Assembly (NCBI GenBank): GCA_030535475.1
Contig: JAUNRT010000003.1
Location: 1 to 62,888, forward strand
Direction: 5' to 3'
DNA from: Weeksellaceae bacterium
GTDB taxonomy: Bacteria; Bacteroidota; Bacteroidia; Flavobacteriales; Weeksellaceae
Length of the DNA stretch: 62,888 nt
Shown piece after piece: positions 1-62,888 of this stretch. Both the position numbers and the translations under genes were made by a program. The notes below the pieces were generated by a model. The model was not told the origin of the DNA. It searched no databases and saw nothing but the letters and a program-made list of their open reading frames with translations. How positions within the stretch are numbered: position 1 is the stretch's first letter; each line of letters starts with the position of its first letter.

Positions 1-55
1 GTGAAGAAAGCACAATCCTATGATTATTCCGTGTCTTAGCCGATTTAGATTTCAT
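1..55 (-). pseudogene. Tyrosine integrase, distal fragment; continues off the left edge and is separated from its N-terminal part by the TnpB element
   Basis: The minus-strand frame from 55 downwards reads MKSKSAKTRNNHRIVLSS and is open to the window edge. An ..RNN.. block after the N-terminal arm-binding region resembles Bacteroidota integrases as I remember them. Deleting 56-1313 (1258 bp, 1 mod 3) joins it in frame to the 1296-1814 fragment. Confidence 0.4.
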
Positions 56-74
56 AATATTGGGAGCAAGGAAA

Positions 75-97
75 CCCCTTCGCCTTTAGGCAAGGGG
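75..97 (+). repeat. Left-end subterminal hairpin of the TnpB element
   Basis: CCCCTTcGCC-TTTA-GGCaAGGGG. It starts about 19 nt inside the proposed left boundary, a spacing typical of IS608-like left ends. Confidence 0.55.
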
Positions 98-180
98 AGG
101 AATTGCCCCAGATTCCCTCTTTTGTTAATAATTAATCTTATGTATTTTCTCATATCAGAAAATAATTGTATCTTTACAGT

Positions 181-1275
181 ATGAAATTGACGTTGAAAAT
201 CAAACTTCTTCCAACCGCTGAACAGGCTGAATTGCTTCTCGAAACCATTCGGGAAACCAATGTAGTCTGTAACGCCATTTCGGATGTTGCTTGGTCTAAA
301 CGTATCTTTAACAATTTCAAACTCCATCACGAAGTTTACCATGTCTATAAGTCCACATTCAAACTTTCTTCCCAAATGCTTATACGCTCTGTTGCAAAGG
401 TTGCGGATGCTTATAAGTTGGATAAGAAAGGTAAACGTACTTTCAGACCTCTTGGCTCTATTGCTTACGATAGCCGTATTATGACTTACAAGCCCAACAA
501 TGTCGTTTCCTTGTGGTGCATTGGCGGTAGGCAGAAGATTAATTTTGTCTGCCATAATCCTGATTATCTGCCCTACATTAAAGGAGAAGCTGACTTGGTT
601 TACAAAAAAGGTAAATTCTATCTGTTTCAAACCGTTGATGTTCCCGAACAAGACATTGATGATATTGAATCGTTTATCGGTGTGGATTTCGGTCTTCACG
701 ATATTGTAGTTACCTCTGATGGTGTTAAACATTCTGCCGATTGGATTAATTCTTATCGGGAGCAAAGACAAAAAGTTCGTAGTTCTATTCAAAGCAAAGG
801 CACACGAAGTTCTAAACGACTTCTGAAACGGCTCTCTGGCAAGGAAAGAACAACGGCTACCATAATCAACCACACTATTGCAAAAAGCATTGTAAATTCT
901 GCTAAAGAACAAGGTAAAGGCATTTCGATTGAGGACTTGACTAATATCCGCTTTACTTCCAAAAGACGAAACAAAAAGTTTAGGACTAAACTTGGTCGTT
1001 GGTCTTTCGGGCAGCTGCGTTCTTTCCTTACTTACAAGTCTGCTTTGAATGGTGTTAAATTGGTTGCCGTAGAACCTCGTTACACTTCTCAAACTTGTTC
1101 CTCCTGTTTCCACATTGGAAAAAGGACTAACAAAGTGTTTAAGTGCACAAACCACAAATGCAAAGTTGATGTTGTTGATGCAGACTTTAACGCTGCTCAA
1201 AACATTTCTTTGTTGGGGGAAACCGTAAACCTCCCCGAAAGATGCGATATGTACAGTTGTTCTGTGCATTATTGA
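181..1275 (+). CDS. tnpB: TnpB/OrfB RNA-guided nuclease (IS605 OrfB family)
   Basis: Split RuvC motifs are present: GVDFG (D), ISIEDL (E) and DADFNAAQNI (D). A zinc-finger pattern CSSC...CTNHKC is also present. The N-terminus MKLTLKIKLLPT is typical. The ATG at 181 is preferred over the TTG at 166. Confidence 0.93.
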   Translation: MKLTLKIKLLPTAEQAELLLETIRETNVVCNAISDVAWSKRIFNNFKLHHEVYHVYKSTFKLSSQMLIRSVAKVADAYKLDKKGKRTFRPLGSIAYDSRIMTYKPNNVVSLWCIGGRQKINFVCHNPDYLPYIKGEADLVYKKGKFYLFQTVDVPEQDIDDIESFIGVDFGLHDIVVTSDGVKHSADWINSYREQRQKVRSSIQSKGTRSSKRLLKRLSGKERTTATIINHTIAKSIVNSAKEQGKGISIEDLTNIRFTSKRRNKKFRTKLGRWSFGQLRSFLTYKSALNGVKLVAVEPRYTSQTCSSCFHIGKRTNKVFKCTNHKCKVDVVDADFNAAQNISLLGETVNLPERCDMYSCSVHY

Positions 1276-1284
1276 TGTCTAAAG

Positions 1285-1308
1285 CCCCGATGCCTTTAGG
1301 CTCGTGGG
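1285..1308 (+). repeat. Right-end subterminal hairpin of the TnpB element (likely part of the omega-RNA scaffold)
   Basis: CCCCGAtGCC-TTTA-GGCtCGtGGG has the same apex as the left-end hairpin and lies just after the tnpB stop codon. Confidence 0.55.
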
Positions 1309-1814
1309 TAGTTTACTAATTCGTTTAAATATTCCAAAACGTGTCGGCGTTGGAGGTCTTCAATGTTCTGAAAATCCAACCCTTTTGCGGCACACCAACG
1401 TAGGAACTGACTTAGTTTCTGCTCATAATCCCCAGCGGTTGTAGCGGTAAGTGATTTTTGTTTTATCTCCAATGCCCATGTCAAGGCAGATTTTACGGTA
1501 TAAGTATCTTTAGCATTCGGGTATGGAGAATGACCTTGATGCAGTAACATTAGTAAATTTTTCTGTAAAAGTTTAAGTTCCTTCAATCTGGTTTTTACAT
1601 CTTTTTCAGATTGATTGAGAAGATAAATGTTTTGTTGGCGTTCGAGCTTATCGGTTTGTGGGTTTCTATATTTGTAGTACACATACCACCGTTTTGAGGT
1701 ATCCAAATTGGCACCACCAGTATAGATTTTCGGGATTGAAAAATGTTTTTTATTTTTCCTCAAATGGTGTTCAAATTGGTGTTCAACTCTTAGTAAATCC
1801 AATATTTTATCCAT
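1296..1814 (-). pseudogene. Tyrosine (phage-type) integrase, N-terminal fragment truncated by the TnpB insertion
   Basis: These 172 aa cover only the N-terminal arm-binding/SAM-like region (RWYVYYKYRNP.., ..HVLEYLNELV). The catalytic domain is missing. The gene starts 47 nt from the 3' end of the tRNA, a classic island-integrase position. Confidence 0.7.
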
Positions 1815-1860
1815 AAAAAAATCGGTGTAAAACGCTATTTATCACCGATTTAATACACAG

Positions 1861-1934
1861 TAGCGAAGACGGGAATTGAACCCGTGACCTCAGGGTTATG
1901 AATCCTGCGCTCTAACCATCTGAGCTACCTCGCC
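1861..1934 (-). tRNA. tRNA-Met (anticodon CAT); a lysidine-modified tRNA-Ile2 cannot be excluded
   Basis: The reverse complement GGCGAGGTAGCTCAGATGGTTAGAGCGCAGGATTCATAACCCTGAGGTCACGGGTTCAATTCCCGTCTTCGCTA folds as a 74-nt cloverleaf. It has a 7-bp acceptor stem, GCTC/GAGC D stem, TTCATAA anticodon loop and ACGGG/CCCGT T stem with a TTCAATT loop. Confidence 0.9.
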
Positions 1935-1989
1935 AAAAATTTGGGACTGCAAATATAAGAAAACTATCCACAATTTGCAAAAATTAACC

Positions 1990-3156
1990 TTAGGTTTTCA
2001 AGACTTGTTGCGCTAATGCTATCATTTCCGGCGTGCCAGTATGCTTTTTGGGCTCATCTGAGAGTTTCACTACATGTTCCCAACCACCATCTGTGGTTTG
2101 CACCTGCATCAATTTGAGTACTATATTCATAGGCTTCAACCCCACATCATTGGTGAGATTGGTGCCAATCCCAAACGAGATGCCAATCTTGCCACGGCAT
2201 TGTTCCGTGATATCCGCTACTTTCGCAGAATTCAGCCCATCTGAGAAAATGATAAATTTATATAATGGATTGATGCCCAATGATTTGTAATGCGCTATGG
2301 TTTTATGGGCAAACTCTACCGGGTCGCCACTATCATGCCGTACACCATCAAAGAGTTTAGCAAATTTCTTATCAAATTGTCTGAAAAATACCTCCGTGGT
2401 ATAGGTATCAGACAACGCAACACCCAAATCTCCGCGATATATTTTCACCCAATTTTCCAGCGCTACAGCATTTGACATTTTAAACCCATATTCCGCGGCA
2501 TGAAACATAAACCACTCATGCGCATGCGTGCCAATGGGTCGTGTGTCATATTTCATAGCCATATGCACATTACTACTACCTATAAAGCTACCCTCATTAT
2601 TCTCTTTCAAAGTTTTTACCACCAGATTGTGTGTGTGTAGCGAGTGTCTGCGACGTGTACCAAACTCTGCCACTGGCACCTGCAAGTCTTGATACAGTTG
2701 CAGTTTGCTAAGCGTGTTGGCAGTGATCTGCTCATCAGTCCACGGAGTTAATTGATGCTGCGTATAGAACAGCTCAGAGATAAGCGCCAATAGAGGCACT
2801 TCCCACAAAATAGTCCTGTACCAGTAGCCTTCCACTGTAACGCTGATGTTGTTGCCATTTTGCTCAATTTGCACTTCAGAAGCATCATAGCGGTATCCCT
2901 CTAGAAAATCAAGATATACCGGAGATAGATACGGACACCGCTTTTTCAAAAAATCCTTCTCTGCTCTAGACAAGGCCAAATCTTGCATGGCAAGCACTTC
3001 TTGTTGCAAAGCATCCGCAAAACCAGAAGGAAAATCATGCTCACCTCGATTGATGAAAGCGTAGCGCGCCTTAGTATTCGGAAAAAGCTGCGTCACAGCA
3101 TTTTGCATCGTGAATTTATAGAAATCATTATCTAGGATAGAGTGAAATATTGCCAT
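1990..3156 (-). CDS. pncB: Nicotinate phosphoribosyltransferase
   Basis: The N-terminus MAIFHSILDNDFYKFTMQ and overall length match PncB. The ATG at 3156 is preferred over the longer track start. Confidence 0.9.
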   Translation of the reverse strand: MAIFHSILDNDFYKFTMQNAVTQLFPNTKARYAFINRGEHDFPSGFADALQQEVLAMQDLALSRAEKDFLKKRCPYLSPVYLDFLEGYRYDASEVQIEQNGNNISVTVEGYWYRTILWEVPLLALISELFYTQHQLTPWTDEQITANTLSKLQLYQDLQVPVAEFGTRRRHSLHTHNLVVKTLKENNEGSFIGSSNVHMAMKYDTRPIGTHAHEWFMFHAAEYGFKMSNAVALENWVKIYRGDLGVALSDTYTTEVFFRQFDKKFAKLFDGVRHDSGDPVEFAHKTIAHYKSLGINPLYKFIIFSDGLNSAKVADITEQCRGKIGISFGIGTNLTNDVGLKPMNIVLKLMQVQTTDGGWEHVVKLSDEPKKHTGTPEMIALAQQVLKT

Positions 3157-3287
3157 ATATATAGAATTATTAGCACAAAAGTACCAATACAAACATACTA
3201 CAGAAAACTGGCAAAAAACACACAACTCACAAAAAAATCATTTACCGCATCCGCACAAAATCTCTACCTTTATCACAAAATACTTCC

Positions 3288-3989
3288 ATGGCACAGCTAC
3301 TCCTCGCCAGCACATCTACCGTTTATGGCTCACCGTATTTGTCATATCTCAAGCCGGATATAGTAGAGTTTTTTGACACAGTGCAAGAATTGGTTTTCAT
3401 ACCCTACGCACGCCCAAATGGCATTTCACATGACGCCTACACCGCCATAGCGGCAGAGTTTTTTGCTAGCATCGGCATAGCAATTCGCGGATTGCACACC
3501 GCCTCAAATCCACAAGACCTATTAGAGCATGCACAAGGCATTTTCACAGGAGGCGGCAACACCTTTTTGTTGCTCAAGATGCTCTATGAGCAAGATCTCA
3601 TGCAAGTATTGCGCTCAGCAGTGCATCTAGGAGCGCGGTATATGGGCACCAGTGCAGGCAGCAACATAGCGGGAGAGAGTATCTGCACCACCAATGATAT
3701 GCCTATAGTTTACCCACCCACATTTCAAGCCATGGGTAGCATACCCTACAACATCAACCCGCACTATCTAGACCCTGACCCCGGCTCTGTGCACATGGGC
3801 GAAACCCGTGAAACCCGCATCAAAGAATTTCACACGCAGCAGGAAACCCCTGTGATTGGGCTACGTGAAGGCAGCTATCTACGAGTCACAGACCAAGAAA
3901 TTATCTTGAAAGGACCACTGGCAGCACGGTATTTTGAGCCAGGTAAATCTCCAGAAGAGAAACCTGCAGGCAGCATTTTTCCTCTATGA
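3288..3989 (+). CDS. pepE: Dipeptidase E (peptidase S51)
   Basis: Contains GGGNTFLLL and the GTSAGSNIAG nucleophile region typical of PepE. Confidence 0.85.
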   Translation: MAQLLLASTSTVYGSPYLSYLKPDIVEFFDTVQELVFIPYARPNGISHDAYTAIAAEFFASIGIAIRGLHTASNPQDLLEHAQGIFTGGGNTFLLLKMLYEQDLMQVLRSAVHLGARYMGTSAGSNIAGESICTTNDMPIVYPPTFQAMGSIPYNINPHYLDPDPGSVHMGETRETRIKEFHTQQETPVIGLREGSYLRVTDQEIILKGPLAARYFEPGKSPEEKPAGSIFPL

Positions 3990-4048
3990 AGTTAGGAGAT
4001 TTTTCCGATATGAGTGGCACACGATTTTTAATTGTAAATTACTTTAGT

Positions 4049-4778
4049 GTCAGGCTCTGATAAATTGAGCATAAACAGCAGATAGATGAGATTTTTTTTA
4101 TTTGGGCGGCACCCTTTTCTGGGCAAAATACTTCAGGTTTTATAGAAATCGGCCAAATACCAGGAAACCACCCCAATCTCAAATTTCCATACATGAAATT
4201 GCCCAGAAAAGGGTCGGTGTACGGCTAATACTCCGCGGTCTTTTGGCTACAAAAAATGCTGCAAAATCGGTTTTCCTTAATCTCTCAACCCGCTTTGCAG
4301 CTTTTTTGTAAGAGCCAAAATCCCTTGCGGGGTAACCGCCTACCACCTGCCGCGGCCAACCGCTAAGGCCATTTTGCTTCGCTTGTAACATTTGGATGTT
4401 TTTATTTTGGTCAATTCTAGATGTTTTTTGTGCATCGGCGATTTTGATAGATTTTCTGCCGTTTCTTGGCACAAAAAGCCCTCATTGACCGTGTGTTCCA
4501 AGTGAGCGTTTATGGTATGGCTTGTAGAGACGTTGTCATGTAACGTCTCTACAAGCAGCGTAACGTTTCTAGGTGCATTGAAATGTCTCTAAGTGTTTGC
4601 GGAAAATGGCCTTGTGGGCTGGCCTAGCCCGGATGCGAGCGGCTATCCTTGCAAAATAGACAGCCCTACAGCAATCTGGTGTGGCGGTGGCCGTAACGAT
4701 AGTGGAGGCAGCCGCGACACCGATTGCTGTGGCTGTATATGAGCAAGATAATAGCGGGCAGCCGGAAATAGCTCCTAA
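4049..4778 (-). repeat. Structured two-module repeat element, copy E1 (A end at left, B end at right; inverted relative to E2)
   Basis: About 90 percent identical by eye to the reverse complement of 16492-17262 outside the hairpin apices. A-module is 4101-4355, the central palindrome 4521-4555, and the B-module about 4572-4778. Confidence 0.9.
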
Positions 4779-4793
4779 AAATAGTACTGCTAC

Positions 4794-5678
4794 TTATTTG
4801 CCTTGCTTGAAGAGGAAATCTTTTTCTTGCTCTGTGAGGGAGTTGTAGCCTGAGCGTGATATTTTCTCTAAAATGCGGTTGGTCTCTTGTTCTTTTTCTA
4901 CTTTGAGACTGTTGTAGTCATAGTCATTCTTGGGTGGGATGACGGGTGCGTTTTGCTGTTGTGCCGCAGTGGAAGTGCGTTTTTTGGTTGTCCTTGTGCT
5001 ACGCAAAGGTCCGGTTCTGCGCGTGCTGAATCTTTCTAGGAGCTTGTCAAACCACGCGAGGAAGTCTTGTCCGCGCTCATACTGCTTCATGTAATAGTAG
5101 CCAAATAGTGCGCCACCTGCGTGGGATAGGTTGCCTCCAAAATTGTTGGCATGCAATAGAAATCCTAGCACTAAAAATCCTATGGCGAGGTGCATGATGC
5201 GAATGGGTGTTTCTATGAAAAGGAGTCTGATGCGATAGTCTGGCTGATAGGCTGCGAGACCGAAAAGGACGGAATATATAGCAGCAGATGCACCCATGAG
5301 TATATTATTAGATGGGTAGATGAGGGCGTAGAGCGTGTATAGTAGTCCGCCGGCTATGCCACCAAATATGTAGAATTTGGCGAGGGCTTGCTGGTTGAAG
5401 AATTGATAGAAAAATCTGCCCACGAAGTAGAGAAATACCATGTTGAACAAGATGTGAAATATGTCTATATGCAAAAACATATAGGTGATAAGGGTCCACG
5501 GCTTGCTGGCAATGTCATCTATGTAGGCTATGATGCCGAGGTACTCTGTGATGCGCAGTCTGTCTGAGAACAAAAGGATCAGGCGAACGAGTACGAAGAT
5601 AGCGACGTTGATATAGATGATTTTGATGACAAAATCACCTTGTTTGAAGTTTTTTTTGAGGTTATCTATCCATTCCAT
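4794..5678 (-). CDS. Rhomboid family intramembrane serine protease
   Basis: Multi-TM protein with a GASAAIYSVLFG serine motif and a downstream SHAGGALFG histidine motif. Confidence 0.85.
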   Translation of the reverse strand: MEWIDNLKKNFKQGDFVIKIIYINVAIFVLVRLILLFSDRLRITEYLGIIAYIDDIASKPWTLITYMFLHIDIFHILFNMVFLYFVGRFFYQFFNQQALAKFYIFGGIAGGLLYTLYALIYPSNNILMGASAAIYSVLFGLAAYQPDYRIRLLFIETPIRIMHLAIGFLVLGFLLHANNFGGNLSHAGGALFGYYYMKQYERGQDFLAWFDKLLERFSTRRTGPLRSTRTTKKRTSTAAQQQNAPVIPPKNDYDYNSLKVEKEQETNRILEKISRSGYNSLTEQEKDFLFKQGK

Positions 5679-6382
5679 CTGTGTATCTGTTTTTTCCAGT
5701 TGCGTATGAGCAAAAAGCCTATGAGCGCACCGCCTAGGTGTGCAAAGTGTGCGATGTTGTCACCCGGCTGATTGCGTATGGCTAAGTATAGCTCTATGAC
5801 TATATAGATGGGTATGAAATACTTGGCTTTGAGCGGTATCGGCGGGAAAATCAACATCAATACTGCATTTGGAAAAAGCATGCCAAATGCTACGAGTATG
5901 CCAAAAATGGCGCCTGATGCTCCCACCATGGGTATAGAGTAGATCATGCTGACGTCTTCTTTGCCTGTGAGTGCCATAAATGGATCTAAGTTTCGCAACT
6001 CTGCTACCTGGCCTGCAGTGAGGTTGTAGGATTCTATTAATGATTTGGCTTCTAGGTAATTGGTGAAATTGAATATGGCAAATGCACCTAGACCGGATAG
6101 GAAATATAGAATGAAATATTTTTTTTCTCCTAAGGTGCGCTCTACGGTAGAGCCAAACATCCACAGTGCAAACATGTTGAAGAAGAAGTGTACGAGGTCT
6201 CCGTGCATGAACATGTGTGTGATGATCTGGTAGCTCTGAAAATTCTTACTAAGCGGAAAGAATGCGCCGAGTATGAGGTCTAGATTGATACCTAAATTGC
6301 TTGCCGCGATGAATTTGGCTACGAAAAAGAGGGCGTTGATGATGAGCAGTGCCCGGGTGATAGGAGGTATATTTTGAAACAT
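5666..6382 (-). CDS. Rhomboid family intramembrane serine protease
   Basis: Contains GASGAIFGILVAF and HLGGALIGF motifs. The ATG at 6382 (MFQNIPP) is preferred over the TTG at 6412. Confidence 0.85.
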   Translation of the reverse strand: MFQNIPPITRALLIINALFFVAKFIAASNLGINLDLILGAFFPLSKNFQSYQIITHMFMHGDLVHFFFNMFALWMFGSTVERTLGEKKYFILYFLSGLGAFAIFNFTNYLEAKSLIESYNLTAGQVAELRNLDPFMALTGKEDVSMIYSIPMVGASGAIFGILVAFGMLFPNAVLMLIFPPIPLKAKYFIPIYIVIELYLAIRNQPGDNIAHFAHLGGALIGFLLIRNWKKQIHRWNG

Positions 6383-6495
6383 TGATTTTTCTGATTTACG
6401 GGTTGGCGACAATTGGCTGCTTGGTCACAAAAATACGATATCTGCCCCAATGTGTTGTGAGCAGATTGTGGGCTATGGTGTGTGATGCTTTGCGC

Positions 6496-8289
6496 TCAGG
6501 TGAATTGTGCATCTGTTTCTTGCCGTGATATGATGTGGTAGTTTTTCTTACCTGCAGGAGAGTAAACATTGTTTTGTAGGTTGAGAAACTCTTGCAGCAT
6601 ATTGCTTGTCTGATCCGGGCTAAGGTGCTGACCTGAGCGCACGGCCATGGATTTGGCCATAGATTTGGCGAGATGCTCCCGATGGGTGTCATACTCAAAG
6701 TGCATTTCATTGCTCAAATAGTGGCGTACCACATCCGGGAGCATACTGGCAGGCAAGTCTGCAGGTAGTGCGTTGAATTGTATTGTTTGATCTTGGAATT
6801 CTAAGCCAAAACCAAAGGAAATGAGCAATTTTTCGGCGTCTTGCAGGGCAACTTTTTCTTGCATGTTGAGCTCTATGCTGATGGGAAATAGAAGCTGCTG
6901 GCTGAGCACATGGCTCTGATCTTTGGATCTGAAATGATGGTAGAGTAGTGTTTGGTGCATACGATTGCGATGTATGACCATCAGGTTGCCGTGGAAGACG
7001 TGCAACAGGTATTTTTCTGCCCAAGGCAGTGCAGTATGTGAGTGTAAGGGCAGGTCTAGAGCCGGGGCTTGCTCTTCTTGCTCTATATGATGATGTAGAG
7101 TACCGATGTCATATTTGCCGCCAGCGCTTGGGATTTGTGGCTGACTGTGATGTGTGTAGTTATTGCTTGTGTGTGTGCTTTCTACTTCAAAGGGATTGTA
7201 TGTCCTGTCAACGCTGATTTGCGGCGGTGCAATGTTTTGATTCTTGGGTAGGGAAGGGATTTCCCATTGGGGTTGATCAAAATCTATGGCTGGTGTAACG
7301 TGGAACTTATTTAGTGCCATTTTACATGCAGCTCGTAGTTGCGCATAAATAGCTATTTCATCCTCAAATTTTACTTCTGTTTTGGTGGGATGTATGTTGA
7401 TGTCAATTTTTTGCGGGTCTATGGTAAGAAACAGAAAGTATGATGGATGGTGGCTAGGGGAGATGAGGTTTTCGAAGGCGCTTTGCAAAGCTCTATGTAG
7501 GTATCCACTGCGTATGAATCGGTTATTTACAAAAAAGAATTGCTCACCTCTGGATTTTTTGGCGATCTCTGGTTTGCCAATGTAGCCAGTGATGCTTACG
7601 ATGTCTGTTTCTTCTTGTACGCTGATGAGTTTTTCTTCTATTTTGCGACCGAAAAGTTGCACGATGCGCAATGCAGGTGTGGCGGAGTTGAGTTTGTACA
7701 CCTCTGCATCATTATGCACAAGAGACATTTCTATTTTGGGGTGTGCTAGCGCAACACGGTGAAACTCATCTAGGATGTGTCTGAACTCTACACTATTGGA
7801 TTTGAGAAAGTTGCGTCTTGCGGGTATATTGTAGAAGAGGTGTTTCACGGCTATCATGGAGCCGGGTTGTGTGACAGTGGGATCTTGCTTTTTGATTTCG
7901 CTACCATGGATATGTAGCTCGGTTCCAAGGCTGTCTTCCGGTTGTTTGGTTTTGAGCGTGACTTGTGCTACAGCTGCAATGGATGCTAAGGCTTCGCCAC
8001 GGAATCCTTTGCTTGTAAGGTGAAAGAGGTCTTCTGTTTTGCGAATTTTGGAGGTGGCGTGTCTTTCAAAAGCCATGCGAGCATCTGTGACGCTCATGCC
8101 GCGACCATTGTCTATGACTTGGATGAGTGATCTGCCTGCATCTTTTATCACAAGTTGAATATTGTCTGCACCTGCATCTACTGCGTTTTCCAGCAATTCT
8201 TTGACGACGGATGCGGGTCTCTGAACTACTTCTCCGGCAGCGATCTGATTGGCAACATGATCAGGCAATAGCTGAATGATGTCACTCAT
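6496..8289 (-). CDS. mutL: DNA mismatch repair protein MutL
   Basis: MSDIIQLLPDHVANQIAAGEVVQRPASVVKELLENAVDAG is the canonical MutL GHKL ATPase N-terminus. The start is set at the ATG at 8289. Confidence 0.95.
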   Translation of the reverse strand: MSDIIQLLPDHVANQIAAGEVVQRPASVVKELLENAVDAGADNIQLVIKDAGRSLIQVIDNGRGMSVTDARMAFERHATSKIRKTEDLFHLTSKGFRGEALASIAAVAQVTLKTKQPEDSLGTELHIHGSEIKKQDPTVTQPGSMIAVKHLFYNIPARRNFLKSNSVEFRHILDEFHRVALAHPKIEMSLVHNDAEVYKLNSATPALRIVQLFGRKIEEKLISVQEETDIVSITGYIGKPEIAKKSRGEQFFFVNNRFIRSGYLHRALQSAFENLISPSHHPSYFLFLTIDPQKIDINIHPTKTEVKFEDEIAIYAQLRAACKMALNKFHVTPAIDFDQPQWEIPSLPKNQNIAPPQISVDRTYNPFEVESTHTSNNYTHHSQPQIPSAGGKYDIGTLHHHIEQEEQAPALDLPLHSHTALPWAEKYLLHVFHGNLMVIHRNRMHQTLLYHHFRSKDQSHVLSQQLLFPISIELNMQEKVALQDAEKLLISFGFGLEFQDQTIQFNALPADLPASMLPDVVRHYLSNEMHFEYDTHREHLAKSMAKSMAVRSGQHLSPDQTSNMLQEFLNLQNNVYSPAGKKNYHIISRQETDAQFT

Positions 8290-8612
8290 TGAGAGAAGAT
8301 ATTGGAAAAGTTTGGGTTGGTAATCATCCACATTACAAGTACAAGCATCATGAGCACTACAAAAATTACGAAAGTGTTGGTGCCTGGTGTGCGCTTGCTG
8401 TGTGAGCGTTTGGTGCGGTAGCTGCTGAAATCTATATTGTAGTCGCCTTTGGTTTCTTTGCCTTGGTTTGCCTTTCTTTTGGCAACATATCCTTGGGCAA
8501 AGCGAGATTCAGACATGCGATTGTAGAGCAGATTGTTGTTCTGCTTGTCATAGTAGCGCGGTGTGTAGTTGAATTTGCGCGGTTTATGTTTTGGGACTAA
8601 TCTGCTGATCAT
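8286..8612 (-). CDS. Hypothetical small membrane protein (C-terminal TM helix)
   Basis: ATG start, a basic N-terminal half, and one hydrophobic helix (FVIFVVLMMLVLVMWMI). It overlaps the mutL start by 4 nt, suggesting translational coupling. Confidence 0.55.
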   Translation of the reverse strand: MISRLVPKHKPRKFNYTPRYYDKQNNNLLYNRMSESRFAQGYVAKRKANQGKETKGDYNIDFSSYRTKRSHSKRTPGTNTFVIFVVLMMLVLVMWMITNPNFSNIFSQ

Positions 8613-8692
8613 ACCTACAAAGTTACGAATTTTTCTCTTTCCACACTTGAGCCTTGCTGCGGGTGATGTATGTGTGGTGTATGTATTTAGGC

Positions 8693-8722
8693 AAAAAAAC
8701 CGGCTATTTCAGCCGGTTTTTT
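8693..8722 (-). terminator. Intrinsic terminator downstream of infB
   Basis: ACCGGCT-atttc-AGCCGGT is flanked by an A run and a T run, so on the minus strand it reads as a hairpin followed by a U run. Confidence 0.75.
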
Positions 8723-8746
8723 ATTTTAATTTGTGTTCAAAATCGA

Positions 8747-11641
8747 TTATTTCAATTTTTTCTTCACTTCTTTTACTTCATAAGCCTCTATGAGGTCACC
8801 TACTTGTATGTCATTGAATCCTTTGATGTTGAGACCGCATTCATATCCTTTGCTTACTTCTTTCACATCATCTTTGAATCTCTTGAGACTGGCAAGTTCG
8901 CCTTCGTGTACTACTACACCATCGCGTATGATGCGCACCTTAGAGTTTCTATAGACTTTGCCGTCTAGTACCATACATCCTGCAATAGTACCAACACGTG
9001 TGATTTTGAAAGTTTCGCGTATTTCAACATTTCCGGTAACTTCTTCACGCATTTCTGGTGATAGCATCCCTTCCATCGCTTCTTTGACATCGTTAATGGC
9101 GTCGTAGATGATAGAATATGTACGGATTTCTACTTCTTCTTTGTCGGCAATGTTTCTTGCAGTTGCATTTGGACGTACGTTGAAACCAATAATTATGGCT
9201 TCTGAAGCCGTAGCCAATAGAACGTCAGATTCTGTGACAGGACCCACACCTCTGTGCAGTATGTTTACATGAATCTCATCTGTAGAGAGTTTTTGTAGAG
9301 AGTCTGTCAATGCTTCTACAGAACCATCCACGTCACCTTTGAGTATGATATTGAGCTCTTTGTAGTCACCAATGGCAATACGTCTTCCAATCTCGTCAAG
9401 GGTAAGTTGTTTTTGTGTACGTACAGATTGCTCTCTCTGTAATTGTGATCTTTTGGTAGCCAATTGCTTAGCTTCACGTTCATCTGTAAACACACGGAAT
9501 TTGTCACCCGCAGTAGGCGCTCCGTCAAGTCCAAGAATAGTAACCGGAGTTGATGGACCGGCTTTTTTCATGTTTTTACCGCGCTCATCTAGCATGGCTT
9601 TGATTTTACCGTGGTTGCTACCTGCCAATACATAGTCGCCAATGGCGAGTGTACCATTTTGTACGATGATCGTAGATACATATCCACGTCCTTTGTCTAG
9701 AGTAGCTTCTATGATAGTACCAGATGCTTCTCTATCTGGATTGGCTTTAAGGTCGAGCATTTCTGCTTCTAGTAAGACTTTTTCTAGAAGTTCTTGTACG
9801 TTCATACCCGTTTTGGCAGAAATATCTTGCGATTGAATGCTACCACCCCAATCTTCAACAAGGAGGTTCATACCTGCTAGTTGTTCTTTTACCTTTTCCG
9901 GATTGGCTGTAGGTTTATCCACCTTGTTGATGGCAAAAATCATTGGAACACCTGCAGCTTGTGCGTGTGCAATGGCTTCGCGTGTTTGCGGCATTACTTG
10001 GTCATCTGCAGCAATAACTATGATAGCTATGTCTGTAACCTTAGCACCTCTGGCACGCATAGCAGTAAAGGCTTCGTGACCCGGAGTGTCTAGGAATGTA
10101 ATATGCTCACCATTTTGCAATTCAACGCTGTATGCGCCAATATGCTGGGTGATACCACCTGATTCACCAGCAATAACGTTGGCTTCACGAATGTGGTCTA
10201 GTAAGGATGTTTTACCATGGTCAACGTGACCCATTACGGTAACAATTGGAGCTCTTTTGATGAGATCCTCATCCTTGTCTTCTTGAACGTCTGCAACTGC
10301 TTCTTCTATTTCAGCATCTGCATATTCTGTTTCATATCCAAATTCATCTGCAACAAGGTCTATGGTCTGCGAGTCAAGACGTTGGTTCATAGTTACCATA
10401 ACACCTATAGACATACAGGTAGAGATCACGTCCATTACAGACACGTTCATCATGGTTGCCAACTCGTTTACCGTTACAAACTCTGAAACGTGTAGAGTTT
10501 TGTCCTGTTCTTGTTGTTGGATTTCAAACTCCTCTTGTTCACGACGGGATTGACGTTTTTCGCGACGATATTTAGCACCTTTAGAACCTTTACCTTTGGT
10601 GGTAAGCTTCTCAAGCGTTTCCTTGATTTGCTTTTGTACTTCCTCATCGGTAAGCTCTGCAACATCTTTGGATTTAGGTCTTTGTCGTCTATTTTGACCT
10701 TGAGGTCCGGCTTTTCTGTCGTCGAGTTTTACATTTTTGACAATGCGCTTTCTCTTCTTCTTTTCTCCAGCATTGGCGTCTGTTTTGATAGCCTTTTCAC
10801 GTTTTGGTTTTTCAAATTGTGAAAGGTCTATTTTACCAACTTGAGTGATACCGTCAAGTTTTTTGTACTGGGTTTTTATGGTTTCGTCCTCCTTCTTTTC
10901 TGCAGTGTCTGCGGCAGGAGTGGCTTGTTGCTTTGCAGCTACAGCAGGTTCTTTCTCTGCTGGTTTTACCGGATCGGTTTTTTCTGTTTTGGCTGCCGGA
11001 GTAGCTTGTTGCGGTTTAGCCGGCTCTGGTTTTTTGCGTTTATCACTTCTTGAAGGCAATTCTATCTTGCCAACTTCTTTGATTCCGGACAATTTTTTTC
11101 TACCTCCGATGAGGTTGTCGTCTTCAGCTTCATCTTTCGGCTCTTCTTTGGTGGCTTGCGCTTTTTCTTGCTCAGCCTTTTCCGCTGCAATACGTGCTAC
11201 TTCCTCTGCTTCTTTTCTCTTTTTCTCCTCTTCCTCTTGCTGAATACGCGCAGCCTCTCTATCCTTTTCTTCTTGAAGAAGTCTTTGAGCCTCTTTTTCT
11301 TGGGCTTCTTTCTCTTCCTGCTCTTTGAGCAATTGTTGTTCAGCCTGTTTTTGTTGCAAATCCTGCTCTCTTTTCAAGCGTTCTTCTTCTCGGCGCTTTT
11401 CTTCTTCTCTTTTTTCCTTGAAGTCATCAGCGTATTTATTGATTACAACTTCTTTAGAAGATTCACGGCGCTCGCGGTCGGCATGAAATTCTTTGGCCAT
11501 AATTTCATACACGCTTTCATCCAACTTCGCATTAGGGGATACAGTGAGCTGCACTTCGTTTTTGTTTAAAAACTCAGCGGCTCTTTCCATGCTAATGTTG
11601 AATTCTTTGAGAACTTGTCCTAATCTATAGGTTTTGGCCAT
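8747..11641 (-). CDS. infB: Translation initiation factor IF-2
   Basis: GTPase core [24 protein letters not shown] and NKVD, preceded by the long E/K-rich N-terminal region typical of Bacteroidota IF-2. Confidence 0.97.
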
Positions 11642-11725
11642 ATAATGTAGTTATTCTAATTTGTCGGCGTGCAAAGTTACAAAACTTTATGCACAATGCC
11701 TTATTTTATAGTTTGTAGTGTAATA

Positions 11726-12964
11726 TCAGTCTTCAAACTCTCTGTTGAGCACTTCAAACACATCATCGATGGTTTCAAGGTCAAGGTCGGTTCGTTTTGC
11801 TAGGTCTTCTTTATCTTGTTCAAGGATACTTTTTGCAGTGTCAAGGCCAATAGCTTTGAAAGTGTCTATCACCCAATCAGCGATTTCATTGGCAAATTCT
11901 TCAAGAAGTACATCCTCATCATGCGGTATATCACGGAATATGTCTATTTCCATGCCTACCAATTGGCTTGCAAGTCGTACGTTGTATCCGTTTTTACCGA
12001 TGGCTTTTGATACTTCATCCGGATGCACAAATACAGATGCTTGATTTTTTTCAGGGTGAATCTCGATGCGGTTGATTTGAGCCGGGCTCAATGCACGTTG
12101 AATCATTAGGGTTTCATTGTTGGTATAATTGATCACATCAATGTTTTCATTGCGAAGTTCACGTACAATACTGTGGATTCTAGAACCTCTCATACCTACA
12201 CACGCGCCTACCGGATCTATTCTATCATCATATGATTCTACGGTAACTTTTGCTTTTTCACCAGGGATTCTTACAACTTTTTTGATGGTGATAAGACCGT
12301 CAAAGATTTCAGGAATCTCTTGTTCGAAGAGTTTTTCAAGGAACATAGGTGAAGATCTGGAAAGCATAATCTGCGGTTTGCTACCTTTTAGATTTACCTC
12401 ATGCACTACCGCACGTATGGTTTCACCTTTTTTATAGAAATCTGCGGGGATTTGCTGATCTTTGAGCAAGAGCATTTCATTTTGCTCATCATCAAGGATA
12501 ATCACGTGGCGATTTTTGCGTATATGGTGTATTTCTCCATTTACGATTTCACCTTCAAGGTCCTTGAATTTCTCATACATATTTGCATTATCATACTCGG
12601 TGATTTTGGACATGAGGTTTTGACGTAGAGACAAAACGGCTCTTCTACCCAAGTCTGCAATAGCGATCTCTTCGATGACCTCTTCACCGATTTCAAAATC
12701 TTCTTCGATTTTACGTGCGTCTGACAGTGAAATTTCAGCACCTTCATTTTCTACCATACCATCTTCTACAACAATTCTGTTGTGGAATATTTGAAAATCG
12801 CCTTTATCAGGATTCACGATGATATCAAAATGTTCGTCAGAGCCGTATTTTTTGCGTAAGACAATTTTCAGTGCCTCCTCCAAAATAGCCATCAGAGTGG
12901 TTCTATCTATATTTTTTTCTTCTTTGAAGTCGCCAAAAGACTCAATAAGCGCTTGATTGTCCAT
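11726..12964 (-). CDS. nusA: Transcription termination/antitermination factor NusA
   Basis: S1 and KH domain sequence (e.g. DPVGACVGMRGSRI), with conserved rimP-nusA-infB gene order. Confidence 0.95.
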   Translation of the reverse strand: MDNQALIESFGDFKEEKNIDRTTLMAILEEALKIVLRKKYGSDEHFDIIVNPDKGDFQIFHNRIVVEDGMVENEGAEISLSDARKIEEDFEIGEEVIEEIAIADLGRRAVLSLRQNLMSKITEYDNANMYEKFKDLEGEIVNGEIHHIRKNRHVIILDDEQNEMLLLKDQQIPADFYKKGETIRAVVHEVNLKGSKPQIMLSRSSPMFLEKLFEQEIPEIFDGLITIKKVVRIPGEKAKVTVESYDDRIDPVGACVGMRGSRIHSIVRELRNENIDVINYTNNETLMIQRALSPAQINRIEIHPEKNQASVFVHPDEVSKAIGKNGYNVRLASQLVGMEIDIFRDIPHDEDVLLEEFANEIADWVIDTFKAIGLDTAKSILEQDKEDLAKRTDLDLETIDDVFEVLNREFED

Positions 12965-12975
12965 AAGTCAAGTTT

Positions 12976-13437
12976 TTATATATCAATTTGTATGATTGCT
13001 TTTTTAATATCTGTGTAAGGAATTTCCTTAATTTTTTCTACTGTATGTTTTCCTTTGCCTACTGGTTTTGGCTCGCGCACTTCCCAACGAATTGTCACAG
13101 CCTCTTCAGTAGCAGCAGTGATTTCACCTTTGAATTCTTCATTTTCCGGAGTAAGAATTTTGATGATTCTGCCAATGTTTTTTCTATATTGTCTAGGAGT
13201 GCTAAGCGGTGTGCTGACACCAGGTGATGACACAGTGAGTTCAAAGTCATGCTCATCGCGGTCTATGTTATGCTCAATGTGTCGGCTTATGCGCACTATC
13301 TCTTCCAAGGCTAATCCATGGTCGCCATCTACATGGACTTGGATTTTGTTGTCTTCTGTAATTTTCCAATCCACCAAAAACAAGTCTGGATTGGCGTCCA
13401 CAGCTTCGTGCAATAATTTTTCTACTATCTCTTTCAT
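12976..13437 (-). CDS. rimP: Ribosome maturation factor RimP
   Basis: 153 aa, directly upstream of nusA, with RimP-like sequence (LEVSSPG-type motif, here LTVSSPGV). Confidence 0.85.
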   Translation of the reverse strand: MKEIVEKLLHEAVDANPDLFLVDWKITEDNKIQVHVDGDHGLALEEIVRISRHIEHNIDRDEHDFELTVSSPGVSTPLSTPRQYRKNIGRIIKILTPENEEFKGEITAATEEAVTIRWEVREPKPVGKGKHTVEKIKEIPYTDIKKAIIQIDI

Positions 13438-13457
13438 TTGTAATATATGCCAAACAA

Positions 13458-13487
13458 AAAAAGAGCCTTTACGAGCTCTTTTTTAAG
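13458..13487 (-). terminator. Probable intrinsic terminator downstream of nth
   Basis: On the minus strand, AAGAGC-loop-GCTCTT is followed by a T run. Confidence 0.5.
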
Positions 13488-13574
13488 TTCCCCTAAAAAA
13501 TTCGATGCAAATATACGTATTTTTATTGATTTTGACAAAACAGTAGGGCTTAGCAGGTAAGCATCAATGATTTA

Positions 13575-14219
13575 CTACTGCATGCTTCTCAAAAAACTTT
13601 GTCTGCCAATTGTAGTTGTGATGATGTCTTTTTCTGCTCGCCAACCCCGTGCAGGTGAGTATTCTCTGCCATACCAAATGATCTGTAAGTGCAATTTATT
13701 CCACAACTCTTTTGGGAACAATCTTTTGGCATCTTTTTCGGTTTGCACTACGTTTTTGCCATTGCTTAGATTCCAACGCCACATAAGCCTGTGAATGTGG
13801 GTATCTACCGGGAAAGCCGGAATGTCAAAGGCTTGTGCCATAACCACTGATGCTGTTTTGTGACCCACGCCGGCCAATTGCTCCAAATCTTGAAAATTGT
13901 TGGGTACAATACCATCGTGTTTCTCCAACAATTGCCCGGCCATAATATGCAGGTTTTTTGCTTTAGAATTTGTGAGACCTATCCCTTGAATGAGTTGTTT
14001 GATTTTAGGCTCGCCAATTTGGTGCATGGCGTAAGGATTGGGTGCTTCTGCAAACAATCTAGGCGTGATTTCGTTGACCTTCTTATCCGTGGTTTGTGCA
14101 GAGAGGGCAACGGCTACCAGTAGAGTATAAGGGTCTTTGTGGTCTAGAGCTATGGGAGGATTGGGATAGAGTTCCTCTAAAGTATTTATGATAAATTGGA
14201 TTTTCTCTGTTTTTTTCAT
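13575..14219 (-). CDS. nth: Endonuclease III-like HhH-GPD base-excision glycosylase
   Basis: Contains the HhH motif LEQLAGVGHKTASVVM and a VDTH catalytic-Asp region. The C-terminus lacks the usual four-Cys Fe-S cluster. Confidence 0.8.
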   Translation of the reverse strand: MKKTEKIQFIINTLEELYPNPPIALDHKDPYTLLVAVALSAQTTDKKVNEITPRLFAEAPNPYAMHQIGEPKIKQLIQGIGLTNSKAKNLHIMAGQLLEKHDGIVPNNFQDLEQLAGVGHKTASVVMAQAFDIPAFPVDTHIHRLMWRWNLSNGKNVVQTEKDAKRLFPKELWNKLHLQIIWYGREYSPARGWRAEKDIITTTIGRQSFLRSMQ

Positions 14220-14740
14220 GATCCGGATTCAAAAAGCGCTTTGAGCTCTGTGGCATCTTCCGGTTTCATTCTTTTGCTCAAAACTAGGCTGAGTTGTCTT
14301 CTTCTGAGCGCAGCATCAAAACGTTGTTGTTCTAGTTCAGAGATTGGTTTGATTTCCGGCACCTCTATAGGTTTACCGCTTTCATCCACTGCCACAAAAG
14401 TGTAAATGCCCTCATTGGTTTTGAGTATCTCACCAGTTGTAGGCTCTTCCCACCATGTGTCTGCAATAATCTCCATGCTACTACGGAAAGCGCGCGTAAC
14501 TTTTGCTTCTATCTTCACAATACTTCCCACCGGGATTGGGTGTTGAAAACTTACCTGATTCACACTCGCAGTCACCACGCGATGCGTTTCGGCATGTCTT
14601 CTGGCCGCAATGGAGCAGGCTTTGTCCATTCTAGAGAGCAATTCACCTCCAAACATATTGTCTAGATAATTAGTTTCACTGGGTAAAACTATATTGGTCA
14701 TGATGGTAAGTGAGTCGTTAGGTGTTTTGATTTTGTCCAT
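14216..14740 (-). CDS. Acyl-CoA thioesterase (hotdog fold)
   Basis: LPSETNYLDNMFGGELLSRMDKA..VVTASV is typical of the BFIT/BACH thioesterase family. The ATG at 14740 is preferred. Confidence 0.8.
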   Translation of the reverse strand: MDKIKTPNDSLTIMTNIVLPSETNYLDNMFGGELLSRMDKACSIAARRHAETHRVVTASVNQVSFQHPIPVGSIVKIEAKVTRAFRSSMEIIADTWWEEPTTGEILKTNEGIYTFVAVDESGKPIEVPEIKPISELEQQRFDAALRRRQLSLVLSKRMKPEDATELKALFESGS

Positions 14741-14872
14741 TTGTATATTGTGAATTTGAGGGCAAATTTCGGCTTTTTGGATCAAATGAGCGTACAATTA
14801 AGGATATATTTGGGTAAAACTTTTGTAGCCTGCAAGACGGAAAACATTTGAATAATAAAAGATGCATTTAAT

Positions 14873-14904
14873 AAAAAAGCCGCCTCAAATTTGAGACGGC
14901 TTTT
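14873..14904 (-). terminator. Intrinsic terminator downstream of fumC
   Basis: The GCCGcCTCAAATTTGAGaCGGC hairpin is followed by a U run on the minus strand. Confidence 0.7.
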
Positions 14905-14927
14905 ATAATAACGAGTGTTTTTCAGTC

Positions 14928-16313
14928 TTAAATCATGTCTTCCGGGCGCACCCATTGATCAAACTCTTCAGCTGTTACGTAGCCTAGATTTACGGCTTCT
15001 TCTTTGAGAGTAGTGCCGTTTTGATGTGCGGTTTGTGCAATTTCGGCAGCTTTGTAGTAGCCAATCTTGGTGTTGAGCGCAGTAACCAACATGAGTGAGT
15101 TGTCTAGCAACTCCTTGATTCTACTGTGATTAGGCTCTATACCATCCACGCAATGCTCTTTGAATGACAAGCAAGCATCGGCCAATAGCTGAGCGCTTTG
15201 CAGCAAGTTGTAGGCAATCACAGGTTTGAAAACATTGAGCTCAAAGTGCCCTTGAGTGCCTGCAATGGATACAGTAACGTCATTGCCCATCACTTGAGCG
15301 CAAACCATTGTCACAGCCTCTGATTGAGTAGGGTTTACCTTACCCGGCATGATAGAAGATCCTGGCTCATTGCTGGGAATGATGATTTCGCCAATGCCAG
15401 AGCGTGGTCCGCTTGCAAGTAGGCGAATGTCATTGGCAATTTTGTTGAGTGCCACTGCCAGTTGCTTGAGCGCACCGTGAGTTTCTACCATGGCATCATG
15501 AGCGGCCAAGGCTTCAAATTTGTTTTTGGCTGTGATGAATGGCAAGCCTGTAAACTCTGCAATATATTCTGCAACTTTCACATCATAGCCCTCCGGAGTG
15601 TTGAGTCCTGTGCCTACTGCTGTGCCGCCCAGTGCTACTTCAGACAAGTGTGCTAGCGTATTTTTGATAGCCTTGATAGCATAGTGTAGCTGTGCTGCAT
15701 AGCCAGAAAATTCTTGCCCTAGCGTGAGCGGCGTGGCATCCATGAGGTGTGTGCGACCTATTTTCACCACATCTTTGAATTCCTCTGATTTTTCTTGCAG
15801 AGACTTATGGAGTTTTTCCACAGCGGGCAAGGTGGTTTCCACCACTTTTTTGTAAGAAGCGATGTGCATGCCAGTAGGGAAAGTGTCGTTGCTAGACTGT
15901 GATTTGTTTACATCATCATTGGGTGCAAGCGTTTTCTCGCCTTCACCAATTTTTTTGCCGGCCAATTGATGCGCACGATTGGCTATGACCTCGTTCACAT
16001 TCATATTAGACTGCGTGCCAGAGCCCGTTTGCCAGATAACAAGAGGAAATTGATCGTCCAATTTGCCTTCCAAAATCTCATCACACACCTGTGCTATAGC
16101 ATCTCTCTTTTCTTGAGATAGTGCTCCAAGGTCATGATTGGCATAAGCAGCTGCTTTCTTCAAATAGGCAAATCCATAGACTATTTCTAGAGGCATGGAA
16201 GCCTCTGGGCCTATTTTGAAATTGTTTCTAGAGCGTTCAGTTTGTGCGCCCCAAATTTTATCGGCAGGTACTTTTACTTCGCCAAGGGTATCTTTCTCTA
16301 TGCGGAATTCCAT
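14928..16313 (-). CDS. fumC: Class II fumarate hydratase
   Basis: Carries the [16 protein letters not shown] signature; full length is 461 aa. Confidence 0.97.
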
Positions 16314-16491
16314 AAAAAATAAATTTTTCTAAAAATGCAGTGAAAGGTACTGAATTTTAACAGAATCATTTGTGTGACATTCATCATAGGGCTGCAATTG
16401 GTGGCGCAAGGTGGTGCAGGCAATAGAGGTCTTCTTGGTATGACTAGAGAAGTGGTAATTTTTCTTGTGGGGTAATATTTTTTATTTTTTT

Positions 16492-17262
16492 TTAGGAGCT
16501 ATTTCCGGCTGCCCGCTATTATCTTGCGCATATCCAGCCACAGCCATCGGTGTCGCGGCTGCCTCCACTATCGTTGCGGCCACCGCCACACCAGATTGCT
16601 GTAGGGCTGTCTATTTTGCAAGGATAGCCGCTCGCATCCGGGCTAGGCCAGCCCGCAAGGCCAATTTCCGCAAATACTAATAGACATTTCAATGCACCTA
16701 CAAAAGTTGCGCTGCTTGTACAGACGTTGCATTGCAACGTCTCAACCGAATGTACAGAGGTTGCATTGCAACATCTTTACAATCCATGCCATAAACGATC
16801 ACTAAGAACACACGGTAACAGACGGTTTTGTGTGCCAAGAAACGGTAGAAAAACAATTAAAATTGCCTTTGTACAAAAAACATCTAGAATTGACCAAAAT
16901 AGAAAAATCCAAATTTTATAAGCGAAGCAAAACGGCCCTTGCTGCGGGCCGCGGCAGGTGGGAGGCGGTTACCCCGCAAGGGATTTTGGCTCTTACAAAA
17001 AAGCTGCAAAGCGGGTTGAGAGATTATGGAAAACCGATTTTGCAGCATTTTTTGTAGCCAAAAGACCGCGGAGTAATAGCCGTACACCGACCCTTTTCTG
17101 GGCATTTTTATGTGTATTGATAGGAAATACTTGCGGATTTGTTTTCAAAAATCCAAATGACAAAACACTACCGAATTTTGCCCAGAAAAGGGTGCCGCCC
17201 AAATAAGAAAAATAAGAAATCTGATGAACTTGTTGTTTAGACTCATCTTATCAGAGCCTGAC
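16492..17262 (+). repeat. Structured two-module repeat element, copy E2 (B end at left, A end at right)
   Basis: B-module is 16492-16675. Two tandem palindromes lie at 16722-16742 and 16756-16776. A central unit follows, then the A-module at 16949-17203. A further 60 bp or so to 17262 is shared with E1 only. Confidence 0.9.
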
Positions 17263-17376
17263 TCTGCCCAAATTTCCAGTTTTCAATCAAAAAAATTGTG
17301 AATAAGAATTTTTCTTAAAAATTTAAGAAAAAGCTTGTTTGTAAAGGATATTTCTATACTTTTAGCAAAAAAATTT

Positions 17377-18021
17377 ATGAAACATTTTGTATTTGTTGTG
17401 TTTTTCTTGGGAATGCTTGCTGGCGCGAGCGCAAAAAACTTTGTGAGAGCAGAAATTGATTACGTCAATGGCACAAGTGAGAGTGTGTATGTAGGTTTTC
17501 CTATAAGCGTTGATAGTAGAAAGATTTCTTTACGATCTTCTGAAAATGGTAAAATCACGAAGATAGACGCTGAAAATGTGCGCATGATTACGGTGAATTC
17601 TAATGACGGATTAGCGCATCTGATATATTCTAAGTATAAGTACTACTTAAGCAACATGAAAGAGAAAACATCCAAGTCTAAAGCTTGGTTTCTAAAATCT
17701 GGAGAGTGCGGTGATCTAAGCTTGTATTTAGATGCAACTGAGTATAGAATGAAAAAAAACTCGATGATGGCATATTTTGCCAGTCCGAATTCTCAAGCGT
17801 ATTACCTGCACCTGAAAAAGGCGTCAGAAGAGGAAGTCACACAAGTGGCCTTGAATAGAAGTGTTGGTCCTATGGTAGCTATTATGGCTAATAAATATTT
17901 CAGAGATTGCAGCAAGGAGTACTTTTCTGACAGGCCTGATTTGGTGGAAAAAATTGGGGCTAAGCACTATAACGGTGATGTGGTGCAGCTGATGAAGGAC
18001 TATTGTGGTATAGAAGAATAA
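17377..18021 (+). CDS. Hypothetical secreted protein
   Basis: Signal peptide MKHFVFVVFFLGMLAGASA; no family recognised. Confidence 0.6.
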   Translation: MKHFVFVVFFLGMLAGASAKNFVRAEIDYVNGTSESVYVGFPISVDSRKISLRSSENGKITKIDAENVRMITVNSNDGLAHLIYSKYKYYLSNMKEKTSKSKAWFLKSGECGDLSLYLDATEYRMKKNSMMAYFASPNSQAYYLHLKKASEEEVTQVALNRSVGPMVAIMANKYFRDCSKEYFSDRPDLVEKIGAKHYNGDVVQLMKDYCGIEE

Positions 18022-18159
18022 AACCTTTGAATAAACCGGTGGCTTTAGTACTTGTGATTGAAAAGTTCTTCAAAGCAGAATTATTTCACTGATTGTTGGA
18101 TTATTGTGGCAATGAGTGACGGGCTGTTGGTCTTGGATAGCACAAAAATATAGGATATA

Positions 18160-18193
18160 AAAAAAGAAAACCGTTCGTGAATGAACGGTTTTC
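18160..18193 (-). terminator. Intrinsic terminator downstream of the 18215-18937 gene
   Basis: The GAAAACCGTTC-gtgaat-GAACGGTTTTC hairpin is followed by U7 on the minus strand. Confidence 0.8.
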
Positions 18194-18214
18194 TTATAAT
18201 TAGTGTAGTTGAGT

Positions 18215-18937
18215 TTACACGTTTTCTTCACGGATGCTGTCTGATGGTCTGTCACCTTCTAGTCTTGTGTGATCATCGTGTCTTAGATGAGCGTCTGTAC
18301 GGTCACCTGCAAGGCGTTGATCGTCACGGCGGTTTTCATCAAAGAAATCTTGATTTTCACTGCCTCTTCTTGGATCTTCATGTCCTGCAAGGTTTTCTAC
18401 ATCATCTGTATAGTCAGTGGTGTACCATCTGTCATACATATAGCGTGCATCTTCTGACCCTCTAGGCTCGAATCCCATGTATATGCCACCGTCCTTGATT
18501 CTGTCTTTGTAGTACTTAGCCTCATCATCCGGCACTCCCATACCTGTAAGCGCTCCAATAAGACCTCCTGCAGCCGCACCTGCGCCTGCACCAGCTAGAC
18601 CTGCAGCTAGTGGACCAGCGATTACCAATCCCAATCCAGGGAAAATAACATTGCTACCAATTGCGGCTATTGCACCTACAACTGCTCCGATACCACCTCC
18701 AATGAGTGATCCTTTTCCAGCGTTTTCTGCAACCTTGTCTCCAAGATCTGACTTGTAAGAATCTTCACCGAAATAGGTGTCACGCGTTTTGTCTGACATC
18801 ATCACATTGATGTCTTCTCTGCTGTAACCTCTTTCTTCTAGATCTCTATATGCAGTCTCTGCACTTTCACGATCATCAAAGACTCTTGATACGAATCTTT
18901 CATTGTACTCTGGGGTGTAATTTCTACCGTATTCCAT
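18215..18937 (-). CDS. Glycine-zipper stress-type protein (hypothetical)
   Basis: The central G/A-rich glycine-zipper segment GSLIGGGIGAVVGAIAAIG...GLAGAGAGAAAGGLIGALTG is flanked by acidic regions. Confidence 0.65.
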   Translation of the reverse strand: MEYGRNYTPEYNERFVSRVFDDRESAETAYRDLEERGYSREDINVMMSDKTRDTYFGEDSYKSDLGDKVAENAGKGSLIGGGIGAVVGAIAAIGSNVIFPGLGLVIAGPLAAGLAGAGAGAAAGGLIGALTGMGVPDDEAKYYKDRIKDGGIYMGFEPRGSEDARYMYDRWYTTDYTDDVENLAGHEDPRRGSENQDFFDENRRDDQRLAGDRTDAHLRHDDHTRLEGDRPSDSIREENV

Positions 18938-19234
18938 TATTTCTAAAATTTTTATTGTTTAATGATAAATTGACAAGAAGCATGCCTTTGTACTGACAAA
19001 AATCATTTATTTGGCATTTTAACCTAACTTTATAAGATCAAAAATAGGTTTGTTAAAATGCAAATATTAACCCCAAAACTCATTGCAAATGATTGATAGT
19101 GCAATTCTTGCGGGTATGATTATACCTTTGATATTTTTAGAAGGGATATTAAAGTGTTAAATAAATCTACAAGTTTGTAGAATTCTAATTATACAGCAAA
19201 ACAAGGTAGAAATTATATCAACTTGCTAGAAAGC

Positions 19235-19735
19235 TCAGTATCGGCGTCTGCCCATTGTGAATAATGCTATGATGGCTGAGAGGAACAATCCCAGCAACCC
19301 AAAAGCAATAGGAATGTACACCGCAAAAGACCAAGAATTGAATATCCTTTCCGCTTCCTCTGCTGTGAACTGGTTCTGCTCTATGGCGGCTGCTATGTAA
19401 TTGTCAAAGAAATCCGGGGTAATGAATCGGAAAATGAGAAACTGCAAGGGTGTAAGTATGAGTATAGTGAGTAGTGTGAGAGCCATACCGGAAAAGAATC
19501 CGTGCTTCCACTTCATGCGCTTTTTGTAACGATGAGACTTCTTGTCTATCAAAAATATGTAGTAAACAATAGCCGCAGGTATTATAAATAGTAGTGTGAG
19601 GTATTTGTGTTTCTCAATATTTTCAGAATGCCATCCAAGCTCAAATTCTACTGCGCACCATATAAGAATCACCATTGTGTATATCGCAGCCCATCGCCAT
19701 TCGTATTTTGTGAAATACTTCTTCATGCGCTCCAA
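19235..19735 (-). CDS. Small multi-pass membrane protein (DUF4199-like)
   Basis: Four predicted TM helices, about 166 aa; the family assignment is from memory only. Confidence 0.55.
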   Translation of the reverse strand: MERMKKYFTKYEWRWAAIYTMVILIWCAVEFELGWHSENIEKHKYLTLLFIIPAAIVYYIFLIDKKSHRYKKRMKWKHGFFSGMALTLLTILILTPLQFLIFRFITPDFFDNYIAAAIEQNQFTAEEAERIFNSWSFAVYIPIAFGLLGLFLSAIIALFTMGRRRY

Positions 19736-19952
19736 AACTAATTATTTTTTTTAGAAATCCTATTTTTTGCAATGTATGCTTTGGATATAAAAGATTTTGG
19801 CCATTTGTGTAATTTTTTGTGAGAATACTATATGCGCACCTGTATATAGCTTAGAAAGCGATCATGTCATAGTACACTTTGAAAACTGCTGCAAGCATTT
19901 ATTGTATAGAATCCTGTATTTTTGAGAATAATTTCACTACAATTATAGCGTC

Positions 19953-21200
19953 ATGCGGCAAATAGAAAAACAAAAGGAGCTCAACAGGTACAAGTGGTTT
20001 GCCACAGGGCTTTTTATATTGATGGCTGTGGTATTTGTGGTTACCACCTACATGCAGCGTAGCAATGATGCACATTGGATAGGGCTTATACGCGCATTTG
20101 CAGAGGCTGGAATGGTGGGCGCGCTGGCAGATTGGTTTGCAGTGACGGCTCTGTTTCATCACCCGCTAGGCTTGCGCATTCCGCATACCAATCTCATAGA
20201 GAAAAGCCAGCAAAAAATAGGCAACAATCTAGGCGATTTTGTAGTCGGAAATTTTTTGTCACCGGAAAACTTAAAACCCTATTTCAAAAACTTGCGCATT
20301 GCATCTCGAGCTGGGCAGTGGCTTTCCCAGGCTCACAACCAGCAGAGACTCATAGATGAGGTGTCACACATACTTCTAGACATACTGCACAAAGCAGAAG
20401 AGGAGAAAGTACTACGCTTTGCACTGGGCAAAGCGCAGAATATGCTTACAGAAATGCAACTTAGCAAACCTGCTGCCGGCGCGGTGGAGTATCTGGTAGA
20501 GCAGCAGGCACACCACAAAATTATCACCTATTTGGCCACGGAAATTGGTGGCTTTCTCAGAAACAACAAATCCATGGTGCGTGAGCGCGTGCGCAAGGAG
20601 AGTTCGCCCTTTTTACCGGCCTTTGCAGACAACATGATTGCAGACCGCATACACAAAGGTATGATGGGCTACTTTGCTGAGATAGAACATAATATGCAAC
20701 ATCCTTTGCGTGAGGAAATCGCTGAGAAATTGTTGCAGATAGGTAGAGCAATGGAAGAGGATGGCTACCTGGAAGATGACTTGCAAAACATCATGCAGCA
20801 GCTATTAGATTATGAAAAGGTAGAGCCTTATGTGGGTGAAATTTGGGACAACGTAAAGCAAGGACTGGTGTGGGAGTTGACCCACGCAGAGTCTTCACTA
20901 CAAAGCTATTTGCGTAGAAGCATAGCAGAGTGGGCGCAAAAACTACAGCAAGATGTGGCGCTTCAAGCCAAAGCAGATGGGTGGATAAGGGTGCAAGCCT
21001 ATAGGCAAATCATGCGCAACAGACACAAATTTGGTGAATTGATCAGCAACACGGTAGGCGATTGGGAAGGCCGCGAGTTGAGCAACAAACTAGAACTGGA
21101 AGTGGGCAAAGACTTGCAATTTATTCGGGTAAACGGCACTTTGGTGGGCGGCCTCGTGGGTCTCATCTTGTATGTGATAGTGCATTTTGTGCTGGTGTAA
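19953..21200 (+). CDS. DUF445 family membrane-associated protein
   Basis: FAEAGMVGALADWFAVTALFHHPLGLRIPHTNLI matches the conserved DUF445 N-terminal block. Confidence 0.75.
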   Translation: MRQIEKQKELNRYKWFATGLFILMAVVFVVTTYMQRSNDAHWIGLIRAFAEAGMVGALADWFAVTALFHHPLGLRIPHTNLIEKSQQKIGNNLGDFVVGNFLSPENLKPYFKNLRIASRAGQWLSQAHNQQRLIDEVSHILLDILHKAEEEKVLRFALGKAQNMLTEMQLSKPAAGAVEYLVEQQAHHKIITYLATEIGGFLRNNKSMVRERVRKESSPFLPAFADNMIADRIHKGMMGYFAEIEHNMQHPLREEIAEKLLQIGRAMEEDGYLEDDLQNIMQQLLDYEKVEPYVGEIWDNVKQGLVWELTHAESSLQSYLRRSIAEWAQKLQQDVALQAKADGWIRVQAYRQIMRNRHKFGELISNTVGDWEGRELSNKLELEVGKDLQFIRVNGTLVGGLVGLILYVIVHFVLV

Positions 21201-21280
21201 ACATCACATTTCACAGGCGATGGCGCAAGTTTCAAAAAGATTCATCACAAGGCTTTGAGCAGTTTTTCTGCGAATTTTTA

Positions 21281-21475
21281 TTAGGAGCTATTTCCGGCTG
21301 CCCGCTATTATCTTGCGCATATCCAGCCACAGAAATCGGTGTTGCGGCTGCCTTCACTATCGTTGCGGCCACCGCCACACTGGATTTCTGTACGGCTGTC
21401 TATTTTGCAAGGATAGCCGCTCGCATCCGGGCTAGGCCAGCCCTCAAAGGCCATTTTCCAGCGCAGACATACAGT
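21281..21475 (+). repeat. Solo B-module of the structured repeat family
   Basis: TTAGGAGCTATTTCCGGCTGCCCGCTATTATCTTGCGC...CCGGGCTAGGCCAGCCC is collinear with 16492-16675. The long hairpin carries paired substitutions. Confidence 0.9.
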
Positions 21476-21726
21476 CCATATAGTTTTTAATCATTACAGG
21501 TATTTGAGCCACAAATCTAGTAATCACTTGTTTCTACCTATTTTGAAGTTCTTGCTATTCCGCTCGAAATTCTATATTGCAAACAATAGCAAAAAATCTC
21601 TTTGTGTCAAAAATCAAAACTATTTGAGCGAAGTTATTTTCAGCTAAACTATGATAGATATATCGCTAATAAATGAGAATCATAAAAACCTAAACATAAA
21701 AGATGCTTTTTAGGAGGTTTACTACT

Positions 21727-22965
21727 TTATGTATGTTTTATTGTGAATCCAAGACTTTGCAAGTCTTGCCAAAAACTAGGGTATGACTTATGTACCACCT
21801 CCGGTTCCTGTATGTATATGGGTTGCTGCAGTGCATGTATGGCAAAACTCATAGCCATGCGATGGTCTGCATAGGTTTCTATAATAGGATTTTCAACAAC
21901 AGCTGCATATTCCTTTAGCTCAATAGAATCAGGGGTGATATGCGTTTTAGCTCCTAATTTTTGCAACTCTTGTTGTAGCGCTTCAAGTCTATGGGTTTCT
22001 TTATATGCCAGTGTGTGTAATCCTGTGATGTGGAAGGGGATTCGCAAGCTGGCACACAGTACGGCAAAAGTTTGGGCAAGGTCTGGCGTATGGTTAAAAT
22101 CAACCTTGAAATCGAGTTTTGTGCCGGGAATTGCTTGTGAGGTTTTATGTATATGCAGCCTTTCTGCAGACCAATTTATTTGCAGATTCGTGATTTGAGT
22201 TATTAATTGCAACAGTGCACTATCTCCTTGGGTGCTTGTGCGTGAGAAGTGCATTAGTTCCAAATCAGCTGTTGCTGCGAGAGCTGCTGCAGCGATTAAG
22301 TAACTCGCAGAGCTCCAGTCTGATTCGCATGTAACAACATGGTTTTTGGAAAGTTGGGGCGTATGCTCCACGTGGAATGCTTCATCTGTGAGACTGACAT
22401 TGATGCCTATTTCAGAGAGTTGCGCTTGTGTGAGTTGTAAATAGGGTTTAGAAGTGATAGGAGTTGAAAATAGGATATGAAGTCCGTTTGGCATTTTTGC
22501 GCCTATCAGAGCAAGTGCTGTTATGAATTGGCTGCTGATGTTTCCCGCTACAGAAACTTGTCCGCCGGAAAGTGTCTTTCCCTGTATGTGCAACGGTAAA
22601 TACCCATGTTTCTCCGTATAGTTGATTTGTGCACCGAGTTGCTGGAGGGCAGCAACAAGTGGTTCTATGGGTCTTTGGTGCATGCGTTCTGTGCCGTGCA
22701 GAATGATGTTGCAACCTGGCAATTGCGCAAAGTATGCTGTGAGAAACCTGGCGGCTGTACCCGCATCGTAGATATTAATGTGGTCTGTTAGCTGCGTCAA
22801 GGCGGCTTGCATGATACGCGTATCACGTGCCGTGCTTAGATTGTGTATATCCAGAATTTGAGGATAGAGCGCTTGCAGAATGAGCCAACGATTGCTTATG
22901 CTTTTAGAGCCCGGAATAGTGATTTTACCTTGTAATTGCTTTGTTGGATGGCTGAGTAAAATCAA
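21727..22965 (-). CDS. aroA: 3-phosphoshikimate 1-carboxyvinyltransferase (EPSP synthase)
   Basis: N-terminal GKITIPGSKSISNR motif; 412 aa; apparent TTG start. Confidence 0.9.
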   Translation of the reverse strand: MILLSHPTKQLQGKITIPGSKSISNRWLILQALYPQILDIHNLSTARDTRIMQAALTQLTDHINIYDAGTAARFLTAYFAQLPGCNIILHGTERMHQRPIEPLVAALQQLGAQINYTEKHGYLPLHIQGKTLSGGQVSVAGNISSQFITALALIGAKMPNGLHILFSTPITSKPYLQLTQAQLSEIGINVSLTDEAFHVEHTPQLSKNHVVTCESDWSSASYLIAAAALAATADLELMHFSRTSTQGDSALLQLITQITNLQINWSAERLHIHKTSQAIPGTKLDFKVDFNHTPDLAQTFAVLCASLRIPFHITGLHTLAYKETHRLEALQQELQKLGAKTHITPDSIELKEYAAVVENPIIETYADHRMAMSFAIHALQQPIYIQEPEVVHKSYPSFWQDLQSLGFTIKHT

Positions 22966-23291
22966 GGCTTGAGTTTTGGGTTATTTTGATGTCTGGAAGT
23001 ATCTCGTGAAGTTTTGATTTGCATTTTTTTGTCAAAAGCTGCTTGTAGATCAGTTTGTGTTTGATTAGCAAGGCAGAGAACCACAAACATCACATCTGCA
23101 AGTTCTTCGCCAAGATCTTTGTTTTTATCAGACTCTTTCTCAGACTGCTCTCCATAGCGTCTGGCTATAATTCTTGCCACCTCGCCAACTTCTTCTGTGA
23201 GTTGTGCCATGTTGGTAAGCTCGTTGAAGTATCGTACTCCATGATTTTGAATCCAATTATCTACTTCTTGCTGCAGTTGTTTTATAGGCAT
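22962..23291 (-). CDS. MazG-like nucleotide pyrophosphohydrolase
   Basis: EEVGEVARII...LGEELADVMFVVLCLAN contains the EExxE...ExxD MazG motifs. Confidence 0.8.
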   Translation of the reverse strand: MPIKQLQQEVDNWIQNHGVRYFNELTNMAQLTEEVGEVARIIARRYGEQSEKESDKNKDLGEELADVMFVVLCLANQTQTDLQAAFDKKMQIKTSRDTSRHQNNPKLKP

Positions 23292-25231
23292 TATTTCTTT
23301 CTTAAAATGATTTGTGTGTTTTCCTTATCTACGATATGCTGGTTTTGGGTTTTGAGCGTGAGATTGTAATTGGAGTTAAGTGTGTTGAAAAGTATGATTT
23401 CTTGTGAAGTCACAGTAATTACGTTTCCTGAAACAGTATATTCTATGCCATATAGACCTACTTTGTCATCCATTTCATACAAAAAGTTTTGTGGAACGTT
23501 TTCCACCTCAAATTCTTCATCAAATTGTATTCTCGCTATTTTTATGGAGTTAAATGGTGATCCAAATTCAAATGGAAATTTACGTTTAGTGTCTAGAATT
23601 GGGTTTTTGGTCTGAGCAAGGAAGAGCAATGGCTTTATAAATATGCGATTGCCTATTACATCTATATTATCCTCTCCTCGGATTTTTGCAGAAATGCGTA
23701 CAGCATCTTTCGTTGGGTTTACGTTTACCTGAACATCTTTGTATTCATTAACTTTTTTCCGACTTAAAAATTTTGTCACAAAATCCTGTTGATTGTTTTC
23801 TATGTCTTGGATGTTGTTGATTGCAAAGTAATTGTTTTGTACATTTATGAATTCACCCTCATACGTTCCATCAGCATTAATTTTGTAATTCAAATTTGTT
23901 CGGTCAAGACTTTCCCAATCGTTTTGAATTGGAATTTCCGTACCACTATTATCTTTGATCACAATTGCACGATGATTCATCGCTCGGATCGGCAACATGT
24001 TTATTTTCATGTGTTTGGATGTTGCGTCGAGTAAGATGTTTTTGTTGTTGTGCTGTACACTGGCTACAACATAATCAAGTTTAGAAAGCGATGGTTGTAC
24101 ACCAAGTACACCGTTTCTTACGGAGCTGAGTACAGCAGGATTGGCATCAAATCCTGTCATACGTAGCAGGCTTACTAGTAGAAGGTTGATATCGCTCACA
24201 TTTCCCACCTTATTTTCTAGAGTTTTACGGATACCGCTTTCTGTATAGATACCATAATTACTATTCCAATTAGTGTTTTGCTGTACAAATTGATATACGG
24301 CTTCCAATTTTTTATTGGGGTCTGAATACTGATTGTTAAATTCAGCTGCCTTTTCGCGTAGGTAATTTTGTCCTTTTAATTCCTGGCCAAAATTATGATC
24401 ACTGTTCAGGGTTTTGGCTACGTCGTTCCAATTTTTTGCAAGTTGATGAGAGTCGAAGTTTGCACCATTTACTGACGCAAGTTCCATGCGCACAGAGGAG
24501 CGTAGGTTGTCACTATTTAGTACAAATGGTTCATCTGTAATGGGTAAAGCGTTTCTCAAGAAAAAGGAATGAATGTGTATTTGATTTCCACTTGTGAAAT
24601 CTGTGTTTTTGGCTGTGAATATGTCTGCAGAGCCTTTAGTTTCTGTATTGTAGAAAAATTCGTTGAAATGCTGAAAACTATAGTAGCTATAGACAACGGG
24701 TATTTCATCTTGAAAATACCATAGTCCAGTATCAAAAAAATTGGTTTGTAGCATTTCATAGCTATATTCTATAATAGAGCCGTTTTGCACATTGGGGAAG
24801 GTGAATTTGCGGAAAGTTACATGCTCCGCTTGTTTATCATCAAAAATGTCAGAGTTTCTCACTTTTTCAGATTGCACGTTATCTTGACTACTTAGGTTGT
24901 AGCTAGTTGCACTGAAAGTCTGTAAATGATCGTTTCTACTAGCTCTGTAATTGCGCAGCGTAATGATAGGGTTTAGTATATGATTTGGAGTTTTGTCCTT
25001 GTCATAAATTTTCACCCTTCTTTCAAAAAAAGTTCTCAAGTAAAATCTTTTTTGAGCATCATCCCATGTAAGATATTGCCTTTTGGCTTCATGCAGCACT
25101 TCTGCCGGAGCGCTAGGCTGCAAAGTGCTGCTAGTGCTTTTCAAATCTTCAACTTTCACTCTTTGTAGCTTATCTTGAGAATAGGCAGAAAGACATGCAA
25201 AAATCAGGAGGAGGTAAGAGAGCTTTTTCAT
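23291..25231 (-). CDS. DUF3857/DUF3858-type secreted protein (transglutaminase-like neighbourhood)
   Basis: Has a signal peptide. It is the same size as, and a distant paralog of, the adjacent 25228-27135 gene, an arrangement common in Flavobacteriia. Confidence 0.7.
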   Translation of the reverse strand: MKKLSYLLLIFACLSAYSQDKLQRVKVEDLKSTSSTLQPSAPAEVLHEAKRQYLTWDDAQKRFYLRTFFERRVKIYDKDKTPNHILNPIITLRNYRASRNDHLQTFSATSYNLSSQDNVQSEKVRNSDIFDDKQAEHVTFRKFTFPNVQNGSIIEYSYEMLQTNFFDTGLWYFQDEIPVVYSYYSFQHFNEFFYNTETKGSADIFTAKNTDFTSGNQIHIHSFFLRNALPITDEPFVLNSDNLRSSVRMELASVNGANFDSHQLAKNWNDVAKTLNSDHNFGQELKGQNYLREKAAEFNNQYSDPNKKLEAVYQFVQQNTNWNSNYGIYTESGIRKTLENKVGNVSDINLLLVSLLRMTGFDANPAVLSSVRNGVLGVQPSLSKLDYVVASVQHNNKNILLDATSKHMKINMLPIRAMNHRAIVIKDNSGTEIPIQNDWESLDRTNLNYKINADGTYEGEFINVQNNYFAINNIQDIENNQQDFVTKFLSRKKVNEYKDVQVNVNPTKDAVRISAKIRGEDNIDVIGNRIFIKPLLFLAQTKNPILDTKRKFPFEFGSPFNSIKIARIQFDEEFEVENVPQNFLYEMDDKVGLYGIEYTVSGNVITVTSQEIILFNTLNSNYNLTLKTQNQHIVDKENTQIILRKK

Positions 25232-27135
25232 GATTTCTTTTCAAATAAAATTTTAGATTTTTCAACTCTTTCAATGTTTTTGAAAAAGTCTATGAAGTCG
25301 TTGTATTGTTGTTTGGAATATTCACCTTGATTGAGATCTATGGTGCTATGTATAAGAATTTGTTTATCGTCACTAGTTATTGACATTTCATAACTTCCGA
25401 ATATTGTGGAGATTTTTTGGTTTTGAGGCATTTCAACTATGCTGTGATGCTCTGGGATTTGATAGCTGGCTTGGAAGGTGCTTATGGAACCAAATGGTAT
25501 GTGAAAAGGTAATTTTCTATCATTATTTCGGCCATAATTGTATGGATTTTGAAAGAATGGGTTTATGGAAGTTACTAGAAATACCGGGTTGGGTTTTTGA
25601 TGCCAATTGTCTATGTTGGCATTTACTTCTCGTTGTATATTTCCATAACGCTTGTCATTGGTGATATTAATTTCCTTAACGTAAACTTGCCCTAAGTGAC
25701 TGTATTGCGCCTGAAATTGTTTCTTAAGATCATCTTGATTCATATCTATAAATCGGCGCTCATCATCATACATCAATCCAAAGTGAGAAGACTCTAGGAT
25801 TAGGTTGACTTTGTTGTTAGGCAGATTGGTGGTGTTAATCTTCGTGCTTGTGATGTTTTTCTCTTTTGGATAGAATTGTGTTTTTTGAATTACTCCACCT
25901 TCTGGCGTAAGCACTAAAGCCTTACGATCATAGCCAAATTGCCCTAAATGATTGAAAGGACCTTGCTGTGTTGTGCATTCCAACCATATAGTGTCTTCTT
26001 TGGTTGGCACTTGAAGTAGCATGTGATTTCCTTGAGGTGCAGGTAGATCTGCATCAAAATTTTGTTTGTGTCGAGAATCGGCATAGAGTATTACCAAGTT
26101 GCTTGGTATGTCAACGGCATCGAGAAGGCTTTTCATGTAATTGCTTAGCCCTTTACAGTCACCATATCCTGTTCTGTTTACGTGAGAAGCTTTATATGGT
26201 TGCCAACCGCCAATATTCAATGCTACATTTATATAGCGTGTTTTCTGCTGCAAGTAATTGTAAATTTTATATACTTTTTCTTCTACGTCCTCTTCATTCG
26301 CTACCAATTGTTTTATTTGATTTTTAGTTTCGGTGGGAATATCCATTCGGTCGTTTAGTAAATTATTGTTATACCATAGACCAAACTCTTTCCAGTCTTT
26401 CGCAGAGCCTTTTACAGAAATCAAATTAAAGTCTTGCAAAGCCACGCGTGCATAGGGAAAAAATGATGAAGCTTGTGGTGCCATGGGTTCGTAATCTATT
26501 CCAGCGATTTTCTCAATGGCAAGGTGCAGTTTGTTCCCACTTTTTTCCTGTCTCACGGCAAATTGATCTTGGTTATACAATGAGAAGAAATAGGTAAGAT
26601 TTCTAGGATTGTTGATTATATATTCGCTTTTTTCTACCCCTATATTGTATCCAGAAAAGGGTTGCCAAGTAGGTATAAAAGCGGTGTTAGATTGTTCTAA
26701 TGAAACAAAATATTTGATAGTATATGGATATCTCGTGGGTGTGAAATCACCTACAAGTACTCTACTTTCTGTATATAAACTTGAATTGTCAACAGCGCTA
26801 TAGTCTGAAAAGTCTTTCTTTCCAAGTTTTTTTATAATTTTTCCGTCTGCATCGTATACTTCACCATAGTACTGCTTGATTTTCGTTGATGGAATATAAT
26901 GGATTGGAAAACTTGTAAAGTGATCTGCATTGCTATTAAAAACGGTGACAACTATTTCATATTGATGTTCAAATCGATCTTGCGATAATAACACCAATTC
27001 TGTTTTTTCACTTCGCACCACCGCGCTTTTAGACTTGTCATTGAGTATTTCTGCAGGAATTTCTGATACGGGAAATACTTGACCTTTGGGAGTTAAAAAT
27101 CCCAAAAAGAATACAAAAAAGAACAATCTGTACAT
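25228..27135 (-). CDS. DUF3857 domain / transglutaminase-like protein
   Basis: GYGDCKGLSNYMKSLL looks like a transglutaminase-core Cys motif. The ATG at 27135 (MYRLFFFVFFLG) is preferred. Confidence 0.75.
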   Translation of the reverse strand: MYRLFFFVFFLGFLTPKGQVFPVSEIPAEILNDKSKSAVVRSEKTELVLLSQDRFEHQYEIVVTVFNSNADHFTSFPIHYIPSTKIKQYYGEVYDADGKIIKKLGKKDFSDYSAVDNSSLYTESRVLVGDFTPTRYPYTIKYFVSLEQSNTAFIPTWQPFSGYNIGVEKSEYIINNPRNLTYFFSLYNQDQFAVRQEKSGNKLHLAIEKIAGIDYEPMAPQASSFFPYARVALQDFNLISVKGSAKDWKEFGLWYNNNLLNDRMDIPTETKNQIKQLVANEEDVEEKVYKIYNYLQQKTRYINVALNIGGWQPYKASHVNRTGYGDCKGLSNYMKSLLDAVDIPSNLVILYADSRHKQNFDADLPAPQGNHMLLQVPTKEDTIWLECTTQQGPFNHLGQFGYDRKALVLTPEGGVIQKTQFYPKEKNITSTKINTTNLPNNKVNLILESSHFGLMYDDERRFIDMNQDDLKKQFQAQYSHLGQVYVKEINITNDKRYGNIQREVNANIDNWHQKPNPVFLVTSINPFFQNPYNYGRNNDRKLPFHIPFGSISTFQASYQIPEHHSIVEMPQNQKISTIFGSYEMSITSDDKQILIHSTIDLNQGEYSKQQYNDFIDFFKNIERVEKSKILFEKKS

Positions 27136-27177
27136 TTGGATAGCAATTACCTGTGCATAAATGTACAATAAAAAATA

Positions 27178-27780
27178 TTATTTATTATACAATACCGGAT
27201 TTAATTCTTTGTCATTATACATTTTCATTTGCTTGTATAATTTCATTTTCTTATTTCCGGTTTCCAGATCATTGAGTAGTTGATCCAGTGCAATAGATAA
27301 ATCCTGCTTTTGCGTGCGTAAAATGTGGAGTTTGTCCTGATTCTTTTCCTTTAGCTCTTCAGAAATCTCGTTTCGGCGAGCCTCAATATCCATATGGTAT
27401 ATTTTGAGCGCCAGTATAGAAAACCTATCTACAGCCCAAGCAGGCGTTTCTGTGTTTAGAGAAGCTTCTGAAGAAGGAGTACTTGAAGAAAACTTGTGGT
27501 AAAACCACTCATCTATATCTTCTACGAGATCAGTGCGTTTCTGGTTGGAGTTGTCAATTCTCCGTTTAATCTGTAGTGCTTCTTCTGGCGCAATGTTAGG
27601 ATCACGTATTATGTCTTCTAAATGCCATTGCACAGTGTCAATCCAGTTTTTGTGATACAGCATTGCCTCTAATGTATTAGGCTCATGCGGGTTGTGCATA
27701 GCGGTGTCTACATTGTCAGATTTATGATAATCTTCAATGGATTGATTGAAAATTTGCCAGGCGGTTTCACTGATTTTCAT
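27178..27780 (-). CDS. Hypothetical protein (possibly DUF4254)
   Basis: Clean 200-aa ORF overlapping the upstream gene end; the family call is from memory only. Confidence 0.55.
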   Translation of the reverse strand: MKISETAWQIFNQSIEDYHKSDNVDTAMHNPHEPNTLEAMLYHKNWIDTVQWHLEDIIRDPNIAPEEALQIKRRIDNSNQKRTDLVEDIDEWFYHKFSSSTPSSEASLNTETPAWAVDRFSILALKIYHMDIEARRNEISEELKEKNQDKLHILRTQKQDLSIALDQLLNDLETGNKKMKLYKQMKMYNDKELNPVLYNK

Positions 27781-28903
27781 GATTTAACTTGAATGTTGTG
27801 AATAGTGCTTCATATTGAGTGAGATAGTCACGCTTTTTGCTTTTGCCTTGATTTAGTGGTGCAAAAATCACTGCATCAGCTATATAAAGCATATTGTTGT
27901 TGTGATCTTGTATGATTTTCATGGTATAAGGTCCACCCATTTGAGTGAGAGTCATAGACCAGTAACCTTGTGTTTCGTAAACAGATTGAGAGCTATCTCT
28001 ACTCACTTGTCGAAAATCATAAAAATCCCTAAGCATAGGCTCCTTTTCTGTCTGCAAATGGTCTTCGGTCATCACTCTTAGTGAATCCGCCCCTACAAAC
28101 ATTTGTTGTGGTGCTCTGTTGCCTTTGGTGTGCAAGCGGAATACTGAGTCTCTTATTGCAATTGCATCCTCTATGGTCACTTCCGGTTTGTAGAAAGGTA
28201 CCTTATACACAAATAGGTTGATGAGATCAATAGAGCTGTGATTCACCACTCCTTGATCACTTTGGTGAACATTTTCGATGGTGTTCACAAAATCTCTTCT
28301 ATACCAAAGAAAGTTCTCTTCGTTTAGAGACTTTACAAATCCTTTGGGTATAAGCATATCTACGCCTAGTGCTTTCAAATCAGTTTTATCCTGATCTTTG
28401 TGGCTTTCTCCTGCAAGAACAAATCGGCGTTCTGTGTTTCTGAAAAGCCGAAGAATACTATCTTGATTTTGTTGGAGTAGCGTAACTGCCTCTTGCGGTG
28501 AAGGTGCAGTCACCTGGACGTAAGCTTGGGGTCTTGCAAATTTGTCTTGTTCTATGCTTATAGAGCTTGTACCCTGCTGCACTTCTACCATGAGTCTGGT
28601 ATTTTTGAATCTATTGAGGAGTGCAGGGTCAAATTGTCTGGTTCCGAACATGATTTCGGGTGGGTAATACAAGCCTGGAAATACTTTACCAAACATTAAT
28701 GTGTCCCGCAAACCCTCTTCCATACTATGATACCAGTCTTCAGAAGCGAAAACAGTAACTTGATTAAGAGGACCAGAGGATTCCGGTAGATAAGTGGTTG
28801 TAGATTCTGATTGACAAGAAAATAGCGCCCCGGAAAGCAGTGAAATCATGAGTAGAGAATACACATAATAGTTTTTGCTGCTTTGGAGATATTTTCGAAT
28901 CAT
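27767..28903 (-). CDS. Hypothetical lipoprotein (possibly DUF4837)
   Basis: Signal peptide with a lipobox-like LSGALFSC. Confidence 0.6.
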   Translation of the reverse strand: MIRKYLQSSKNYYVYSLLMISLLSGALFSCQSESTTTYLPESSGPLNQVTVFASEDWYHSMEEGLRDTLMFGKVFPGLYYPPEIMFGTRQFDPALLNRFKNTRLMVEVQQGTSSISIEQDKFARPQAYVQVTAPSPQEAVTLLQQNQDSILRLFRNTERRFVLAGESHKDQDKTDLKALGVDMLIPKGFVKSLNEENFLWYRRDFVNTIENVHQSDQGVVNHSSIDLINLFVYKVPFYKPEVTIEDAIAIRDSVFRLHTKGNRAPQQMFVGADSLRVMTEDHLQTEKEPMLRDFYDFRQVSRDSSQSVYETQGYWSMTLTQMGGPYTMKIIQDHNNNMLYIADAVIFAPLNQGKSKKRDYLTQYEALFTTFKLNHENQ

Positions 28904-28915
28904 GCAGAATTTTAT

Positions 28916-29116
28916 TTAAGCCGGAGGGTTGTTTTTGGGATTTATCTCCTCTTTTTTATCATCGTCTTTGGTAGCATCTTTGAATTCCTTGATGCCCGAA
29001 CCTAATCCACGCATCAATTCTGGAATTTTTCTTCCACCAAATAAGAGTAAAACTACCAGAATTATGGCTACTATTTGCCATGTTCCGATCATTCCCATAA
29101 TGATTGTAGCTAACAT
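28916..29116 (-). CDS. tatA: Twin-arginine translocase subunit TatA/E
   Basis: [26 protein letters not shown] is the canonical TatA helix-hinge-amphipathic motif. Confidence 0.85.
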
Positions 29117-29157
29117 ACTATATTTTTTACAAAGTTAGGTAATTTGTACGAATTGGA

Positions 29158-30561
29158 TTACATGCCTGTTACCCAACTCGCCGGGTTGAGCTTAGTCATC
29201 CCTTTGTAGATTTGGAAATCCAAGATAGTGTTGTTTTCACTGTCTGTAAATATCCTACCCAGATTATCACGTATTCCAACCTTCTGACCTTTAGTTACAT
29301 TTACAGATTCTAAGTTGTTATACACTGTGAAGTAATCGCCATGATTTATTACAATGGCAAACATACCGGGTTGTGGTGTCATGATGGATGTCACCGTACC
29401 TCCAAATACGCTTCTGGCCATACTGCCTCGTGATGTTGCAATTTTCACGCCTGGATTATTTTCCATCACTTGCGGCAACACAGGGTGAGGATTTCTACCA
29501 AACCTTCCCACTACTTGCCCAGAAGCGGTAGGCCAAGGCAAACTTCCCTGATTTGCTGCAAATGAACTAGAAAGCGCAGTGGCTTCGGACGCCGCAGGGC
29601 TTGGTGTTGGGGCTGGTGCTGCGGCAGCAGGCAGTGGAGTAGGAGCAGGTTCCGCAGGGCGCGGTGCAGGTGCAGGAGTGGTTCTGCCACTACTAGCAGC
29701 AGCAAGCTCTCTTTCTCTTGCTTCTCTAGCCTCTCTTTCTCTGCGTTCGGCTTCTACTCTTGCTAGTCTTTCCCGTTCTAATCTCGCCGCTTCTTCGCGT
29801 TGGCGACGTTCAGCTTCTTCTCTTTCCCGTGCTATGCGGATTTCTTCTTGTATTATTGCCTGTATTTGGCTTTGTATGCGATCCGTTTGCTGTTGTTTTT
29901 GGCGTAAATCTGACGCAATGTTTGAAGCATTTTTACGATAATCTGCTAAAATTTGATTCTGCTCGCGGCGCTCAATTTCGAGGTTGTCACGCATTGCCTG
30001 TTGCCTAGCCAATAGCATCTCTTTCTCTTTTTTCGCAGCTTCGCGTACAGCGATAGTTTTTTCGATTTCTGCCTGTTTTACTTTGATTTCCTCAGCTTTT
30101 TCACCTTGGAAATTTGAATACTTCTCTAGATATTTCAATCTTCTATAAGCCTCTGTGAAATTCTTTGAACCCAATACAAAAACCACCTTGTTTTGCATGG
30201 ATTTGTTTTTGTATGCGTTCACCAAAACCTCCTTGTATTCTTTCTTCAGCTCAGCCATTTCCCTATTCAGGTGGTTGATTTCTAGCTGTGCAAGATATAT
30301 CTCATCATCCAAAAATCTTTTTTCGCGGTTGGCATTGCTCACAAGTTGATCTTGAGCCTTGATTTTCTCCTCCAAACTTTTTATATACAATAAAGACTTT
30401 TGAGAACCAGCTCGGTTTTCATTCAATACTTTATTTAAAGCAGAAATTTGATTGCGCAACTCTTGACTCTGCTGCCGAAGTCTTTCTTTTTGTGACGGCT
30501 GAGCCCAAAGTAGCACTCCCGCAAAACAGCATAGTATAACTAAAAAGCTTCTTTTCGTCAT
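29158..30561 (-). CDS. Murein hydrolase activator / M23 peptidase (EnvC-like)
   Basis: Long N-terminal coiled coil, an R/E- and A/P-rich linker, and a C-terminal LytM/M23 domain (..AIVINHGDYFTVYNNL..). Confidence 0.8.
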   Translation of the reverse strand: MTKRSFLVILCCFAGVLLWAQPSQKERLRQQSQELRNQISALNKVLNENRAGSQKSLLYIKSLEEKIKAQDQLVSNANREKRFLDDEIYLAQLEINHLNREMAELKKEYKEVLVNAYKNKSMQNKVVFVLGSKNFTEAYRRLKYLEKYSNFQGEKAEEIKVKQAEIEKTIAVREAAKKEKEMLLARQQAMRDNLEIERREQNQILADYRKNASNIASDLRQKQQQTDRIQSQIQAIIQEEIRIAREREEAERRQREEAARLERERLARVEAERREREAREARERELAAASSGRTTPAPAPRPAEPAPTPLPAAAAPAPTPSPAASEATALSSSFAANQGSLPWPTASGQVVGRFGRNPHPVLPQVMENNPGVKIATSRGSMARSVFGGTVTSIMTPQPGMFAIVINHGDYFTVYNNLESVNVTKGQKVGIRDNLGRIFTDSENNTILDFQIYKGMTKLNPASWVTGM

Positions 30562-30588
30562 ATCTCCTTCAACTTCACTTTTATTTCA

Positions 30589-31377
30589 TCAGTTTATCTC
30601 CCGTGGAGAGTAGTTGCCCGGTATGTTGAAGGGCGCATCCATAGGAGTCAAATCAAAAGTATTGTACTCTAACGTAATTTCGTCATTTTGAGTACCTTTT
30701 ATCACAACTTTAACAATTCCGGGTAGATCTCCAGCCGCTGTGCTGCTCCAGTTTTCGTAAGTAGCGGTGAGTGTAGTTGGTGAATTTCTATCTTGCATCT
30801 CAGCACGCAACAATCTGAAATTGCCATCAAGAAAATACTTAAGGGCAAAAATTTGTGAGGTTCCGGAAGCACTTTGATTAGGTTGATATTCTACAACAAA
30901 CTCATTGTTGGCTTTATCAACACTCATTTTATAAGCATCTTGAGCGCCTAGAAGCAACATTCTTCCGAGCAACAATTGTTGTAGTCTTTCAAAATTGATA
31001 AAATCTACTTTGAGTTTTTCATTGAAAAACGCAAAATCGCCATCAATGTAGGTTCTATCTATCACCTCATAAGCTTGCACGCGAGATGGGGTGATGTTGG
31101 CACGTGCACCTGTAATTCCGAGCATAGAAAGGTTTACCCAAATCCTCTCATCGCCTTGCATATAGATTCTGCTACTGGCAGAATTTTGCTTGCCGTTGAG
31201 GTTGGCAGTTACCTTGCCTCTTATCTGCAAATGCTCAAAGTTTGGTTCCTTTGCCACATATTCACGGAAAAAAGCTTCCCGGTTCATGTTCTCTACATTT
31301 GCCGTACCCGAATCAGTTGGTTGCACAGCGCATTGCACAAAAAGAAGTGCAGTGAGTGCTAAAATTATTTGTTTCAT
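30589..31377 (-). CDS. DUF4292-like (LolB-like) lipoprotein
   Basis: Lipoprotein signal LLFVQC. The position next to the envC-like gene is typical of Flavobacteriia. Confidence 0.6.
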   Translation of the reverse strand: MKQIILALTALLFVQCAVQPTDSGTANVENMNREAFFREYVAKEPNFEHLQIRGKVTANLNGKQNSASSRIYMQGDERIWVNLSMLGITGARANITPSRVQAYEVIDRTYIDGDFAFFNEKLKVDFINFERLQQLLLGRMLLLGAQDAYKMSVDKANNEFVVEYQPNQSASGTSQIFALKYFLDGNFRLLRAEMQDRNSPTTLTATYENWSSTAAGDLPGIVKVVIKGTQNDEITLEYNTFDLTPMDAPFNIPGNYSPREIN

Positions 31378-31422
31378 TTAGAGTTTCTTATCTACAAAGA
31401 AATTTCGTGCCACGAATCACAA

Positions 31423-32442
31423 TCAATCTTTTGCTTGAAAATCCAGCGTAGAAAAGTCACCCAAGCTTATGTTTCTAGAAACACCATAGTACTCTGCATT
31501 ATTGCCAATCATGCTATGCGTAAGGTTTCCATACTGTATCTTGGTGCATTCCTGTATCAGAGAATTATCAATGTTGCTATTGCGTATTTCCGTGCCGTTG
31601 CCAATAGAGACATTCGGGCCGATCTTTGAATTTTCTATCACCACATTCTCTCCAATGAAGCATGGCTCAAGTATCAGTGAGTTGATGATTTTTGACGAAG
31701 ATGGGAACTGCTTCAGCACCTCTTTCTCAAAGCCCAATACCTTGGAGTTGGTTTCTACAGTCACTGTTTTGTTACCACAATCCATCCATTCATCCACCTC
31801 ACCAAGAGTAAACTGATTGCCTTTGCTGCGCATGTTCTCCAAAGCGTCAGTGAGTTGGTATTCACCACCGCTCTTCAAATCATTGTCTAGCAAATACTCA
31901 ATTTCTTTGCGTAGTTGCCCACCATCTTTGAAGTAGTAAATACCTATAATTGCCAGATCAGAAACAAATTCTTTTGGCTTCTCTACAAAGTCAGTAATTA
32001 CATTATTTTCATCAAGCTTCACTACACCAAATGCACTTGGGTTTTCTACTTTTTTCACCCATACAACACCGTCTGCATCCTTGTCAAGTTCGAATTTCGC
32101 ACGGAATAGTGTGTCAGCAAAGGCTATAATCACAGGACCTGTGAGTGCCTCTTTTGCTTGATAAATGGCGTGAGCTGTGCCCAGTGGCTCTTCTTGTCTC
32201 ACTACTGTGCCTCTAGCACCCAATTTTTCCGCAATGGCTACCAATTGATCCTCTACCTCCTTGCCAAAATCACCGGTGATAAAAGCAATTTCATCAATAG
32301 GATCTTTACATAGCGATGTGATGTCCTCTGCCAATCTATGCACAATAGGTTTGCCGGCAATAGGTATTAGAGGTTTTGGTACAGTGAGCGTGTGTGGTCT
32401 CAAGCGTGAGCCGCGCCCCGCCATAGGTATTATGATTTTCAT
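31423..32442 (-). CDS. Sugar-phosphate nucleotidyltransferase with C-terminal left-handed beta-helix
   Basis: Carries the MKIIIPMAGRGSRLRPHTLTVPKPLIPIAGKPIV NTP-transferase signature. Confidence 0.85.
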   Translation of the reverse strand: MKIIIPMAGRGSRLRPHTLTVPKPLIPIAGKPIVHRLAEDITSLCKDPIDEIAFITGDFGKEVEDQLVAIAEKLGARGTVVRQEEPLGTAHAIYQAKEALTGPVIIAFADTLFRAKFELDKDADGVVWVKKVENPSAFGVVKLDENNVITDFVEKPKEFVSDLAIIGIYYFKDGGQLRKEIEYLLDNDLKSGGEYQLTDALENMRSKGNQFTLGEVDEWMDCGNKTVTVETNSKVLGFEKEVLKQFPSSSKIINSLILEPCFIGENVVIENSKIGPNVSIGNGTEIRNSNIDNSLIQECTKIQYGNLTHSMIGNNAEYYGVSRNISLGDFSTLDFQAKD

Positions 32443-32496
32443 AGTGTTCTATATATTTAAGAGAATAGTACTTAAAAGTTTTTTCTGTTCGCAAAT

Positions 32497-32934
32497 TTAT
32501 GGCTTATCACCCGTGCTGCCAAATCCGCCGCTACCGCGTGAAGTCTCACTCAGCGCATCACTTTTTTCCCAAGAGATCTGTTCATACTTGGCAAAAACCA
32601 ATTGTGCAATGCGCTCACCGGGTGCCACCTCATAAGCCTGTGTAGATAAATTGGCAAGTATTACACCCACTTCGCCTCTATAGTCCGCATCAATAGTGCC
32701 GGGAGCATTCAAGCAGGTGAGTCCATGCTTCAGTGCCAAACCACTTCTCGGACGTACTTGCGCTTCATAGCCTGCTGGTATCTCTATGTACAAACCTGTT
32801 GGGAAAAGCCTTCTTTCCATCGGTTGCAGAGTCCAAGATTCTTCTATATTGGCTTGTAGATCCAGACCTGCGGCGTGCTCAGTTTGGTATTCTGGCAGGG
32901 CATACGGAGATTTGTTTACCACTTTGATCTTCAT
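32497..32934 (-). CDS. dut: dUTP diphosphatase
   Basis: Contains [15 protein letters not shown] and [10 protein letters not shown] motifs. The start is set at MKIKVVNKS (32934). Confidence 0.93.
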
Positions 32935-33067
32935 CGGTGTGTTTTGCAAATTTCCACAAAAATAGCCATTCCCATCATACCATCAAACACGGATAGTATT
33001 CTCAAGTAAATCTACAAGCAAAATAACGGCACATTTTGTAAATCAAAAATCTTTAGGAATGCACAGA

Positions 33068-34489
33068 TCAACGACGTATCTGGGAAAGAATAAAATTTCT
33101 TTCCAGAAAATACACCAGTCCAAGATATAAAATTAGCAATCCATTGCCAATCAAGAAATTGCTGTCTGCCAAATGATAGCTTATAAAGCCTATAAACATA
33201 GACACAGCAAGGTAGAAAATTATCTTTCTAGACTTATACGGAATGGGGTAATTGCGTTGCCCAATATAGCAAGAGAGCACCATCATGCACATGTATACAA
33301 TAAACGTTGCATAAGCAGAAACCATGAAGCCCAATCGTGGCAGTAGCAGCAAGTTTAGCCCTACAGTCAACACAGCGCCCACCAGCGAAATGTAAAAACC
33401 AATGCGTGTTTTATCCGTCACCTTATACCAAGTAGAGAGAGTATAGTAAATCCCAAAAAATAAATTTGCAAAAACTATAATCGGCACTATATCCATAGCC
33501 TGCCAATAAGACGGATTTGGAATGAAAAGCCTTTTCAGCCAACCCAGATTTACAATGATGGCCAGCGCTGCCACACTTCCCAGCACAGTGAATGCTTCTG
33601 TGATCATTGCATATGTTTTTGGAGCATCCTTGTCCTGCATTTTCTTGAAAAGAAATGGCTCAATCCCCAGTCGGAAAGCCGTTACAAAAAGTGTCATGAG
33701 CACTGCTAGCTTATAGCAGCCACCATAAGCACCCGCCATTTCATCAGATATGAGCATCCGTTGCACCGTTTTGTCAAAATTTTCATTGATCATAAACGCA
33801 AACCCAGCCAACATCACCGGCCAAGAATACCCGAGCATTTTGCGGAAAAGCTCAGCATCAAACTTGCGGCGCACCTTCAAGCTCACCGGCAACAAAAGCA
33901 AAAACCCAAAAATACTTCCTAGCAAATTGGCAAAAAACGGAATCGCCACCTGCTCCTGTAGGCCAAAAACACGCAAATTCTCAAACGGAATTTGCATAAA
34001 CATCAGCAACACCAGCAGTGTCTGCACAGCAGATTGGCTCACACGTACAGCCGTGTATCGCAACGGTTTGTTGTGAAATCGTAGCCAAGCAAGCGGTATC
34101 ACACACAGCGTGTCAAAGAAAGCTATCCACACAAACCAGCGTATGTACTCCGGGTTTTGCGCATAGTCCAGACCATCAGCTATAGACCGGTGAAACAGTA
34201 GCCCACCCAACAAAAAAACCAGCGAAGTAGCCCCTAAAAACCAGTAAGAAGTATGAAAAGTTTTATCTCTTTTGCTCTCATCTGAGCTGAACCTGAAAAA
34301 AGCCGTCTCAAACCCAAAAGTCAGAAAAATATTCACAAAAGAAATCAAGGCATACAACTGTGCAAACTTGGCAAACTCCGCAGCATCTATATACATAGCA
34401 TACACCGGCACCAGCAGAAATATGAGAATACGGGGTAGTATAGCCCCAATGCCATATATTACCGTTTCACCCAGTAGTTTTTTGAACAA
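33068..34489 (-). CDS. Polysaccharide/oligosaccharide flippase family protein (MOP superfamily)
   Basis: About 14 TM helices, 473 aa, with conserved dut adjacency. The apparent start is TTG and is uncertain. Confidence 0.75.
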   Translation of the reverse strand: MFKKLLGETVIYGIGAILPRILIFLLVPVYAMYIDAAEFAKFAQLYALISFVNIFLTFGFETAFFRFSSDESKRDKTFHTSYWFLGATSLVFLLGGLLFHRSIADGLDYAQNPEYIRWFVWIAFFDTLCVIPLAWLRFHNKPLRYTAVRVSQSAVQTLLVLLMFMQIPFENLRVFGLQEQVAIPFFANLLGSIFGFLLLLPVSLKVRRKFDAELFRKMLGYSWPVMLAGFAFMINENFDKTVQRMLISDEMAGAYGGCYKLAVLMTLFVTAFRLGIEPFLFKKMQDKDAPKTYAMITEAFTVLGSVAALAIIVNLGWLKRLFIPNPSYWQAMDIVPIIVFANLFFGIYYTLSTWYKVTDKTRIGFYISLVGAVLTVGLNLLLLPRLGFMVSAYATFIVYMCMMVLSCYIGQRNYPIPYKSRKIIFYLAVSMFIGFISYHLADSNFLIGNGLLILYLGLVYFLERNFILSQIRR

Positions 34490-34584
34490 TTTTCAGCAAA
34501 TTTTCATGCAAAAGTCCATTTTCTTTTTCTAAAAACCAATCAATGCACTCATTTTTTTATCTTTGCCTATTGCAACACATCCCT

Positions 34585-35586
34585 ATGGACAAGCATAAAA
34601 AGCAGAGAATAGGCGTCATCGGCAGTGGAAGTTTTGGTACAGCCCTCACCAAGATTTTTTGTGAGACCAATGAGCAAGTAAATTGGTGGGTGCGCAGTGA
34701 AGAAGTTAAGGACACCCTCCTCACAGAGCATCGCAACCCGCACTACCTGAGTTCAGTATCATTCCGCCCCAACAAGCTTCAAGTATTCACAGATATCAAC
34801 CAGCTCGTGGAGCACACAGACATCCTTGTCTTTGTCACGCCCTCCATCTACCTGCTAGACTGCCTCAAAGACCTCAACGTCTCGCTACAAGACAAGCTTG
34901 TAGTCACAGCCATCAAAGGTCTCATTCCGCAGCAGTCCAAGATCATAGGAGATTATTTCCATGAAGATCTGGGCATACCCTTGGACAACATTGGCGTCAT
35001 AGCCGGCCCGTGTCATGCAGAAGAAATAGCACTCGAGCGGCTCTCATACCTTACCGTAGCCTTCAAAGACGCACACAAAGCAGAAATCCTTGCCCAACAC
35101 CTGCGTTGCAGGTACATGAACGTCACCTTGAGTGATGATATCTTTGGCACAGAACACTCCGCAGTGCTCAAAAACGTGTATGCCATATCAGCAGGTTTGG
35201 CGCATGGGTTAGGCTATGGAGACAACTTCATAGCAGTTCTGCTCAGCAATGCCATCCGTGAAATGGCGCGCTACATGGACGCCATTTATCCCATACAGCG
35301 AGACGTTAACGAGTCTGTTTACCTTGGTGATTTGCTCGTCACCGGCTACTCCTACTTCAGTCGCAATCGCATGTTTGGCAACATGGTAGGCAAAGGCTAT
35401 ACAGTGAAATCCGCACTTATGGAGATGAACATGGTGCCAGAAGGCTACTACGCCGCAGACGGTATCAAAAAAATCGCTGACGAGCACAACGTGCACCTAC
35501 CCATACTCAATCGCGTACACAAAATCCTTTACCGCGACAAAAACCCCAAAAAGCAATTCCAAAAACTCACTGCCGACCTCAATTAA
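34585..35586 (+). CDS. gpsA: NAD(P)H-dependent glycerol-3-phosphate dehydrogenase
   Basis: RIGVIGSGSFGTAL Rossmann motif and a GpsA-like C-terminal domain; ATG at 34585. Confidence 0.9.
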   Translation: MDKHKKQRIGVIGSGSFGTALTKIFCETNEQVNWWVRSEEVKDTLLTEHRNPHYLSSVSFRPNKLQVFTDINQLVEHTDILVFVTPSIYLLDCLKDLNVSLQDKLVVTAIKGLIPQQSKIIGDYFHEDLGIPLDNIGVIAGPCHAEEIALERLSYLTVAFKDAHKAEILAQHLRCRYMNVTLSDDIFGTEHSAVLKNVYAISAGLAHGLGYGDNFIAVLLSNAIREMARYMDAIYPIQRDVNESVYLGDLLVTGYSYFSRNRMFGNMVGKGYTVKSALMEMNMVPEGYYAADGIKKIADEHNVHLPILNRVHKILYRDKNPKKQFQKLTADLN

Positions 35587-35683
35587 CCCCGTATAAACGC
35601 CAGGCTTTTTCATTTGCAGCATTCATATAAATAACAAGATTACATAGAGGAGCCTAGCAAAGTATAATTATTTTTTTATTTTT

Positions 35684-35863
35684 TTAGGAGCTATTTCCGG
35701 CTGTTGCCTCCAATCTTGTTGGTCAGTGGCAGCAAAAAAATCTCCCTTCAGGCACACTCTCCCGGATGAGCCGGGACCCGGTACCTGCAGGGAGTTTTTT
35801 GCATTGCCACTGCCTGCACAAGGATTTCCGGCACATTCGGGCTAGGCCATACAGCACAAGGCC
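35684..35863 (+). repeat. B-module, subtype 2
   Basis: Conserved 5' block. The closing helix is ATCTTGT/ACAAGGAT (35713-35719 / 35818-35825). A roughly 29-bp hairpin spans 35724-35812, and the 3' block is CGGGCTAGGCC..GGCC. Confidence 0.85.
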
Positions 35864-36106
35864 AAAAAATAGTCAGCACCCATTCCCACAGATCAAAAGC
35901 TACAACCAGCATTCACATACAACCAGCAATCACTTTCAAAGGACAATCAAAATCCCAGAAACACGGTCACTGAGGGTTTTTTGTGCCAAAAATCGCGGGA
36001 AAAACAAACAAAAATTGAAACTGCACAAAAAATGTCTCGAAGTGACGAACTTCAAACTTATTCCTTTGCTTCCTGTGGCTTCTCGACAATTTGGCTTAGG
36101 CAAAAT

Positions 36107-36146
36107 CCCTCAGCCACCGTTTTGTATCGGTCACTGAGGGTTTTTT
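36107..36146 (+). terminator. Intrinsic terminator-like hairpin ending tandem unit 1
   Basis: CCCTCAG-20 nt-CTGAGGG followed by TTTTTT. Confidence 0.7.
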
Positions 36147-36267
36147 GTGCCAGAAGTCGCAGTAAAACCAATGAATCGTCAGTGCACAAAAAACGTCTCG
36201 AAGTGACAAACTTCAAAATTATTGCTTCGCTTTATGTGGCTTCGAGACAATTTTGCTTTGGCAAAAT

Positions 36268-36307
36268 CCCTCAGCCACCGTTTTGCATCGGTCACTGAGG
36301 GTTTTTT
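36268..36307 (+). terminator. Intrinsic terminator-like hairpin ending tandem unit 2
   Basis: CCCTCAG (36268-36274) ... CTGAGGG (36295-36301) followed by T6 (36302-36307). Confidence 0.7.
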
Positions 36308-36544
36308 GTGCCAAAAATCACGGGGAAAACAAACAAAAATTGAAACTGCACAAAAAATGTATCGAAGTGACGAACTTCAAAATTATTCCTTTGCTTCACG
36401 TGGCTTCTAGATAATTTGTCTTAGGCAAAATCCTTCAGCCACCTTTTTCCATGTGAAAGCTTTGAAACTTGAATTTTGCAAATCAGCACCGCTGACTTGC
36501 AAAAAAAAGAGCAATATGAAGGTCTATTTGCACTTGTACAGTGT

Positions 36545-36826
36545 TTAATCTAAGTCAAATTCTCTTCCTTCTAGGAATTTCCCCCATTCTTCTGAAATAG
36601 CTTCTATAAAGGACCACGCGTGCCTATCTTCTCCAAATCCTTTGCGTATTATCGGCTGAATGAGCTCCATGGTTTCTTCCTCTGGATTGTATAAATATTC
36701 ATTCCCTTTGAGTAAATGAATGTTTACATAACAACCTCCATCACTGCCATTGAAAGGCTTTGTGTCAATGTATTTAATATTGCCTAAGTCAAAAGCCTGA
36801 TTTCCGAATAAAAAAATTCTTCCCAT
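36545..36826 (-). CDS. Hypothetical small acidic protein (93 aa) carried inside element E3
   Basis: ATG at 36826 (MGRIFLFGNQAFDLG...). No recognisable family. The upstream part of the longer track ORF looks non-coding. Confidence 0.45.
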   Translation of the reverse strand: MGRIFLFGNQAFDLGNIKYIDTKPFNGSDGGCYVNIHLLKGNEYLYNPEEETMELIQPIIRKGFGEDRHAWSFIEAISEEWGKFLEGREFDLD

Positions 36827-37038
36827 GATTATTTGATTTAAAAATTTGATCTTTTTTGTGAACTGTTCTGGTATGCTTCTTATGCAACTTTTTGCATAAC
36901 AAAGTAAACTACGGTGTAAAAGTATTGACGTACAACGCCAAAACATGTCGTTGAAAAAAATTCAAAAGCCAAATAATACTTTTTACGCTATACCGGATGA
37001 AATAATGAGAGTTTTAAGCTAGATCTATGTTGCGATGC

Positions 37039-37283
37039 CCGCGGCAGGTGGTAGGCGGCTACCCCGCAAGGTATTTTGGCTCTTGCAAAATGTGAGCGCA
37101 AAGGGGTTGATGCCGCCCAACCGGCAGAAAACCCTTTGCGCCACTATTTTGCAGCCAAAAAACCGCGGAGTAATAGCCGTACAACCGACCCTTTTAATGG
37201 GTTGTAGAAACGCGATAATCGATGTAAATAATGAATACCCGATCCATTGCGTCTCTACAGCACAAAAAAGGGTGCCGCCCAAA
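37039..37283 (+). repeat. A-module of E3
   Basis: Collinear with 16949-17203. It has the CCGCGG...CCGCGG frame, the CC-GCAA-GG hairpin (37064-37071), and covarying helices at 37074-37091/37146-37160 and 37096-37105/37132-37141. Confidence 0.85.
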
Positions 37284-37318
37284 TCATTAAAAAATATTGC
37301 TTGCCTGTGAACGCTGTT

Positions 37319-38161
37319 TTACTCTTCTGGCATGACTACGTTTAGCTCGTTTCTGTCCCAATCGTAGAGGAAGTCTATGCCATAGTTGGTGCTGTGCACT
37401 AGCAGGCGATTGATCTCATACCGAGTGGCATACTTGCGGAAATGGTAGATGTCTGCTGGTGTGATGAAGGGTTCGCGGTCTGGATAGGTGATTGAGATTT
37501 GGCTCTGATCTATGTCTTCTTGTGTAACGCTGTGTGGCATGTACTGGTTGAATTGCAGATTGTAGAAGATTTTGCCCTCCTCGTCTGCATAATACAGGTA
37601 GTCACGCCCAAATGGTATGGTGGATGTGGCTGTGGTCTCTGTGAGCAGATAGAGCTTGTATAGGTGGCGCTCCTTGCCGCGCACTACGTCTGTGAAAGGA
37701 ATGAAAACAGGATTGAAAAACTCGTCTTTGCCAGGGTTGGTAAAACTATATTTGGATTGCACATTGCGCATTACTAGCGCTTTCATGTCTATGAAATGTA
37801 GTTCTTCTTCTGCCAATGGGCGCTCAACGGGGTTGATTTCTCCTGCGTCTTCTGAGCTGTAGTAGTACACTTCTGATATTACTTTTTGTGTGCTTTTGGC
37901 ATCCATAATCAAGGCGATAATACTATCATTGCGGGATATGACATGCACTTCGCCGGAGCGAGAGCGCATGCGCCTGTCGCCATCTATCCATTTGACGGTT
38001 TGGGTGAAGGCTTGCTCATACATATATAGCTTATCTGCTTCTTGCAATATGGAGTCATTGATCTGCTGAAAGGTGCGTGTCTCACGCTTGGTTTGCGCTT
38101 CTAATGGGGTATGCAAGCTGAGGTAAAGTAGTATCGTGAGTAAGTAAGGTAGGTGTTTCAT
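37319..38161 (-). CDS. Hypothetical secreted protein
   Basis: Signal peptide MKHLPYLLTILLYLSLHTPLEAQ; ATG at 38161. Confidence 0.6.
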   Translation of the reverse strand: MKHLPYLLTILLYLSLHTPLEAQTKRETRTFQQINDSILQEADKLYMYEQAFTQTVKWIDGDRRMRSRSGEVHVISRNDSIIALIMDAKSTQKVISEVYYYSSEDAGEINPVERPLAEEELHFIDMKALVMRNVQSKYSFTNPGKDEFFNPVFIPFTDVVRGKERHLYKLYLLTETTATSTIPFGRDYLYYADEEGKIFYNLQFNQYMPHSVTQEDIDQSQISITYPDREPFITPADIYHFRKYATRYEINRLLVHSTNYGIDFLYDWDRNELNVVMPEE

Positions 38162-38385
38162 GATTTTGTGTTTTGATTGGGTGTCAAAAAGTATTTTACC
38201 AATCCCAAAACAATGCCAAGCCCTACCCAAAATAGAAAATTGCGTATATGGTCTTGCTGAGCGATGGGGTTGTCTAGGCTATAGTGGTTGATGAGCATGA
38301 AGCCAAAAAATAGCGCTAGCCCAAACAGGACGGAGTTTTGCAACTCTCTGCGGAAACGTGGATCACTGAATTGTGGTATGGGCAT
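38158..38385 (-). CDS. Hypothetical small membrane protein (two TM helices)
   Basis: 75 aa with two hydrophobic helices; its stop overlaps the start of the downstream gene. Confidence 0.5.
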   Translation of the reverse strand: MPIPQFSDPRFRRELQNSVLFGLALFFGFMLINHYSLDNPIAQQDHIRNFLFWVGLGIVLGLVKYFLTPNQNTKS

Positions 38386-38406
38386 AGGGTTTGAAATTTT
38401 TATGTA

Positions 38407-38919
38407 CTATATCCAGTCTATATGAGCGTTACTGCTTAGCTGCCACATGACTATGGCTAGAAATACTATGCAAAGTAGAAGGCTGAGCCCGCTGCTCATC
38501 ATGAACCCAATGAAGGAGCCTGTGGCTGCCCTGAGGGCGTCTTTGCGGTTGCGTTTTTTGAAAATAAACTCGCCAATGAAGGCGCCTAAAAATGGCATGA
38601 CAAAGATAGACCATAATCCTAACGGGGCGAAAAATATGCCTACTATAAGCCCTATGGTGGTACCGTAGACGCCATACCGGCTACCACCAAATCTTTTGCT
38701 ACCCCAAGCGGGAAGTATGTAGTCTGCTGCGCTCACTAGACCCACGCCAATGAGCGCTGCTATGAGCAGCCCCCATCCATAGTCTGCAAAGCTTGTGAAG
38801 GAGAAAACCAAAAGGCCTAGCCAAGAGAGTAATGGTCCCGGCAGGACGGGTAGAAAGGAGCCAAACACTGCAATAATCATCATAATTACAGAGAGTATGG
38901 CAAGGATTTCATCGGTCAT
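38407..38919 (-). CDS. DUF456 family membrane protein
   Basis: LPGPLLSWLG and AWGSKRFGGS blocks are typical of DUF456. Confidence 0.7.
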   Translation of the reverse strand: MTDEILAILSVIMMIIAVFGSFLPVLPGPLLSWLGLLVFSFTSFADYGWGLLIAALIGVGLVSAADYILPAWGSKRFGGSRYGVYGTTIGLIVGIFFAPLGLWSIFVMPFLGAFIGEFIFKKRNRKDALRAATGSFIGFMMSSGLSLLLCIVFLAIVMWQLSSNAHIDWI

Positions 38920-39037
38920 TTGACAGGTTTATTCTAACAAATGTAATTGATTTTTTGTTGTGCAAAAATTCATAGAATTGTTACGGGTGTTTGCCGCAGA
39001 TTTTATTAGCGTGCAAAATGTAGTAAATTTGCGAGCT

Positions 39038-40312
39038 ATGAGTTGGTATACTAGACAAGAATTGAGGCAGTTTAGAAACCCGTGGACGGAAAATACGCAC
39101 AAGTATATTCTAAACTTGTTCGAGGCCAATTGGGGTGGGGTTGCCTACACAGTGCTAGGGATTTCTGCCTTGCTAGTGGTGGGTATATTTCTGGATATGC
39201 TGCTAAAACGTGTGATGCTGTTTGTGGCAACACGCTTTGTGGCTATCACCAAACTCACTTGGGCCAAGCATATACTGCAAAGTAGGGTTTTCAACTCTTT
39301 TGTACATCTGACGACCTTGCTGCTCATGCGGGCGCTGACGCCGTTTGTCATGTATCCATATCCTAAGGTGCTAGACTATCTGGGGAAAGGTTTTGAATTG
39401 CTTTTTATCCTCATCATGGCGCAGTTCATTTTTAGGCTCATCGATGCTATTCTATACATCTCAGACTATGAAAACAGCTACAAAACTGTGGCTCTGCGCA
39501 CCTTTGGTCAGCTAATGAAAGTGGTGGGAGTGTTTTTTGTGGTGCTGATAATAATTTCAGTGATTTTCAATGTGAAGCCACTAAATATATTCACTACTCT
39601 GGGTGCTGTGACTGCGATTTTGCTTTTGATTTTCAGAGATGCAATTCTAGGGTTTGTAACAGGTTTGCAAATAGCCTCTAGCCGCACAGTGAAGGTGGGA
39701 GATTGGATAAGTGTACCTAAGCATAATATAGAAGGACTGGTGAAGGAGATTAATTTGATATCTGCCAAAGTGCAGAATTTTGACAAAACAGTGTCTTCTA
39801 TACCTACGTTTGAATTGATAAACACAGAGGTGAAAAACTTTGAACCTATGCGTAATACCAATACGCGTAGAATCAAAAGGGCAATAATGTTCAATGTGAG
39901 TTCTTTCCGTTTTCTGGGTGCTGAAGATTTGGAGCAGTATAAGGAAGTGCGCCTTCTTAGTGGTTATATCAACGAAAAACAGGAACAGTATGACCAGTAT
40001 AATGCTATGTGGGATGCTAAACCCAATGCAAATCTCAATAGCAAAAAACTCACAAACATTGGCCTATTCAGAAAATATACAGAGTTGTACTTGCATGAGC
40101 ATGAAAAGATTTCCAAAAATGATGTGATCATGGTGAGGCAAATGGAGGTAACACCGCAAGGTATGCCGCTGGAAATATGGTGTTTCACCACTACAACGAT
40201 GATGCTGGAATATGAAGCCATAAAAGCCGATATTTTTGACCACCTACTCACGGCAAGCAAGGAGTTTGGTCTGGAAGTGAGCACCGTGATCAATCTGAAA
40301 AATGAACAATGA
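39038..40312 (+). CDS. Mechanosensitive ion channel family protein (MscS-like)
   Basis: TM3/beta-domain sequence ..RDAILGFVTGLQIASSRTVKVGDWISVP...EGLVKEINL..; ATG at 39038 preferred. Confidence 0.8.
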   Translation: MSWYTRQELRQFRNPWTENTHKYILNLFEANWGGVAYTVLGISALLVVGIFLDMLLKRVMLFVATRFVAITKLTWAKHILQSRVFNSFVHLTTLLLMRALTPFVMYPYPKVLDYLGKGFELLFILIMAQFIFRLIDAILYISDYENSYKTVALRTFGQLMKVVGVFFVVLIIISVIFNVKPLNIFTTLGAVTAILLLIFRDAILGFVTGLQIASSRTVKVGDWISVPKHNIEGLVKEINLISAKVQNFDKTVSSIPTFELINTEVKNFEPMRNTNTRRIKRAIMFNVSSFRFLGAEDLEQYKEVRLLSGYINEKQEQYDQYNAMWDAKPNANLNSKKLTNIGLFRKYTELYLHEHEKISKNDVIMVRQMEVTPQGMPLEIWCFTTTTMMLEYEAIKADIFDHLLTASKEFGLEVSTVINLKNEQ

Positions 40313-41049
40313 AAATGACAAAACTCAGTGTAAACATTAATAAAATAGCCACTTTGCGTAACGCAAGAGGTGGTAATGAACCCAATGTGCTGTTGGCTGC
40401 CATAAGATGTCAGGAGTTTGGAGCTCAAGGCATCACGGTACATCCACGGCCAGATGAGCGCCACATACGCTATTCTGATGCTTATGAACTGAGAGAAGTA
40501 GTGCACACAGAGTATAATATAGAAGGTAATCCTATCCCAGAATTTGTGGATATGGTGTTGAAGATAAAGCCTGAACAAGTAACTTTGGTGCCAGACGGTG
40601 ATGACGTCATCACCTCCAATGCCGGCTGGGATACAGAAAAGCATCAATCTTTTCTATCTGAAGTCATACAGGAATTCAAATCAAATGGCATACGCACAAG
40701 CATTTTTCTAGATCCGAAACCGGAATTTATAGAGAGTGCCGCCAAAACTGGTGCAGACCGCATAGAGTTATACACTGAAGCATTTGCGGTGGGATATGGT
40801 AAGAAGGAAGGTCAGCAAGCTATCCAAGCCTACAAAGAAACAGCCCTGCGCGGCGTAGAATATGGATTGGGTATAAATGCCGGGCATGATTTGAGTCTTG
40901 ACAATATTGAATTTCTCATTAAAAATATCCCAGAGATCAATGAGGTATCAATAGGGCATGCCTTGATCTCTGAAGCTCTATATTTGGGCTTGGAAAACAC
41001 CATACAGATGTATTTAAGAAAGATAGAATTGGCTCAAAAATCAGAATAA
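40309..41049 (+). CDS. pdxJ: Pyridoxine 5'-phosphate synthase
   Basis: LSVNINKIATLRNARGG and ITVHPRPDERHI are canonical PdxJ motifs. Confidence 0.93.
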   Translation: MKMTKLSVNINKIATLRNARGGNEPNVLLAAIRCQEFGAQGITVHPRPDERHIRYSDAYELREVVHTEYNIEGNPIPEFVDMVLKIKPEQVTLVPDGDDVITSNAGWDTEKHQSFLSEVIQEFKSNGIRTSIFLDPKPEFIESAAKTGADRIELYTEAFAVGYGKKEGQQAIQAYKETALRGVEYGLGINAGHDLSLDNIEFLIKNIPEINEVSIGHALISEALYLGLENTIQMYLRKIELAQKSE

Positions 41050-41826
41050 ATGGCACCCCTTTTACATCATAAAAGCATGGGAGATGCTCCCGAGCATCTA
41101 CTCATTGTTCACGGTCTTTTTGGGCAACTTGACAACTGGAATACATTGGCCAGATCATTTGCAGAACATTTTACAGTTCATTTACTAGACTTGCGAAATC
41201 ATGGACGCTCTTTTCATCACAGTGATGCAAGTCATGGCGCTATGGCTCAAGATCTCGTAGACTACATGCAAGAGCAGGGAATAGAAAAAGCGCATATGAT
41301 TGGTCACTCACTAGGCGGGAAAGTAGTGATGAAATTGGCCATATCACACCCTGAACTTATAGATAAAGCCATTATCGCGGACATAGCGCCCGTAGAGTAT
41401 CCTCCGCAACATTTGGAGATATTGGAAGGATTGCAAGCGGTAGATTTTGAAAAAATTGAAGAAAGAGCTGAAGTAGATGAGGTTTTGAAAAATCATATAA
41501 GATCTACTGCTGTGCGTCAATTTTTGCTGAAAAACGTTTTCAGAACTAAGGAAGATAAATTTGCTTTTAGATTCAATTTGCAAGCTCTGAAAGACAGCTA
41601 CTATGAACTGATCGGCAACTCGTTGGTTCCCGGGGACATGTCTAGCAACGAAATGCTTTTCTTGTATGGTGGCCAAAGCGATTATGTGGCGGAAGATAAT
41701 AAGGCGCTAATTCAAGGGTTTTTTCCAAATGCAAAATTTGATGTTATAGAAAAAGCCGGACATTGGTTGCATGCTGAGGCTCCGGATGAATTTCTTGAGA
41801 AAAGCCTTGACTTTCTACAAGGGTAA
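41050..41826 (+). CDS. Alpha/beta hydrolase (YbfF-like esterase)
   Basis: HGLFG oxyanion region, GHSLGG nucleophile elbow, and a C-terminal GHWLH. Confidence 0.8.
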   Translation: MAPLLHHKSMGDAPEHLLIVHGLFGQLDNWNTLARSFAEHFTVHLLDLRNHGRSFHHSDASHGAMAQDLVDYMQEQGIEKAHMIGHSLGGKVVMKLAISHPELIDKAIIADIAPVEYPPQHLEILEGLQAVDFEKIEERAEVDEVLKNHIRSTAVRQFLLKNVFRTKEDKFAFRFNLQALKDSYYELIGNSLVPGDMSSNEMLFLYGGQSDYVAEDNKALIQGFFPNAKFDVIEKAGHWLHAEAPDEFLEKSLDFLQG

Positions 41827-42013
41827 AATTATTTATCCTTAATGTGATTTCTATTTTTGACGTAGAAATTGTGTCTTTTAAACACTGATTATCATTGCTT
41901 CGAAAGTTTCATAGGTGACATAGTTCATACTGAATTATGATCGCTAAAATTGCCTGATGAGTAAATTGGACAAATTGTTGAATAATAACAATCTCTAAAA
42001 ACTCTAAAAGGAA

Positions 42014-42717
42014 ATGAAACAGTTTGTAGTTTTAGTGGTAACAATGCTATTGATGAATGCTTGTACTCTAAATGAGAGCACGAATGAAACTTTGAATGGA
42101 GAGTTGAATACTGTACCTACAATCATGGAAAAAGACAAATTTGGAATCTCCCAAAATCAAGCTTTTTTAGACAAATTCCGATTGGTGCAGGTAGATACAC
42201 TTTTGTTCAACCCTGTGAGCTACGGTGAGGCTGCGATTGGGCCAAAAATAACGCAAGAAGAATTCGACTATTGCCATCGAGTTTTGAGGTTGATTCTCCT
42301 TGGAGTTCTGTAGAGGATTATGAAGCTTTTTTGAAATTTGAAATCAACACATCACATTACGGTTTGGTAATGCGTACACCGGGGGAATACTCTTACACTT
42401 CTCTCACATTATTCTTCTATGATCGCCAGCAAGATGCATTCGTGGATAAATATTTTGAACTTGCCGATCAAACTGGTGACGCCGGATATTCCGAGGAAAA
42501 ATTCTCATGGCTTTTCAAAGAAGGAGATACTTTGCGTTCGTATACTTATCACAATGAAAAATTGGAAAAGATAGAGCCGTCAGATAATACGGAAACCTTT
42601 GACAGGAGAAACTACTATCTTGTAAGTCTAACGCCGCAAAAATTTGATACACTAACAACAGACTCAGAAAAGCAACAAATTTTTGAGCAATACTGGCAGA
42701 ACAGAAATGTCAAGTAA
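42014..42717 (+). pseudogene. Lipoprotein gene split by a 1-nt frameshift near 42270
   Basis: ORF 42014-42313 has a lipoprotein signal (LLMNAC). ORF 42271-42717 has no plausible own start. The second frame is open from 42229, and adding one T at GACTATTGCC restores ..EEFDYLPSSFEVD... Confidence 0.55.
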
Positions 42718-42875
42718 ATTGGATTGCTAGGCTTTATTTTGCCCGCAATTCACTCATTTTTAGGTATAAGTTTCATGTAGTTGCAAGCAGTACCGGCCAT
42801 TAAATTTTGACTAGGTATTAATAATTTTTCTCTCATTTTTAGAAAAAATTTGACTAGAAAAATTATTTTTGCGGA

Positions 42876-43691
42876 ATGAGGAAGGTTTTTTGGGTTTGGA
42901 TAGTACTGTTTTTTTACTTTGAAGGTCATGCCCAAGCGGACTCTGACCGCAAGATTTTTTACCCTTCATCGGTGGCTTGGGCCAAAGTAGAAGCCAATGA
43001 AATATTTGACAATAAAGTAGGGGTTGGTCTGGACTATGTGCACCGTACAAAAAATATTTTGGGTCAAGGAACCATGTTTGATACACACGCGAGGAGTAGT
43101 ATCAGACCTTGGGTGCATTATCAGTTTGGTACAAATGCCAGAGCCTCCGTATCGCCGATTGGATATTTCATCACCAATGACCACGTTGCCACTGAAGCGG
43201 ATCTCAACAGACCAGAATATCATGAGTGGCGTACCACTTTTCAATATTTTCATCACCACAAACAGCTCAATGGCAGGCTCATGCACACTTGGCGCTACAG
43301 ATATGAGTTGCGCTGGCAAGAACAACCCAGATTTGATAATTATAGATTTTTTACACGATTCCGATTCAGATATAGAATTCGATATGTACTCAATCAAGAA
43401 GATTTTTATGAAAACAATGCCTTGTATGGTATGATTTCCAATGAAATCGGGCTCAATATTGGTAGAAATGTAGTCATGAATACTTTCAATCAAAATAGGC
43501 TTTATGTAGGTCTGGGCTACAGATTTTTCAATTCAGCTAGAGTTGAGTTGAGGTACGTTGATAGATTGCGTACAAGAGGCGCAACAGGCTTTGAAATGGA
43601 TCTGGAAAAAGGTTTCATGGTAGGCTTGTATATTGATCAAATTTCAAATTTGGGTAGACGAAAAATTGAAGGTGTAAGATTTGCAGATTAA
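42876..43691 (+). CDS. DUF2490-like outer-membrane beta-barrel protein
   Basis: Signal peptide plus alternating aromatic/basic beta-strand repeats (WRYRYELRW, RFRFRYRIRY). Confidence 0.65.
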   Translation: MRKVFWVWIVLFFYFEGHAQADSDRKIFYPSSVAWAKVEANEIFDNKVGVGLDYVHRTKNILGQGTMFDTHARSSIRPWVHYQFGTNARASVSPIGYFITNDHVATEADLNRPEYHEWRTTFQYFHHHKQLNGRLMHTWRYRYELRWQEQPRFDNYRFFTRFRFRYRIRYVLNQEDFYENNALYGMISNEIGLNIGRNVVMNTFNQNRLYVGLGYRFFNSARVELRYVDRLRTRGATGFEMDLEKGFMVGLYIDQISNLGRRKIEGVRFAD

Positions 43692-43777
43692 GCGGATAAT
43701 TATTGCAAATCAATACTTTATCTAAAAAAATTCTGAATTTTGTAAGGAAAGGCACATTCATTGCTAATCTTCACTCT

Positions 43778-44584
43778 ATGGATATGAAATATATCGGCTC
43801 AGTTGTATTGTTGTTTGCGTTTCTGGCTTCATGTCAGGAAGAACAAAAGGAAACAATTGAAACCTCAGACTACCAATCAGAATTGGTGCTTGCAAGGCAT
43901 CAAGTAGATTCCTTGCAATTGATTGCCAAAGAATATGAGAGATTACTGCAAGCGGTAATGCACAATAAGCATGGCGATAGAGCACATGCCGATTCGCTGT
44001 GGAATATTCTGGAGCACAATGGAGATGAACGAATGACTATACTCATCAACAACCTTCAAGAGCACAAAGAACTGAAAGGTTTAGCGGATTTGCCTCCGGA
44101 AAAAGAAATTGTAATAGTGCAAGCAGAAACACCCAAAGCACCTGTAAAACCTATTGTAGAAGAAGAGCCGAAGGAAATTCTAGACCCTATTCCACCGCAA
44201 CGATTGGACGAGAAAAATACAGTAAGCTCACTCACTTTTGTTAGTACCAAGAATGTACTCATAGAGTATGAAGGAGAGATAAGAAATGACAAAGCCAATG
44301 GGCAAGGCGTTGGAAAATTTGAATCCGGAAGTATTTATGAAGGCAATTGGAAAGACAATATGCGTCATGGGAGAGGTACCTTTACTTGGGAAGATGGCGC
44401 TTCCTATACCGGTGAATTTGTAAAAGATGTGAGAGAAGGACAAGGCACTTACCATTTTACCAACGGTGATGTATATGTAGGGAAGTGGGAAAACGATCGC
44501 AGACATGGTCCTGGCGTTTATAAAAACAAGCAAGGCAAAATACTCTATGAAGGTGAGTGGAAGAATGATGAATTTGTGAAGTAA
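43778..44584 (+). CDS. MORN-repeat lipoprotein
   Basis: Lipobox FLASC. C-terminal MORN repeats: YEGNWKDNMRHGRGTF, YTGEFVKDVREGQGTY and YVGKWENDRRHGPGVY. Confidence 0.8.
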   Translation: MDMKYIGSVVLLFAFLASCQEEQKETIETSDYQSELVLARHQVDSLQLIAKEYERLLQAVMHNKHGDRAHADSLWNILEHNGDERMTILINNLQEHKELKGLADLPPEKEIVIVQAETPKAPVKPIVEEEPKEILDPIPPQRLDEKNTVSSLTFVSTKNVLIEYEGEIRNDKANGQGVGKFESGSIYEGNWKDNMRHGRGTFTWEDGASYTGEFVKDVREGQGTYHFTNGDVYVGKWENDRRHGPGVYKNKQGKILYEGEWKNDEFVK

Positions 44585-44726
44585 GATTTTTGCCTTGGGC
44601 ACACCATTTTTACCAAACAATCCTATTCGGTTAAACAAAAATTCTTCTTCAGGCTAAGATTTTAGTTTTTTGTTTTTGAATTGAATGCCGAGCACAGTAA
44701 AAGTACTCCGGACGGAGTGAAAAAAT

Positions 44727-45374
44727 TTACTCGTCATCCAGTATTTCCAACATTTCGTCTATAGTAGTGTTGTGATGTTGCAAATACATGGTTTCATGAA
44801 ATTGCACCAATTTATAGAGCAATTTATGCAGCGTTTCCTTTTCACGATTACTTAGGTTGCCAGATAGCAGTTTAGAGACGTTATTTACATTGGCAGTACT
44901 AGCTAAGAAAACTTTTTTTCCTTTTTTACTTACAGCGATTCTTTTGCTTCTCTTGTCAGTAGGGTCAATAGTTTCTTCAAACAAGCCATTTCTCACCAGT
45001 CTTTTTATAATTTCCAGTCCGGTTTGTTTTTCATGACCGTTTTTTTCTATCAGTTGAATTTTTGTGAGAAACTCATAGTCCATGAGGCGGTACAAGTAGG
45101 TGAAATCCTCATTGGATAACTCGGGAAAATCCTCCATGCCTTTTCGCAGGGTAATTTTTGCGTATCTACCAATCATGAGCAACAATTTGCAGATCTCATT
45201 TTCAAGAGAAATACCCTCAATATCATACTTCTCATAGAGCGCCTTAGGGCTTTCAGAAATATAATGCTGCTCATTGAGCCACACTCGGAAATCATTGAGA
45301 TTACATTTATTAGGATTTGATTTCTCAAAACTCTGCATAGCATCTACAACCTCACGTAAGAAATTAAAATCCAT
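44727..45374 (-). CDS. MarR-like winged-helix transcriptional regulator, divergent from the crt operon
   Basis: wHTH-like region (EKQTGLEIIKRLVRNGL..DKRSKRIAVS.KG). The position is typical of flavobacterial carotenoid clusters. Confidence 0.65.
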   Translation of the reverse strand: MDFNFLREVVDAMQSFEKSNPNKCNLNDFRVWLNEQHYISESPKALYEKYDIEGISLENEICKLLLMIGRYAKITLRKGMEDFPELSNEDFTYLYRLMDYEFLTKIQLIEKNGHEKQTGLEIIKRLVRNGLFEETIDPTDKRSKRIAVSKKGKKVFLASTANVNNVSKLLSGNLSNREKETLHKLLYKLVQFHETMYLQHHNTTIDEMLEILDDE

Positions 45375-45445
45375 AGCTTAAAGATAGATAATTATTTTTC
45401 TAATTTAAATAAATTCAATTAGATTTGTGCTATAAACATCTGACG

Positions 45446-46903
45446 GTGCGTATAGCAATTTTAGGATCAGGTTTTTCTTCCCTTTCTGCAGCAACGTATT
45501 TGCAAAAATATGGGTGCCAAGTTACTGTATTTGAAAAAAATGAGCAAATCGGCGGGCGAGCTTCTGTTTTAGAAGAAAACGGATTTCGGTTTGACATGGG
45601 ACCAAGTTGGTATTGGATGCCGGATGTTTTTGAGCGATATTTCGCTGATTTCAACTACAAACCTTCAGATTTCTATTCTTTAGAAAAATTAGACCCTGCC
45701 TACAGGGTGATTTTTGGGGAGAATGATTCAATTGATATTTCAGCAAATCTGGAAGAGGTAATCAGCACTTTTGAAAACATAGATCCGGGTTCTGGCAAGC
45801 CCTTGCGAAAATTTATGCAGCAATCTCGTGATAATTACTCCATTGCCATGCAAGACTTGGTTTATGAGCCGGGTATTCGCATCACAGAGCTCATCACACC
45901 TGCTACAGCAAAAAAACTGAACTTGTTTGTTCAAAATATTTCCGGGCAAACCTCCAAAATCACTTCAGACCCTAGACTTCAAAGCATTTTAGACTTTCCA
46001 GTATTATTTCTGGGAGCCAAACCTCAAAACACCCCGGCATTCTATAATTTTATGAATTGGGCAGACTTTGGACTTGGCACCTGGTATCCACAAGGTGGCA
46101 TGCATCAAATAGTACAAGCCATGGAACGCATAGCGCTCGAGCTGGGTGTTGAATTTCATACGGACAACCAAGTCACAAAATTAGAAGTGCATGATCAACG
46201 AATCAAAACAGTGCATACCAACACCGGTACATATGAATTTGATGTAGTAGTAAGTGGTGCTGATTATGCAGCCACAGAGCAATTGTTAGATTCCAAATTT
46301 AGAAACTTTACAGATCAATATTGGCAGAAAAAAACCTTTGCGCCATCGGCAATTTTATTTTATCTCGGTATCAATCAAAAAGTTGAAAAACTGCTGCATC
46401 ACAATCTGTTTTTTGATACAGACTTCAATCAGCACGCGCGTGAGATATATGACAAGCCCGCATTCCCGCAGAAACCCCTTTTCTATGCCAATTTTTCATC
46501 CAAAACAGATTCATCCTTAGCGCCTGAAGGCAAGGATAGTGGGTTTATTCTCATACCCGTTGCAGTAGATTTGGAAGACGATGAGCAAATTCACCAACAT
46601 TATTATGAGCTTGTCATGGAGCGCTTGGAAAAATTCACCGGGCAAGCCTTGAGAGAATATGTTGAATACAAAAAATCCTTTGGCGTTCAAGATTTCAAAA
46701 CGCGATACAATTCATGTAGAGGCAATGCATATGGTTTGGCAAATACACTCATGCAAACCTCCGTCCTACGCCCCGGTATTAGAAACAAAAAACTCAAAAA
46801 TCTTTTCTACACAGGTCAACTCACAGTTCCTGGCCCGGGAGTGCCTCCAGCTCTCATTTCGGGCAAAATTGTTGCAGACTTCATCAAAAAAAATGTTATA
46901 TGA
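45446..46903 (+). CDS. crtI: Phytoene desaturase
   Basis: FAD-binding N-terminus RIAILGSGFSSLSAA and a conserved C-terminal TVPGPGVP. The GTG at 45446 is preferred over the TTG at 45425. Confidence 0.9.
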   Translation: MRIAILGSGFSSLSAATYLQKYGCQVTVFEKNEQIGGRASVLEENGFRFDMGPSWYWMPDVFERYFADFNYKPSDFYSLEKLDPAYRVIFGENDSIDISANLEEVISTFENIDPGSGKPLRKFMQQSRDNYSIAMQDLVYEPGIRITELITPATAKKLNLFVQNISGQTSKITSDPRLQSILDFPVLFLGAKPQNTPAFYNFMNWADFGLGTWYPQGGMHQIVQAMERIALELGVEFHTDNQVTKLEVHDQRIKTVHTNTGTYEFDVVVSGADYAATEQLLDSKFRNFTDQYWQKKTFAPSAILFYLGINQKVEKLLHHNLFFDTDFNQHAREIYDKPAFPQKPLFYANFSSKTDSSLAPEGKDSGFILIPVAVDLEDDEQIHQHYYELVMERLEKFTGQALREYVEYKKSFGVQDFKTRYNSCRGNAYGLANTLMQTSVLRPGIRNKKLKNLFYTGQLTVPGPGVPPALISGKIVADFIKKNVI

Positions 46904-47748
46904 CCAATAGACAGTTATATGACAAAGTGAGTTTTGGAGCTGCAGCAATGGTTACAAAAAAGTATAGCAGTTCCTTCTCTAGATCTATACTTTTTCTAAG
47001 CCCGGAAATACGGCGAAACATTTACAATATCTATGGATTTGTGCGCTTAGCAGATGAAATTGCAGATACATTTCACATCCCGCAAAAAGAAGAAATGTTC
47101 AATGAATTTTGCCAAGAATATCAACACTCGCTTCAACGCGGCATCTCCACCAATCCCATCATACACGCATTTATCGTCACTCAGCAAAAATATGCCATAC
47201 CACAGCACCTGGTAGATTCCTTTTTGCATAGCATGCGAATGGATTTAGGAGACATGCAGCATCTCACAGGTCAGAAATATAGAGAGTACATATATGGATC
47301 TGCAGAAGTAGTAGGGCTCATGTGTTTGGTAGTATTTGTACGCGGTGATCAAGACAAGTATCAACAACTCAAGCCATATGCCCAATCTTTGGGTGCCGCT
47401 TTCCAGAAAGTAAATTTTCTGCGAGATCTACAAGCAGACTACAGTCAGCTCAATAGAAGCTACTTCCCGGGAATAGACTTTGATCAGTTTACAGACACAG
47501 ACAAAATCCAGATCGAAAGAGAAATCCAAAATGATTTTGATCATGCCATCCAAGGCATACGTCAATTGCCCATAGATTCCAGATATGCAGTATATTTAGC
47601 ATACAAATACTACAACAGACTGCTCAGCAAAATCAAGAAAAGAACACCACACCACATACAGCATCACCGTGTGCGGGTCAACAATTTTGAAAAAGTGGTA
47701 TTATTTTCGAAAGTAATGGTCTACAAAACCATAAAAATCACAAAATGA
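46900..47748 (+). CDS. crtB: Phytoene synthase
   Basis: Squalene/phytoene synthase blocks YGFVRLADEIAD and GSAEVVGLM. Confidence 0.9.
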   Translation: MTNRQLYDKVSFGAAAMVTKKYSSSFSRSILFLSPEIRRNIYNIYGFVRLADEIADTFHIPQKEEMFNEFCQEYQHSLQRGISTNPIIHAFIVTQQKYAIPQHLVDSFLHSMRMDLGDMQHLTGQKYREYIYGSAEVVGLMCLVVFVRGDQDKYQQLKPYAQSLGAAFQKVNFLRDLQADYSQLNRSYFPGIDFDQFTDTDKIQIEREIQNDFDHAIQGIRQLPIDSRYAVYLAYKYYNRLLSKIKKRTPHHIQHHRVRVNNFEKVVLFSKVMVYKTIKITK

Positions 47749-48191
47749 AATTTGTAATACTATTCATAGCTTTATTTCTTTCCATTGGGAGTTTTGCACA
47801 AAACCAAAACTTACGCCAAGAGCTAGACCAAGCAGAAAAATCCAAAAAAGCTGCCGAAGCTTTCATGAAAAAACTGCAAAACACCAGCGCAAAAACAGCC
47901 TCAATTGATGGATACACCGCCATGACCCATTTCATACTTGCTAGAGAAACCTCCAACCCTTTCACACGCATGAAGCACTTCAGAGAAGGCAAAGAACTAT
48001 TGGAGAAAACCATTAAGCAAGAGCCAAATCAGCTAGAGTGGAGATTTTATCGCTATATGGTGCAGGACGGCGCACCAGCCATGTTGGGCTATAAAGACCA
48101 GTTGTCCACAGACCTACAATTTATACGCAACAACATCAGCAAAGCCGACGCCGATCTACAAAAACGTATCAAGCAAAACATAAAATTATAG
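47745..48191 (+). CDS. Hypothetical secreted protein embedded in the crt operon
   Basis: Signal peptide MKFVILFIALFLSIGSFAQ. Its start and stop are tightly packed between crtB and crtZ. Confidence 0.6.
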   Translation: MKFVILFIALFLSIGSFAQNQNLRQELDQAEKSKKAAEAFMKKLQNTSAKTASIDGYTAMTHFILARETSNPFTRMKHFREGKELLEKTIKQEPNQLEWRFYRYMVQDGAPAMLGYKDQLSTDLQFIRNNISKADADLQKRIKQNIKL

Positions 48192-48193
48192 AC

Positions 48194-48664
48194 ATGATAT
48201 ACCTATTCTATGCACTGATCACACTGGCAGTATTCGTAGCCATGGAAGCCGTTACATGGCTCACCCACAAGTACGTCATGCATGGATTTATGTGGTATTT
48301 TCATGAAGACCATCACCAGCCGGGCTATCCACAACCCTTTGAAAAGAATGACTTCTTTTTCATCATATTTGCCATACCTAGCATATTGCTCTTCTATTTT
48401 GGCACAGTGCCAAGTATCAATTACCTTTTTTTCATAGGTCTGGGCATACTATTTTACGGCATAGCCTATTTTTTGGTGCATGACGTGCTCATACACAGAC
48501 GCTTCAAATGGTTTGAAAAAACAAATAACCCCTATCTGCAAGGACTACGCAGAGCACACAAGCGCCACCATAAGCATCTTGGCAAAGAAGACGGAGAGTG
48601 CTTTGGCATGCTCTTCGTTCCTTACAGATACTTCAACAACAAATGGAAAAGTACCTCTACCTGA
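48194..48664 (+). CDS. crtZ: Beta-carotene hydroxylase
   Basis: Histidine boxes HEDHH, HDVLIH and HKRHHKH. Confidence 0.9.
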   Translation: MIYLFYALITLAVFVAMEAVTWLTHKYVMHGFMWYFHEDHHQPGYPQPFEKNDFFFIIFAIPSILLFYFGTVPSINYLFFIGLGILFYGIAYFLVHDVLIHRRFKWFEKTNNPYLQGLRRAHKRHHKHLGKEDGECFGMLFVPYRYFNNKWKSTST

Positions 48665-49365
48665 CCCTCAACCTGCTCAGCTTTTCCATTCCATTCCTTT
48701 TCAGCTTTGAGCGCCGTTGGTTGCACTTCATACAGTATTTCAAACCCTATATCCTCGCTATCATAGCCATAGCTATTCCATTCATACTCTGGGATATATG
48801 GTTCACACAAATCGGTGTTTGGGGCTTCAATCCGCGCTATCTCACAGGATTAGATATTTACAATCTACCCATAGAAGAAATCCTGTTTTTCATACTCATA
48901 CCCTATCCCAGCAACTTCATACACTACTCACTGCTGTATTTTTTTCCTAGAACAGCACTCAATCCGCGTTTTGCACGCATTCTCGCGCTTATCTTAGGCT
49001 TAGCAGCCATCGCCGTAGCCATCACACACACACAACGCCTATACACGCTCACATCCTTTGGCACAGCAGGCATACTCCTCTTAGCACAGTATAGATATCG
49101 CTGGCCTATATTCAACAGATACATCCTCTCATTCCTGCTCATACTCATACCTTTTATATTGGTCAATGGTTGGCTTACAGGTAGTTACACACCAGAGCCT
49201 GTAGTATGGTACAATGATGATCAAAACCTCGGCATCAGAGTCGGCACCATACCTATAGAAGACTTCTTCTATTGCTTCACTATGCTCTACAGCTCGGCGC
49301 TGCTCTTTGAACATCTACTCAAAAAATTCAACTACAAAATCCCCAATTGCTGGCAATATGATTAG
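48643..49365 (+). CDS. Lycopene cyclase domain protein (fused CrtYc/CrtYd type)
   Basis: Multi-TM protein with two repeated halves containing PxEE-like motifs (LPIEEILFF, IPIEDFFYC). ATG at 48643. Confidence 0.8.
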   Translation: MEKYLYLTLNLLSFSIPFLFSFERRWLHFIQYFKPYILAIIAIAIPFILWDIWFTQIGVWGFNPRYLTGLDIYNLPIEEILFFILIPYPSNFIHYSLLYFFPRTALNPRFARILALILGLAAIAVAITHTQRLYTLTSFGTAGILLLAQYRYRWPIFNRYILSFLLILIPFILVNGWLTGSYTPEPVVWYNDDQNLGIRVGTIPIEDFFYCFTMLYSSALLFEHLLKKFNYKIPNCWQYD

Positions 49366-49831
49366 AAAGATTGGGCACACCTATCAGCTACAAACCACCA
49401 CACACATCCCTGGCAGCCTAGAGCAAGTTTGGGAATTTTTCTCCACCCCGCACAACCTAGATCGGCTCACACCGCCAGACATGCCATTTACCATAGAGTC
49501 TAGCACCGGACACCGCATGTTTCCCGGTCAAATAATCATCTACAAAGTTGGCGTTCTACCCAAATATACCACACGGTGGGTCACAGAAATCACCCACGTA
49601 CAGCACCGGAAAATGTTTGTAGATGAGCAGCGTTTCGGACCCTATATATTGTGGCATCATTTACACCAATTCAGAGAGGTGGCAGACGGAGTAGAAATGA
49701 CAGATACCGTACACTATCGCTTACCGTTTGGCGCATTGGGCATGCTGGTGGCAGCGAACTACATACGCAAAAGGTTAGAACACATATTTCATTACAGAGC
49801 ACAAATTATCCAAAAGATTTTTCACTCCTAG
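49358..49831 (+). CDS. SRPBCC family protein
   Basis: About 157 aa, START/polyketide-cyclase-like, at the end of the crt operon. ATG at 49358. Confidence 0.6.
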   Translation: MIRKIGHTYQLQTTTHIPGSLEQVWEFFSTPHNLDRLTPPDMPFTIESSTGHRMFPGQIIIYKVGVLPKYTTRWVTEITHVQHRKMFVDEQRFGPYILWHHLHQFREVADGVEMTDTVHYRLPFGALGMLVAANYIRKRLEHIFHYRAQIIQKIFHS

Positions 49832-49859
49832 ACAGTAAATTTTTTTCTTTTTTTTTTTT

Positions 49860-50065
49860 GCTCAGGACCAGGCTATTGGGCTAAATCCTGCTTGCCATAA
49901 TCTACAAAAGCTGCTGCTGCCGGCACACTCTCAGGCTATCGCCGTGACCCGGTACCGGCAGCAGCGCTTTTGTAATAGATTTTGTCTGCGCACGATACCG
50001 CCCATATCCTTGCCTCAACTTGCCTTCGGCAAGTGTTGGGTAGTAATGGAAGCGGGGAAACTTTC
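49860..50065 (+). repeat. Diverged B-like structured module (related to subtype 2)
   Basis: Preceded by a roughly 20-nt T-rich tract. The hairpin at 49899-49980 has the same loop motifs (GGCACACTCTC ... GACCCGGTACC) as 35751-35785, but different, complementary stems. Confidence 0.7.
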
Positions 50066-50135
50066 CTTTGCAAAATCTTAAATAAATTTACCGAATTCAG
50101 TTTGATAAATGCGGATAATGAAGATGTTATAGCAT

Positions 50136-50165
50136 AAAAAACCGTCTCATATACTTATGAGACGG
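50136..50165 (-). terminator. Intrinsic terminator downstream of the SOD gene
   Basis: The CCGTCTCATA-tact-TATGAGACGG hairpin is followed by U6 on the minus strand. Confidence 0.8.
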
Positions 50166-50197
50166 CTGGATTTTATTGTCTAAAAAGCAGTGCAAAA

Positions 50198-50800
50198 TTA
50201 CTTCGCAGACTTGAAGTGCTCAGCAACTTTCTCCCAATTTACTACATTCCAGAATGCTGAAAGATAGTCTGGGCGCTTGTTTTGATATTTCAAATAGTAA
50301 GCGTGTTCCCACACATCTACACCCAAAATAGGAGCGCCTCCGCAACCAGCTTCAGGCATCAAAGGGTTGTCTTGGTTGGGCGTAGAGCATATTTCCAATT
50401 TCCCATTTACTACACACAGCCAAGCCCAGCCAGACCCAAATCGAGTCTTACCTGCCTCTTCAAATTTCTTTTTGAAATCTTCAAAAGATCCAAAAGCATC
50501 ATCTATAGCTTTTGCCAAGTCACCTTCAGGCTTGCCGCCACCATCCGGGCTCATGATTTCCCAGAAGAAAGTGTGATTCCAGTGACCGCCACCATTGTTG
50601 CGCACCGCTTTTTTACCGCTTCCTTCCTTCACAACTTCTTCTAGAGATTTTCCCTCTAACTCTGTGCCTTTTATAGCATCGTTCAAGTTGTCAACATAGG
50701 ATTGATGGTGCTTTCCATGGTGTATTTCCATAGTTTTTGCATCTATATGTGGTTCCAAAGCATCAAATGCGTAGGGCAATTTTGGTAATTCAAATGACAT
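50198..50800 (-). CDS. Fe/Mn-family superoxide dismutase
   Basis: [32 protein letters not shown] and DVWEHAYYL motifs. Confidence 0.95.
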
Positions 50801-51006
50801 AATTTTTTGATTTTTTGATTAATAATGATATTTAGCCTGCAAAAAATCCGCCAAATTTTAACATTTCACATCATTTAATACAATATTCACATACTTTATT
50901 CTTATAAGTAGCCATGAGGCAATGGTCTTATGTAAGCCTCAAGGCTCAGAAGACTAGACTCTCACATCGCAAAAAAAAATTAATTTTGTAAGATATAAAT
51001 TCCCAC

Positions 51007-52227
51007 ATGCCGCAACAAACACCCCGCACAGCAAAGCGCAGAGTAGGCTGCCTACCCAACTTTCTACGCATCATATTTGTAGGCGTGCTTTTGCTTGTAG
51101 CTTTACTATTTATCACCGGCAATCAATACATAATCCGTGGAGTGCAACTTACCTATCTCAAGGGTAAAACCACCGCCAACATATATGATTATAAAGATTT
51201 TGGAAACAGATTGGTGCTCAGTGCTGCTCCACAGCCTTGGGATACCCAACCGGATTACAACCAGCAATCACTGCCGGATTCTCTACTTCAACACCTAGAG
51301 CAGTATAGTACAGATGCCTTTTTGGTGATAAAAGATGGGAAATTATGGCAAGAACATTACTTCCAGAATAGAAAATCTACAGATATAAGCAATAGTTTCT
51401 CTATTGCTAAAAGCGTCGTAACTATGTTGATGTTCAAGGCTATAGAAGATGGATATATACAATCTACTGAGCAAAAAATCACTGATTTTTTGCCCGAGTA
51501 TAAAGAAGATAGTTTTGGGAGCCAATGCACAATTGGCCATCTCAGTGCCATGACTTCCGGCTATGATTGGCAAGAAGATTATTATTTGCCACTCAATCCT
51601 ACCGCCAAAGCATACTACGGTACAGATATAGAAAAGCAAATGCTACAACGCGGGTTTGATGAAATGCCGGGCAGCCGGTTTGAATACCTGTCCGGTGCTA
51701 CACAATTGTTGGCTATAATAATCCAAAGAGCAACAAACAAGCCCATTTCTACCTATCTCACAGAGTCTTTCTGGCAACCCATGGGCATGGAGCAAGATGC
51801 GCAGTGGAGCCTGGATGCAAATGATGAAATGGAAAAAGCTTATTGCTGCTTGAATGCCACCGCCAGAGATTTTGCCAAATTGGGGCAGCTTTTGTTGCAA
51901 CACGGCAATTGGAACGGAAGGCAACTATTATCTAAAGAGCATGTGCAAAAAATGGTGCAGCCAAATCTCAGCGCATTTGCCTCTGCAAACACAGCACAAT
52001 ACGGCTACTCCATTTGGACAGATTACAGCAATCAACCGCAATTTTACGCTATGCTTGGGCATCTGGGCCAGCGTGTGATTGTGATACCGGAAATCAATAC
52101 TGTGATAGTGAGGTTGGGACATGAAAAGGATGACAGGAAATTGGGCATGGGCACCATAGGTGATGCCACCGGGTCTGACACATATATCTATGTAAATCAA
52201 GTGTATAAAATGATAAAAAACCAATGA
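51007..52227 (+). CDS. Serine hydrolase (beta-lactamase/transpeptidase-like)
   Basis: SxxK motif (SIAKS) after an N-terminal TM anchor; about 400 aa. Confidence 0.7.
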   Translation: MPQQTPRTAKRRVGCLPNFLRIIFVGVLLLVALLFITGNQYIIRGVQLTYLKGKTTANIYDYKDFGNRLVLSAAPQPWDTQPDYNQQSLPDSLLQHLEQYSTDAFLVIKDGKLWQEHYFQNRKSTDISNSFSIAKSVVTMLMFKAIEDGYIQSTEQKITDFLPEYKEDSFGSQCTIGHLSAMTSGYDWQEDYYLPLNPTAKAYYGTDIEKQMLQRGFDEMPGSRFEYLSGATQLLAIIIQRATNKPISTYLTESFWQPMGMEQDAQWSLDANDEMEKAYCCLNATARDFAKLGQLLLQHGNWNGRQLLSKEHVQKMVQPNLSAFASANTAQYGYSIWTDYSNQPQFYAMLGHLGQRVIVIPEINTVIVRLGHEKDDRKLGMGTIGDATGSDTYIYVNQVYKMIKNQ

Positions 52228-52919
52228 CACAGATCAACCTTTCCAAAATATTATTTCTGGATATAGAAACCGTGCCTCAAACTGCTGATTGGAACCAGGT
52301 AGATCCCGGATTGCAAGAGCTTTGGGAAAAGAAAACTTCCTATAGAACCCAAGAGCTGGAACTGAGTGCTGCGGAGTATTACCATACGCATGCCGGTATA
52401 TGGGCAGAATTTGGAAAAATTGTTTGCATTTCTTGCGCAATCATCACCGGAGATAATAGATTCAGAATCAAAAGTTTTTCTGGTGATGATGAGACTGCTC
52501 TGCTACAAGAGTTTGCGGAGATGCTCAATGATAATTTTTCTGGCTCTCAGCATAGACTTTGTGCACACAACGGCAAAGAGTTTGACTTTCCATACTTGGC
52601 AAGACGCATGACTATACTGGGCATAGAATTGCCAAACATTTTGCGTTTTCACGGTAAAAAACCGTGGGAAGTGCCGCACTATGATACGTTAGAACTTTGG
52701 AAATTTGGTGACTACAAGCACTATACCTCTCTAGATTTGCTTGCGCGCATATTGGGTATAGATTCGCCAAAAACTGACATAGATGGCAGTATGGTAGCCA
52801 AGGTGTACTATGAAGACAAAGATTTGATCCGCATACAGAAATACTGTGAACTGGATGTAATAACTACTGCCAAAGTGTTTTGCCGAATGATGCAAATTCC
52901 TGTCCCAGAACATGAGTGA
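52224..52919 (+). CDS. DnaQ/PolB-like 3'-5' exonuclease (RNase H-like fold)
   Basis: Exo motifs LFLDIETVP, CAHNGKEFDFPYL and YCELDV. Confidence 0.75.
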   Translation: MTQINLSKILFLDIETVPQTADWNQVDPGLQELWEKKTSYRTQELELSAAEYYHTHAGIWAEFGKIVCISCAIITGDNRFRIKSFSGDDETALLQEFAEMLNDNFSGSQHRLCAHNGKEFDFPYLARRMTILGIELPNILRFHGKKPWEVPHYDTLELWKFGDYKHYTSLDLLARILGIDSPKTDIDGSMVAKVYYEDKDLIRIQKYCELDVITTAKVFCRMMQIPVPEHE

Positions 52920-53418
52920 TATACCAACGCCGGAAAATATAGACCAGCAAGCCCGCCTGTCGCATAAGCAGAACAAGCAGTTTCTGGACTGGATGCGCAA
53001 AAAGCAACCCAAAGACTTGGACGCTGTGGCGCAAGCAACGCATGATGAGGTGTTTGAAGAGGTAGATTGCTTGCAATGTGCTAATTGCTGCAAAACTACC
53101 GGACCTTTGTTCACAGAAAAAGACATAGAGCGCATTGCGGCTCAGCAGCGTATGAAACCCGGTAAATTTGCTGAAATCTATTTGCGAAAAGATGAGGAAG
53201 GCGATTGGGTGCTAAAAAGTGTGCCTTGTCCATTTTTGCTTGCAGACAATAGTTGCGTAATCTACGATGTGCGCCCCAAGGCTTGTGCAGAGTTTCCGCA
53301 TACGGATCGCAGAAAGCTATATCAAATAAACCATCTTACCATAAAAAACGTGGCAATATGCCCAGCGGCATACGCCATAGTGCAACGTATGCAGCAACAT
53401 TATCTCACACGCAGGTAG
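52912..53418 (+). CDS. YkgJ-family cysteine-cluster protein
   Basis: CLQCANCC ... CPFL..NSCVIYDVRPKAC pattern. Confidence 0.7.
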   Translation: MSDIPTPENIDQQARLSHKQNKQFLDWMRKKQPKDLDAVAQATHDEVFEEVDCLQCANCCKTTGPLFTEKDIERIAAQQRMKPGKFAEIYLRKDEEGDWVLKSVPCPFLLADNSCVIYDVRPKACAEFPHTDRRKLYQINHLTIKNVAICPAAYAIVQRMQQHYLTRR

Positions 53419-53439
53419 TAAACCAGTTGTTGAGGTATG

Positions 53440-54372
53440 CTAAGGTTTGTTTTTGGCAAAAAGTTCTGGAAGGCGATTGAGCAAGGCGTATTTGCGGTAA
53501 GCAGCCTTACCTTCTTCTGCAGGGACGCCCATATATAATTTACCGCCTTCAAGTGATTTGGAAACGCCGGATTTGGCGCTCACTACAGCAGCCGTGCCAA
53601 TACGTACACCGCTGGTGACGCCTACTTGACCCCAGAGTGTTACTCCGTCTTCTATGATGCAACAGCCTGCTATGCCGCAATGTGAGGCTATGAGACAGGA
53701 CTTGCCTATAATGGTGTCATGGCCCACTTGAATCTGGTTGTCTAGCTTGGAGCCTGCGCCTATCACTGTGCTGGCGGTAACTCCACGGTCTATGGTGCAG
53801 TTGGCACCGATCTCTACATTGTCTTCTATGACCACATTGCCAACGCTCTGGAGTTTGTCATAGCCTGTATCACGCTTTTTGTAGTAAAAGGCATCTGCGC
53901 CCAAAACAGTGCCAGCGTGTATGATGACGTTGTTGCCAATGACGCTGTGGCTGCCAATGACTACGTTGGGGTGTATGTGGCAGTTGCTGCCAATGACTAC
54001 ATTGCTCTCTATGACTACCCCGGGTGCAAGATGTGTATGCTCACCAATGATGGCATCCGGCGCTATGGACTGATTGTAGTGTTGTCTCTCAAAAAAATGC
54101 TGGCCTATGGCTACAAAATCGCGAAAAGGATCGTCTGATATGAGTAGTGATTTGCCTTCAGGACATACAACTTCTTGATTGATGAGGATGGTAGTGGCGG
54201 CGCTGTTGAGCGCTTTTTCATAGTATTTTGGGTGATCTACAAAGACTAAGTCTCCGCTGCCCACGCGGTGGATCTCGTTGATGCCCCAAACGGGAAAATC
54301 TGCCGGTCCAACGGGTTTTGCGTTTATGAGGTCTGCGATTTGTTGCAGGGTTTGTGGTTGTGGGAATCGCAT
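53440..54372 (-). CDS. lpxD: UDP-3-O-acylglucosamine N-acyltransferase
   Basis: Hexapeptide repeats and an LpxD-type N-terminal domain (LQQIADLINA). ATG at 54372. Confidence 0.9.
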   Translation of the reverse strand: MRFPQPQTLQQIADLINAKPVGPADFPVWGINEIHRVGSGDLVFVDHPKYYEKALNSAATTILINQEVVCPEGKSLLISDDPFRDFVAIGQHFFERQHYNQSIAPDAIIGEHTHLAPGVVIESNVVIGSNCHIHPNVVIGSHSVIGNNVIIHAGTVLGADAFYYKKRDTGYDKLQSVGNVVIEDNVEIGANCTIDRGVTASTVIGAGSKLDNQIQVGHDTIIGKSCLIASHCGIAGCCIIEDGVTLWGQVGVTSGVRIGTAAVVSAKSGVSKSLEGGKLYMGVPAEEGKAAYRKYALLNRLPELFAKNKP

Positions 54373-54487
54373 GTGCAAATGTTTGGGTAAAAATACTGTA
54401 TTTTCTGTATGTATGACAGATGTATGCTGCTAAAGCCTGATAATGTGTACAGTAATTGGTTTTAAAACTCGGATGATTTGAAAGGAG

Positions 54488-54694
54488 AAGTACATTGAAA
54501 TTTGCCGATGAGGCAAAAATGGCCTTTGTGGGCTGGCCTAGCCCGTATGCGAACGGAAATCCTTGCGCGGCAATCTGCCCTACAAACAGTGGGCTGGCAG
54601 GTACTGGAATCCCTTGTGGTGGACGTACCGGCAAGCCCTCTGTTTGTGGCAGATTGCGAGCAAGATTGCAGTGGGCAGCCGGAAATAGCTCCAA
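54488..54694 (-). repeat. Solo B-module, subtype 3, in the lpxD upstream region and in lpxD orientation
   Basis: The reverse complement begins TTGGAGCTATTTCCGGCTGCCC. It has the AATCTTGC/GCAAGGATT closing helix, a roughly 30-bp hairpin, and then ACGGGCTAGGCCAGCCC...GGCC and ATTTCAATG. Confidence 0.85.
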
Positions 54695-54855
54695 AAAATA
54701 ATAAATAGGCTAATCAAGCATGATAAAGTGTTGATTTTTAAAGGATTGATGAGTTTTGTGGAATTTGAATGTGTTTGGAGAAAAATGGCTTGAAGGAATT
54801 GTAAAATCTGTTTAAATTTGTGTTTTCTAATTTTCAACAAAAAAGTAGGAGTTTT

Positions 54856-55605
54856 ATGGGTCGCGCATTTGAGTATCGCAAAGCAGCCAAATTTGCCCGT
54901 TGGGACAAGATGGCAAAACAGTTTAGCCGCATAGGCAAGGAGATAGCTATGGCTGTGAAAGATGGTGGGCCAGACCCGGATTCTAATCTGGCGCTGCGAC
55001 GTGCTATACAAAACGCTAAGGGTGTAAACATGCCCAAGGATAATGTGGAACGCGCTATAAAAAAAGCTTCCGGTGCGGATGCTGAGGTGTATGATGAGAT
55101 AACTTTTGAGGGCTATGCACCGCATGGGATTGGGGTTTTTGTGGAGTGTACTACGAATAATAATAACCGTACTGTGGCCAATGTGCGTGCAATCTTCAAC
55201 AAGGTGGGTGGTAGCCTGGGCACGAAAGGTGAACTGGCCTTCATGTTTGACAGAAAGGGTGTTTTTACCATTGAGGAGAGCCAACTGAAAATGGATTGGG
55301 ACGACTTTGAATTGGGCTTGATAGATGCCGGGGCGGATGAGATAGAAAAGGTGGAGGATCTGATAGTGGTGTACTGCAATTTTGAGGACTTTGGCAATGT
55401 GTCTCACGTGCTTGATGAGATGGGGCTGGAGGTGCAAAATGCTGAGCTAAAGCGTATTCCGAACATCACAAAGGAATTGAGCTTAGAACAATCTAAAGAG
55501 ATTTTGGATGTCATAGACCGCTTTGAGCAAGATGATGATGTGCAAAACGTGTATCACACGCTGGAGATAAGTGATGAGATGGCTGCGGAATTGGACAAGG
55601 ACTGA
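54856..55605 (+). CDS. YebC/PmpR family DNA-binding transcriptional regulator
   Basis: MGRAFEYRKAAKFARWDKMAKQFSRIGKEI is the canonical family N-terminus. Confidence 0.92.
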   Translation: MGRAFEYRKAAKFARWDKMAKQFSRIGKEIAMAVKDGGPDPDSNLALRRAIQNAKGVNMPKDNVERAIKKASGADAEVYDEITFEGYAPHGIGVFVECTTNNNNRTVANVRAIFNKVGGSLGTKGELAFMFDRKGVFTIEESQLKMDWDDFELGLIDAGADEIEKVEDLIVVYCNFEDFGNVSHVLDEMGLEVQNAELKRIPNITKELSLEQSKEILDVIDRFEQDDDVQNVYHTLEISDEMAAELDKD

Positions 55606-55660
55606 GTTCCGGACGGGCAACTTGAGATAATTTTGTAAATTGGTGCCAAAATGCTGGTTT

Positions 55661-56236
55661 ATGAAAATGTTTTGGATGCTATGTTTGGTGGCTATGAGCA
55701 CTTTGTGCTTTGCACAATCTGGGGGTGAATCTGCCGCTGATACTTTTTGGAATAATTTGCAGCAACATTGTGGCAAATCTTATATAGGTCACATCACTAC
55801 CGGTGCCAAGGTGGGCGATGGATTTACCGGGGAGCCGCTGGTGATGCAGGTTTTGTCTTGTGAGAAAGATCGTGTGAGAATTCCATTCTATGTAGGGGAT
55901 GACCGCTCACGTACTTGGGTAATAACACGCTTGGCAGATGGCAGGATACGGCTGAAGCATGATCATCGCCATGCAGATGGCAGCGAGGAGGATGTGACAC
56001 AGTATGGTGGTGCGGCCACAAACCATGGTTTTGCGGAGTTGCAAATGTTTCCGGCGGATGCTGAAACAGCGGCTAATATTTCTTATGCTTCTACCAATGT
56101 GTGGTGGATGACGCTAGATGAAAAATATTTTAGCTACAATCTGCAACGTGTAGGCTCTGACAGAGTGTTTACAGTGGTTTTTGATTTGGGCAATGCCGTG
56201 GAGGTGAACTACAGGCCTTGGGGTTGGAAAGACTAA
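55661..56236 (+). CDS. Hypothetical secreted protein
   Basis: Signal peptide MKMFWMLCLVAMSTLCFAQ; no family recognised. Confidence 0.6.
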   Translation: MKMFWMLCLVAMSTLCFAQSGGESAADTFWNNLQQHCGKSYIGHITTGAKVGDGFTGEPLVMQVLSCEKDRVRIPFYVGDDRSRTWVITRLADGRIRLKHDHRHADGSEEDVTQYGGAATNHGFAELQMFPADAETAANISYASTNVWWMTLDEKYFSYNLQRVGSDRVFTVVFDLGNAVEVNYRPWGWKD

Positions 56237-56494
56237 GAGGTCTTGGAAATACCCATGAAGTGTGCTGACTGGGTTTGCTAAAGAATTCGTTATGGGTTTT
56301 GCGACACAGTTTTCAAAATATTTTCTGTGAAATTGCAGGTTTTGCTGCGCTATGCGCTAGAGCAAAATAAGAAGTTGCTCGGAAAATAATGATATTGTTG
56401 TAAAGTTGGAATTAATTGACGTTAAATTTTTGGTTAAATGTTGATTTAATTGTAGCTTTATACTCTTAAAGAGATAATAATTAAAAAATAGTAT

Positions 56495-58066
56495 ATGAAA
56501 AGAAGTTTATTTTGTGCCGGTCTGCTATTAGCAGGTTTGGCCTATGGTCAAGTATTTCAAGAAGACTGGGACGGAAATGGTCCTGGTATTGAGGCTTGGA
56601 CTGTAGTGGATGAGAGTGGCAACACTCCTGATGAAGGGGTGAGCTTTATGACGGATGCTTGGACGGTTGTGGACAGACATGGTGCTCAGAATTTTGGAGG
56701 ACCTGCGGGCGATCATGCTGCAGCAAGTACTTCATGGTTTTCACCTCCTGGACAGGCTGATGCATGGCTGATAAGCCCTGAAATAGAGTTGCCTATAGAA
56801 GAGGCATTCTTGATATGGGATGTTAAGGCTCAGGATGCACAATATCCTGATGGGTATGAGCTACGTTTATCACCAACCGGTGGTAGTGCAGTGGAAGATT
56901 TCACAGTGGTATTGTTTTCAATAGCTTCTGAGCAAGCTACTTGGCAAACGAGATCTATTAGCCTTGGAGAGTATAGCGGAACTACTGTGCGTGTGGCATG
57001 GAGAAACAACTCTACAGACCAGTACATACTTCTTGTAGATAATATCCTAGTGCAAGCGCTGGATATGGAAGCGCCAAGCTGTGTGACTCTTTTAGAGCCT
57101 ACAGATGGGTCAACTGTTGATCCTGCAAATGCAGTATTTTCTTGGGAGCCGGCAGAAGGTGATAGCATAGACAATTATACTTTCTACTTAGGAACAAGTA
57201 TAGATGATATGGCAAGTTTAGGTACTACTACCAACACTTCAACTCCACTGAGTGGCCTACAGTTTAGTACTACTTACTACTGGACAGTGATCCCAAGCAA
57301 TTTGGCAGGTGCACCAACTGATTGTGCTATCTATAGCTTCACAACAGAGGAGTCTCCATTGGCACCTTACTGTGGACCGCTTAATTTCACGCTTGTGGAG
57401 CCAATCACGCTTGTGGAGTTTGCAGGGATAAATAATTCTACTTCTGCAGAGGTAGGAGGGGTTCCGGCTCATGGTATTTATCTGGATATGGTAGCCAATG
57501 TAGCGCAGGGTGAAACGTACACCATTATTCTTTCAGGTAATACTGCCGGAAATTATATAAATAGATTTGCAGTGTTCATTGACTGGAATCAAAATGGTGT
57601 CTTGGATGATGCTGGTGAGGTATATGAAGTAACACAGTTGCTAGAAAACTCAACAGGAACTGATGGTGTCACTATATCTCACGAAATCACTGTGCCAGCA
57701 GATGCTGTAATAGGTACTACTAGAATGCGCGTGAAGAAGATATATGGAACTACTGATTTTCTAGATCCATGCGCAGGTACCACATTTGGACACGCTCAAG
57801 ATTATTCTGTTGAGGTAGGTACAATGTCAACTGTTGATACAGAAATGAGAAGAAACAATGTGTATCCAAACCCTACAAGAGATGTACTCAACATATCTGC
57901 TACAGATGTAGCGCAAGTACGTGTGTACAACATGCTTGGACAGCAGATGAGAGTAGATTTCAATGCTCAAACTGTAAACGTAAGCCACTTACCAGCTGGT
58001 AATTACATACTACAGATGGAGAATGAGAATGGTGACTTGCAAAACGTGAAGTTCATCAAGAAATAA
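56495..58066 (+). CDS. T9SS-sorted secreted protein with choice-of-anchor-J-like N-terminal domain and GEVED-like domain (paralog 1)
   Basis: Signal peptide; the QVFQEDWDGNGPG block; PYCGP...FIDWNQNGVLDDAGEVYEV...RMRVKK...AQDYSVEV; and a C-terminal VYPNPTRDVLNI...KFIKK sorting domain. Confidence 0.85.
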   Translation: MKRSLFCAGLLLAGLAYGQVFQEDWDGNGPGIEAWTVVDESGNTPDEGVSFMTDAWTVVDRHGAQNFGGPAGDHAAASTSWFSPPGQADAWLISPEIELPIEEAFLIWDVKAQDAQYPDGYELRLSPTGGSAVEDFTVVLFSIASEQATWQTRSISLGEYSGTTVRVAWRNNSTDQYILLVDNILVQALDMEAPSCVTLLEPTDGSTVDPANAVFSWEPAEGDSIDNYTFYLGTSIDDMASLGTTTNTSTPLSGLQFSTTYYWTVIPSNLAGAPTDCAIYSFTTEESPLAPYCGPLNFTLVEPITLVEFAGINNSTSAEVGGVPAHGIYLDMVANVAQGETYTIILSGNTAGNYINRFAVFIDWNQNGVLDDAGEVYEVTQLLENSTGTDGVTISHEITVPADAVIGTTRMRVKKIYGTTDFLDPCAGTTFGHAQDYSVEVGTMSTVDTEMRRNNVYPNPTRDVLNISATDVAQVRVYNMLGQQMRVDFNAQTVNVSHLPAGNYILQMENENGDLQNVKFIKK

Positions 58067-58098
58067 GTATAAGTGATCTGATCACTGGGTCTTATGAA

Positions 58099-58130
58099 AT
58101 CCCGCAGCCGCAGGCTGCGGGATTTTTTTT
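58099..58130 (+). terminator. Intrinsic terminator after paralog 1
   Basis: ATCCCGCAGCC-gca-GGCTGCGGGAT followed by T8. Confidence 0.85.
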
Positions 58131-58230
58131 ATGAAACAATTTTTCTCGATGAATTGAGTTTTTGCCTTATGCCCTACGGCATTTTGTGTAACTTTATGGC
58201 CAATTGATATTTTTAACACAAATAGTTTTC

Positions 58231-59805
58231 ATGAAGAGATTTTTATTGTTTTCGGTTTTGATTTTTGCCTCACAGGTTTATGGCCAAATTTTTCAGGAAG
58301 ATTGGGACGGTAGTGGTCCTGGAATTGCCGGATGGACCGTGATAGACGTAGATGCCAATACCCCATCAGCTACAGTAGCCTCATATATGACAGATGCTTG
58401 GGTGGTACTAGATCAGGGAGGTACGCCCAACTTAGATGGCCCTGAAGGAAATTTTGTAGCCGTGAGCACATCAGACTACACACCGGCGGGTACTTCAAAT
58501 GACTGGCTGATATCACCCGTCATAGAGCTCCCCACCGGCAACATTTCTGTGTTCTGGAACGCCAGAGCACAAGATCCCAACTATAGAGATGGATATGAAC
58601 TTAGGTTGGCCCCCAATGCCGGCAATAGTCCGGAGGATTTTACTGTTACATTACTTTCGGTAGCAGAAGAAAGCAGCACTTGGGCCAACAGAAGTGCGTC
58701 ACTCAATGAATATGTAGGAACCAGCGTGAGACTGGCTTGGGTGAACAATTCTACTGACAAGTTTCTTCTACTGATAGACAATATTTTGGTGGATGTAGTA
58801 GAGAATGTAGCTCCGTCATGTTCTGCTCTATTGTCTCCTGCTGATGAAGCTGTAGGAGTGGACCCACAAGGGATTGTGCTCTCTTGGGAAGCTTCTGATT
58901 CAGCTACGAGTTATCAATTGTTTGTGGGCAGCTCACCGAGCACTTTAAACTATATTGATAGCGTAACCAATACCTCTACACCGCTTTTTGGTTTGCAATA
59001 TTCTACAACATATTATTGGTCTATAGTCCCATCCAATGACACGGCCGATGCGCAGGCTTGTGCGGTGTTTTCTTTCACCACCATGGATTCGCCGTTTGCT
59101 CCTTATTGCGGTCCTCTCGTGTATTATTTGACTACAGAACCTATAACTTTAGTAGATTTTGCGGGAATAAATAATGCTACATCAGCAGAAGGTGCTGAGA
59201 GCGCAGGCCATATGGATTTCACAGATCAAGTAGGACATGTGGTGCCGGGTGAAACATACACTATCACCCTACAAGGATATACGGGTGGCAACTATGCCAA
59301 TCGCTTTGTGATCTTCATAGACTGGAACCAGAATGGTGTGCTAGATGATGCTGGCGAGGTATATGAGGTGACACAAGAATTGGTGAACTCTACAGGAACA
59401 GATGGACAGCAAGTAACTCATGAGATTACAGTACCTGCCAACGCATTAATCGGTGAAACACGCATGCGCGTGAAAAAACAATTTGGGCCCAATTATTACA
59501 CAGACCCTTGTATGGCGCCCGGTTTTGGACAAGCCGCAGACTATACACTACAAGTAGGTAGCTTGAGTGTAGGAGAGCAAGAATTAGCCGCTATGAAAAT
59601 CTATCCAAATCCAGTGAAAGATGTTTTGCATATACAAGGAGATGCCTGGGTAGAGGCCAAAATTTATAATTATTTAGGCCAACAAATTCATGCTAAAATT
59701 CAAGGCGGTACAGTACAAGTATCGCACCTGTCACCGGGGAATTATGTACTGCAATTGCAGCAAAGCAATGGTGAAATTCGATCGTTTAAATTCATCAAGA
59801 GATAA
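58231..59805 (+). CDS. T9SS-sorted choice-of-anchor-J/GEVED-like protein (paralog 2)
   Basis: Same architecture as 56495-58066. ATG at 58231 (MKRFLLFSVLIF). Confidence 0.85.
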   Translation: MKRFLLFSVLIFASQVYGQIFQEDWDGSGPGIAGWTVIDVDANTPSATVASYMTDAWVVLDQGGTPNLDGPEGNFVAVSTSDYTPAGTSNDWLISPVIELPTGNISVFWNARAQDPNYRDGYELRLAPNAGNSPEDFTVTLLSVAEESSTWANRSASLNEYVGTSVRLAWVNNSTDKFLLLIDNILVDVVENVAPSCSALLSPADEAVGVDPQGIVLSWEASDSATSYQLFVGSSPSTLNYIDSVTNTSTPLFGLQYSTTYYWSIVPSNDTADAQACAVFSFTTMDSPFAPYCGPLVYYLTTEPITLVDFAGINNATSAEGAESAGHMDFTDQVGHVVPGETYTITLQGYTGGNYANRFVIFIDWNQNGVLDDAGEVYEVTQELVNSTGTDGQQVTHEITVPANALIGETRMRVKKQFGPNYYTDPCMAPGFGQAADYTLQVGSLSVGEQELAAMKIYPNPVKDVLHIQGDAWVEAKIYNYLGQQIHAKIQGGTVQVSHLSPGNYVLQLQQSNGEIRSFKFIKR

Positions 59806-59840
59806 GAATTTCAAGCGCTAAAACAGTATTCGTTTAGAAA

Positions 59841-59872
59841 AATTCCGGGATGTGAAAATTCCGGAATTTTTT
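59841..59872 (+). terminator. Intrinsic terminator after paralog 2
   Basis: AATTCCGG-loop-CCGGAATT followed by a T run. Confidence 0.7.
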
Positions 59873-59978
59873 ATTTCGCAATTCTCAAATGTGCAACATA
59901 AGCCGCTTTTATGGCTCAAAGTTTTTGAAAAATAGCTATTTTTAGCGCTACAACAAATTACTTTAATAAAAAAATAGT

Positions 59979-61562
59979 ATGAAAAGATTTTTATTCTGTT
60001 CGGGTTTGCTGCTTGCATCACTAGCCTATGGACAGGTGTTTCAAGAAGATTGGGACGGAAATGGACCGGGAATAGAAGCTTGGACCGTGATTGATGTAGA
60101 TGGCAACACGCCGGCACCCGTAGTTTCCGTGGTGTCTGACGCTTGGGTGGTAATAGACAGAGGTAATCCAGATTTCTATGTAGGTGGACCAGCGGGCAAC
60201 CATGCCGCAGTGAGCACTTCTTGGTATGCACCACCCGGCACCTCAGATGACTGGTTGATCACCCCACTCATAGAGCTGCCAGAACATGCAGTGCAAGTAA
60301 AATGGGAAGCAAAAGCGCAGGATGGCAACTTCAGAGACGGGTATGAACTCAGATTAGCACCCAATGGTGGCAATACCGTAGAAGATTTCACCGTGCTATT
60401 GACAAGCATAGACGCAGAAAACGTGATTTGGACTACACGCATCATTTCTCTAGAAGAGTATGCCGGTACAAGCGTGCGCATAGCTTGGCGTAACAATTCT
60501 ACCGATGACAACCTGCTGCTAGTAGATAACATAGTGGTGGACACATTACAAGTACAAACCCCACCGGCATGCGTCACATTATTGACCCCGCAAGATGGCG
60601 TAGAAGATATTGCCAGCAATGACACATTAGTGTTCACTTGGCAACCCGCAGAAGGAGAAGAGGTAGATTTTTACACCTTCAGCATTGGCACCACACCAGA
60701 GGCCAACCTATTGTCAGACGCCACCACTGACACTAGCATCAGCATTTCTGGTTTGGCTCCGGGTACAGTATATTACTGGACAGTTACTGCTCACAACGCC
60801 TCTGGTGAGTCTCAAGATTGTGAGGTATTCTCATTCCGCACCATAGGCAGCGACGTGTCGCCATATTGCGGGCCCATATTTTTCCACAACGTAGAGCCCA
60901 TCACTTATGTAGATTTTGCAGGCATCAACAACACCACGTCCGCCTCCATGGATTCATCACCTCATGAGGCATTTCTAGACCAAGTGGCGCAAGTAGTACC
61001 CGGCGAAATGTACACCATTACCTTGGGTGGATTTACAGACGGGCCATATTCCAACAAGTTTGCAGTTTTTATAGACTGGAACCAAAACGGAATCTTGGAT
61101 GATGCCGGAGAAGTGTATGAGGTAGCAGATCTGCTCACTAACTCCACAGGTGAGGATGGAGTGCACATTACCCACACTATTGCAGTACCATTAGATGCAT
61201 TGCCGGGCGAAACGCGCATGCGCATCAAGAAAATCTACCACACACATTCAGGTCTTTTAGACCCGTGTGAGCAATCAGGTTGGGGTCAAGCAGAAGACTA
61301 TACAGTCAACGTGGGAACACTTTCCACTATAGATGTAGCAGCGAATAGCCTCATTGTTTATCCAAATCCGGCCACAGATGTGCTGAATGTCAAAGGATTA
61401 GAGATATCAAAAGCCACAGTATTCAATACCGCCGGGCAGCAAATTGCTGTACAAGCCACACGTGAGCAGGTAGTAGTAAATCACTTGTTGCCAGGAGTTT
61501 ACATCCTTCAAATTACAGATGCAGACGGGAAATTGCACACAGTGAAATTCATCAAGAAATAA
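59979..61562 (+). CDS. T9SS-sorted choice-of-anchor-J/GEVED-like protein (paralog 3)
   Basis: Same architecture. Its N-terminus is nearly identical to paralog 1 (MKRFLFCSGLLLASLAYGQVFQEDWDGNGPGIEAWTV). Confidence 0.85.
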   Translation: MKRFLFCSGLLLASLAYGQVFQEDWDGNGPGIEAWTVIDVDGNTPAPVVSVVSDAWVVIDRGNPDFYVGGPAGNHAAVSTSWYAPPGTSDDWLITPLIELPEHAVQVKWEAKAQDGNFRDGYELRLAPNGGNTVEDFTVLLTSIDAENVIWTTRIISLEEYAGTSVRIAWRNNSTDDNLLLVDNIVVDTLQVQTPPACVTLLTPQDGVEDIASNDTLVFTWQPAEGEEVDFYTFSIGTTPEANLLSDATTDTSISISGLAPGTVYYWTVTAHNASGESQDCEVFSFRTIGSDVSPYCGPIFFHNVEPITYVDFAGINNTTSASMDSSPHEAFLDQVAQVVPGEMYTITLGGFTDGPYSNKFAVFIDWNQNGILDDAGEVYEVADLLTNSTGEDGVHITHTIAVPLDALPGETRMRIKKIYHTHSGLLDPCEQSGWGQAEDYTVNVGTLSTIDVAANSLIVYPNPATDVLNVKGLEISKATVFNTAGQQIAVQATREQVVVNHLLPGVYILQITDADGKLHTVKFIKK

Positions 61563-61598
61563 ATGTCATAGCCTTTCTTGAAAGATAGAGAATTATCC

Positions 61599-61638
61599 AT
61601 TCTCCCTGTGATCATAGATTGCAGGGAGAATTTTTTTT
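61599..61638 (+). terminator. Intrinsic terminator after paralog 3
   Basis: ATTCTCCCTG-loop-CAGGGAGAAT followed by T8. Confidence 0.8.
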
Positions 61639-61639
61639 A

Positions 61640-61667
61640 TTTGGGCGGCACCCTTTTCCGGGCAATT
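61640..61667 (+). repeat. Isolated A-end stub of the structured repeat family
   Basis: TTTGGGCGGCACCCTTTTCCGGGCAA matches the outer 28 nt of the A-module (4101, 17203rc, 37283rc), but no partner arm follows. Confidence 0.7.
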
Positions 61668-61839
61668 CACGGAATAGCTGTTTTATTGCGGTTTTTGAGA
61701 AGAAAACCGCCAGATTTCCCAAAGTCTCTATAATTTAAATCCGTTACTATTATTGACTAAAATGCTCAAATCATCATCTTTAACGCTTTTTTCCATAACA
61801 AACGGCAGGATCCAATGAGGGTGGAGAGGTGAAAAAATA

Positions 61840-62403
61840 TCACTCAGATTTCTTAACAAAAGTTTTTTCTAATTGACTTAGGTATTTGGAAAACTTATAT
61901 ACAATAGGTTGATAAGTTATTGAATCATCAATTATGGACAAATTAAATGAATATAAACTATCATTTTTGGTAATGAGCATTACATAATCGTCTGGATGTG
62001 ATCTAAATTTATTATTGATATTTTTCCGGTTGAAAGAAGTTATGGAATCAAGATAAAATTTGATTTCTGCATATTTTTCGTGTTCAAGTTCGCTTCGCTT
62101 TGGCGTTCCCCACTCAAAATCTTCAAATGAATCAGAATTATACAAATATTTCCTATCTCTATATTTCAGTAAAATAGCTTTTTCATCGTTCAACTTTATC
62201 ATATAATTTATAAACCAATAACCTATAATCTCTTCATCTAACTTATTGTCAATGCGAATATAATCACTATAGCGAATTTCAACTTTGTAATCATCTTTCA
62301 AGTTAGGTTTTGATGCGAATTTATAATTATTTTCTACAGCATTTCGATTACATGAAAATATGAAAGATAGAATTAAAACTTTAACAAAAAATGGCATTTT
62401 CAT
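61840..62403 (-). CDS. Hypothetical lipoprotein, candidate immunity protein
   Basis: Lipobox LSFIFSC. It is AT-rich and lies immediately downstream of a toxin-like C-terminal domain gene. Confidence 0.5.
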   Translation of the reverse strand: MKMPFFVKVLILSFIFSCNRNAVENNYKFASKPNLKDDYKVEIRYSDYIRIDNKLDEEIIGYWFINYMIKLNDEKAILLKYRDRKYLYNSDSFEDFEWGTPKRSELEHEKYAEIKFYLDSITSFNRKNINNKFRSHPDDYVMLITKNDSLYSFNLSIIDDSITYQPIVYKFSKYLSQLEKTFVKKSE

Positions 62404-62408
62404 AAATT

Positions 62409-62888
62409 TTATTTACCTTGGATGATGATGGGATTCAACACTATAGTTTCTGATGGTGGATTTTTATACTTAAAATAGGTTTCCTGATAAAACTGATCTA
62501 GAGAATTAAAATTGACACCTTCTTTAAACAAATAACTTTTCAAACTATTAACGGTAGTTGCCTTAAAGAGATCTGTTGTTGCAGGGAACCGAGGAAAATC
62601 GATTTCGTTTAAATAAGCTTTATGATGTTGTCCATTATTATTACCCCAATTATTTCTATTGTGAGACCAACTCTCATGCGGTATTATTGCGGTTTGAATA
62701 TTCTCAACCGTTGATTCAAAATTTCGATTACTAATACCATTTGTATAAACATATTTACCATCTGCATAATGAGATGGTACTGTTCCACTGCTACCTGTTC
62801 TTCCGTCGCCAGGCAATACGGTTATATTATCGTTTAGAATTAGAGGGTTTCTTCCAATCGGTCCTTTGTACTGATTTGCAATGTGATT
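62409..62888 (-). CDS. C-terminal part of a larger protein (N-terminus off window), candidate polymorphic-toxin C-terminal domain
   Basis: The minus-strand frame stays open through to the window edge (..NHIANQYKGPIGRNPLILNDNITVLPGDGRTGSSG..). No family recognised. Confidence 0.5.
   Translation of the reverse strand, partial: NHIANQYKGPIGRNPLILNDNITVLPGDGRTGSSGTVPSHYADGKYVYTNGISNRNFESTVENIQTAIIPHESWSHNRNNWGNNNGQHHKAYLNEIDFPRFPATTDLFKATTVNSLKSYLFKEGVNFNSLDQFYQETYFKYKNPPSETIVLNPIIIQGK

Follow-up and report, generated by a model that had tools for sequence, protein, structure and literature searches.

The start of this contig raises the question of what has interrupted a tyrosine integrase gene lying just past the 3' end of tRNA-Met(CAT), and what the interruption could mean for a genomic island attached to that tRNA. 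The window, meaning the whole stretch of DNA that was analysed, is 62,888 nt long and corresponds to bases 1-62888 of contig C6, so that window base 1 is also the first base of the contig. An earlier, sequence-only reading had proposed that a TnpB-only element of the IS605 type is inserted within the integrase gene beside tRNA-Met. This was borne out, as both junctions coincide with ends that are shared across the element family and the integrase frame is restored when the element is removed. Taken as a whole, the locus is very probably best explained by insertion of a tnpB-only IS200/IS605 element that split the tRNA-Met integrase.

The element and its ends

The inserted DNA is a tnpB-only element of the IS200/IS605 family (IS1341 type), which occupies window positions 56-1316 on the + strand (1261 bp) and has neither a tnpA gene nor a target-site duplication. 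Every defining feature that could be tested, for a tnpB-only IS200/IS605 element as well as for a TnpB/omega-RNA unit, is present. The tnpB gene (181-1275, + strand) is intact and encodes 364 aa with a match to PF07282 at 2e-19, together with weaker matches to OrfB_IS605 and HTH_OrfB. When aligned to solved Cas12f/TnpB structures, the protein keeps the RuvC D-E-D residues, within the motifs GVDFG, IEDLT and DADFNAAQNIS, as well as a zinc finger of the form CxxC...CxxxxC. A total of 3319 TnpB relatives were found, the closest at 90-92% identity, and no TnpB of this family was present in the 60 related genomes searched. Most of the relatives are in MAGs labelled Bacteroidota, and many of them are on contigs of ~1.2 kb that end near the element.

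The earlier reading had looked to other copies of the element in the genome to define its exact ends. No second copy was found in the assembly, and positions 1317-1371 of the window were likewise not found elsewhere in it; the ends were therefore defined from other genomes, and they proved compatible with restoration of the integrase frame. They were set from ~95 related copies with unrelated flanks, comprising 15 loci in species-representative genomes and 80 in metagenomes, with TnpB identities of 54-92%. In these alignments, similarity on the left starts directly after a conserved TTCAT (51-55) and on the right it ends at ...GGGTAGTTTAC (1316), with C or T as the final base. The closest copies, L021 (88.6% DNA identity) and L029, aligned to the window by BLASTN over 51-1316 only. 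Contigs from one public sequencing run (X1) match window positions 50-111 and 1280-1316 identically; at 49/50 and 1316/1317 they diverge into several flanks that are unrelated.

The same boundaries are seen in the information content of the flanks. To the left of TTCAT it falls from 2 bits to <0.6, the one exception being the adjacent base, where T is preferred (0.81 bits). The 2 bits over TTCAT are a product of the search pattern, and the unbiased figure is that TTCAT lies 4-9 nt upstream in 46 of the 47 distinct left junctions that were anchored solely on the left-end core. To the right of the final C/T it is <0.6 and mostly <0.4. The element had previously been placed at 56-1313 (1258 bp). 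A right boundary at 1313 was rejected in favour of 1316 on the related-copy alignments, the BLASTN span and the information content, giving the 1261 bp stated above.

In the left end (56-180, + strand), an imperfect palindrome occupies 75-97 (CCCCTT.GCC-TTTA-GGC.AAGGGG), and the leader ahead of tnpB is AT-rich. With the hairpin at 1284-1309 on the right, the element has subterminal hairpins at both ends and no terminal inverted repeats. The flanks ...ATTTCAT and TAATTCG... have no repeat in common, which is why the insertion is described as lacking a target-site duplication. We also considered whether TTCAT could be part of the element and rejected this, because deletion of 51-1316 yields E-L-I-stop. 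By this frame test, TTCAT (51-55, + strand) is host sequence: it belongs to the integrase gene, its complement being the ATG-AA of Met167-Lys168. A host-derived sequence at this place is expected for the target of an IS200/IS605 element.

The interrupted integrase beside tRNA-Met

The tRNA-Met(CAT) gene, presumed to mark the attL side of the island, lies on the - strand at 1860-1934 according to ARAGORN (1861-1934 with Rfam). It is followed by a spacer (1815-1859, - strand) with a terminator-like hairpin, in which 1849-1843 pair with 1828-1822, and a run of seven T that abuts the integrase ATG; the same layout of hairpin and T-run was found at loci L002 and L003. The ATG is 45-46 nt past the tRNA-Met 3' end, which corrects the 47 nt given previously.

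The truncated integrase ORF runs from 1814 to 1296 on the - strand and encodes 172 aa. Codons 1-166 (1317-1814) cover an N-terminal arm-type region and the first part of a SAM-like core-binding domain, and the remaining read-through tail (1296-1316, V-N-Y-P-R-A-stop) is inside the IS. On the other side of the element, positions 1-55 (- strand) encode codons 167-184, MKSKSAKTRNNHRIVLSS, after which the gene runs off the contig start. The best full-length relatives of the fragment are tyrosine integrases of 397-458 aa, headed by P0001 (49% identity, E=1.6e-42). PF00589 catalytic domains were found in homologues P0001, P0002 and P0005, with SAM-like domains also in P0001, so the earlier identification of 1814-1296 as an integrase N-terminal fragment holds. 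The fragment scores 20.8 bits with PF13495 and 20.2 bits with PF02899, which is below the cut-offs, as the IS interrupts the domain; P0001 passes both. As the catalytic half is missing, the family assignment rests on the homologues.

When 56-1316 is excised, the ATG at 55-53 directly follows codon 166 (L, 1319-1317), giving ...EYLNEL|MKSKSAKTRNNHRIVLSS. This product (...EYLNEL|MKSKS...) aligns without gaps to 15 of 19 homologues (P0001 and 14 others, P0002-P0005 among them), so that comparison of the in-silico repaired gene with ~400-aa tyrosine integrases came out as the sequence-only reading had anticipated. That reading had removed 56-1313 and obtained the in-frame fusion ...EYLNELV; the frame was right, while the V was one extra residue, a spurious codon made from the last three bases of the IS (TAC). 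Across the joint, P0001 reads ...EYLNGLLAKNAAKTRNNHRAVLSS..., its segment AKTRNNHRAVLSS aligning to codons 167-184, and 12 of the 13 residues of AKTRNNHRIVLSS are identical to P0001. As both junctions fall at family-wide ends and this match is found at the joint, the arrangement is not due to chance.

These alignments put the break in the integrase at codon 166/167. It interrupts the core-binding (SAM-like) domain and precedes the catalytic domain, whose start is at about residue 215 in P0001, so that in its present form the gene cannot yield an active recombinase. No intact integrase allele closer than 49% identity was present among the 5.8 billion proteins searched, and the empty site is therefore reconstructed from the excision product rather than observed. 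No C-terminal half was found in the assembly by tblastn with P0001, P0002 and P0005. A codon-degenerate pattern for 53 nt of the left flank had 0 matches in JGI metagenome contigs and 0 in IMG/VR, and IMG/VR also held no relative of the N-terminal fragment.

A tRNA-linked island would lie to the left of the window, by analogy with relatives of this integrase. Only three distant homologues, at 34-37% identity to the window integrase, were found in the 60 related genomes. In two of these genomes, G040 and G021, the homologous integrases begin 65-110 nt after tRNA-Met(CAT), behind a hairpin and T-run. In G021, a 50-nt attL/attR direct repeat begins in the anticodon loop and reaches 6 nt beyond the end of the tRNA, with its second copy 11.2 kb downstream. 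The repeat encloses the integrase, HsdM, RhuM, HsdS, an AAA_13 protein and HsdR, which constitutes an 11.2-kb type I restriction-modification island. These two genomes show how the integrase family behaves, not what is located to the left of the window.

It had been suggested that a distal attR repeat of the tRNA 3' end should be sought. The assembly (132 contigs, 96% complete) contained no attR, no island contig and no contig that shares window positions 1-55. The sole match to the 3' part of tRNA-Met in the assembly, on contig C97, was rejected as a candidate attR since it is the T-arm of a tRNA-Thr. The missing island contig is probably unbinned. That the island is immobilised, or "possibly locked in place" as the earlier reading had it, is a conjecture.

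Predicted omega-RNA, guide and target

The predicted omega-RNA scaffold is located at 1216-1316 (+ strand) and consists of a stem-loop (1216-1236), a composite hairpin (1240-1280), the right-end hairpin (1284-1309) and the tail TAGTTTAC. For 73 distinct copies, aligned over their final 240 nt, the RNAalifold consensus has 22 pairs, 15 of them with compensatory changes, and in the stem at 1216-1236 both sides change in ~30 sequences per pair. On this consensus 96.7% of cells are paired, compared with 28-51% after the partner has been shifted by 1-3 columns, and the observed pairing values were reached by 0 of 500 shuffles; the contrast with the shuffled and shifted controls is somewhat inflated, because this alignment also supplied the structure. 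A single-sequence fold of the window agrees with the consensus. An invariant AAAC (1091-1094) may additionally pair with GTTT (1311-1314).

Conservation among the copies ends at 1316, and 1317 is the first non-conserved base past the right end. The guide is thus predicted to start at 1317, and TTCAT is the predicted TAM. In related systems the TAM lies 5' of the left end, the guide is encoded just outside the right end, and the donor joint consists of the TAM followed by the right-end flank; ISGst5 likewise has TTCAT as its TAM (Meers et al. 2023, bioRxiv 10.1101/2023.03.14.532601). The predicted guide-encoding flank of this element is 1317-1336 (+ strand), TAATTCGTTTAAATATTCCA. We infer the nuclease activity of TnpB and the length of this guide, the latter from characterised TnpB systems. 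With a guide that starts at 1317 and a TAM of TTCAT, the predicted target of the nuclease is the integrase allele that lacks the insertion, in which TTCAT would be followed by TAATTCGTTT...

Insertion route, alternatives and wider meaning

The locus very probably arose when a non-autonomous tnpB-only element inserted by the single-strand 'peel-and-paste' route of IS200/IS605 elements, directly 3' of a TTCAT within the gene for a ~400-aa tyrosine integrase just downstream of tRNA-Met. The guide of the omega-RNA would now be the adjacent integrase sequence. Going by the mechanism known for such systems, TnpB and its omega-RNA would then cut any uninterrupted copy of the integrase (TTCAT then TAATTCGTTTAAATAT...), and such cutting would help the IS to be retained or copied.

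The source of the transposase for this route could be another element. Only 125 nt separate the left end from the tnpB start, and the element contains no other ORF of relevant size. No Y1 TnpA (PF01797) was found anywhere in the 96%-complete assembly. Of five other host genomes of the element family, three had Y1 transposases above the cut-off, and in none of the five was such a transposase within 1.5 kb of the end motifs of the family. Mobilisation in trans by a tnpA partner is therefore assumed.

Before the IS arrived, the integrase could already have decayed as the leftover of an island that had been lost or degraded, in which case nothing was inactivated and no mobile island would be found at the left. 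Only 18 codons are seen to the left of the IS, and the C-terminal half, an attR and an island contig were not found in the assembly, all of which would fit with such a remnant. However, islands often escape binning, and a partner was present in the bin for only 38 of 264 contig ends, while the 166 and 18 codons on the two sides are open, free of stops, well conserved and gapless against the homologues. We regard prior decay as improbable. A chimeric join, which would place the IS in the integrase gene by mis-assembly, could be envisaged because members of the element family are common in metagenomes, frequently on contigs of ~1.2 kb. A chimera would not be expected to have both junctions at the canonical ends of the family and jointly restore a gapless integrase frame, and mis-assembly is accordingly hardly credible.

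Whether the insertion is fixed in the population or polymorphic is more finely balanced. In the assembly, overlaps of exactly 55 nt are shared by 19 contig pairs and by no pair at 20 other k values tested, which indicates that the assembly graph used k=55. The left IS junction lies exactly 55 nt into the contig; the first k-mer of the contig thus consists of flank alone, and the IS begins with the base that follows. This is the pattern of a graph branch, and it hints at reads from cells with an empty site as the simplest origin. The insertion could instead be fixed, with the 55-nt start being a coincidence or an assembly dead end and not a branch between filled and empty alleles. The contig is unbroken at the right junction (1317-1371), which differs from a simple two-allele bubble, and no contig with the empty joint is present in the bin. 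However, the same picture can result when contigs are built from paths and their overlaps are trimmed, and the offset equals the assembler k exactly, whereas a random break within the gene would give this about once in several hundred cases. Fixation is a real possibility that falls somewhat short of an even chance, and polymorphism of the insertion in the sample is about evenly balanced between true and false. None of the public sequencing runs searched had >6% of the words of the locus. The matching contigs from the runs are IS relatives and tRNA genes of other organisms, and are uninformative on filled versus empty alleles.

If the insertion by a tnpB-only element is polymorphic, TnpB could act as a homing drive that turns intact tRNA-Met islands integrase-dead and immobilised, and thereby fixes the island, possibly a defence island, in its host. 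This is an unlikely scenario on present evidence.

An IS that knocks out the integrase of a mobile element is in itself an ordinary and well-understood event. The locus is of use as a cleanly delimited and apparently intact member of a very abundant family of TnpB-only IS (>3300 relatives). Its defined ends, its predicted TAM (TTCAT) and its omega-RNA structure backed by covariation are useful for annotation and make it a candidate for a compact nuclease. If filled and empty alleles were to coexist in the reads, TnpB homing into an island integrase would be directly observable in nature.

Compared with known systems, the locus has a tRNA-Met arrangement like that of the G021 island, with an integrase start 45-110 nt past the tRNA-Met 3' end and the same N-terminal architecture. 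Unlike in the G021 island, the integrase of the window is interrupted, and neither cargo nor attR was found in the contig or assembly. The element also differs from IS200/IS605 elements with an autonomous partner, in that no tnpA-bearing element with the same ends was found, and its RNA differs from known omega-RNAs in that the omega-RNA-like region matched no family in an Rfam search. Its TnpB has only distant similarity to that of ISDra2 (E=4e-5), and Cas12f-like and TnpB structures are nearer (E=2e-19).

In its overall design, the element resembles the TnpB systems of the IS1341 group, ISDra2 and ISGst, with a single tnpB, a RuvC D-E-D triad and a zinc finger. It shares with its IS200/IS605 relatives the subterminal imperfect palindromes, the lack of inverted terminal repeats and of a target duplication, and a pentanucleotide 5' of the insertion. 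As in known TnpB/omega-RNA systems, the structured RNA overlaps the 3' end of tnpB and the right end of the element, and the predicted guide lies outside the element.

Integrases and islands at tRNA-Met

In all three of the tRNA-Met-linked integrase loci, namely the window and the loci L002 and L003 of its relatives, a GC-rich hairpin followed by a T7 run was found directly abutting the ATG of the integrase (TTTTTTTATG; window 1815-1849, L002 1436-1500 and L003 1282-1327). The start codon of the integrase is therefore located right at the base of the tRNA terminator. An island at tRNA-Met was identified in the related genome G021, where it spans 11.2 kb (L103:124-11420, corresponding to about 535.4-546.7 kb of G021:C1) and lies between the two copies of a 50-nt attL/attR repeat, which differ by a single mismatch. 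The island encodes an integrase together with the hsdM, hsdS and hsdR genes of a type I restriction-modification system, among which genes for RhuM and AAA_13 are interposed.

Across the 132 contigs of the window's assembly, ARAGORN detected a single tRNA whose anticodon is CAT. Bacteria require three such tRNAs (initiator, elongator and Ile2), indicating that some tRNA loci are absent from this 96%-complete bin.

Conserved motifs within the tnpB element

Most copies of the element carry the sequence TAnnTTTG directly 5' of the tnpB ATG, for example TATCTTTG and TATATTTG (window 160-180, with the same position in L006-L010, which are loci with related copies); the window copy reads TATCTTTAC at this position. 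TAnnTTTG matches the -7 promoter consensus of Bacteroidota, and its presence upstream of tnpB suggests that the element family is adapted to Bacteroidota hosts.

Within the tnpB coding region, an invariant AAAC (window 1091-1094) is complementary to an invariant GTTT in the right-end tail (1311-1314), 220 nt apart. No covariation was found between the two tetranucleotides. Any pairing between them might represent a long-range contact within the predicted omega-RNA, or it might be part of cleavage-site recognition by TnpA.

Spread and relatives of the element

Element copies with TnpB identities of 63-83% were found in L006, L007, L010, L016 and L018, and the MAGs carrying them were labelled Saccharibacteria, Mycobacterium, Thermoclostridium and Planctomycetaceae, as well as Flavobacteriales and Chitinophagaceae. 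These mixed labels reflect either a wide horizontal spread or binning errors. In two pairs of loci from separate metagenome records (L054/L055 and L073/L074), the left and right flanks of the element are identical between the two members; in each pair, one insertion site was therefore recovered in separate data sets.

In the public sequencing run X1, window position 111 is joined straight to 1280 on one contig, with 1168 nt missing (contigs matched to window 50-111 and 1280-1316). The join has the appearance of a miniature derivative of a near-identical element, lacking tnpB and retaining only the left and right ends. It co-occurs in the run with several full or partial element copies, whose flanks differ.

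In genome G062, the 26-nt motif ATCATTGAATATTGGTAGCAAGAAAC is repeated three to four times around a gene for a Y1 transposase (L106, minus strand, 39, 933, 2207 and 3139). The repeats may be part of a related autonomous element or of a repeat array, and the motif shows a weak likeness to the left end of the tnpB-only element family of the window.

Follow-up and report, generated by a model that had tools for sequence, protein, structure and literature searches.

A repeated structured module in a Weeksellaceae contig belongs to the Flavo-1 family and may be a REP-like intergenic hairpin

Is the structured module that recurs along a contig of a Weeksellaceae bacterium a new RNA family, and what kind of element is it? 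The first-pass annotation of this DNA (JAUNRT010000003.1, a stretch of 62,888 nt that we call the window), made from the letters alone, had described a six-copy, non-coding module with helices preserved by compensatory changes, and had recognised in it no named RNA family. Our analysis bears out one part of this account and not the other: the multi-copy, structured, non-coding module stands, but the novelty of the family does not. The module is, with near certainty, a member of the Flavo-1 family (Rfam RF01705), represented in the window by long-stemmed copies with a small extra GGCC hairpin, and we read the sixth locus as a decayed relative. The family goes back to Weinberg et al. (2010, Genome Biol 11:R31), who listed 239 copies and flagged both their covariation and their variable-length stems. 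The structure is thus genuine but not new, the element having had an Rfam entry since 2010.

The repetition of the module is evident from an exact 17-mer, GGAGCTATTTCCGGCTG, which is found at five sites of the window (4759-4775 on the minus strand, 16495-16511, 21284-21300 and 35687-35703 on the plus strand, and 54676-54692 on the minus strand), compared with a chance expectation of 0.11 matches (mean over shuffles). Repeat finding and a six-way alignment show that a 5' box, a 3' box (CGGGCTAGGCC) and a T-rich tract ahead of them are common to the copies. The limits originally proposed for the module lie close to those of a unit of about 185 nt that is duplicated between unrelated loci (16486-16669 vs 21275-21459, 93.5% identical). 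The density amounts to five Flavo-1 copies in 63 kb; they are spaced 5-15 kb apart, occur in both orientations, and have housekeeping genes as neighbours (rhomboid, fumC, DUF445/aroA, gpsA, lpxD/yebC). The copy at 4615-4785 opens a larger duplicated block (4046-4781), and a block of 780 nt comes after three of the copies. The GGCC mini-hairpin extends the base of all five window copies, is followed by ATTTT in four of them, and is absent from Flavobacterium copies.

A search of the region against Rfam, as the first-pass annotation had proposed, gives a negative and a positive answer, depending on the threshold. At the gathering score, which for RF01705 is 42 bits, the scan of the window called tRNA only and no Flavo-1 copy. 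In E-value mode, all five copies align to RF01705 from position 1 to position 76 of 76, with 35.4, 35.3, 35.3, 32.1 and 25.1 bits, all below 42, and E-values from 8e-4 to 0.56 when the entire window is searched with 4227 families. The conserved nucleotides UAGCCC, GAU, AGCGG, AUCC, GAU, AGCGG and CAGCCGGAAAUAGC are present. The scores fall short of the gathering score because the copies carry an apical insert of 86-98 nt and a few loop substitutions; the shortfall is a matter of the detection cut-off and reflects no biological feature of the family.

Relatives outside the window lead to the same family. A search for the 17-mer in 185,579 species genomes returned 98 loci, of which about half belong to Flavobacterium or Flavobacteriales, while the remaining ones look like chance matches within coding sequence. 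At the Flavobacterium loci, the same two boxes surround a much shorter variable hairpin, in the order T-run, GGAGCTATTTCCGGCTGTnCGCTnTATCTTTT, hairpin, AAAAGGATnCCGCTnCCATCCGGGCTAG, and 16 such loci gave 17 matches to RF01705 with 45.7-82.6 bits, on the strand opposite to the orientation of the first-pass annotation. We derived a covariance model of our own, R1, from 33 copies that do not belong to the window; the 16 source loci that were checked in Rfam all score above the gathering score. With filters off, R1 recovers the five window copies with 48.7-63.3 bits (E 7.7e-11 to 7.4e-15). The best of the remaining matches (7339-7466, 17.3 bits) lies inside mutL and was rejected as spurious. The full-length alignment to RF01705 and the recovery of the window copies by R1 together identify the module as Flavo-1. 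Since the first-pass annotation had itself named a hit to a described element as the refutation of novelty, its claim that the family is new is refuted on its own terms.

Table 1. Coordinates of the Flavo-1 copies in the window, of the parts of the copy at 16485-16655, and of the sixth locus. Spans of the five copies are those of the covariance model.
Feature	Position	Strand	Evidence and remarks
Flavo-1 copy under study	16485..16655	- (Rfam-model strand; first-pass orientation +)	RF01705 full-length match 16498-16648(-), 35.3 bits, E 8.7e-4; R1 63.3 bits, E 7.4e-15
Conserved 5' arm, Rfam orientation, GCCUAGCCCGGAUGCGAGCGGCUAUCCUUGC	16618..16648	-	Alignments to RF01705 consensus and R1
Variable apical hairpin, 90 nt inserted compared with the consensus loop of Rfam	16528..16617	.	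RF01705 and R1 alignments; fold -56.1 kcal/mol, z -6.3
Conserved 3' arm, Rfam orientation, GCAAGAUAAUAGCGGGCAGCCGGAAAUAGC	16498..16527	-	17-mer matching, RF01705 and R1 alignments; holds the 17-mer on the plus strand
UCC then A-run (T-rich tract on the plus strand), conserved as CCUAAAAA across copies	16485..16497	-	Seven positions with A at 57-96% in a profile of 51 copies
GGCC-N9-GGCC mini-hairpin next to the base of the element	16646..16662	.	Lies within the duplicated unit of 185 nt
Flavo-1 copy, apical subtype 1	4615..4785	+	RF01705 35.4 bits; R1 62.2 bits
Flavo-1 copy, apical subtype 1, solitary, between convergent DUF445 and aroA	21274..21444	-	RF01705 35.3 bits; R1 63.2 bits
Flavo-1 copy, apical subtype 2, downstream of gpsA	35677..35854	-	RF01705 25.1 bits; R1 48.7 bits, E 7.7e-11
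Flavo-1 copy, apical subtype 3, between divergent lpxD and yebC	54529..54702	+	RF01705 32.1 bits; R1 54.9 bits
Apparent diverged relative, long hairpin behind a T-run	49850..50065	-	Fold -71.8 kcal/mol, z -6.6; local alignment z 11

The window copies share with the Flavo-1 of Rfam the conserved nucleotides UAGCCCGGAUG..AGCGG..AUCC / GAU..AGCGG..CAGCCGGAAAUAGC, the short helices with internal loops, the apical stem of variable length, the multi-copy intergenic spread and the Flavobacteriia hosts. They differ in having GAUGCGAGCGG in place of GAUGGAAGCGG and GCGGGCAG in place of GCGGACAG, in the length of the G+C-rich apical insert (86-98 nt), in the extra GGCC mini-hairpin, and in their scores of 25-35 bits. 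Long-stemmed copies of 131-144 nt also occur in Flavobacterium, and the one that was checked against Rfam (131 nt) reaches 58.6 bits, above the gathering score; a long stem alone is therefore within the known variation of the family. When metagenomes were scanned twice for relatives of this long variant with its GGCC extension, the first scan returned no match, and the second gave two matches outside the family, with 19 and 11 bits. Concerning the host group, the nearest named homologues of the DUF445 protein in the window come from Chryseobacterium, Halpernia and Bergeyella, with identities to named Weeksellaceae of at most 54%. A Flavo-1 copy is also present at a Chryseobacterium locus. The window also encodes proteins with a T9SS C-terminal sorting domain. 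These observations place the host in the Flavobacteriia / Bacteroidota.

The element folds into a rod, in which an AGC/GCU helix with an AAAUA bulge is followed by CCGG/CCGG, UG/CA, GC/GC and (A)AUC/GAU(U) helices and then by the variable stem. The internal loops between the Flavo-1 helices are nearly invariant, and AGCGG is present on both arms. In the copy under study, the arm at 16618-16648 on the minus strand contributes to three short helices, with conserved purine-rich internal loops between them. A closing helix had been claimed to covary between copies, and it does so as quoted: it reads TATCTTGC (16520-16527) / GCAAGGATA (16618-16626) in the 16492 copy (copies are named here by their first-pass start positions); the 35684 copy has AATCTTGT/ACAAGGATT in this place, and the 54488 copy has AATCTTGC/GCAAGGATT. 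Within subtype 1, the substitution pair that had been noticed, CAGCAATC/GATTGCTG vs CAGAAATC/GATTTCTG, is present as well. Above these helices, the apical hairpins of the window copies (86-98 nt) fold with -51 to -62 kcal/mol and z-scores from -5.8 to -8.9, and none of 200 shuffles folds as well.

The collection of copies from related genomes, also proposed at the outset, extends the covariation well beyond the window. In an alignment of 56 copies from the window and the fetched loci, fitted to R1, standard pairs occupy 97.2% of the pair cells, compared with 76.1% in shuffled alignments and 35-46% with slid partners. Both sides have changed at 16 of the 23 pairs. The same helices emerge, with changes on both sides at 14 of 23 pairs, from a plain MAFFT alignment that was not fitted to the structure and was analyzed with RNAalifold. 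The idea that the helices are maintained by compensatory changes thus holds both within the window and across many genomes. Strong covariation alone, however, cannot tell an RNA gene from a REP-like repeat.

The surroundings of the copies bear on duplication and retention. Both in the window and between other genomes, copies that are 93-95% identical, apical hairpin included, lie in unrelated flanks. It follows that duplication acts on the element as a whole, and that the "subtypes" represent copy lineages. Filled and empty versions of the same site were found at three loci. The spacer between DUF445 and aroA, which measures 526 nt in the window and holds the copy at 21274-21444, is 93 nt long and free of Flavo-1 in the syntenic nearest relative, a Logan contig with 73% identity in the DUF445 protein. 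Among six Flavobacterium genomes, five carry a copy between pbp1a and scoA and one has an empty spacer of 23 nt, and the exo2-Gate site is filled in one genome and empty in two. We saw no direct repeats around the copies that would indicate a target-site duplication, and the flanks of filled and empty sites are too diverged to fix the junctions.

The five filled pbp1a-scoA spacers are informative in another respect. Their copies have conserved arms and basal helices with compensatory changes (CCAG/CTGG, UA/UA and GU/AC in one of them, L107), and their apical hairpins are unrelated to each other. Because orthologous copies keep their arms but have had their apical hairpins replaced, the base of Flavo-1 is held by selection or concerted evolution across species, while the tip turns over. 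The apical hairpin is thus free to vary, in agreement with the original description of a long hairpin that differs completely in sequence among the subtypes.

The sixth locus, at 49860-50065, had been listed as a diverged relative, and this claim holds at least for its tip. An apical segment of 58 nt is common to this locus and the copy at 35677-35854 (local score 40 vs 16 +/- 2.2 in shuffles), and the motif GGTACCGGGTCNCGGC is found at 35770 and 49941 only; judging by this alignment, the two apical segments are clearly homologous. The base of the locus matches neither RF01705 nor R1 at E<=10, even when the locus alone is searched against Rfam in E-value mode. Parts of both arms can be aligned by eye. 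We read the locus as a decayed Flavo-1 relative with a base that no longer matches the family; possibly, it is instead an apical module on a different base.

Rfam models the strand opposite to that of the first-pass annotation. Rfam types RF01705 as "Gene; sRNA", and Weinberg et al. (2010) rated Flavo-1 as a probable RNA with covariation. Taken literally, the copies would be stand-alone genes for trans-acting sRNAs, transcribed from the Rfam strand, which we consider quite unlikely. The Rfam strand does fold better (minimum free energy lower in 40 of the 56 copies, mean difference -2.2 kcal/mol, p 3e-5), its internal loops are purine-rich, and its 23 consensus pairs include 26 G-U as opposed to 7 A-C combinations in the 56 copies. 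The wobble asymmetry vanishes, however, once two neighbouring positions of marginal pairing are counted, which have C-A in 27 copies and G-U in 22. Folds of the opposite strand also contain more G-U pairs (120 vs 48). We have dropped the asymmetry as a criterion for the strand, since these counts make it indecisive, and it does not discriminate between RNA and DNA either. Conserved signals of a transcription unit are missing: the Bacteroidetes -7 motif TAnnTTTG lies upstream of 2 of 51 copies in the Rfam orientation and of 4 of 51 in the other, and a scan for sigma-70 promoters and terminators around the 16492 copy called nothing at the element. The tail after the hairpin in the Rfam orientation, conserved in a profile of 51 copies, is an A-run without any U-run. 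Nor would one regulator be expected in dozens to hundreds of copies whose apical sequences are unrelated. In F. psychrophilum, Flavo-1 matches are sense or antisense to transcribed regions, and many are untranscribed (PMC9723704), so that neither strand nor transcription is consistent. Flavo-1 is probably not a gene of its own.

Gene context favours the first-pass strand as the sense strand. Where the element lies between co-directional genes, this strand is sense 13 to 2; the neighbouring genes are convergent in 16 cases, co-directional in 15 and divergent in 10. The left neighbour, in the first-pass orientation, is co-directional and ends just upstream in 35 of 54 copies, and copies often land 0-35 nt from a stop codon. 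These observations speak for a cis-acting mRNA element on the first-pass strand, which would protect the transcript against 3' exonucleases or serve as a processing site, as REP does in E. coli. The two additional loci (pbp1a-scoA and exo2-Gate) have the same arrangement, and the arms are conserved at orthologous sites. Nevertheless, 19 of the 54 copies face a gene start instead, and some occupy divergent promoter regions, such as the one between lpxD and yebC. We regard a cis role of this kind as unlikely to be the right description, even though it overlaps the explanation that we prefer below and does not exclude it.

An intrinsic terminator could be suspected, as the stable hairpin often directly follows a gene and ATTTT comes after the GGCC hairpin in four of the five window copies. 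An intrinsic terminator is a G+C-rich hairpin followed by a U-run; in Flavo-1, the T-run precedes the hairpin on the first-pass strand, and in the Rfam orientation an A-run follows it. As the terminator scan made no call at the element and some copies sit 11-13 nt upstream of the next co-directional start codon, we consider termination very unlikely. The chance that a small protein is encoded is practically nil. One frame on the first-pass strand is open through every window copy and resembles a lipoprotein signal (...FFLGAISGCPLLSC...), and the other strand gives a Cys-rich peptide (GWPSPDASGYPC...). However, element lengths of 69-151 nt across 41 copies are not multiples of three, several copies have no start codon in the open frame, stops interrupt other frames, and the apical part is swapped for unrelated sequence at orthologous sites with pairing kept. 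Lengths, missing starts and apical replacement effectively refute both coding readings and uphold the original judgement that the module is non-coding.

A purely selfish origin has to be weighed, too. Flavo-1 might be a non-autonomous mobile element (MITE- or PATE-like, or a REPIN), mobilized by a transposase encoded elsewhere and without function for the host. The filled and empty sites at three loci, the near-identical copies in unrelated flanks and the high density would all be expected of such an element. Terminal inverted repeats beyond the hairpin and target-site duplications were not seen, though, and among the 29 window ORFs scanned there was no Y1, HUH or other recombinase or transposase domain. 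Moreover, decay would be expected in the absence of selection, whereas the arms of orthologous copies are nearly invariant and have compensatory changes in spite of diverged neighbouring spacers. We give a purely selfish element a low probability.

Overall, the explanation towards which we lean is that the module is a Flavo-1 member and, at the same time, a REP-like hairpin that occurs intergenically in high copy number. The mechanism behind this reading is more tentative, and we hold it with rather less than even confidence: an intergenic hairpin near gene ends that folds when single-stranded and has a core recognized by a protein. In such a model, the whole unit, apical hairpin included, would be copied into A/T-rich spacers. 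It would fold as one long imperfect hairpin, either in RNA that reads through from neighbouring genes or in single-stranded DNA. A putative conserved flavobacterial protein would recognize the basal arms and the internal loops (GAA/GGA, GGC/AUA, and AGCGG on both arms). The apical stem would need only to pair and could turn over freely, while selection or concerted evolution would maintain the basal structure at orthologous sites. Effects on neighbouring mRNAs are conceivable in this setting, and the 13-to-2 orientation bias could alternatively reflect a strand-specific cis role in mRNA. A point against the REP-like reading is that copies have long been kept, under purifying selection, at orthologous sites, which suits a host function as well as, or better than, a selfish repeat. 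A search of the literature turned up neither a function assigned to Flavo-1 nor a flavobacterial REP. Gene context, orthologous sites and filled and empty sites suggest viewing Flavo-1 as a dispersed hairpin repeat with a putative protein-recognized core, which is a modest reframing of the family.

Comparison with established repeats makes clear how far the likeness goes. The REP, BIME and REPIN sequences of Proteobacteria, associated with RAYT transposases, share several traits with Flavo-1: they are imperfect palindromes that occur outside genes in high copy number, often immediately downstream of one; compensatory changes maintain their structure; a genome can contain several subfamilies; and copies persist at orthologous sites. 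A REP is 20-40 nt long, begins with a 5' GTAG, usually occurs in inverted pairs and has a cognate RAYT gene. Flavo-1 elements, by contrast, are 70-170 nt long (69-151 nt in the 41 copies measured), solitary, without GTAG, and endowed with conserved internal loops and an A/T-run, and they lack a known partner protein. Correia (NEMIS) elements of Neisseria and ERIC resemble Flavo-1 as dispersed intergenic repeats of about 100-160 nt that, once co-transcribed, fold as long hairpins and can influence the processing and stability of mRNA. They are distinguished by terminal inverted repeats and TA target duplications, and do not have the conserved internal-loop core and hypervariable tip of Flavo-1.

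Integron attC sites are built like Flavo-1 in that their basal stem is conserved and includes unpaired or extrahelical positions, while their terminal structure is variable, and they, too, are often located right after an ORF. They are recognized by a protein in folded single-stranded DNA, and they lie in cassette arrays beside an integrase and have an R/L box consensus. The Flavo-1 copies of the window, in contrast, are dispersed between housekeeping genes, in either orientation and outside any cassette array, and no integron integrase was found in the window. It is conceivable, but on the whole doubtful, that Flavo-1 is not an sRNA but a flavobacterial counterpart of the REP/attC type, with a protein-recognized scaffold under purifying selection and an exchangeable, hypervariable apical "cargo" stem. 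The 58-nt module common to the 35684 copy and the sixth locus would then be a separately transferable unit moved by a putative enzyme.

For annotation practice, the consequence is that routine Rfam searches at the gathering score overlook long-stemmed Flavo-1 copies such as those of the window (25-35 bits vs 42). As a separate observation, Flavo-1 ranks among the most abundant "sRNA" families in Rfam.

No close sequenced relative of the host organism was found in the collections searched; its DUF445 protein has its best match, at 73% identity, in a single Logan contig, and the remaining matches listed (Chryseobacterium, Halpernia and Bergeyella) are at most 54% identical. Despite the distance of the host's relatives, the 17-mer that is exactly shared by the five copies of the hairpin repeat Flavo-1 (Rfam RF01705) in the window is identical to the 17-mer of Flavobacterium species. 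In the single Chryseobacterium Flavo-1 copy examined, it differs from the window's at several positions.

At three window loci (16489-17265, 4046-4781, inverted, and 35957-37295), a larger non-coding repeated block starts with a Flavo-1 copy. The block at 16489-17265 is 82% identical to the inverted one (4781-4046) across 783 nt, and its sub-modules 16805-16897, 16949-17097 and 17180-17212 recur in the same order beyond the Flavo-1 copy at 35677-35854. There is no Rfam match to the block and no Pfam match for the ORFs within it. The tandem units of 160-164 nt (Table) are related to 16805-16897 and to 4399-4494, and every one of them contains a GGTCACTGAGGGTTTTTTGTGCC-like motif. We also observed that the 91-nt repeat connects the block that follows the Flavo-1 copy at 16485-16655 with the spacer found downstream of the T9SS gene array. 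The three paralogues of this array each have a Cleaved_Adhesin, a GEVED and a T9SS C-terminal sorting domain, and they account for the direct-repeat family D2 (spacing 1736-1748 nt).

Repeats, hairpin and tandem genes in the window
Feature	Position	Remarks
Perfect hairpin AAAAAACCGGCTGAAATAGCCGGTTTTTTT	8691-8725	directly downstream of infB; A- and T-runs on its flanks
Two direct repeats, GTACAGA(C/G)GTTGCATTGCAAC(G/A)TCT	16718-16779	
91-nt repeat, inverted	17123-17213 and 61630-61720	75% complementary
Tandem repeat, three copies of a 160-164 nt unit	35964-36448	68-93% identity between units
Three paralogous genes in tandem	56495-61562	523, 533 and 527 aa

Both direct repeats contain a near-perfect palindrome centred on TTGCATTGCAA (16723-16741 and 16757-16775) and could be a protein-binding site; they give rise to a weak Rfam match to mir-33. 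The hairpin 3' of infB, which looks like a bidirectional terminator, is likewise the cause of weak Rfam matches to OrzO-P, AgrB and Trp_leader.

Outside the window, some Flavobacterium copies have a GTCATCCTGAGC..AGCGAAGGA-type motif in the Flavo-1 tip, the variable apical hairpin between the conserved arms (L105, 2860-2900; L015, apical hairpin). It resembles a short hairpin repeat often found in Bacteroidota, and if this resemblance is right, the tip may be a nesting place for other small palindromes. In one orthologous copy (L023, 2120-2150), the conserved 3' box CCATCCGGGCTA is broken up and reads CCCTCCCGAAGTTTCGGGATGGGCTA, which looks like a small hairpin inserted in the conserved arm.

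Follow-up and report, generated by a model that had tools for sequence, protein, structure and literature searches.

Introduction

A non-coding sequence of about 255 nt that recurs between the genes of a bacterial contig, and folds far more stably than its own shuffles, raises the question of whether it is the gene of a structured RNA, a part of a larger mobile element, or an intergenic repeat that spreads as DNA. The sequence considered here, termed the A-module, lies on a 62,888-bp contig of a Weeksellaceae bacterium, and this whole stretch of DNA is referred to below as the window. An earlier note described it as a structured module in three copies, with a GNRA-capped hairpin, nested covarying helices and a fast-evolving apical segment, to be read in the direction from an adjoining B-module towards A. 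No description of such an element was found in the literature. The scope of the analysis is one contig of one genome.

Several known systems offer themselves for comparison. The BOX elements of Streptococcus pneumoniae (boxA-boxB(n)-boxC) and the enterobacterial BIME/REP sequences are multi-copy, intergenic and non-coding, and consist of separable modules in varying number; their hairpin potential is strong, their orientation to genes varies, and partial copies exist. Another group, of short and structured non-autonomous repeats between genes, comprises the MITEs, ERIC/IRU and Correia elements, in which the centre tolerates insertions and divergence while the recognition parts are conserved. 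Retrons, by comparison, are single loci that adjoin their reverse transcriptase (RT), and Flavo-1 is a motif of Rfam that has stood as an orphan since 2010. In the following, we describe the copies of the A-module, their folding and their setting, and then weigh the explanations to which these observations lend themselves.

Copies and Anatomy of the A-Module

An nhmmer profile of the module recovers three full copies, at E values of 1e-90, 6e-90 and 2e-66, together with a partial fourth, and all of them are intergenic. The loci that hold the full copies are designated E1, E2 and E3. In E2, the module occupies 16946-17204 on the forward strand (E 6e-90; MFE -108.9 kcal/mol, z -7.5). The E1 copy lies on the reverse strand at 4101-4358, with its apex at 4126-4199 and a core that is 97-100% identical to that of E2, and the diverged E3 copy lies on the forward strand at 37036-37284, with an apex at ~37196-37265 and an inner rod remodelled by compensatory changes. 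The three intervals first proposed, 4101-4355 (-), 16949-17203 (+) and 37039-37283 (+), are thus borne out by both the sequence and the profile search. The fourth, truncated copy (61634-61723 on the reverse strand; nhmmer E 1.3e-8, model positions 179-268) lacks the core and the left stem arm; what it retains is the right stem arm, the GCCGCCCAAAT tail and a portion of the apex.

In E2, stem P1 closes the module by pairing 16946-16955 with 17194-17201. It encloses a 5' rod (16957-17088) and a 3' hairpin (17090-17193) and is followed by the GCCGCCCAAAT tail. An A-rich tail ends the module. The 15-nt stem arms of the terminal hairpin, ACCCTTTTCTGGGCA and TGCCCAGAAAAGGGT, are the same in E1 and E2, as had been observed before. 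Conservation is segmental at both short and long divergence, since the basal rod and the junction are near-invariant, the inner hairpins remain paired despite changes of sequence, and the loop is free; the junction retains 90% identity even in E3.

A Mosaic of Separable Modules

Full copies of A occur in arrays with further modules, termed B, H, L and C. The E2 array begins with a B-module (16486-16676, forward strand), which is Flavo-1-like on the minus strand and in which a 90-nt hairpin replaces the terminal loop. It continues with two H modules (16707-16790, +), built on a ~30-nt perfect palindrome, AGACGTTGC-ATT-GCAACGTCT, and with one member of the L repeat family (16811-16948, +; nhmmer E 1e-31 to 1e-51), which abuts the A-module; a C tail (17205-17266, +) closes it. 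E1 contains one H module (4525-4563), one L module (4356-4493) and a C tail (4036-4101), all on the reverse strand, and C is common to E1 and E2 only. E3 holds three L modules in tandem (35962-36123, 36127-36284 and 36288-36448), followed by ~590 nt up to A that include a small ORF on the opposite strand, for which no known family was matched; its B and A are ordered and oriented as in E1 and E2 but stand ~1.1 kb apart. The B-module measures ~190 nt, the L unit ~160 nt and the C tail ~65 nt. Further B copies were located by nhmmer at 4594-4798 (-), 21262-21469 (+), 35664-35893 (+) and 54513-54715 (-), and a weak one at 49842-49992 (+).

The layouts may therefore be written as B-H-L-A-C for E1, B-H-H-L-A-C for E2 and B-L-L-L-gene-A for E3. 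Solitary units also occur, namely B at 21.3 kb and 54.6 kb (with the weak B at 49.8 kb) and the A fragment at 61.7 kb, and the totals on the contig are three full copies and one fragment of A, five to six of B, five of L, three of H and two of C. The A-module is multi-copy, intergenic and freely combined with other modules, and its family includes truncated and tandem units in both orientations.

The B-module resembles a curated motif. Against the Rfam model of Flavo-1 (RF01705; gathering score 42), the E2 copy scores 35.3 bits (E 1.5e-5, minus strand) and the E3 copy 25.1 bits (E 0.015), and every model position from 1 to 76 is matched, the loop carrying a 90-nt insert. The score falls below the gathering threshold because the 90-nt hairpin stands in place of the 15-nt loop of Flavo-1. 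The conserved unpaired Flavo-1 blocks UAGCC, GAU and AGCGG are matched as well. Double-sided changes affect 20 of the 56 pairs predicted for B across its five copies, and in each of the five (5/5) the reverse strand folds more stably, which is opposite to the B-to-A direction. B and A are designed alike, in that each joins a conserved, framed base to a long apical hairpin of variable sequence. The possibility that A is itself a diverged Flavo-1 unit was considered and rejected: a UAGCC...CCUUUU/AAAAGG pattern is common to the two, but the Flavo-1 model has no match on A at E up to 10, whereas the adjoining B fits the full consensus.

Folding, Covariation and Strand

That the module is structured, as the earlier note held, is confirmed by the MFE z-scores of the three copies (-7.5, -8.2 and -6.4), with 0/200 shuffles folding equally well. 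The alignment consensus is a three-way junction, composed of a closing stem in which 5' GG.GCGGC (16946-16955) pairs with 3' GCCGC.CC (17194-17201), a 132-nt rod (16957-17088) and a 104-nt hairpin (17090-17193). Standard pairs fill 97% of the cells of this consensus, as against ~45-50% when the partners are slid by one to three columns. Double-sided changes are found in 4 of the 68 pairs, all four from the single comparison of E3 with E1/E2 and all within the inner half of the rod; the other six helices are invariant and hence provide no evidence for or against the fold. The nested covarying helices that had been proposed are accordingly reduced to one, since the inner rod does pair through double changes and the remainder does not vary. 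The change from A-U to G-C that was previously noticed in the long helix is real (A16995/T17055 in E2, G37085/C37152 in E3). The inner hairpin of E3, taken at first for an unrelated replacement, does differ and is still paired, but its 5' arm is homologous to that of the other copies (GCTGCAAAGCGGGTTGA versus GCGCAAAGGGGTTGA), and compensatory changes are present.

Two prominent motifs fit the fold in another way than was first suggested. The letters of the putative GNRA hairpin are present, as CCC-GCAA-GGG at 16973-82 in E2 and as CC-GCAA-GG at 37064-71 in E3, but in both the single-sequence MFE structures and the alignment consensus these bases are instead paired into the extended rod. In E3, a G to T change at 37072 breaks the hairpin; in the rod model, this change and a G to A change at 37161 replace a G/G mismatch by a U-A pair. 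As the one change that is informative on the point, it speaks against the hairpin. Similarly, the CCGCGG sites that had been read as an outer frame are where they were said to be (16949-54 and 17066-71 in E2; 37039-44 in E3), but the folds pair them otherwise: the GCCGC tail at the 3' end is the partner of the 5' CCGCGG region, and CCGC pairs with the GCGG of the second CCGCGG. The model of hairpin and frame and the rod model both use invariant columns only.

The strand of the module does not emerge from these folds. The folding energies of the forward and reverse strands are -114 versus -95 kcal/mol in E1, -109 versus -100 in E2 and -116 versus -121 in E3, so that the forward strand folds better in E1 and E2 and the reverse strand in E3, with no consistent asymmetry. 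Since the B-to-A assignment rested on the unsupported tetraloop, it is unfounded, and the better reverse fold of E3 and the match of B to Flavo-1 on the opposite strand speak against it as well.

The Variable Apex

The apex of the 3' hairpin in E2 (17105-17178, +; 74 nt) is ~45-60% identical to that of E1, with indels, whereas the A core and B core of the two loci are 97-100% identical and their linker 77-93%. It is therefore fast-evolving, as had been claimed, but it is not wholly different in every copy. Homology is clear between the E2 apex and that of the 61.7-kb fragment (alignment z 5.6), which have in common a mini-hairpin with a compensatory A-U to U-A swap; the E1 and E2 apices show weak homology (z 2.5), and the E3 apex alone is unrelated. 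Compared with shuffles, the apices of E1 (z -1.1) and E2 (z 0.0) fold at chance level, whereas that of E3 is a strong, fully self-paired hairpin (z -4.2).

The four apices were compared with the rest of the window, with 50,697 phage records and with 72,556 plasmids, and none has a match above chance (nothing beyond E 0.3 by blastn against phages and plasmids). The suggestion that the apex is a targeting or specificity segment thus finds no backing, given also that in E1 and E2 it shows no more structure than chance. Drift with neither structure nor target matches, which the earlier note had set against its own proposal, is largely what the E1 and E2 apices display, while the E3 apex is structured. 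An invertible segment was likewise ruled out, as no pair of apices is reverse-complementary. The simplest reading is that the apex is a poorly constrained terminal loop that gains drift and indels, not a specificity cassette.

Coding Potential and Distribution

The open frames of the A-module are short (69-97 codons) and shifted between copies; the reverse-strand ORF that begins MGGTLF, for instance, shifts frame in E3 owing to a 1-nt indel. A six-frame translation of E2 and E3 gave no homologue among the matches listed from 5.8 billion protein clusters, and the 85-codon reverse ORF of E3 gave 0 matches among 1.84 billion representatives. The shifting frames and the lack of a protein homologue in these searches uphold the view that the module is non-coding.

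At the gathering threshold, a search of the whole window against Rfam 15 reported one tRNA only, and no family was placed on A at E up to 10 (16300-17400) or at E up to 1 (35600-37330). An exact scan of 185,579 species for CCGCGGAGTANTAGCCGTA gave 20 matches, which share only the pattern and fall in unrelated phyla; a scan of JGI metagenomes for AAAAGGGTGCCGCCCAAAT gave 6 chance matches, and A and B patterns met with chance matches only in IMG/VR viral contigs. These pattern scans used two or three exact 17-19-mers, which diverged relatives could escape. Whole E2 gave nothing beyond E 0.3 by blastn against phages and plasmids, and A, B and Flavo-1 are absent from ~190 kb of relatives, around the homologues of IF-2 and of a 303-aa gene of the contig. 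The lineage itself is sparsely represented: the closest IF-2, encoded on a 4.3-kb contig (SRR24199727), has 84% identity, those of the Weeksellaceae-like relatives Ornithobacterium, Moheibacter and Empedobacter are 67% identical or less, and every protein tested from the contig is a singleton cluster at 90% identity.

Genomic Setting, Assembly Breaks and Rearrangement

The genes of the contig are ordinary chromosomal ones, including nusA, infB, mutL, a rhomboid gene, fumC, aroA, gpsA, lpxD, carotenoid genes, sodA and genes of T9SS-tailed proteins. E1 and the fragment have a convergent gene context, E2 and the B copy B5 a divergent one, and the E3 A-module is antisense to both neighbors; as the copies bear no fixed relationship to genes, they are unlikely to act as cis-regulators of one particular gene class. 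Motif scans, which are weak evidence, indicated that the TAnnTTTG promoter motif is absent from E1 and E2, and that sites resembling sigma-70 promoters or intrinsic terminators are not enriched around E2 relative to shuffles.

Independent assembly reproduces the sequence and breaks within the modules. The Logan contigs of the same sample (SRR24915789), assembled independently, are base-for-base identical to the window, and contig ends fall inside modules at 16505 (B2), 35700 (B4), 4120 (the A-module of E1) and 37154 (the A-module of E3); one Logan contig is identical to the window across 37154-37319. Such breaks are expected where several copies have sequence of k-mer length in common, and the fact that even the divergent E3 copy contains a break may point to other E3-like copies in the rest of the genome.

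Rearrangement is suggested by the surroundings of E3. In a relative, gpsA, LemA, two TPM genes and the 303-aa gene are colinear, whereas in the window E3 comes after gpsA and the 303-aa gene stands inverted, which places E3 at a synteny breakpoint, as judged from gene order. E1 and E2 form inverted repeats, ~90% identical over ~780 nt, which bracket a 12-kb segment with the rhomboid gene, mutL, infB, nusA and fumC.

The hallmarks of insertion were looked for around the copies. The sole transposon-type gene in the window is the tnpB (181-1275) of a TnpB IS at 26-1346. A truncated integrase is also encoded on the contig. Among the ORFs scanned across the contig, no recombinase or transposase adjoins any module copy, and no RVT-family match denotes a reverse transcriptase anywhere in its 63 kb; nor does the 62.9-kb contig encode a RAYT (TnpA-REP). 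For A alone, whole E1 and whole E2, terminal inverted repeats (TIRs) of at least 10 nt are absent, the best terminal complementarity being 6-8 matches within an overall range of 5-8 bp. No target-site duplications (TSDs) were found: E1, E2 and the E3 A-module are flanked by chance-level words of 4-5 nt, and the B copy B3 by one shared 7-mer. A link to the omega-RNA/PATE of TnpB was ruled out, as 1-2000 contains no A or B homology and no A adjoins tnpB. The alternative that A might match a known MITE or IS end likewise finds no backing within the window, given that neither TIRs nor TSDs were detected and that A bears no similarity to the TnpB IS of the window.

A Proposed BOX/BIME-Like Repeat Family

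The explanation that we favor, and to which we give about an even chance, is that A is a module, the largest and the most intricately folded, of a lineage-restricted, BOX/BIME-like mosaic family of structured intergenic repeats. This explanation is favored by the modularity of the copies, their lack of a fixed relationship to genes, the absence of transcription signals and of a consistent strand asymmetry of A, the segmental conservation, the assembly breaks, the breakpoint at E3, the behavior published for Flavo-1 and the absence from ~190 kb of relatives. It is weakened by the lack of insertion hallmarks and of a candidate mobilizing enzyme in the window and by the small sample of one contig, and the near-invariant junction and compensated stems count against it, since they would fit a functional RNA equally well.

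With BOX and BIME, the family shares its multiple copies, intergenic position, separable modules, hairpin potential and partial copies. It differs from them in having no sequence relationship, in its larger size (255 nt), in its three-way junction as opposed to a simple palindrome, and in its confinement to one poorly sampled lineage of Flavobacteriales; we know of no RAYT or transposase partner for A. With regard to MITEs, ERIC and Correia elements, the differences are that A has no TIRs and no TSDs and that the window holds no related autonomous IS; because TIRs and TSDs were looked for and not found, A is not a classical MITE. The attC sites of integrons are like A in that a hairpin is conserved, its central sequence and length vary, and conserved bases stand at the foot of the stem, but A has ~150 nt of extra conserved structured sequence and is accompanied by neither an integrase nor a cassette array.

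Under the repeat reading, the copies would be spread or homogenized at the DNA level, either by a transposase or recombinase acting in trans or by recombination or gene conversion between copies. The recognized part would probably be the invariant, GC-rich base of the fold, that is, CCGCGGCAGGTGG.AGGCGG / ACCGCGGAGTA.TAGCCGTACA / GGGTGCCGCCC. Retention of the long hairpins may reflect that the element works as a folded single strand, or that it provides a stable structure in read-through transcripts. The apex would then be an unconstrained loop that drifts and takes indels, and the dispersed homologous copies could double as substrates of rearrangement.

Competing Explanations

A functional RNA would account for much of the same evidence. 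We consider it unlikely, though well worth weighing, that A is the gene of a putative multi-copy small RNA of ~255 nt, transcribed in the B-to-A direction, whose three-way junction would bind a protein partner at its base and whose apex would form a neutral loop or else a segment specific to each copy. The very stable folds (z -6.4 to -8.2), the 97% of cells that are paired, the four double changes in the rod and the compensatory A-U to U-A change in the mini-hairpin of the E2 and fragment apices all argue for it, as do the G-U pairs and lower energy of the forward strand in E1 and E2, the junction sequence that is 90% identical even in E3, and the adjoining B, which resembles a motif curated as an sRNA in Rfam and has 20 covarying pairs. 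However, the motif scans gave no promoter or terminator where one would be expected, the reverse strand folds better in E3, truncated and mosaic copies occur, and A belongs to no Rfam family and has no homologue found beyond the contig; moreover, in palindromic DNA, intrastrand template switching can create apparent compensatory changes. It appears very improbable that A and B are two members of an unrecognized multi-copy class of structured RNA, in which a protein-binding scaffold is combined with an exchangeable long hairpin that confers a copy-specific function. If this were so, the fast-changing apical hairpins would recognize, for example, nucleic-acid or protein partners, and the orphan Flavo-1 would be the minimal form. 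That A is an RNA scaffold with a programmable apex, serving as the guide of a nuclease, recombinase or defense system, is highly improbable. The ~50% identity of the E1 and E2 apices next to a linker of 77-93%, the conserved stem that frames the apex, and the RNA-guided TnpB on the same contig would agree with it; yet no apex has a match beyond chance in the window, the 50,697 phage records or the 72,556 plasmids, the partly homologous apices point to drift and not to acquisition, the E3 apex is fully self-paired and so unavailable for pairing with a target, no effector gene adjoins any copy, and the ends of the TnpB IS and the region downstream of tnpB are unlike A. Hardly credible is a retron-like or other reverse-transcribed non-coding RNA, with an a1/a2-type stem, a 5' structured part and a 3' template hairpin. 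Its topology would be similar, as the msr-msd of a retron likewise has a closing stem formed from both ends, a 5' structured domain and a long, variable 3' hairpin, and the A-rich tail at the end of the module is compatible with it, but the 63-kb contig encodes no reverse transcriptase and A is multi-copy and mosaic in organization.

The remaining alternative concerns DNA and not RNA. A larger mobile or integrative element could have A and B as its two ends or as its recombination sites, with E1 and E2 as cargo-less forms, E3 as a form with cargo (the three L units and the small gene) and the 61.7-kb fragment as a duplicated partial site. This is suggested by the B and A of E3, which keep the order and orientation of E1 and E2 at ~1.1 kb from each other with an ORF between them, by the fragment, which retains precisely the 3' part of A as in att-site duplications, by the position of E3 at the synteny breakpoint, and by the truncated integrase and the IS on the contig. 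We nevertheless judge it quite improbable, as B occurs unpaired with A at two or three places, no recombinase or transposase adjoins any copy, neither TIRs nor TSDs are present, the internal ORF of E3 matches no known family, and the apex of the fragment resembles that of E2, which lies 44 kb away on the other strand. The mosaic repeat family related in style to BOX and BIME therefore remains our preferred account.

Implications for the A-Module and Flavo-1

If A was transcribed as a discrete RNA, it would represent a new class of structured RNA without relatives in Rfam. If the repeat reading is correct, A would belong to a family of bacterial intergenic repeats that is new, and unusual for its large size and elaborate fold. 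Repeats of this kind interrupt assemblies from short reads, give rise to spurious ORFs (69-97 codons) and flag breakpoints of rearrangement. The physical linkage of B to the mosaic also suggests that Flavo-1 may be a module of mosaic repeats rather than a free-standing sRNA. In a published transcriptome of F. psychrophilum, matches to Flavo-1 are located in sense or in antisense relative to transcripts, and many of them show no transcription (PMC9723704). This pattern is repeat-like behavior.

Secondary structure in the B, L and A modules

The B-modules, which are Flavo-1-like (Rfam RF01705), lie at 4594-4798 (-), 16472-16676 (+), 21262-21469 (+), 35664-35893 (+) and 54513-54715 (-), with a weak copy at 49842-49992 (+). 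Their match to Rfam Flavo-1 spans the whole consensus and lies on the strand that runs against the B-to-A direction; where Flavo-1 has its loop, they carry a hairpin of approximately 90 nt. Both sides have changed in 20 of the 56 predicted pairs, and the reverse strand gives the better fold in all five of five copies. In four of six copies, a gene reading in the same direction ends directly before the module, which begins past its stop codon and is preceded by a T-run.

Within E3, one of the mosaic elements built of several modules, the L unit (~160 nt) occurs three times in tandem (35962-36448). Every copy has internal hairpins of its own (TTTTTTGTGC/GCACAAAAAA and CTGAGGG/CCCTCAG) and, on the minus strand, a TAAnTTTG motif. 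At the boundary between L and A, a small hairpin is found in E2 (16932-16952, minus strand; GGCCC-TTGCTGC-GGGCC) and, equivalently, in E1 (4350-4372; GGCC-TTAGCGGTT-GGCC). Read on the minus strand, this hairpin is followed by TTTTGCTTCGC and is terminator-like by scan score; it could be the end point of a minus-strand A transcript.

In the A-module of E3, the 10-mer TGCCGCCCAA occurs twice, once in the 3' tail (37273-37282) and once within the remodelled rod, the 5' helical domain of A, where it lies in the loop (37111-37120), inside an insertion of 8 nt that E1 and E2 lack. The 5'-block GGCGG is complementary to both occurrences. A repeated recognition motif would be one explanation of the duplication, coincidence another.

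Mobile and accessory genes at the contig ends

At the start of the contig lies an insertion sequence carrying an RNA-guided TnpB (26-1346; tnpB ORF 181-1275, +), whose product matches NCBIfam guided_TnpB with 167.9 bits as well as Pfam Cas12f1-like_TNB. It is adjoined by a truncated integrase (1296-1814, -), and a tRNA-Met lies nearby (1860-1934, -). This element is probably multi-copy, since it forms one collapsed contig of 1321 bp in Logan, an independent short-read assembly of the same sample. Its ends have no sequence in common with the A and B modules.

Toward the other end, three paralogous genes stand in tandem (56495-61562; 51-57% identity among themselves); their products are T9SS-sorted and carry Cleaved_Adhesin, GEVED and Por_Secre_tail domains. 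Two small genes (61840-62816, -), neither with a clear family, adjoin the truncated A copy, and may constitute a toxin/immunity islet, because one of them weakly matches Tox-MPTase2, a metallopeptidase toxin (E 0.005).

Synteny break at E3 and possible inversion between E1 and E2

E3 coincides with a synteny break (34543-38230, compared with 6859-10852 of L038, a locus from a related genome). The gene order in relatives is gpsA, LemA, TPM, TPM and a 303-aa gene, all on one strand, whereas in this contig E3 comes next after gpsA and the 303-aa gene has the inverted orientation. E1 (4023-4800, -) and E2 (16473-17290, +) are inverted repeats of ~780 nt with ~90% identity; because they flank a 12-kb housekeeping segment (running from the rhomboid gene via mutL, infB and nusA to fumC), the pair represents a potential substrate for inversion.

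Follow-up and report, generated by a model that had tools for sequence, protein, structure and literature searches.

The region around 36 kb of the analysed contig (the window, that is, the whole stretch of 62,888 nt) raises the question of what kind of element contains three tandem hairpin-bounded units and a small gene, and what this element does. It is flanked by convergent genes, gpsA on the plus strand and the genes of a 93-aa and a 280-aa protein on the minus strand. The first-pass annotation named it E3, grouped it with two similar elements of the window (E1 and E2), and proposed an array of small-RNA genes or a transcription-insulating cassette, in an element able to carry cargo. Our analysis identifies E3 as a non-coding mosaic repeat specific to this genome, in a rearranged copy that carries the middle piece three times. 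Judging by its sequence, we consider it rather probable that E3 is a locally rearranged member of a lineage-specific group of modular palindrome-rich intergenic repeats in an uncultured, Weeksellaceae-like member of the Flavobacteriales, that its central module was tandemly duplicated, and that the result is a bidirectional terminator/insulator region. Gene orientation switches near 36 kb; E3 as a replication origin was rejected, as there is no DnaA-box cluster at 34.1–39.4 kb and no clean GC-skew switch. The features of the region are listed below.

35665–35683, plus strand: T-rich leader before the B-module, common to E2 and partly to the solo B copy at 21262; repeat family D6 (35665–35718 is 80% identical to 16473–16526).
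35684–35870, minus strand (Rfam orientation): B-module, a long nested hairpin with an outer Flavo-1-like core and a distal stem expanded by about 90 nt.
35734–35800, unstranded: sub-module nested in the distal stem of B, consisting of A7, a 54-nt hairpin (35741–35794) and T6; dG −28.7 kcal/mol on the plus strand and −33.8 kcal/mol on the minus strand.
35871–35963, plus strand: linker from B to the array, with a 17-nt repeat in 1.9 copies at 35901–35933 (TRF) and a degenerate half-hairpin just before unit 1 (fold of 35935–35985, z −0.7).
35964–36452, plus strand: tandem array of 3.0 units of 161–164 bp, defined by TRF, repeat search and alignment; in the phase of the first-pass annotation the units are 35982–36145, 36146–36306 and 36307 to about 36452.
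36107–36146, plus strand: hairpin CCCTCAG..CTGAGGG with T6 at the junction of units 1 and 2, a pattern with 0 expected occurrences; dG −22 kcal/mol, z −6.2, top 2.6% of T-run hairpins in the window.
36188–36249, minus strand: within-unit hairpin with arms GTCTCGAAG / CTTCGAGAC, then T6; strongest in unit 2 (dG −17.9 kcal/mol, top 4.1%).
36268–36307, plus strand: second complete hairpin with T6, at the junction of units 2 and 3; dG −18.9 kcal/mol, z −4.2, top 1.4% of T-run hairpins in the window.
36453–37025, unstranded: single-copy segment from the array to the A-module, carrying a small gene and its flanks; no second copy in the window.
36545–36826, minus strand: gene of the 93-aa protein, a member of a small conserved family (14 homologues, 55–72% identity, 30 invariant columns).
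37026–37292, unstranded: A-module, Y-shaped, with the closing helix GCGGC...GCCGC joining two long hairpins; dG −118/−122 kcal/mol and z −8.6/−8.7 by strand.

Both E1, of about 700 bp, and E2, of about 740 bp, are non-coding; they lie 12 kb apart and are 82–84% identical across about 740 nt (4046–4781 aligned to 17265–16489). The repeat search of the window showed that E2 and E3 share, in the same order and polarity, the B-end with its leader and three blocks of the A-module (37039–37090 with 92% identity, 37147–37194 with 85% and 37260–37292 with 85%). The previously claimed agreement of E3 with E2 thus holds for the B-end, the A blocks, their order and their polarity, but the quoted termini are not the true limits, since the homology of E1 and E2 continues at least about 50 nt beyond the A-end and the T-rich leader precedes the B-end. 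Solo B copies are found at 21262–21457 and 54516–54705, and a solo A-end at 61630–61720. The comparison covers three full and three to four partial copies on one 63-kb contig. Of the seven module sites, five separate convergent genes. The other two are in the promoter regions of divergent genes: E2 (with fumC on one side and the gene of a 228-aa protein on the other) and the solo B at 54.5 kb; hence the family is not confined to the 3'-ends of genes. Its building blocks would be B (an expanded hairpin of the Flavo-1 class), small REP-like hairpins, U (the central segment) and A (a cluster of palindromes, about 250 nt long and Y-shaped). The small hairpins, of the GTAGAGACGTT..AACGTCTCTAC type, occur once in E1, as a 29-nt palindrome tagged GTAG...CTAC, and twice in E2, where both copies are tagged GTAC.

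TRF reports a single array in E3 (period 161, 3.0 copies, 82% matches, score 733). The unit starts at TGTGCC, proposed earlier at 35982, 36146 and 36307, were reproduced exactly. Units 1 and 3 are 93% identical, and unit 2 is 68–84% identical to them. The 22-nt core of the unit, ACAAAAAAYRTMTMGAAKTGAC, is present five times in the window (one copy in E1, one in E2 and three in E3) with 0 expected. Columns 1 to about 100 of the units are homologous to the central segment of E1 and E2; the last 65 nt or so, including a 5' half-hairpin, are specific to E3. Therefore the statement that the central unit of E1 and E2 occurs three times in E3 is correct as regards the 3.0-copy array, but only the first 100 nt or so of each unit match E1 and E2. 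The description of E3 as an expanded relative of E1 and E2 with a tandemly repeated central module is supported, and the number of units does vary among the copies within the window (one U in E1, one in E2, three in E3). Neither the E3-type units nor the insert has a second copy in the window. The divergence within the array, 7% between units 1 and 3 and 17% between unit 2 and these two, shows that it is old. It may be kept by selection for something other than termination.

The same divergence bears on the quality of the assembly. The contig comes from a metagenome-assembled genome, and the contigs of an independent short-read assembly stop at the repeats on either end of E3, as would be expected if the array were an assembly artefact or a chance similarity. 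This explanation is barely credible: units that differ by 7–17% are not a collapsed or inflated perfect repeat and can be told apart by the reads, the interior of E3 is unique within the window, and the motif counts are far above chance.

The distribution of hairpins along the array suggests how it may have arisen. In E3 the central segment would have been bounded by inverted repeats CGGTCACTGAGGG...CCCTCAGCCACCG and then duplicated tandemly twice over, with unequal recombination or slippage as the probable mechanism; each junction between units would then unite both inverted repeats into a strong hairpin followed by T6. Strong hairpins are observed only at the unit–unit junctions, the places at which the bounding inverted repeats meet. 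The pattern CCCTCAG-N20-CTGAGGG followed by T5–6 has exactly two occurrences in the window, 36107–36145 and 36268–36306, against 0 expected. Unit 3 ends within the 5' half-hairpin and the partner arm is absent, the hairpin ahead of unit 1 is degenerate (z −0.7), and the unit hairpins of E1 and E2 are weak or degenerate, the E2 equivalent in the divergent promoter region being degenerate. Hence a canonical terminator at every unit end, as described in the first-pass annotation, was not confirmed: only two of the three units end in a complete hairpin with T6, and, of the three unit ends, these two alone have the anatomy of an intrinsic terminator (GC-rich hairpin, U-tract, gene upstream on the same strand).

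Candidate termination sites are found on both strands. The strong plus-strand sites, located downstream of gpsA, have T-runs at 35795, 36141 and 36302. The minus-strand sites, downstream of the genes of the 280-aa and 93-aa proteins, have hairpins at 35741–35794 and 36194–36249 with T-runs starting at 35740 and 36193, and there are weaker ones, among them the equivalents of the within-unit hairpin in unit 1 (dG −10.4, T-run 36032) and unit 3 (dG −9.3, T-run 36357). The hairpin nested in B, which resembles an intrinsic terminator for both directions, ranks in the top 0.4% of T-run hairpins of the window on the plus strand and in the top 0.2% on the minus strand; the motif of its loop, GGCACACTCTC...GACCCGGTACC, is found again at 49917–49961 (repeat family D12). 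Each unit would thus contribute a minus-strand hairpin with T6 besides the junction hairpins, B would add a very strong bidirectional one, and the region would function as a set of redundant bidirectional Rho-independent terminators and as an insulator protecting 3'-ends. The notion of a transcription-insulating cassette fits such an arrangement of hairpin and T-run sites on both strands between convergent genes, and termination and insulation are most plausibly the role of the region in this position. Selfish or recombinational expansion of the repeat could have produced this role in passing, or the role could be a co-option of that expansion.

Two canonical terminators one unit apart and a core retained in five of five unit copies would also be expected of an array of small-RNA genes, each having its own promoter and ended by the hairpin with T6. 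However, the consensus scan of 35964–36452 found no TTG-N17-21-TAnnTTTG promoter with at most one mismatch on either strand, the window average being 1.25 such sites per kb per strand, and no sigma-70-type promoter was found in the units by consensus scan. The unit bodies fold like shuffled sequence (plus-strand z −0.7, −1.5 and −0.9), only the junction hairpins being significant; they have no Rfam match; and the conserved core also serves as the 3' arm and T-run of the minus-strand hairpin. Together with the lack of a terminator in unit 3 and the weak or degenerate terminators of E1 and E2, this makes the small-RNA array very improbable: with no promoter consensus, unstructured bodies and one unit of three without a terminator, the units are probably not small-RNA genes.

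Flavo-1, a "small RNA" motif present in hundreds of copies in Flavobacteriia, has remained an orphan since 2010. The B-module is an expanded, sub-threshold relative of this motif. The Rfam model (RF01705) matches B of E3 at 35690–35847 on the minus strand with 25.1 bits over its full length (positions 1–76), and the four other B copies with 32.1–35.4 bits, all five scores being below the gathering score of 42 bits; the shortfall is caused by about 90 nt of inserted sequence at a point for which the model calls for about 15 nt. The alignments of all five copies span model positions 1–76 at homologous positions with posterior probabilities near 1, in each case on the strand opposite to the polarity of the first-pass annotation. 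The host belongs to the appropriate taxon, as the nearest GpsA relatives (66–73% identity) come from metagenome-assembled genomes of Flavobacteriaceae and Weeksellaceae. The A-module has conserved blocks common to E1 and E2, and its distal parts diverge yet stay palindromic; it is very stable, and equally so on both strands. As a protein-coding region it was rejected, because the reading frames that overlap it are not the same in E2 and E3 and because it has many indels. Neither A nor the units belong to a known RNA family, no Rfam match being found even at E ≤ 10 with lax filters.

B and A could be functional structured RNAs (3'-UTR or 5'-UTR elements, or parts of a large non-coding RNA) conserved for a function at the RNA level. 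Folding z-scores reach −8.7 (−4.7 and −4.8 on the two strands of B). In the alignment of B, 22 of the 56 pairs are changed on both sides (e.g. stem pairs at columns 43/167 and 48/162) and one-sided changes are far fewer; in the consensus fold of A, 4 of the 68 pairs have compensatory changes. Flavo-1 itself is curated as an RNA motif with covariation and conserved purine-rich internal loops (Weinberg et al. 2010, PMC2864571), and the B-modules are always more stable, by 4–10 kcal/mol, in the Rfam orientation. On the other hand, the modules are nearly pure Watson–Crick palindromes: both strands are stable and fold almost alike, without consistent strand asymmetry, and G–U pairs are rare (2–8%). 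The covariation is mostly a wholesale swap of distal palindromes and not point compensation. The copy density is high (five B-modules in 63 kb, and at least two more on other contigs of the source genome), and the orientation relative to neighbours is mixed: for three of the five B-modules the Rfam strand is antisense to the gene upstream. In Flavobacterium psychrophilum, Flavo-1 copies occur in either orientation (sense or antisense) relative to transcribed regions, and a large number yield no transcript (PMC9723704). We consider conserved structured RNAs quite improbable. The orientation bias of B and the purine-rich loops of Flavo-1 nevertheless hint at a strand-specific RNA or single-stranded DNA function, which the repeat/terminator model does not explain.

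The first-pass annotation placed a 590-bp insert with a minus-strand ORF between the array and the A-module. The ORF at 36545–36826 is real, whereas the single-copy segment is about 570 bp long (36453–37025). Its GC content is 0.344 against 0.417 in the window, and its similarity to the loci of homologues is confined to the part containing the ORF. The ORF had been called an orphan, which its 14 homologues contradict. The 93-aa protein has no Pfam, PHROG or PDB sequence match; its AlphaFold model (pLDDT 85.8) has a PH-like topology of seven strands and a C-terminal helix, with weak PH/PTB-like fold matches (TM about 0.5), and PADLOC gave a marginal match to DpdH (E 0.005). A homologue directly follows the UzuA gene in two independent loci (L053 and L056; UzuA E-values 1e-90 and 4e-92), and the homologues of other loci have different neighbours. 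Judging by these contexts, the ORF is a genuine accessory gene with a distribution of its own; it is seen elsewhere beside a phage-defence gene, and it would have been acquired horizontally, as an independent gene, in its place between the array and the A-module.

Such an insert could be cargo. E3 would then be a single non-autonomous mobile element (MITE-like or derived from an IS) whose ends are B and A, with internal modules that can be amplified and foreign genes that can be captured. The order and polarity of B, U and A are constant in E1, E2 and E3; a single composite unit has clearly given both E1 and E2 as its copies; the family is present in multiple dispersed non-coding copies shorter than about 1 kb, in which overlapping ORFs are not frame-conserved; the insert is low-GC single-copy DNA whose gene is of the kind usual in variable accessory or defence islands; and unit 3 is cut exactly at the phase boundary of the array, in the hairpin loop. 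The pseudo-symmetric conserved loops of Flavo-1 would suit a transposase acting on single-stranded DNA. However, direct reading revealed no convincing terminal inverted repeats or target-site duplications: the repeat search found no inverted repeat linking the B-end to the A-end, and the flanks, rich in T to the left and in A to the right, show no direct duplication. The limits are fuzzy, with homology past the quoted ends. The window genes are core chromosomal only, and no transposase or recombinase was found by Pfam among about 60 window proteins. Solo B-modules and a solo A-end exist, so that B and A may become adjacent by chance, the prior for matching orientation being about 1/2. No remnant of the U-to-A linker of E1 and E2 flanks the insert, in particular beside the A-module of E3, and neither the insert nor the E3-type units have another copy in the window. 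A single mobile element of this kind is unlikely. Because the gene is independently distributed, solo modules exist and the linker remnant is absent, ordinary DNA between two independent partial copies is as likely as cargo.

In a bolder variant, Flavo-1 would be the terminal recognition hairpin of undescribed composite non-autonomous mobile elements (B-U-A) that act at the level of single-stranded DNA, amplify terminator cassettes and capture accessory or defence-island genes, with E3 as a cargo-carrying member. We regard this as distinctly unlikely.

Three other contigs of one Weeksellaceae metagenome-assembled genome at NCBI, evidently the same genome, carry annotated ORFs that are translated B- and A-modules; these contigs are the ones with MDO5509309.1, MDO5510862.1 and MDO5510012.1. 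An exact-pattern scan of species-representative genomes for the A-core gave 0 matches. Among 51 Flavobacteriales relatives, the gpsA loci (1.1 Mb in all) contain no module homologues by blastn or nhmmer, and the gpsA loci of relatives contain no Flavo-1 at the gathering score in 141 kb and no match to a regular expression for the Flavo-1 arm. Searches of metagenomes and viruses with the invariant 19-mer and 17-mer termini returned only chance matches of pattern length (e.g. locus L066, in a coding-like context). Plasmid and phage collections gave no match in a distant blastn search, and no Logan contig with the E3 interior was found via the 93-aa or 133-aa ORF. The repeats have practical consequences: they break short-read assemblies (both independent contigs end in repeats), and they yield spurious annotated ORFs, the three "hypothetical proteins" of the NCBI genome being translated repeats. 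They may be useful as strain-typing loci.

Several known systems resemble parts of E3. The 93-aa gene recalls the Uzume anti-phage system (UzuA, PADLOC-DB), its homologues being immediately downstream of UzuA in the two loci mentioned above; here, in contrast, the ORF stands alone, with no UzuA gene next to it or elsewhere in the window. The link of the family to UzuA is a small lead for phage-defence research. The B-module resembles Flavo-1 (PMC2864571) over the whole 76-position model and in nearly all conserved nucleotides (UAGCC, GAU..AGCGG in both arms, GGAAA). The host is likewise a member of Flavobacteriia with many copies per genome, and the published alignment also has distal inserts of variable length. 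B differs in its low score (25–35 bits), in the distal insertion of about 90 nt, which in E3 holds the nested terminator-like hairpin, and in being one end of a composite B-U-A repeat, an arrangement undescribed for Flavo-1. If our reading is right, Flavo-1 gains a genomic context as the end of a larger modular repeat instead of a free-standing small-RNA gene.

The REP/BIME mosaics and REPINs of Escherichia coli are also extragenic palindromes forming mosaics at the 3'-ends of genes, with proposed roles in termination and mRNA stabilisation (PMC2817692, PMC3116915, PMC3733652), and the small tagged palindromes of E1 (one, GTAG...CTAC) and E2 (two, GTAC) resemble them. However, REPs are 20–40 nt long, whereas the modules considered here are multi-helix structures of 180–270 nt, and there is no gene of a RAYT (Y1 transposase) in the window.

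By architecture, the best reading of the E3 family is that it is analogous to the pneumococcal BOX elements or to BrickBuilt of Porphyromonas gingivalis. BOX (boxA – boxB × n – boxC) and SPRITE repeats are intergenic modules with two distinct ends and an internal module in variable tandem number (PMC3049150); they share with the E3 family stable predicted stem-loops, enrichment downstream of genes and nesting of repeats, and the SPRITE repeat looks like a Rho-independent terminator (Croucher et al. 2011, PMC3049150). BOX is pneumococcal, from another phylum and without sequence relationship; its unit is 45 bp long against 161 bp here, where the ends are 190–270 bp; and it has terminal inverted repeats and target-site duplications, none being evident in E3. 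As both the phylum and the module sizes differ, the analogy with BOX is architectural only. BrickBuilt, a MITE of P. gingivalis (Klein et al. 2015, PMC4596501), is closer in host, being from Bacteroidota, is always intergenic and present in multiple copies per genome, has a leader – tandem repeat – tail architecture and affects surrounding transcription (PMC4596501). It differs in its 23-nt minisatellite internal repeat, in ends with small inverted repeats and in acting as a promoter, the E3 units having no promoter consensus; the two show no sequence similarity, as judged only from the lack of matches. Should our reading hold, a Flavobacteriales example joins BOX, BIME and BrickBuilt on the short list of modular mosaic repeats in which internal modules of varying number make or destroy terminators.

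E3 is a real, non-random feature, and its description in the first-pass annotation is mostly correct. Tandem Repeats Finder places one array at 35964-36452, with a period of 161, 3.0 copies, 82% matches and a score of 733, and three copies were also recovered by a repeat search and blastn. The unit starts proposed earlier are exact: TGTGCC lies at 35982, 36146 and 36307. Units 1 and 3 share 93% identity, and unit 2 is 81-84% identical to unit 1 or 3 (gapped blastn). The composite repeats E1 (4091-4786, inverted) and E2 (16473-17213), built in the order B-module, central segment U, A-module, are 82-84% identical over the whole length; each contains one copy of U, compared to three in E3. Against none expected by chance, the window contains five occurrences of the 22-nt unit core ACAAAAAAYRTMTMGAAKTGAC: one in E1 (4410-4431, minus strand), one in E2 (16873-16894) and the remaining three in E3. 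Tripling of the E1/E2 central segment in E3 holds for the first ~100 nt of each unit; the last ~65 nt are E3-specific and include AAGCGAAGCAA, a block of 11 nt that has the opposite orientation in the E1/E2 linker (p<0.002, shuffling). The termini and polarity of E3 are indeed those of E2: the B-end and three A-module blocks are common and follow in the same order (repeat families D6, D10, D11 and D15).

Each unit had been described as ending in a terminator. Two complete hairpins of this kind were found and unit 3 has none; a pattern scan yields exactly two occurrences of the motif in the window.

Junction hairpins of E3
36107-36145, plus strand, CCCTCAG-N20-CTGAGGG plus T-run, -22 kcal/mol, z -6.2
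36268-36306, plus strand, CCCTCAG-N20-CTGAGGG plus T-run, -19 kcal/mol, z -4.2

Unit 3 stops within the 5' half-hairpin, the partner arm being absent, and the hairpin preceding unit 1 is degenerate (z -0.7). The unit is bounded by the inverted repeats CGGTCACTGAGGG...CCCTCAGCCACCG, and hence a complete hairpin is formed only where two units abut. On the minus strand, the conserved core supplies the 3' arm and the T6 of a hairpin inside each unit (-17.9 kcal/mol in unit 2, -10.4 in unit 1, -9.3 in unit 3). Thus, with the plus-strand junction hairpins, hairpin plus T-run sites of both orientations are present in E3. The plus-strand gene gpsA ends at 35586, the 93-aa and 280-aa genes on the opposite side are encoded on the minus strand, and no terminator of gpsA itself was found between 35586 and the repeat. 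Given hairpin plus T-run sites on both strands between convergent genes, the suggested transcription-insulating cassette is plausible from the sequence. E2 is located in a divergent promoter region, between fumC and a 228-aa gene, and its equivalent hairpin is degenerate. Retention of the hairpin at the convergent E3 and its degeneration at the divergent E2 fit context-dependent retention, in a tiny sample.

The other function suggested for the units, an array of small-RNA genes, is unsupported. Neither strand of the array contains a match to the Bacteroidota promoter consensus TTG-N17-21-TAnnTTTG with at most one mismatch, the window average being 1.25 such sites per kb per strand, and a sigma-70-type promoter scan found no site in the units. 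Folding of the unit bodies is no more stable than that of shuffled sequence (z from -0.7 to -1.5).

In a permissive Rfam scan, every B copy matches Flavo-1 (RF01705) over the full model.

Flavo-1 matches in the window
4622-4772, plus strand, E1
16498-16648, minus strand, E2
21287-21437, minus strand, solo B-module
35690-35847, minus strand, E3
54536-54689, plus strand, solo B-module

The scores are 25-35 bits, compared to the gathering score of 42, because the B copies have a ~90-nt insertion in the terminal stem. The original Flavo-1 alignment likewise contains long, variable distal inserts, and the B-module is an expanded, sub-threshold relative of Flavo-1. The Rfam orientation corresponds to the strand opposite to the B-to-A direction of the first-pass annotation. 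The five copies share a single long hairpin with 56 consensus pairs; 22 of these have two-sided changes and almost none has a one-sided change, for the most part because entire distal palindromes have been exchanged. In E3 this distal region consists of A7, a 54-nt hairpin and T6 (35734-35800), and no other T-run-associated hairpin in the window is as strong, on either strand (-28.7 and -33.8 kcal/mol, top 0.4% and top 0.2%, respectively). The loop motif of this E3 hairpin is found again in an intergenic palindrome elsewhere (49917-49961, family D12), and a third copy is known only as the translated spurious ORF P0017. The core GGCACACTCTC-hairpin-GACCCGGTACC at 49917-49961, with A/T runs on either side, is the sub-module that is also nested, as a hairpin, in the B-module of E3; at 49917-49961 it belongs to a structured intergenic palindrome (49860-50080) between a convergent 174-aa gene and sodA.

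In the Flavo-1 hairpin, both arms bear the same ~16-nt motif GAU-N3-4-AGCGG-N3-4 (e.g. 4622-4772), so that the core is a pseudo-two-fold-symmetric duplex. It has purine-rich (G/A) internal loops, present on one strand only, and may be a site where a dimeric protein binds RNA or single-stranded DNA. One B-module frame (..LGAISGC..) stays open in each of the five copies in the window.

The A-module (~37026 to 37292) forms a closing helix and two long hairpins, with energies of -118 and -122 kcal/mol on the two strands (z -8.6 and -8.7). Its conserved blocks are common to E1, E2 and E3, with four compensatory pairs; it has no match in Rfam. The ORFs overlapping it differ in frame between E2 and E3, and it is therefore non-coding. 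G-U pairs comprise 2-8% of pairs in all modules, and neither strand is consistently favoured, except in the B-module, whose stability is in all cases 4-10 kcal/mol higher in the Rfam orientation. The modules are in essence Watson-Crick palindromes, and this points to DNA-level repeats rather than classical structured RNAs. Instead of a small RNA, Flavo-1 itself may represent an end-module of composite repeats, and this is the single lead worth following.

Modules also occur singly.

Solo modules in the window
21262-21457, solo B-module
54516-54705, solo B-module
61630-61720, truncated solo A-end

A canonical terminator (61598-61638) adjoins the truncated A-end. A REP-like perfect palindrome, GTAGAGACGTT-ACATGAC-AACGTCTCTAC in E1 (4520-4556), is present as two tandem GTAC-tagged copies in E2 (16711-16787) and is thus a second sub-module of variable copy number. 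Homology of E1 and E2 continues for at least 50 nt past the A-end GCCGCCCAAAT (4046-4090 and 17214-17265) and includes TTATCAGAGCCTGAC; therefore the element limits set initially were too narrow. E3 lacks this extension.

No further module copies were found by DNA pattern scans, by profile searches in 1.1 Mb of related loci, by Rfam on 141 kb of relatives, or in plasmid and phage searches. Translated modules used as bait retrieved three "hypothetical proteins" (P0016-P0018) of one NCBI Weeksellaceae MAG: MDO5509309.1 and MDO5510862.1 are translated B-modules, and MDO5510012.1 is a divergent A-module. All three are spurious gene calls, evidently on other contigs of the genome containing the window. 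Two Logan short-read contigs end inside modules, L001 114 nt after gpsA (~35700), in the first ~36 nt of the B-module, and L074 in the conserved A-module core (~37154). The ends of these independent contigs confirm that the modules recur across the genome. This is a real family with multiple copies, and it fragments short-read assemblies of this genome.

The ~60 window proteins scanned are all products of ordinary chromosomal genes, including infB, nusA, rimP, mutL, fumC, aroA, gpsA, pdxJ, sodA, lpxD and carotenoid genes, with no transposase or recombinase among them. They form singleton clusters (NCBI and the Logan assembly of run SRR24915789), and the window is therefore a contig of an NCBI MAG without close database relatives; the nearest species representatives are Flavobacteriaceae or Weeksellaceae MAGs with GpsA 66-73% identical. 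Three tandem paralogous genes at 56495-61562 (523-533 aa) are the source of repeat families D1, D3 and D5. All three contain GEVED and T9SS C-terminal sorting domains, two contain Cleaved_Adhesin, and one, fn3.

The 93-aa ORF (36545-36826, minus strand) between the array and the A-module had been called an orphan; we found 14 homologues of 90-112 aa, which are 55-72% identical to its product and have 30 invariant columns. Neither Pfam nor PHROG nor PDB sequences yield a match to the protein. Its confident model (pLDDT 85.8) comprises seven strands and a C-terminal helix, with only weak, PH/PTB-like fold matches. Elsewhere, homologues are encoded in variable accessory or defence-type neighbourhoods.

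Genes neighbouring the homologues
NADAR, Macro, ADP-ribosyl-glycohydrolase, Tpt1
GmrSD, Eco57I
KilA-N, helicase

In two independent loci the homologue lies directly 3' of a UzuA (Uzume) gene (E-values 1e-90 and 4e-92), which suggests an undescribed small partner of UzuA. These pairs (L053:4195-5288 and L056:4164-5281, also L057) have a gap of 2 nt and come from unrelated Bacteroidota contigs. In the window the ORF stands alone, with no UzuA partner, in a single-copy segment of 34% GC, and similarity to the homologue loci is limited to the ORF itself. It may be cargo inside one element; three facts make it about equally likely that the insert is ordinary flanking DNA between two independent solo modules. 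Solo modules do occur in the window, no E1/E2-type linker remnant is seen next to the A-module of E3, and neither terminal inverted repeats nor target-site duplications can be seen.

Judging from sequence features, the best-supported model, which we somewhat favour, is that E3 is an intergenic repeat, modular, palindromic and specific to its lineage. The central module of this repeat would have been duplicated in tandem in two rounds, the duplication creating terminators at the junctions, and the region would serve as a redundant bidirectional terminator or insulator separating convergent genes. A replication origin was excluded. While not a sequence member of the BOX, SPRITE, BrickBuilt or REP/BIME families, E3 is similar in architecture to pneumococcal BOX (boxA, n copies of boxB, boxC) and to the terminator-like SPRITE repeats, which nest in one another (PMC3049150). 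It also resembles the architecture of BrickBuilt from P. gingivalis (PMC4596501) and, more loosely, REP/BIME mosaics.
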